From NCBI GenBank assembly GCA_051294375.1, contig JBJCIZ010000708.1, positions 1 to 11,983 on the forward strand: 11,983 bases of DNA, in the 5' to 3' direction. The position numbers and the translations under genes are program-made. The notes under the pieces are model-generated. The model was not told the DNA's origin and did no database searches. It saw only the letters and a program-made list of their open reading frames with translations. This DNA is from Paraspadella gotoi. Its lineage: Eukaryota > Animalia > Chaetognatha. This document shows positions 1-11,983 of this stretch, in pieces. Within the stretch, counting starts at the first letter, position 1. Each line of letters opens with the position of its first letter.

Positions 1-677
1 TTGAATAATTAATTAATAGATAACTAAATGAATTTATTGAATGAATAATTGATTGATTAATTAATCATTTATTAATTAATTAACTAATTGATTAATTAAC
101 TGATTAATTATTTTATTAATTAATACTTCTTGCATTTAAATTTAATATAAAAAGAAAAAGAAGCATAATCAATTAGTGAAACAGGTTTTTTGTTTTTTCC
201 TTTTAAACTCATTTCCATGAAGACGATTCCGCCGAAACCTGATTTCCAGCTTAATTACACACTTTCCTACCCACATAAAAAATTTCAAGTCAATCGCCCA
301 GTCCACTCATGAGTAATAGATGTTCAAACAGTAAAATATATTTTTTTGGTTTTTTCCATTTAAACTCATTTCCACTCGCACGATTCCATGGAAACTTCAT
401 ATCCAGCTTAATCACACACTTCCCTACCCACACAAAATTTCTTTCCAATCCATCCATCCAATCACGAGCAATTAGAGTTTTTTGATAAGGTGGGACGGAC
501 GGACAGACCGACAGACAGACGGACGGACGAACATCGTTTTTTTTCCATAATTTATCATAATTCAATGTTCTAACATGATACAAGTGAATGCCCGACAATA
601 TTGAGAGGGCGGACCGACGGAACGACAAAGTGAATTATAGAGTCGGGATCTGCTTATAAGCAGATCCGACGAAAAAA
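1..677. mobile_element. Non-autonomous Helentron/DINE-1 (HINE)-like element, left end outside the window
   Basis: AT-rich TAAT/TTAA repeat at 1-125. Two ~157-bp subrepeats starting AAACTCATTTCCA at 205 and 362. (GGAC/AGAC)n microsatellite at 493-529. Terminal palindrome GTCGGGATCTGCTTA-TAAGCAGATCCGAC (642-670) followed by an A-run. This layout is typical of HINE/DINE-1 elements. ORF 290..628 is spurious. Confidence 0.6.
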
Positions 678-1120
678 CACCATGAGCCAGAGCGCTAGAT
701 TAGCTGGTAAATAAGCCTGGGCCGGCAAGCCAAATAAAATAAAAATATATATTTGTACTAACTGTTATATAGGCTGACACAAATTTTTAATTTTTCTTAT
801 CTCTTTTAAATGCATAGTTAGATTTTTTTTAGTTGCGCCGCAAGTACTAAAACGATAAAGAATGTGTCATGAATACAAGGGCTAAGAAAGTTATTTAAGT
901 TAATGCTTGGCAAACTGGTAAGACATAACTATGCTTCTTGTGCATGTTTTTCATACTTGTGTACAATGTGTAGTCACATGACCAGTCATTGTCCACGCAA
1001 AACTACGGTCATGGAATCACAAAGTATATGTAGCATATTTCATGTAATGTCTGTGTATTGAACTAAGTTTGGAGAGATGGCTGTCTTTGACTTGCGGACT
1101 TTTTCGGACAAACTCTACGC

Positions 1121-1537
1121 CGAATTATGCAAGTTTACCAAATTATGCAAGTTTACAGAATTATGGCAAGTTTGACCAAATTAATGCAAGTTGACCAAAT
1201 TATGAAGTTGACCGAATTATGCAAGTTGACCAAAATTATGCAAGTTGACCAAATTATGCAAGTTTACCAAATTATGCAAGTTTACAGATAATGCAAGTTG
1301 ACCAAATTATGCAAGTTGACCAAATTATGATAAGTTGACCAATTATGCAAGTTGACCAAATTATGCAAGTTGACCAAATTATGCAAGTTGACCAATTATG
1401 CAAAGTTGACACAAATTATGCAAGTTGACGCAAACTTATGCAAGTTAACCACATTATGCCAGTTGACTAAATTATTCTAGTTGACTAAATTATTCTAGTT
1501 GACAAAATTACGCAAGTTGACCAAATTATGCAAGTTG
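1121..1537. repeat. 18-bp minisatellite, unit AAATTATGCAAGTTGACC, about 23 copies
   Basis: Directly visible tandem units with 1-nt indels and no unique spacers; more diverged units (TTATTCTAGTTGACT) near the right end. Confidence 0.95.
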
Positions 1538-1726
1538 GTATTGGCGCAACAACTGGTATTGATTGATCAATTGATATATAGATATTTCCATAAATTTATA
1601 AAAAAGTCTGTCATGATTTGTTATGATCTGTTTAGATCACAAATTGAAAGTCAGAAAGAATTATCGTGATTTACAGCAGATTAGCTTTTCGTATCATGGT
1701 GGACTAAAATCTTCCAACAGTTCATC

Positions 1727-1915
1727 AGCGACCATTGGTGCCGGAGGCAAGTCATTTGCCTCCCAACCCAAAGGTCAGGGGTTCTAGCCCGGTGGTCGCT
1801 TAGCAGTTAAGAGGGATGTAACATGGTGTTACAGCCTGATCCGAAGCTCAGGGACTGCTTATATTGAACGGTTCTGTCATTAACGCATAACAATTATCGC
1901 TGTCTCTTCAATATG
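1727..1915 (+). mobile_element. tRNA-derived SINE-like element (head 1727-1800, Gly-like CCC loop) with structured body
   Basis: 8-bp acceptor-like stem AGCGACCA(1727-34)/TGGTCGCT(1793-1800) enclosing 74 nt in total. A-box-like TGGTGCCGGAGG and B-box-like GGTTCTAGCCC(1780-90). D and anticodon arms are imperfect, so not a functional tRNA. 3' boundary uncertain. Confidence 0.65.
1802..1859 (+). ncRNA. Partial twister-ribozyme-like motif in SINE body
   Basis: Outer stem AGCAGT/ACTGCT; GAGGG(1811-15); hairpin TGTAACA-TGG-TGTTACA; G; CCTGA-TCCGAAGC-TCAGG, like twister P4/L4 (UCCCAAGC type). No recognisable P1/P2. Confidence 0.4.
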
Positions 1916-2129
1916 CAGATTGCAGATCCGACGTTGTTTGCTCAAACTTGTTTTTTTCTTTAGATGCCTGATTCTCCTTTTCTAAAAAACCTCTTTAAAA
2001 TACGGGGAAAAGGATGTCCTAATATTTTTGGGATCACAACGCCATCGAAAATAATCAAAATTATGGTAAAAATCTTAAGAGAAAATCAAAGTTTTTTTAA
2101 TTGTGCAATGAATTTTTATTTATTCAAAT

Positions 2130-2172
2130 ACGGACATGTTTCGGCTTGTAGTGTTCAAGCCTTCATCAGCGT
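2130..2172 (-). ncRNA. Minimal type I hammerhead ribozyme of PLE
   Basis: Minus strand reads ACG-CUGAUGA-A-GGCUUG-AACACUA-CAAGCC-GAAACAUGUC-CGU. Complete core, perfect 6-bp stem II, palindromic ACAUGU stem III, GUC triplet, 3-bp stem I ACG/CGU. Confidence 0.88.
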
Positions 2173-2627
2173 CTATAACATTTTTGAAATATTGAAAATT
2201 TTTTGTGCAGAAGAAGAGTGTGAGAGAGAGAGAGGGTAAAAGTTTTCCAACAAAGTGGTGAGACAGAATAGTGGCCAGATGTGGGGACAGGATGAAGGTG
2301 AGGACAGATTGAGTGAGTTGTGAAAAAGAAGTGAAACTAGTTAGAGAGAGAGAGAATGAGAGAGAGAGAAACAACAGGGATATATAAATAATAAAGATAC
2401 ATTGTGCAATGTACAACAGAGAATATAATAATTTGAAAAACTAAATGTTAGTGAAATTTAACAATTAACTAAAGAATAAATATGTGATAAGCTAAGGGAT
2501 AGAAAGTGAAATGTGAAATTTGAAATGTGAAAGAAAGTTGTTTTAGTATTCAAGTGATAAATAAGTGATTAGGAAAGTGAAATTCAAGGATTAAGAAAGA
2601 GCTCAAATTGAGCTGGCCCCCCTTGGT

Positions 2628-3173
2628 TTATGCAAATGAAGGACATTGACGAAGGTGACGGGTCATTGGCGCGTCAATGGTTGAGAGGAGAGTAAATGCC
2701 GCATTGGGGATTGTACCAGGAGGAAAGATCCCCAGGGCCACTCTTATATCTCTTTGGCCTGATACGCCTGCCGGCTGCCCTCTTCTCGCCTGCTGGCGAG
2801 GCGGGCGGTTGTCCATTCTTGCCGCTTTTGCGACAGGAGTGACGGACTCCTCTCCCTCCTCCTGAAGCTGTTATTGCTGAGTTGCTTCATCTGAGTGAGA
2901 GGCATCGTTTGTCCATTGCCTGCGCAAGGGTCTCCACCTGTCTCGTTGAGTATAGATAGGGTAATCATTGTGCGGGTGTGGTGGCGGCGGGGCCTCCACC
3001 ACGCTTTTGATAAGCGTATCATAGCTTGGAGGGAGGTCGAATCGTCCTCCATCACGGTTCAAAGAGGGCTCGAGAGCTTTGATGTAAATTGCTTCTCTAA
3101 TACCTCTTGAAAACCAGTTTTGGTCATGGGACAGCACGAGACAGTCTGACTCCCTGAACAGATGGCCTGTACA
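2628..3173 (-). pseudogene. PLE ORF 3' fragment: GIY-YIG endonuclease C-terminus plus low-complexity extension
   Basis: CTGHLFRESDCLVLSHDQNWFSRGIREAIYIKALEPSLNRDGGRFDLPPSYDTLI matches the PLE endonuclease pattern GH.F...v.iL....W..R.ikEAi.I....P.LNRD.G...L...Y. ORFs 2871..3137 and 2628..2816 share a frame, separated by one TAA at 2871-73. Confidence 0.85.
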
Positions 3174-3269
3174 GATGGTAAAAATCTTAAAGGAAGAATA
3201 AATAAATTCAGCCTAATCATAGCACAGTCTCTCACGAGTCAAAGTTCAACTGACAGAAAAAAAAGTGAC

Positions 3270-3400
3270 AGAGCAAAAGAGAGAGAGAGTCATAGAGAGA
3301 GAAAGATAGGGAGAGTGAGAGAGAGAGAGAGAAGCGAATGAAGGAAAGAAAGGGAGAGGTAATAAAAGAAGAAATAAACAGAGAGATAGAAAAAAATACG
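3270..3400. repeat. GA-rich microsatellite / purine tract
   Basis: Imperfect (GA)n; similar tracts at 2220-2235, 2343-2370, 4860-4880 and (CT)n at 5486-5525. Confidence 0.8.
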
Positions 3401-4454
3401 AGAAAACTTAGACAACCTCAGCAAAATTTAAAATTACCTGAATTTCTTAGGACGTCTCACTATTAAATCTGTATAATTAGGTAAAATTATTACTACGTCT
3501 TTGATTTTTTCAGGCAATAAAATACTACTAATTCTAATATACCTTACAAAATTTGAGTTGAAAATTCGCGTTATTGCAGTTTTTAGAAAGGTTTAAAAAA
3601 TAGGTGTTTTTAGCATTTTTAGGGCTTTTTTGGGTCTGTATTTCTTTCATGGGTTATCCAAATTTAAAATTTTTTTATATATTTGTAATCAGTAACATTT
3701 CACCAATAGTTTGGCATAAATTTTTTTTAAAAAAATATTATTTATCAAAAAATCATATTTTGTAGTAATATATTAAAAATCACTATTTAGTTAAATAATA
3801 AAAAATTATAATTTGATTACAGGAATAAAATTGCCTATCAATCAACTATTAATTTCTATAATAAAAAGTGAACTTAAAATAAAAAATAAATAATAAGCTA
3901 ATTATTATAATTAGCAACTATGCATAAATTAATAAAAAAAATTTTTTTATTCAGTCTAACACTTTACCATTAGACAAGTAATGTTAGATTAATTTTTAGT
4001 GAGAAAAAAAATTATATCGTTCAAGTATTTTGAGCAGAGTATGCAAATTAAATTTTTGTTTAAAAATAATGCTCAAAACAAAACTTCAAATTTTTTTTTG
4101 AAATATAGAATGGGGAATAGACCATACCGAGTTCCATCCCACACATGCATATCAAGTCATTCCATTCATTATTATAGAAGATATAGCTTCCCTGGACTTA
4201 TGAAGGAAAGCCAAGACCGGTACTGTATCAAGTTCGAAATAAATAAATATATAAATAAATATATAAACAAATAAATTTATAAATAATATATAAATGAATA
4301 AAAAATAAATAAACTGTTACGATAGTAGAAATAATTACAAAAATTAACTAGCATCATTCTTTCAACTCGCATCATTCTTTCACTTAATTAATTAAAACAT
4401 TCATGAGTAAGCATAAATAATAAAAATTCTAGTCAACTTGACTTCGATTTTTTT

Positions 4455-4772
4455 CATGCAAACTCATTTCCACTCCTAGATTCCCATCGAAACTTTATAT
4501 CGTGCTCAATCACACACTTTCCTACCCACACAAAACTTAATTTCAATCCATCCATCCAATTATGATTAATTCGATTAATTATGGCTAAAATTTTAAAAGA
4601 TTCAAATAAAGTGATTATGTTTTTTCCATTTAAACTCATTCCACTCGCACGATTCCATCGAAACTTCCATCATGCAACTTCTAACCACACAAATTTCATT
4701 CCAATCCATCCATCCATCCATCACGAAGAATTGGAGCTTTTTGCTAAGGCGGGACAGACAGACGGATGGACA
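4455..4772. mobile_element. Second, partial copy of the HINE-like element at 1-677 (same orientation)
   Basis: Subrepeats AAACTCATT(T)CCACTC at 4460 and 4632; CACACACTTTCCTACCCACACAAAA and CAATCCATCCATCCA shared with 205-480; ends in GGGACAGACAGACGGATGGACAT, like 492-535. Confidence 0.8.
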
Positions 4773-4859
4773 TAGAGTCTACATAGCAAGTAGAATATAC
4801 TGGCTTGCTCATGGCGTTACGGTAAATCCTCAAATGACATGTTTCAATTCTGTGTTGCG

Positions 4860-5680
4860 AGAGAGAGAGAGAGAAAGAGATATATATATATAAAATGGTT
4901 GCCAACAAAGAACTAAGAAAATAAAATAAGTTTTGAAAACCAAAATGGTGAAAATGAAATTATGAAATTGTGAATAGTTGCCTCACTTTCTGACTGATTT
5001 TAAAAATGGCGACAAAAAAGATTCAAAAATTGTTTATTACAGTTTAAAATGGGCAACAAGGGAGTAAAAGCATTTAATTTGTTTATAAACAAGCGCAAAT
5101 AAAACAAAATATTGGTTAAAAATATAAACGGTCCTAAAACCATTCGAAGTTGGAGGCAACTGCCGGACAGTAATATCGAGTTGATGCTGTTTGGATCAGG
5201 GATAAATTCTTTAGGGAAAATACTACACAAATGTCCATTGAGCCTGTTGCACCTGCCAAGAGCCTTCTTCTCACCTTGGGCAGTCATTGTTGTGGCTTCT
5301 TTTGCAACAGGAGTGACGGACTCCTCTTCCTCTATCTAAAGTATTCTTTTTGAGGGACGCCCGTTCGTGGAGACAAACTGAGTTGCTTCAGTAGGGTTGA
5401 CCTTATTTTGCTTCCCTTAACTCTATCTCATCTCTTCTTACGCCCCATCCACTCTCCATTCTCAGTTCTTTGTTGGAAACCGTTATCTCTCTCTCTCTCT
5501 CCCTCTCTCTCTTTCTCTCTCTCTATCTGTTTTTCTCATCAAATATTTGGTAAAAATCTAATTTTAGTTTTGGCTGATGAAAACTCACCAACATAGATCT
5601 GAAACATGTCTGGTGTTTGAAACCCAAAAATTGTTGTTTGTATACAATAAATTATAAAAACTTTTGTTTTCCTTAAATTT
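4860..5680. mobile_element. Decayed second PLE copy with inversion (4860-5395 minus, ~5405-5680 plus)
   Basis: TTTTGCRACAGGAGTGACGGACTCCTCT and CTGAGTTGCTTCA are shared with 2826-2889 in the same orientation. 5468-5680 matches the reverse complement of 2075-2255: CTTTGTTGGAAA, (CT)n, GCTGATGAA...GAAACATGTC, AAAACTTT...CTTAA. Confidence 0.75.
5571..5613 (+). ncRNA. Degenerate hammerhead ribozyme homologue
   Basis: CTGATGA(5574-80) and GAAACATGTC(5601-10), with the same 20-nt spacing and flanks as the 2130-2172 hammerhead; stems I and II no longer pair well. Confidence 0.6.
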
Positions 5681-5969
5681 CAAACGCAGTGAAAGGAAAG
5701 CCAAAATACAATTATTATTATTTTATATGAATGTTATTATTGATTTATTGTATTTTATGATACAATATGAGCAAAATATTTTTTGTATTCGATAATCATG
5801 CTATCTCACGTCTAAATATCCTTGTTTGTTTACTGAAATACATTTTTTTTGCCCAAGAGTAGAGCCAAACTTGGTCAATGGGGTGGGTCAGAAGTTTGAT
5901 TTGGGAACATTTCCAAATGAAACTTCATACATTTCTAAGAAAACTTTCAATGGACCAAAATTTTCTAAA

Positions 5970-6380
5970 ATGGCTAGAAGCATTAGTAATTAATTTTTTA
6001 ATATTTATTTATAGATAGGAAATGTCAAAAATTTGTTTTTAAATTTTGTATTTTTAAAAGCAGATTCAAATAGCTTATAAAAAGTTGTCTACACAAAGTA
6101 TAATTCTTTTTTCAATATTTTGATGATAAGTGGGTCAAAACTGGGAAAAACCTTAAAAAATCATCATCATCATCATCATCATCATCCGATTATTTTAGCA
6201 GTTTTTACTAATTTTAAGTAATAAAACATCAGAATTTTAAAAAGATGTAATTATATTTTTTGCTTAACTTTTTAAGCTCTATCAGAATCAATTAAAAAAA
6301 CTTAAAATATCCAAAAAAAATTTTTGACATTATATAGCAATATAATAATATTAATTAGTGAATTACTCATGGTTCGGAAC
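5970..6380. mobile_element. Degenerate foldback/MITE remnant with central (CAT)n
   Basis: Imperfect inverted repeat 6021-6105 vs 6249-6331, including perfect AATGTCAAAAATTT/AAATTTTTGACATT, extending loosely outward; (CAT)n at about 6162-6186. Confidence 0.55.
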
Positions 6381-7799
6381 ATTTTTGCAAAAAAATATTT
6401 TAATACAATAATTAATACCAATAATGGATTAGTTTAATGCTGTTCCCATTAAAATTTGAATTTAGTCGGCTACCGCTACCAAGAGCTCCATTCTAATAAA
6501 GACAGCTTCTGTCAGCTTATGTCAATTTAAACTTAATTCCCATGATTTTTAATTATTATTTCCAATTTTTTAAATTATTATTATTACCATTAGTAGTATT
6601 ATTATTATTATTATTATTTTCAATTATTTCTAATTATTATATTTTAATGAACAAAAATTAGTATGATAGTCATTGAAGTTCGTCTTTTGTTCAAAGAAAA
6701 AAATAATTTTTATAAAAATCATTGAGAATTTGCACTTTTTTCCATCGATGCCCCCTTACTGCGGCTCCTGAAGCAGCGAACTAAATAATAATGATAATAA
6801 TAATAACAATAATTTGTTAGATTATCAGAATAATAAAATATAATGAAAATCTTACTTTTTGTTGCATTTAAAATTAATTTCATTAAAATTGGAACAATTA
6901 AAACACTTATAGGCTGAAAACCTTACTTCCGGTTAAGGCCACGCCCCATCATAACAAGATATTTTTTAAATTTAATAAAACAAAAAAAGGAGAAGAAGCT
7001 ACTGGTGTTTTTTAACTATTATTGTTGAAAAATTCTTATGTTATAGCAGATTAAACATCTTTCTTTAAAACTTAATATCATTTTGCGCTATATTTTTTTT
7101 GCATCAGTACTTATTCATTTTGACGCTCTGTTGGGTTTATTAGCAAAAACATTTTTTGCTCAAACAGGTTTCCAAAATGAATTTAAGATAAGAAATAATG
7201 TAGAACCAAGTTCCTATAGTCGATCCCAAACCTTTCTTCATAATATTTTTATATTTTTGGATAGAGAAAGACTGGAATAATGTAAATCTTAAGTTACATC
7301 TAAATTGGCCAATGGGTTTAGAAGAAATCGACCAAAAACAACCAAAATTCCTCCCCCTTTTTTCAACATTCTCGCCTTTTAAGATTTTCGCCGATTCTGA
7401 CTTTCTCTTACAAACTTATAATTCCGCTAGTTAATTTTTTTTTCTAAAACGAGCGAAGGGAATCCACAACTTTCTGTTATTTTATGATTTCTGGGTAAAA
7501 AATATAATAAATTACATTAACATTGGGATATTATGAAAGTGTAATATCTTATGAAGCCTGTGAGAGTTAAATAATTAAAAAAAATGCTTATTTTATTATT
7601 GAAAAATAACATCAAAGTGAAGAAGTTAAATGTCTTCTGGTTCCTTTCAGTAAACATCCCTGTTCTCTTCAATAAGATAATGTTTACTTTTTGCTGGTGG
7701 AAAAGAAAGATAAATACTTAGGCTGTGATGGGGTAAATGATATTTTGTAGAATTTTGTAAGCATGCTTGTAAAATCAGACAAGCAAATATTTAAGTGCA

Positions 7800-7971
7800 A
7801 AAAAATTCACATTTTCTTTATCCAAAAAACTTTAAAGTTTTACTAGAGTACAATTTAGCTTTTTTTTCTTTCAGAATCATTAAAAAGAATTTAATTTTCA
7901 TTTATTCTTATGGGGTGTCAGTAGTTTTAAAATTCATTATGATTTTGACTTAGTTTGACACTCACCCTGTA
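7800..7971. mobile_element. Solo end of a Tc1/mariner-type MITE
   Basis: Ends TTTGACACTCACCCTG+TA (reverse complement TA|CAGGGTG), a typical Tc1/mariner-type terminus; partner TIR not found and left boundary is a guess. Confidence 0.35.
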
Positions 7972-8719
7972 AGGAGTTTTCAGCATAAGTAATTCTAAAA
8001 TTGTATCTTGTATGTGCCCTATGATTATGGCTTCATTTATGTACTATTGCCATCCCTTTATCTTTATTCCTTCAAAAGATATTAGGAAAAATCAGTTTTT
8101 TTCTAAACCTTCCATTTAATTTCTTTTTAAATAAAAATTTCGCGATTCAAACCGGACTATTTCATTTAAACCTGATCATTTTAAGTCAAAATCTTTATAT
8201 AATGAAAAAAGAAAAATAGGACAAGCTCTTCAGACACAAAGCTATCGGAATCGCGAAATTCGAAGTCGCTCATGTAACAGGAACATATAGCAATCCCGTT
8301 TGCAATTTTAAGTTTGTAAACTTTCCCTTTCATTTCTATAGTAAAAATGAGGTTTGAAAATTCTCTGAAGATGAGGAGTGCTTATTTTTTATTTATTATT
8401 TATTAATAATTATAGCTAACAAACAGTTAATAAAATTTAAAATTTGTAAATAAAGTTACTGAAATATTTATATGGGACTTTATTTTCATATTATGTAAGC
8501 TAAATATAGCTTTTATAAAATTTTAATTTCTTATTTTAATTTCTTATACTCTGCAACGTTTGTTGCATTTGAATAGTACCTTATGTGCTGCAAAAATCGC
8601 CATTGTCGACAAAGAAGATGAAACTATACAAAAAAATGATTATCAACATCGAATTCTACAGACTTGATTACACTAAAATAGCTATGTACCTTATTCGATT
8701 TGTTATTTTTTGTTATTTT

Positions 8720-8980
8720 TAAACGCCCTACCGACGAGTTCCATAACAACCGGAGATGATGAGCCTAGAGCAAGTACAGAACAGGATCTTCGTTCCTCTC
8801 TCAATCGCAACTTAAGCTACCGACCGCGTGCGCTGTCGTCTGAGGAGGGGGGGACGCATCGCAGAGGAATCAAGACTCCAGAATTGAAATCGGATTGGCG
8901 ACTCGGGTAAAATCCGCCGGAAGTAGAATGGAACATTCTCATTGGCCAATGAACAAATGGCACCAGCCAATGAACAAAAA
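8720..8980. promoter_or_regulatory. CpG-rich patch with promoter-like motifs
   Basis: GC/CpG-rich island in AT-rich DNA. ETS motif CCGGAAGT at 8917-24; CCAAT/ATTGG boxes at 8894, 8941, 8946 and 8967; direct repeat GCCAATGAACAAA at 8945 and 8966. Confidence 0.4.
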
Positions 8981-10586
8981 AATCTACTCGATTACAAAAT
9001 ATATTTAGAATATTTGATATCAGTAAGAAGATTTATTAGGACAGACAGACATCTACATAGATAGGCAAGTTAACCTGGTCGTTGTATATATGTTATTATT
9101 AAATATTTTTACATTTTACTGATAGGAAATGATGTCAATATTTGTTGATGTTAACATTTCAATCAATCGACCCACGCGTTGAAAAATAATTTACAAAAAA
9201 AGGTCATTTTCCAACGCGCATTTTTTAAATCAAATCTGCGTTCGTTATATTTTCTTTTTGGTTCACTTAAATTTTTAGCTTCGGCCGAGTGACTTAATTG
9301 GTAATAAAAAAATTGATTTTCTTTGATAACTTTTGAACAAAAATGATAGAACGATGAGACTGGTATCATATTAAAGCCATAATTATGGGACATCTTTTTC
9401 TCCTTTTTCTCAAATGTTTCAAGGATTTTTTTAAAATCTGGATCGGAATCTTAGTCAAAAGTATAACAACTTTTGAAATTAAATTAAACACACTTGGCCG
9501 TATTTAAAAAATAAATAAATATGGATTCGAAAGAGAAAAGACTGAATTATGTTTCTTATACAAGCAAAAATTTTCTATACTTCAAATGTTAATATAATTA
9601 CTAAGGATAATGAATTATCATTTTGTTGAAAACAAAAAAAAATAAAAATTCATGTTGGAACCTTAAAAACATATGATTTAAATATGAAAATTTAGGAGTT
9701 AAACTTTGTTCGCGGCTGATTTAAAAACTACTGACATAGGGCTAAAAGACTGTATTATCAGATTTTTAATTTTTGTTCATCTTCAGGTGCAAATTAAACC
9801 TTGCATAATGCCCATTAGCTATATTAATATAACAATTTTTTATTAAAAAAGCACTACAATCTTTTAATAACACGCTAATGCATGTAGCTGTATGGTAAAT
9901 TTGTTGTTTTTTATTTTTTATTATAATACAAGGCTTTTATCAATAAAGGGGTAAATTGCAAGAAAATGAGTGATTTCAAGGCTCCATATTGATACTATGA
10001 TATCAATGAATTTTCTTTGTTCGCGGCATCGAAATGTACCTAAGACATTGTAGTTTCATTAGCTAATCTTTGTTTTTAATTTTAAAGGGCATGTTTGGCA
10101 AAAAGTAAGAAACAAAAATGACAAAAATTTTAATAGAAAAATTTGGATTAATTGCTATTATTTCTTAACTTAACGTCAATTTATTTTTTTCGTTATGTGC
10201 TTGAAAGTTAGGCTAAACCTAACAGAATCGGAATCAGTGCATGACGCTGTATATTTATTTGACTTATACAGTAAATACGCAATAAAAAAAATTTAAAAAG
10301 AATTCAGACTAAGCGCCGTGTTTATTTTCAGTATTTTTTAGTCAAGACCTTTATGGATTTTTTTGTTCCGGCGGCGTTGGATAGCCCAAACACTGCAGTT
10401 TCAGAAATCATCCATGTTTTTGTAATATTTACTGGCGCTACTGGTGCAAAAATTGCTAGGCAACCAAAATATCCGAAACCGCTTTGTTCTTTCGATTTTT
10501 TTAAGCGGCGGAGCGACATATCTAATCTACAATCCCAAAAAAACCCATATAAAAAAAAACAAGTCGGTTTTTGCCAACCCTGTTAG

Positions 10587-10766
10587 GAGCGGAAGAGCGA
10601 GGTCATCAAGGGCAAGTGTGTAGTGTTTACTCACCTTTCCAAAGAATACGCTGGAGCTGTGTTGATAACCGAGAGAGAGGTAAGTGAGGAGCTTCAACGC
10701 CGACTGTCGAACTACCATTTTTTTCTGGACAATGGAGACTACTGCCCAAAGACTCGGCGCCTGTGA
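10587..10766 (+). CDS. Putative exon (or pseudo-exon) encoding the C-terminal half of a BAH domain
   Basis: Acceptor-like TTTTGCCAACCCTGTTAG, then open frame ERKSEVIKGKCVVFTHLSKEYAGAVLITEREVSEELQRRLSNYHFFLDNGDYCPKTRRL*. The I.GKC.V ... FF....Y.P.TRRL pattern resembles the end of BAH domains. Upstream exons not resolved. Confidence 0.45.
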   Translation, partial: ERKSEVIKGKCVVFTHLSKEYAGAVLITEREVSEELQRRLSNYHFFLDNGDYCPKTRRL

Positions 10767-10849
10767 TTCGTAGACGTTGATCAAGGGTGAGAATCGCCAT
10801 TCCGCTGAAGACAAAATTAAGATAGGGTGGAAGCAACAATTTTCAGATT

Positions 10850-11131
10850 AAGAATGAATTTATTCTTTAACAAGGATCACGTCAGGCTCACCAGTGTGGA
10901 TTAGGCGCTAAGTGGGCAGAAGATGACTAATTGACTATCCATAACTTCTATAACCCCCTCTAGCAGACATGGAAAGGGTCCTGGGCTTGGAACCAGGCTT
11001 GAGGGTTTGCCACGCCCCCAAGGCGGCTTAAGGCCGTCCTCACTCTTCCCGCAGGGTAGGTACCGGGTTGGGATTGAACCCGGTACCTAGTGGTCATGAG
11101 CTGATGGCTTTACTCAATGAGCCACCGGGTC
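10850..11131 (-). mobile_element. tRNA-derived SINE (Met-like CAT loop) with structured body
   Basis: Minus strand GACCCGGTGGCTCATTGAGTAAAGCCATCAGCTCATGACCACTAGGTACCGGGTTCAATCCC. A box TGGCTCATTGAG (11124-11113), B box GGTTCAATCC (11080-11071), followed by a GC-rich body. 3' end approximate. Confidence 0.75.
10971..11050 (-). ncRNA. Twister-ribozyme-like motif in SINE body
   Basis: GGGAAGAGU-GAGGA-CGGCCU-UAA-GCC-GCC-[UUGGGGG..CCCUCAA]-G-[CCUGG-UUCCAAGC-CCAGG]-ACCCUUUCC. The order UAA..GCC-P3-G-P4/L4 matches twister; P1/P2 imperfect. Confidence 0.55.
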
Positions 11132-11728
11132 ACAACTGAAAGAGTCATGCTTATAGGCGGGGTGAACCTAGGCAATGCCCGACTACAGTTATAAACATTA
11201 AACAATAACAATGAAAAGGCTCAGATGCTAAGTCTATTACAGTGGTAATTTGCAAGGTCAACAGTTCAACGGGGAGAATTGAATTGAAAATATAATTGTG
11301 AGCTTTAGGTACAGTAGCATCCGTCTAGAATTTCTGAGACGGCAAGCTCTGTAACTCGAGTACAAATTATAATTTTAAAGAGAGCTTTTGTCTTGATATC
11401 GAGTACACATATGGCTACTAAAACCTTTCAAAAAAACTCAAAATTATATTTTTAATGGTTGGACAGGCTTATTAGACCAATTTTGGGGTGGGAAATTTGA
11501 TGGTGAGGTCGAAATTGCTCAGTTTAGTCGAAGTTGACTACCGGGCCCTGAACGAGCATTTTCCAATTTTTCCCACATTTTAAAACGTTTAATATCATTA
11601 TTCTATTTAAATTATTTTTTTAAACTAAAGAAAAAGTAAATTACACTTTTTATTATATAAACTTTAATATTTATCATAATTGTATAAAAATGTATAAAAA
11701 TATATTTAATATAAACTTTTTGCTTTCA

Positions 11729-11738
11729 NNNNNNNNNN
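11729..11738. other. Assembly gap
   Basis: Run of 10 N. Confidence 0.99.
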
Positions 11739-11983
11739 TGTTGACATATAAATACTGATTACTGATTACTGGTGATTACGATGTATTTCTCGATGTATTA
11801 GCTCTAATACATCAATGATTACGTATTGTTATGCTGAATGACCTTTCCTCTTAACGGTTAAGCGAATTTCCTAAAAAATTAACGGTTATCGGAACTCTAG
11901 TCGCCAGTGGCTACATGGTGACAATTTTACAAGCGCCGGTAAGAATACGCTGTCATTTGCAAACCAGTGGTTATTTCATTGAT

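What the first reader, a model, noticed from the sequence alone, without database searches (positions are those of the whole stretch)
1727..1859. A second SINE with a different tRNA head has the same fold, with covariation
Seen: after a different tRNA-like head (CCC loop) the order is again outer stem - GAGGR - hairpin - single G - CCUGR-UYCNAAGC-YCAGG - outer stem. The outer stem (AGCAGU/ACUGCU) and hairpin (UGUAACA/UGUUACA) differ completely in sequence from the 10971-11050 copy yet still pair, and the fifth P4 pair is A-U here versus G-C there. Loop UCC can pair with GGA(1814-16). The UAA/GCC segment is absent. Inference: the structure is selected across two SINE families, either as a twister-derived non-catalytic domain (LINE recognition, Pol III transcript processing) or a compact ribozyme variant. 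I cannot tell from the window whether it has been described.
Basis: partly seen in the sequence, partly recalled or inferred. Interest (0 to 1): 0.8.

Follow-up and report, generated by a model that had tools for sequence, protein, structure and literature searches.

The report
Twister ribozyme in tRNA-headed repeats
This stretch is a broken copy, missing 18 bases, of an abundant short repeat whose other copies place a complete twister-type RNA fold, predicted to cut itself, right behind a tRNA-like head; a second repeat family in the same genome is built the same way, and both likely cut as pairs and likely spread with Penelope-type jumping genes.

Summary
The stems and motif order are real, and two high-copy families share the fold. 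The 'compact variant without UAA/GCC' is not a family feature. Contigs from four public runs show that other copies carry 18 more bases between 1816 and 1817: the pseudoknot partner, the cleavage site (UAA), one P2 strand and GCC. The window copy is a deletion derivative. Intact copies of both families hold every type-P5 twister core element, with compensatory changes in pseudoknot T1, P2 and P4. P1 is replaced by a 6-base self-complementary linker, which fits a domain-swapped dimer. A similar twister subtype (palindromes for P1, P3, P5, often the same bulged P2) lies at 6 of 13 published Naiad 3' ends that I read. Both families keep 31-56 bases upstream of the head and lack a target duplication, unlike classical SINEs. 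Best reading: Sm-alpha/retrozyme-like elements with a twister instead of a hammerhead. Cleavage, dimer dependence and the mobilising partner are untested. The scan noted palindromic twisters in Naiads of other genomes before; I found no tRNA-headed form in its notes or in ten paper searches.

The parts
1696..1910 (+). Family 1 element, whole (215 bp here; about 233 bp in copies without the deletion)
   Evidence: Loose-end clusters with unrelated flanks at 1696 and 1910 in X4, X2, X1
1696..1726 (+). Leader upstream of the head, with a TATA-like TAAAA at 1705-1709, 23 bases before the acceptor-like stem
   Evidence: in register with the family 2 TATAA; promoter role inferred
1727..1801 (+). tRNA-Gly/Trp-like head; A-box-like 1736-1747, B-box-like 1780-1789
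   Evidence: ARAGORN pseudogene call at 85% threshold; fold z -4.65; boxes by pattern
1802..1808 (+).
   Evidence: Pairs with 1853-1859; A1802G in 23-38% of depth keeps a G-U pair
1811..1814 (+). P2 strand with one bulged base (1812); its partner strand is deleted in this copy
   Evidence: Read against the loose-end consensus; same bulge position as family 2 and three mussel Naiads
1815..1816 (+). Conserved G-A of loop L1 (G is the predicted general base)
   Evidence: Position relative to Rfam Twister-P5 consensus; catalytic role from PMC5408937 and PMC11662667
1816..1817 (+). Site of the 18-base deletion: lost are the T1 partner (CGG), the 6-base self-complementary linker, the cleavage site UAA, P2 strand CCC and GCC (T2 partner)
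   Evidence: Loose ends in 4 of 4 runs
1817..1834 (+). P3 hairpin and the following G
   Evidence: loop base 1824 varies in 16-53% of depth; of the stem only the loop-closing base 1823 (2-13%) and junction rows 1817-1819 are listed
1835..1852 (+). P4 and loop L4
   Evidence: Same motif as in Rfam-confirmed P5 twisters L004, L006, L009; G1843A in 3-13% of depth, at a CpG
1853..1859 (+). P5, 3' arm
1860..1910 (+). 3' tail ending TCTTCA; no A-tail, no run of four T
10895..11187 (-). Family 2 element, whole (293 bp); ends read TG...CA; no target duplication outside them
   Evidence: Loose ends at 11187 (133, 160, 105, 24 records); left end from the depth step only
11132..11187 (-). Family 2 leader with TATAA at 11155-11151, 24 bases before the head
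   Evidence: 11153 differs in 9-18% of depth
11059..11131 (-). Family 2 tRNA-like head; A-box-like 11124-11115, B-box-like 11080-11071
   Evidence: Boxes by pattern; fold z -4.54; ARAGORN only at 75%, where background is 16 calls per window
10971..11052 (-). Complete type-P5 twister fold: P2 strand 11045-11042 (bulge 11044), L1 GAGGA 11041-11037, linker 11036-11031, UAA 11030-11028 (predicted cut 11030/11029), P2 11027-11025, T2 GC 11024-11023, P3 11022-10998, P4/L4 10997-10980
   Evidence: 10 of 10 in the pairing test; Rfam Twister-P5 15.4 bits, E 0.51, below the 37.6 cut-off; variation pattern

Best explanation
The stretch is a copy, lacking 18 bases, of a high-copy tRNA-headed repeat whose intact members carry all core elements of a type-P5 twister ribozyme; intact copies are predicted to self-cleave, likely as pairs, in a retrozyme-like cycle likely driven by Penelope-type (Naiad) retroelements. 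Shown: the deletion, the full core in both families, covariation between them, self-complementary linkers, fixed element ends that include sequence upstream of the head, no target duplication, and a similar twister subtype at published Naiad 3' ends. Inferred: (1) Pol III starts at the head. (2) A lone transcript is mostly off, because the linker or T1 strand pairs with the P2/T2 strand and hides the cleavage site. (3) Two units, in a tandem transcript or in trans, pair through the palindromic linker and form two hybrid active sites, as Penelope hammerheads are thought to. (4) Cutting at two sites frees a permuted unit that holds tail, leader and promoter, can be circularised, and is inserted by a Penelope-type reverse transcriptase/endonuclease as single, mostly dead-end copies. 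This copy has lost the cleavage site and cannot cut itself. My odds by step: deletion derivative of a full twister 0.9; intact copies cleave in some setting 0.75; dimer-gated and Penelope-mobilised 0.45.
For:: the same 18 bases at 1816/1817 in 4 of 4 runs; majority base at 11031 (97-99% of depth) makes the family 2 linker a perfect palindrome; common variants fall in the P3 loop (11006, 11009, 11013) and the P2 bulge (11044); no row at 5% or more for the catalytic G and A, T1, T2, P4, L4 or the P3 stem. Between families T1 changes G-C to C-G and A-U to G-C; family 2 copy scores 10 of 10; none of the 66 prokaryotic/viral pattern hits exceeds 7; linker self-duplexes rank in the top 1.1% and 0.2% of 4,096 hexamers and form no hairpin alone; no run of four T in either element; the palindrome duplex nests without crossings only in the swapped dimer (0 versus 48); in the family 2 monomer the linker pairs with P2/T2 strand bases at probability 0.88; twister fold with palindromes in 6 of 13 Naiad 3' ends read by eye, bulged P2 in 3. 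PMC11662667: P1 and P2 imperfections are tolerated, loss of the general-acid A is not. PMC6765202 section 11: palindromic Penelope hammerheads likely cleave as dimers; Schistosoma Pol III SINE-like elements use a hammerhead to free units from multimers.
Against: No cleavage data, and no demonstrated RNA (one search lists no holder on record as RNA). Tandem masters were hardly seen: one 1910-to-1696 joint in one contig at single-copy depth, spacer unknown (15 of 18 joints shown); none among 15 of 130 shown for family 2. The co-folded minimum-energy dimer of the family 2 window copy is not the twister dimer (pseudoknots not modelled, and this copy's linker has only four pairs). P2 has probability 0 in the pseudoknot-free monomer. 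Rfam score is far below cut-off. No Naiad was shown in this organism; the window's Penelope-like pieces carry hammerheads. Naiad twisters have two palindromes, these have one. Sharp ends and TG...CA termini (family 2) are not typical of 5'-truncating Penelope insertions. Family 1's intact form was read from loose-end consensus lines, not from one full-length record.
Confidence: 0.55

Rival explanations
1. The twister cuts as a monomer: the linker closes as one pair plus a four-base loop. It trims the Pol III transcript about 26 bases behind the head, giving a tRNA-like piece and a 5'-OH body; the palindrome is only a minimal P1.
For: P1 is reported dispensable and P1 defects do not lower cleavage (PMC11662667). 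The outer linker bases pair in both families (G-U, C-G).
Against: The inner linker bases are complementary too in both families, which a hairpin does not need. The monomer hides the site. Cutting would separate promoter from tail, yet copies keep both, and no loose-end cluster at the predicted cut is among the rows shown.
Confidence: 0.2
2. The elements are solo long terminal repeats (or tyrosine-recombinase units) of a plant-type LTR retrozyme or Cassandra-like element: Pol III promoter and twister sit inside the repeat, and the two repeats of a full element supply the dimer.
For: TG...CA ends in family 2 and possibly family 1; 230-290 bp size; retained upstream leader; plant retrozyme LTRs of about 350 bp carry a ribozyme.
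Against: No 4-8 bp duplication outside the family ends in either copy (the only hit, CAGT, overlaps the ends). Flank consensus agreement is 0.38-0.44, with no shared primer-binding site or purine tract visible. The twister subtype points to Naiads.
Confidence: 0.12
3. One reading: the fold is a non-cutting scaffold, captured from a retroelement 3' end and kept for recognition by its reverse transcriptase, as in a classical SINE.
For: A ribozyme inside a SINE body would truncate it (Kojima, PMC5786205). The inhibitory hairpin could keep it off for good. Copies are mostly full-length monomers.
Against: Both catalytic nucleotides, both pseudoknots and the palindrome are kept in two families whose stems have turned over completely. 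The retained upstream leader is not explained by priming on a Pol III transcript.
Confidence: 0.1
4. The domain is a second decayed tRNA (dimeric tRNA SINE); P4/L4 is a T-arm with a B box.
For: ARAGORN calls 10971-11046 at 85% and 1777-1860 at 80% as tRNA-like; the family 2 loop resembles a B box.
Against: Those thresholds give 0.9 and 4.7 calls per shuffled window. Family 1's loop breaks the B box while keeping T1 by compensation. UAA, GCC and L1 match the twister consensus.
Confidence: 0.03

Closest known systems
Twister ribozyme, type P5 (Rfam RF02684)
   Same: Order P2-L1-P1-UAA-P2-GC-(P3)-P4/L4, catalytic G and A, three-pair T1 and two-pair T2; P4/L4 nearly identical to Rfam-confirmed phage examples L004, L006, L009.
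   Different: P1 hairpin replaced by a 6-base palindrome; three-pair P2 with a bulge; both P3 and P5 present; below the Rfam cut-off (15.4 versus 37.6 bits); this copy lacks the cleavage strand.
Schistosoma Sm-alpha hammerhead SINE-like elements (known to me through the review PMC6765202; original papers not read)
   Same: Short non-coding repeat with a Pol III-type promoter and an internal self-cleaving ribozyme; single copies would be dead ends.
   Different: Twister, not hammerhead; tandem arrangement not shown here; fixed ends that include an upstream leader; two independent families.
Naiad Penelope-like elements (Craig et al. 2021, PMC8557442)
   Same: Twister fold with palindromes in place of P1, P3 and P5 near the 3' end of 6 of 13 consensus ends read, bulged P2 in 3. 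The paper's main text does not mention twister.
   Different: Naiads are 3.4-4.4 kb, coding, and carry two palindromes. These elements are non-coding, tRNA-headed and have one. No Naiad shown in this organism.
Animal non-LTR retrozymes (PMC7229834; bioRxiv 10.64898/2026.07.22.740005)
   Same: Size (about 300 bp), non-coding, ribozyme per unit, proposed Penelope origin; monomer share varies from 0 to 1 among families.
   Different: Defined by type I hammerheads in tandem repeats and circular RNA; no tRNA head is mentioned in the preprint; circular RNA not tested here.
T-variant twisters of Perere-3 in Schistosoma mansoni (PMC8501958; abstract and introduction read)
   Same: Twister with an incomplete P1 in a retroelement.
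   Different: There the ribozyme is at the 5' end and copies begin at the cut; here it is internal, behind a tRNA-like head, and copies do not begin at the cut.

Membership tests
Twister ribozyme type P5 | General-base G in L1 and general-acid A 3' of the cut | tested here: met
   Family 2 copy and majority; family 1 majority. The window's family 1 copy lacks the A.
Twister ribozyme type P5 | Pseudoknot T1 (three pairs, L1-L4) and T2 (GC of L2 with L4) | tested here: met
   Complementary in both families, two compensatory changes in T1; lost in the window's family 1 copy
Twister ribozyme type P5 | Stems P2 and P4 | tested here: met
   P4 5 of 5 pairs; P2 3 of 3 with one bulge; P2 is not predicted without pseudoknots
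Twister ribozyme type P5 | P1 hairpin between L1 and the cut | tested here: not met
   Six-base palindrome that forms no hairpin alone; P1 is reported dispensable (PMC11662667)
Twister ribozyme type P5 | Rfam RF02684 gathering score | tested here: not met
   15.4 bits, E 0.51, for family 2; no hit for the deleted copy; controls 41.6-53 bits
Twister ribozyme type P5 | Self-cleavage at U/A | not testable with these tools
   No assay; only contigs, no raw RNA reads
tRNA-derived SINE | tRNA-related head with A and B boxes | tested here: inconclusive
   Family 1 called at relaxed threshold; family 2 by boxes only; no Rfam tRNA hit
tRNA-derived SINE | Dispersed high copy number | tested here: met
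   Thousands of contigs per run with unrelated flanks
tRNA-derived SINE | 5' end at the Pol III start, A-rich or simple-repeat tail, target duplication | tested here: not met
   31 and 56 bases upstream of the head are part of the family; no such tail; no duplication outside the ends in 2 of 2 copies
tRNA-derived SINE | 3' tail shared with a partner LINE; match to a catalogued family | not testable with these tools
   No genome held; Dfam, Repbase and SINEBase not available
Non-LTR retrozyme / Sm-alpha type | Type I hammerhead in each unit | tested here: not met
   Twister on the sense strand; only antisense hammerhead half-cores
Non-LTR retrozyme / Sm-alpha type | Tandem repeats | tested here: inconclusive
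   One head-to-tail joint in one contig; short-read contigs and cut tables
Non-LTR retrozyme / Sm-alpha type | Monomeric circular RNA | not testable with these tools
   No raw RNA reads listed
LTR retrozyme / solo LTR | TG...CA ends with 4-6 bp target duplication | tested here: not met
   TG...CA in family 2, but no duplication outside the ends; two copies only

The most novel reading that the evidence does not exclude
These are tRNA-promoted, non-autonomous satellites of Naiad Penelope-like elements that arose at least twice in one genome, and their twister is a natural dimer-gated switch: off as a monomer through a self-masking hairpin, on when two units pair through a palindromic P1 and swap halves.
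Probability: 0.35. Interest if true: 0.8.

Novelty: new variant of a known kind. Interest (0 to 1): 0.62.

Why it matters
Twister ribozymes are common in animal genomes, but the papers I read tie them to a role only in one fluke LINE. A twister kept intact behind two different tRNA-like heads would extend the Sm-alpha/retrozyme design from hammerheads to twisters. It gives a 230-290 bp test object for how Penelope-type elements without hammerheads process their RNA. A palindrome-gated twister would be a natural concentration- or tandem-dependent ribozyme, missed by Rfam and easy to assay. The copy pointed at is itself only a dead deletion derivative.

Tried and rejected
Whole genome: none held. 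Rfam on the window and on 1715-1900: nothing relevant. Expression: no RNA holder listed; X9 is only guessed to be RNA, so it says nothing on transcription. Short-linker twister in prokaryotes or viruses: 4 viral and 62 genome pattern hits all failed the pairing test, and none of 79 hits had a downstream L4. Metagenome scan: the pattern demanded a U before UAA, which, returned in the same turn, showed is not the family 2 majority. Its 2 hits (L012, L013) have P4/L4 and palindrome-like stretches but no matching L1 and no tRNA call at 90%. Co-folding did not give the twister dimer. Host gene near family 2: Pfam Usp38-like N-terminal domain, E 0.002, below cut-off; homolog search found nothing, so organism and intron context stay unproven. 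Searching the Naiad supplement with six exact loop 9-mers found no twister, because the loops differ; reading 3' ends did. A hammerhead on the antisense strand of family 1 needs flank bases outside the family and has a poor stem I: rejected. A T-variant model (copies start at the cut) was rejected, since ends map to 1696 and 11187. Deletions clustering at the cut site were not evident in the joints shown. No covariance model was built: only one intact copy was held as a sequence. The original Sm-alpha paper was not held.

Full report
Observation. The P4/L4 pattern occurs at 1834-1852 (+) and 10980-10998 (-) and in none of 200 shuffles; the pattern came from these two copies. Default ARAGORN finds no tRNA. 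At 85% it calls 1727-1801 a Gly/Trp-like pseudogene, against 0.9 calls per shuffled window; the second head appears only at 75%, where background is 16 per window. Rfam gives nothing for 1715-1900. For 10920-11145 its lowest E-value is Twister-P5 (15.4 bits, E 0.51, cut-off 37.6).

Other copies. No genome is held. Nine runs of one coded organism hold part of the stretch; I laid four of them at 80% likeness. Both elements are abundant and dispersed, with unrelated flanks. Family 1 spans 1696-1910 and family 2 about 10895-11187. In all four runs, records that stop at 1816 or start at 1817 continue with the same 18 bases (283 and 214 records, agreement 0.70-0.85). Read by eye, these bases supply CGG, a six-base linker, UAA, CCC and GCC. 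Depth across 1817 is 0.2-0.3% of depth at 1800, a ratio exaggerated by clipping of short contigs. None of the 32 long pieces listed spans the stretch, and how many loci carry this deletion is unknown. The window copy also differs from the majority at seven further positions (1719, 1731, 1757, 1777, 1800, 1880, 1885). It is a decayed deletion derivative.

The fold. Three phage loci with the same P4/L4 are type-P5 twisters above the Rfam cut-off, and that call prints the consensus order. Both families follow it: P5 arm, AA, P2 strand, L1, linker, UAA, P2 strand, GC, P3, G, P4/L4, P5 arm. T1 and T2 are named as in PMC5408937 (passages). T1 is GGA with UCC in family 2 and CGG with CCG in family 1, two compensatory changes. 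T2 is GC with GC in both. P2 has three pairs and one bulged base in both; that base is C, A or U among family 2 copies (11044). P3 and P5 are unrelated in sequence. In family 2, ten positions between 10971 and 11052 are listed as variable: three in the P3 loop, the bulge, two in P5, the linker end, and three P2 bases at about 1-9% (one keeps pairing). None is a catalytic, T1, T2, P4 or L4 base (5% threshold). In family 1, G1843 of T1 is A in 3-13% of depth, at a CpG. A pairing test scores the family 2 copy 10 of 10 and 66 prokaryotic and viral pattern hits 7 or less; the test was designed on these families, so it shows specificity, not independent discovery. PMC11662667 (passages and half of section 32) reports that P1 and P2 defects are tolerated and that loss of the general-acid A abolishes activity. 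So intact copies are plausible ribozymes and this copy is not.

The linker. Where P1 should be, both families have six self-complementary bases; the family 2 majority is a perfect palindrome (11031, 97-99% of depth). Their self-duplexes rank in the top 1.1% and 0.2% of hexamers and neither forms a hairpin. The duplex is compatible with P2-P5 without crossings only if two molecules swap halves. In the family 2 monomer the linker pairs with the P2/T2 strand at 0.88, hiding the site; by eye family 1 can form a similar four-pair hairpin. Against this, the co-folded minimum-energy dimer was a different structure and P2 is not predicted without pseudoknots. I saw the shrunken P1 myself; the dimer reading and the Naiad link came from earlier scan notes.

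Link to Naiads. I tested that lead on published sequences. Craig et al. 2021 (passages, section 6, supplement metadata and search hits) say Naiads lack canonical hammerheads; the main text has no 'twister'. Of 13 of the 54 consensus 3' ends that I could see, named by file order, six show a P5-type twister by eye: Mley, Naiad-1_Movir, Mgal, Bpla, Mphi, Scon. All six have palindromes in place of P1, and Mgal, Bpla and Mphi have the same bulged P2. The shown parts of CGi, Sglo, Olur, Tgra, Pmar, Mcor and the last entry do not. No Naiad was shown in this organism.

What kind of element. Both families include sequence upstream of the head (31 and 56 bases) with a TATA-like box 23-24 bases before it, in register in a pairwise alignment. 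Neither has four T in a row on the sense strand or an A-tail. No 4-8 bp duplication lies outside the family ends; a CAGT repeat overlaps the family 2 ends. A transcript from the element's own Pol III promoter would not carry the leader, so plain SINE retroposition does not explain fixed 5' ends (inference). Copies do not begin at the predicted cut, unlike Perere-3 T-variants (PMC8501958, abstract and introduction). A cycle through multimeric or circular RNA explains leader and ribozyme together, as described for Schistosoma hammerhead SINE-like elements and Penelope elements (PMC6765202, passages and section 11 part 2) and animal retrozymes (PMC7229834 passages; bioRxiv 10.64898/2026.07.22.740005 first part and passages; its supplements were not seen). 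The weak point is that tandem masters were barely seen (one joint), and sharp TG...CA ends leave a solo-LTR or recombinase route open. Kojima 2018 (passages) notes that a ribozyme in a SINE body would cause truncation, which favours a gated or silent ribozyme.

In print? Ten searches (listings seen) combining twister with SINE, tRNA, retrozyme, Penelope, palindrome, dimer or Pol III returned no paper on a tRNA-headed twister repeat or a natural palindrome-gated twister. The library lacks most subscription journals, and Dfam, Repbase and SINEBase could not be checked. Roth 2014, Kosutic 2015, Ferbeyre 1998 and Cervera 2014 were not read. The A-box, B-box, TATA and Cassandra descriptions are recalled knowledge. 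The scan's notes hold palindromic Naiad twisters in other genomes but no look-alike of either family.

Verdict. The shared fold is real; the proposed compact or non-catalytic variant is an accident of one copy. What stands is a pair of tRNA-headed repeat families with an intact, P1-less, Naiad-type twister: a new variant of the ribozyme-bearing SINE-like/retrozyme kind, with cleavage and partner still to be shown.

Noticed in passing
window 2133-2169 (-), 2871-3212 (-), 5574-5612 (+): Penelope-type remnants: two canonical hammerhead cores with a palindromic stem III, and an ORF piece that looks like a GIY-YIG endonuclease end (recalled motif; no Pfam hit).
   Followed up: partly
window 1696-1728 (-) and 10912-10925 (+): Antisense hammerhead half-cores (CUGANGA) at the family 1 leader/head junction and, in the majority allele at 10918, in the family 2 tail; both tails share TCTTCA. 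The family 1 5' end also resembles a short motif at the Penelope remnant ends (near 2063, 3175, 5551). Unexplained.
   Followed up: partly
window 10530-10847 (-): Possible exon of a USP38-like gene (Pfam E 0.002, below cut-off). If real, the family 2 copy lies in sense orientation about 90 bases upstream of it.
   Followed up: partly
window 1123-1548: 18-bp tandem minisatellite, about 23 units.
   Followed up: no
window 188-530 and 4443-4775: A repeated element of about 130 bp followed by GACA/GGAC runs, four partial copies; looks like a Helitron-type interspersed repeat (recalled resemblance).
   Followed up: no
window 1922-1957 and 11199-11240: Further high-copy repeats begin right after each element.
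   Followed up: no
L012:100-175 and L013:455-555: Animal-looking metagenome contigs with twister P4/L4, P3 and palindrome-like stretches before UAA, but no matching L1; possibly decayed Naiad-type twisters.
   Followed up: partly
Supplement of PMC8557442, 3' ends of Naiads CGi, Sglo, Olur, Tgra, Pmar: These oyster and ark-shell Naiads share a different conserved 3' motif with a palindrome instead of the twister; it may be another ribozyme-like RNA.
   Followed up: no
L004, L006, L009, L010: Canonical type-P5 twisters in phage contigs (L004, L006, L009 above the Rfam cut-off; L010 has the same motif sequence as L006).
   Followed up: yes

Follow-up and report, generated by a model that had tools for sequence, protein, structure and literature searches.

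The window, an 11,983-nt stretch of DNA from the chaetognath Paraspadella gotoi, carries on its minus strand a copy of a SINE-like repeat in which a tRNA-derived head is followed by a core laid out like a type-P5 twister ribozyme. This core is tentatively read as an attenuated, likely dimer-dependent type-P5 twister within a SINE built like the schistosome element Sm-alpha, the ribozyme being a prediction and its cleavage a model.

The element and its family

The copy in the window spans positions 10876-11187 (minus strand, about 300 bp), as delimited by a depth plateau, a pile of loose contig ends at 11187 and joints that skip the element. It reaches farther than the 10971-11131 given in an earlier note on this DNA, as family contig depth places the limits at about 10876/10895 and 11187. 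Family depth fades on the left near 10895, where most copies appear to end, and the present copy extends about 19 nt further. Contigs were taken from four (X4, X5, X6 and X9) of the nine runs of one organism in which the stretch occurs. Two runs of other organisms, X10 and X11, contributed no matching contig, which does not prove that the family is absent from them. X9, which is presumed by guess to be RNA, was treated as an additional contig set. Depth summed over the element was about 9,000-11,000x single-copy depth, and as overlapping contigs inflate this sum it was read as an upper-bound estimate of thousands to 10^4 copies. The element is a high-copy family, of roughly 10^4 copies at the upper bound. 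It is short, non-coding and dispersed, the flanks of its copies being unrelated, and it lies in a window that is AT-rich, repeat-rich and without clear genes.

The tRNA-derived head is located at 11056-11131 (minus strand) and has a Pol III A box at 11124-11114 and a B box at 11080-11070. A tRNA-like head with both boxes is what is expected of a SINE, and together with the copy number and the dispersed contigs it bears out the earlier description of a tRNA-headed high-copy repeat. The fold z of the head is -5.55, and ARAGORN found no intact tRNA. Its 3' half is a perfect 13-bp hairpin (11088-11056), which derives from the T-arm and the acceptor 3' strand. One subfamily, represented by 36 contigs in X4, has a different B-box region. 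The element is presumably transcribed by Pol III.

The family ends sharply at 11187, where 160 contigs stop in X4, 105 in X6 and 24 in X9. This end lies 56 nt upstream of the head and not at the head itself, where the 5' end of a tRNA-derived SINE would be; contigs pass through this family sequence (11132-11187, minus strand), most copies keep it, and it varies between subfamilies. Although the element resembles a SINE, its 5' end and the expected start of a Pol III transcript do not coincide. Neither poly(A) nor a T4 terminator was found in the element, including its variable 3' body and tail (10876-10973, minus strand), and the first T4 is at 10816. No LINE-related 3' tail or simple-repeat end was seen at this copy, nor was a target-site duplication or flanking direct repeat found there. 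Tandem arrays are probably rare or absent, since no tail-to-head junction occurred among the 15 of 117 joints listed and the loose ends at 11187 shared no common consensus beyond that point.

The element sits inside another repeat (10816-10875 and 11194-11400). Joints from 10875 to 11201 or 11207 bypass it and represent empty sites in the host repeat, perhaps also at this locus. As the joints omitting the element in X4 and X6 have about single- to two-copy depth, the insertion at this locus may be polymorphic.

Parts of the twister-like core

The letters that the earlier note had described were all found where it had placed them on the minus strand, and they can be read there in 5' to 3' order as follows. 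The 5' strand of P5, GCGGG (11048-11052), would pair with 10978-10974, a helix that is also present in the predicted dimer fold. It is followed by an AA linker and the 3' strand of P2, G-N-G-U (11042-11047), in which N is position 11044 and is likely bulged. GAGGA (11037-11041) supplies the general-base G, an A and the T1 strand GGA. P1 is collapsed to six bases (11031-11036), CGGCCU in this copy. UAA (11028-11030), invariant in X4 and X5, contains the predicted scissile bond U11030/A11029, in line with the cut-site consensus in the available text of PMC8501958 and PMC5408937. The sequence GCC GCC (11027-11022) begins with the 5' strand of P2, which at 3 nt is one short, and includes the GC of T2 (P2 strand and T2 GC together at 11023-11027). 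P3 (10998-11022) consists of the 7-bp hairpin already described plus a closing C11022-G10998 pair, 8 bp in all, with a variable 9-nt loop at 11014-11006. P4 (5 bp, CCUGG/CCAGG) and its loop L4, UUCCAAGC, which offers UCC for T1 and GC for T2, occupy 10980-10997, and an A with the 3' strand of P5, CCCUU in this copy, completes the core (10974-10979).

The conserved nucleotides of L1 (UAA, GA-RRR) and L4 (U-YYY-AA-GC) are therefore present in P5 order, the P3 and P4 stems have the expected form, and the complementarity for both T1 (GGA/UCC) and T2 (GC/GC) is available, as had been pointed out earlier. Two helices depart from the consensus. Instead of four (rarely three) direct pairs, P2 has two direct pairs and a third across the bulge (G.U, C-G and C-G), and instead of a P1 hairpin a single molecule can form only one pair around a 4-nt loop, while two molecules can form six. 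A sequence-only type-P5 descriptor had one match in the window and none in 200 shuffles, with an analytic expectation of 2e-8 to 2e-6 matches per window; it was composed with the window already in view, and its fixed letters are those of the twister consensus. The twister-like motif is not here by chance, and its identification as a type-P5-like core is upheld by strand order, conserved nucleotides and the descriptor. No hammerhead pattern was found inside the element.

Variation within the family

Alleles were depth-weighted and unlinked. Position 11031 is G instead of U in 98-99% of depth in three runs, and P1 is the perfect palindrome CGGCCG in about 98% of depth, which supports the suspicion that P1 could dimerise; the self-duplex is worth -10.7 kcal/mol for CGGCCG and -8.7 kcal/mol for CGGCCU. 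At 10975, G replaces U in 97-99% of depth and completes P5 as GCGGG/CCCGU, next to the AA linker. Both U11031 and U10975 are private to this copy or to a small subfamily, and the present copy, with these and A11044, is likely dead. The majority alleles favour this P5 over the closing helix GGGAAGAGU/ACCCUUUCC of the earlier note: its 8 of 9 pairs are indeed present in this copy, but they rest on minority alleles, the majority form retaining 7 of 9, and such a helix would tie up the P2 strand.

At position 11044, C makes up 75-84% of depth and A or U the rest, which is likely the variability expected for a bulge in P2, and G11027 is replaced by A in 3-7%, turning G.U into A-U. There was no allele at 1% or more in GAGGA, P4 or L4. 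Nor did any indel, insertions included, reach 1% in the family, so the P2 strand noted earlier as one nucleotide short is fixed family-wide. Common variation was restricted to the flanks, the P3 loop and the P2 bulge. Within the 62-nt core, each of the three common alleles falls in the 9-nt P3 loop (p = 0.002). In X4, 14 sites are polymorphic at 10% or more: one is in the 76-nt head, 13 are in the other 149 positions and none is in the 66 paired or conserved twister positions (p = 0.025 for this set, which was drawn up after the data had been seen; p = 0.056 for the core as first described). Three alleles of at least 3% occur at paired sites (11051, 11036 and 11027) and all preserve pairing; pair-breaking alleles occur at low level (G11024A, 0.8-1.5%; G10975A, 0.7-3.1%). 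The conserved twister positions and both pseudoknots are thus present without a common pair-breaking allele. The youth of the family makes invariance weak evidence, and as sites may also be linked the evidence of selection is moderate; we infer selection on the fold in master copies. Two further structures were considered and rejected. An alternative P2 formed with the downstream GGCU is disrupted at 10967 in 10-27% of depth, and the majority form lacks the GAAA of a plus-strand hammerhead (CUGAAGA near 10920).

Comparison with natural type-P5 twisters

In viral contigs, scans found 101 and 7 loci, to which phage locus L006 is added. The latter is a type-P5 twister that has the exact P4/L4 19-mer of the element and scores 49.6 bits against Rfam twister-P5; a second locus with the same P4/L4 19-mer, L005, had no Rfam match. 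Of 90 distinct phage cores, 17 were set aside; in the other 73, P2 is paired throughout, with four pairs in 62 and three in 11. The pairing of GAGGA with UUCC and of GAGGG with UCCC holds in 73/73 cores with paired P2 and in 86/90 overall, and the window complies with this rule, which agrees with the T1 pairing proposed for it. In the 37 phage GAGGA cores with paired P2, UUCC accompanies GAGGA in all, and P1 is closed by C...G in 35, like the family majority. Among the linkers of phage P5 cores, AA is the most frequent (12/62). The natural three-pair P2 stems pair without a bulge; these cores, which contrast with the four-pair consensus, are L020, L068, L092, L093 and L108-L114. Several phage contigs bear two or more P5 twisters.

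The P1 region is 14-30 nt long in all 73 phage cores, in a search that allowed lengths down to 4. Prokaryotic genomes contained 35 loci with a P1 region of 2-13 nt, none with a fully paired upstream P2; the shortest plausible case, L144 with 12 nt, looks real. A descriptor with a 6-nt P1 had no match in viral contigs or prokaryotic genomes. Its four metagenome matches were rejected, three being type-P1 twisters and one a chance match, and none is a copy of the family.

The search with Rfam twister models that the earlier note had proposed did return twister-P5, with a match to P4/L4 only and a score of 15.4 bits (E 0.79, 351-nt search), below the gathering score of 37.6; this score is for the present copy and not the majority form. 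A whole-window Rfam scan gave no twister match. A custom model was built from 28 phage cores, and the window copy was left out because MAFFT misaligned it with them. With this model the copy ranks first in the window (22.6 bits, E 9e-5), and for comparison six held-out true P5 twisters score 39-57 bits and loci with L4 alone 12-21 bits. On these values the copy is twister-derived by its parts and a poor member by score. It shares with type-P5 twisters (RF02684) the strand order, GAGGA, UAA, T1, T2, the P3 closure, the P4/L4 (an identical 19-mer in phage L006) and a P5 with AA linker. It differs in a P1 that is 6 nt and self-complementary, as against 14-30 nt in phages and 12 nt in the shortest prokaryotic case, in a 3-nt P2 with a bulge, in a score under the Rfam threshold and in its place in a eukaryotic repeat. 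The element is twister-like in layout and fails strict membership on P1, P2 and score.

Folding predictions

The folding models were nested and without pseudoknots. In monomers of the 90-nt core, a decoy hairpin, GAGG-CGGC/GCCG-CCUU, has a probability of 0.88 for this copy and 0.53 for the majority, and the range is 0.53-0.93 across majority and window forms; it probably hides the core in monomers. P2 is predicted with a probability of 0.00 in monomers and of no more than 0.04 in dimers, as against a median in phage cores of 0.97 for stems of 4 bp and 0.70 for those of 3 bp. The two-molecule minimum-energy fold of the majority 90-nt core contains the P1 duplex, the full P3, P4 and the GCGGG/CCCGU helix. 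The intermolecular P1 duplex of this 90-nt core has a probability of 0.34 for the majority, 0.83 with A11027 and 0.0 for this copy and three other allele forms, and it falls to 0.00 in the dimer of the whole 291-nt element. Global fold stability of the core was not above that of shuffles (z -0.10 to 1.15). These models lend weak support to dimer use and are real evidence against easy folding.

Other features of the window

The stretch 1730-1870 on the plus strand holds a second tRNA-like head (fold z = -3.86), then GCAGU and GAGGG, then a 7-bp hairpin and a 5-bp stem that carries the loop UCCGAAGC, with ACUGC as the closing strand. The arrangement weakly resembles the L4/P4/P5 part of a twister and lies in another SINE-like element; it scores 9.1 bits (E 0.25 window-wide) and has no Rfam twister match. 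Should CCC be restored in the consensus of its family, SINE bodies derived from twisters may be a recurrent feature of this genome.

Minimal hammerhead patterns occur at 2133-2169 (minus strand) and 5574-5610 (plus strand); they end in GAAAC-AUGU-C, have a palindromic stem III, and are of the kind linked to Penelope-like elements. The reading frame at 2871-3212 (minus strand) presumably resembles the C-terminal GIY-YIG part of such an element and had no Pfam match. A related 52-nt stretch is found at 2816-2867 and 5290-5341, and an 18-bp tandem repeat with more than 20 units at 1123-1555. The repeats at 180-680 and 4440-4790 carry GACA/GACG microsatellites, with a palindrome at 640-670, and we take them to be like Helentron-associated elements (HINE/Helentron).

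Proposed mechanism and alternatives

In the attenuated twister proposed here, the reduction of P1 to a six-base palindrome and a P2 one base short would keep the fold off in a single transcript, and cutting at U11030/A11029 is predicted only when two copies pair through the palindrome, probably as strand-swapped dimers like those of minimal hammerheads. More speculatively, the cutting of tandem or paired transcripts would release unit-length RNAs; these might close into circles and serve as templates for a partner reverse transcriptase that begins at a fixed internal point. Penelope-like relics are present in the window, and Penelope-like enzymes copy from a fixed internal start (PMC11167929). 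Such a cycle, like that of Sm-alpha (PMC6765202) or of retrozymes, would explain why 56 nt upstream of the promoter are retained and why poly(A) and a target-site duplication are missing. The invariant core, the GAGGA/UUCC rule, the C...G closure of P1, the palindrome in 98-99% of depth, the P1 duplex in the dimer fold of the 90-nt majority core and the three-pair P2 of 11/73 phage cores argue for this reading. In the available text of PMC5408937, P1 is described as dispensable for twister chemistry, and the suggestion is passed on that the active site may be disrupted by a P2 deletion of any kind. The near-zero P2 probability, the fixed P2 deletion, the Rfam score far below threshold, the custom score near that of L4-only loci, the low-level pair-breaking alleles and the whole-element dimer duplex of 0.00 all count against it. 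The fuller claim, that a Pol III-driven mobile RNA is the twister counterpart of Sm-alpha and amphibian retrozymes and cuts only as a strand-swapped dimer, dependent on concentration or tandem arrangement, is rather unlikely as it stands.

The claim that the element sheds its tRNA head, that is, that single transcripts cut efficiently, does not agree with the family data and is very improbable, even though the catalytic bases are intact, P1 can be dispensed with and the 6-nt link could bridge its position. If the head were shed and the 3' piece copied, many insertions starting at 11029 would be expected, as for Perere-3, an RTE element whose copies start at the cut site (available text of PMC8501958). 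Neither a depth step nor, among the six best-supported per run, a pile of loose ends was seen at 11029/11030, the smallest pile at that rank comprising 18 contigs in X4 and 11 in X5 (350 further rows lie below), while 160 contigs end at 11187 in X4. This result concerns inserted copies only, because contigs cannot show RNA ends. The decoy hairpin also speaks against cutting in monomers, and promoter and tail would be separated by it. Truncation of the SINE is the expected result of an efficient ribozyme behind its head (Kojima, PMC5786205, in the portion available), and attenuation fits the full-length copies for this reason. In the RNA from which copies are made, the fold must therefore act slowly, act only under certain conditions or not act at all. 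The last of these, a twister dead in the whole family, is the main rival and is doubtful though by no means far-fetched: P2 deletion and P1 collapse would have switched the ribozyme off, and an ordinary SINE-like element would have survived, its sequence retained as a structured body domain or merely through the youth of the family. P2 never forms in the folding predictions, its one-base deletion is fixed, no head-shed copies or tandem junction occur among the listed loose ends and joints, and SINEs are argued to avoid active LINE ribozymes (PMC5786205, same portion). A deletion between the GGCC arms of a phage-type P1 (e.g. L063, L097 or L102) would, moreover, leave CGGCCG. However, variation at master level avoids the catalytic core, including the unpaired catalytic bases and the palindrome, and a relic would have no need to keep G11031 at 98%.

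Two further alternatives concern the origin and movement of the element. It had been suggested that a partner LINE such as RTE supplied the core from its 5' UTR; the core would then be of type P1, and the upstream GAGGA incidental or due to duplication. RTE 5' ends carry twisters (PMC8501958, PMC7761336), RTE 5' UTRs are often the source of SINE bodies (PMC5786205), each as given in the available text, and there is a downstream GAGGG at about 10960; the topology, however, is that of P5, and this origin is most improbable. RTE twisters in the available part of PMC8501958 are of type P1 with their GAGGG strand downstream of P4, and the sequences listed there have CCC loops, whereas in the window the T1-matching strand lies upstream and UUCC fits GGA, not the downstream GGG. 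No P2 3' strand with GA-RRR was found downstream of P4, GCC has no partner ahead of the downstream GAGGG, copies do not pile at the cut site, and TTCCAAGC has no occurrence in the available supplement of that S. mansoni study. The downstream GAGGG register mentioned earlier is set aside on the same grounds, given the 37/37 association of UUCC with GAGGA. Scarcely more probable is a DNA-moving element, Helitron- or MITE-like and non-autonomous, or a plus-strand RNA ending at 11187, with the tRNA-twister cassette as cargo. The sharp end 56 nt upstream of the promoter and the missing poly(A) and target-site duplication would suit it, as would a 10-nt match of the 11187 end to the Helentron-like element at 587-596, but this match (E 6.2) is at chance level. 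The element lacks a CTRR end, and TGT...ACA is all that it has of a terminal inverted repeat; carriage as cargo would leave selection on the minus-strand fold unexplained.

Relation to known elements

A close likeness, on the available parts of the sources cited here, is to Sm-alpha of Schistosoma (PMC6765202), which also combines a Pol III promoter and a small self-cleaving-type motif in one short repeat and in which, as here, cleavage would put the promoter at the 3' end of the unit; the element differs in having a predicted twister, not a hammerhead, and no tandem copies among the listed joints. Amphibian retrozymes and Penelope-like elements carry minimal, dimer-dependent hammerheads (PMC7229834, PMC7761336) that resemble it in the design of the cut-site helix, which in those of the axolotl is one base pair capped by a palindromic tetraloop (PMC7229834). 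These hammerheads belong to another ribozyme class, and retrozymes are reported as promoterless and tandem. The T-variant twisters of the RTE LINE Perere-3 (PMC8501958) likewise lie in a non-LTR retroelement and have a weak P1, but they are of type P1 and at the 5' end, whereas that of the element is of type P5, internal and behind a tRNA head. SINEs with LINE-derived bodies (PMC5786205) and the Meta, Deu, V and CORE SINEs (PMC4824008) share the tRNA head, structured body and tail; the element differs by its 56 nt upstream of the head and by the lack of a recognised LINE tail. The idea that Meta, Deu, V or CORE domains are twister-derived was dropped, as the available MetaSINE supplement (PMC4824008) contains no L4 motif. 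The literature covered, in which subscription journals are thinly represented, contained neither a twister in a tRNA SINE nor a twister that depends on dimers, nor any type-P5 element from a eukaryote; preprint supplements or older alignments may list eukaryotic type-P5 examples.

The twisters described in animal retroelements are only type-P1 motifs that trim the 5' ends of LINEs. Non-autonomous retroelements that bear a ribozyme are a known kind, and the present one adds to them a type of ribozyme, a placement and a form of P1 that are unreported. The family, with about 10^4 copies and a full type-P5 core behind a SINE head, needs a means of restraint, as an active ribozyme would destroy the SINE (PMC5786205, in the portion available). 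If the palindromic P1 ties cutting to the pairing of two RNAs, this would be a new working mode for twisters and a natural switch that responds to RNA concentration. It would then be the first dimer-dependent twister, and hammerhead and twister would have converged on the same switch in animal retroelements. If the ribozyme is dead, the family would still be a clear case of a ribozyme-born SINE body, and a rare answer to the question of where the middle domains of SINEs come from.
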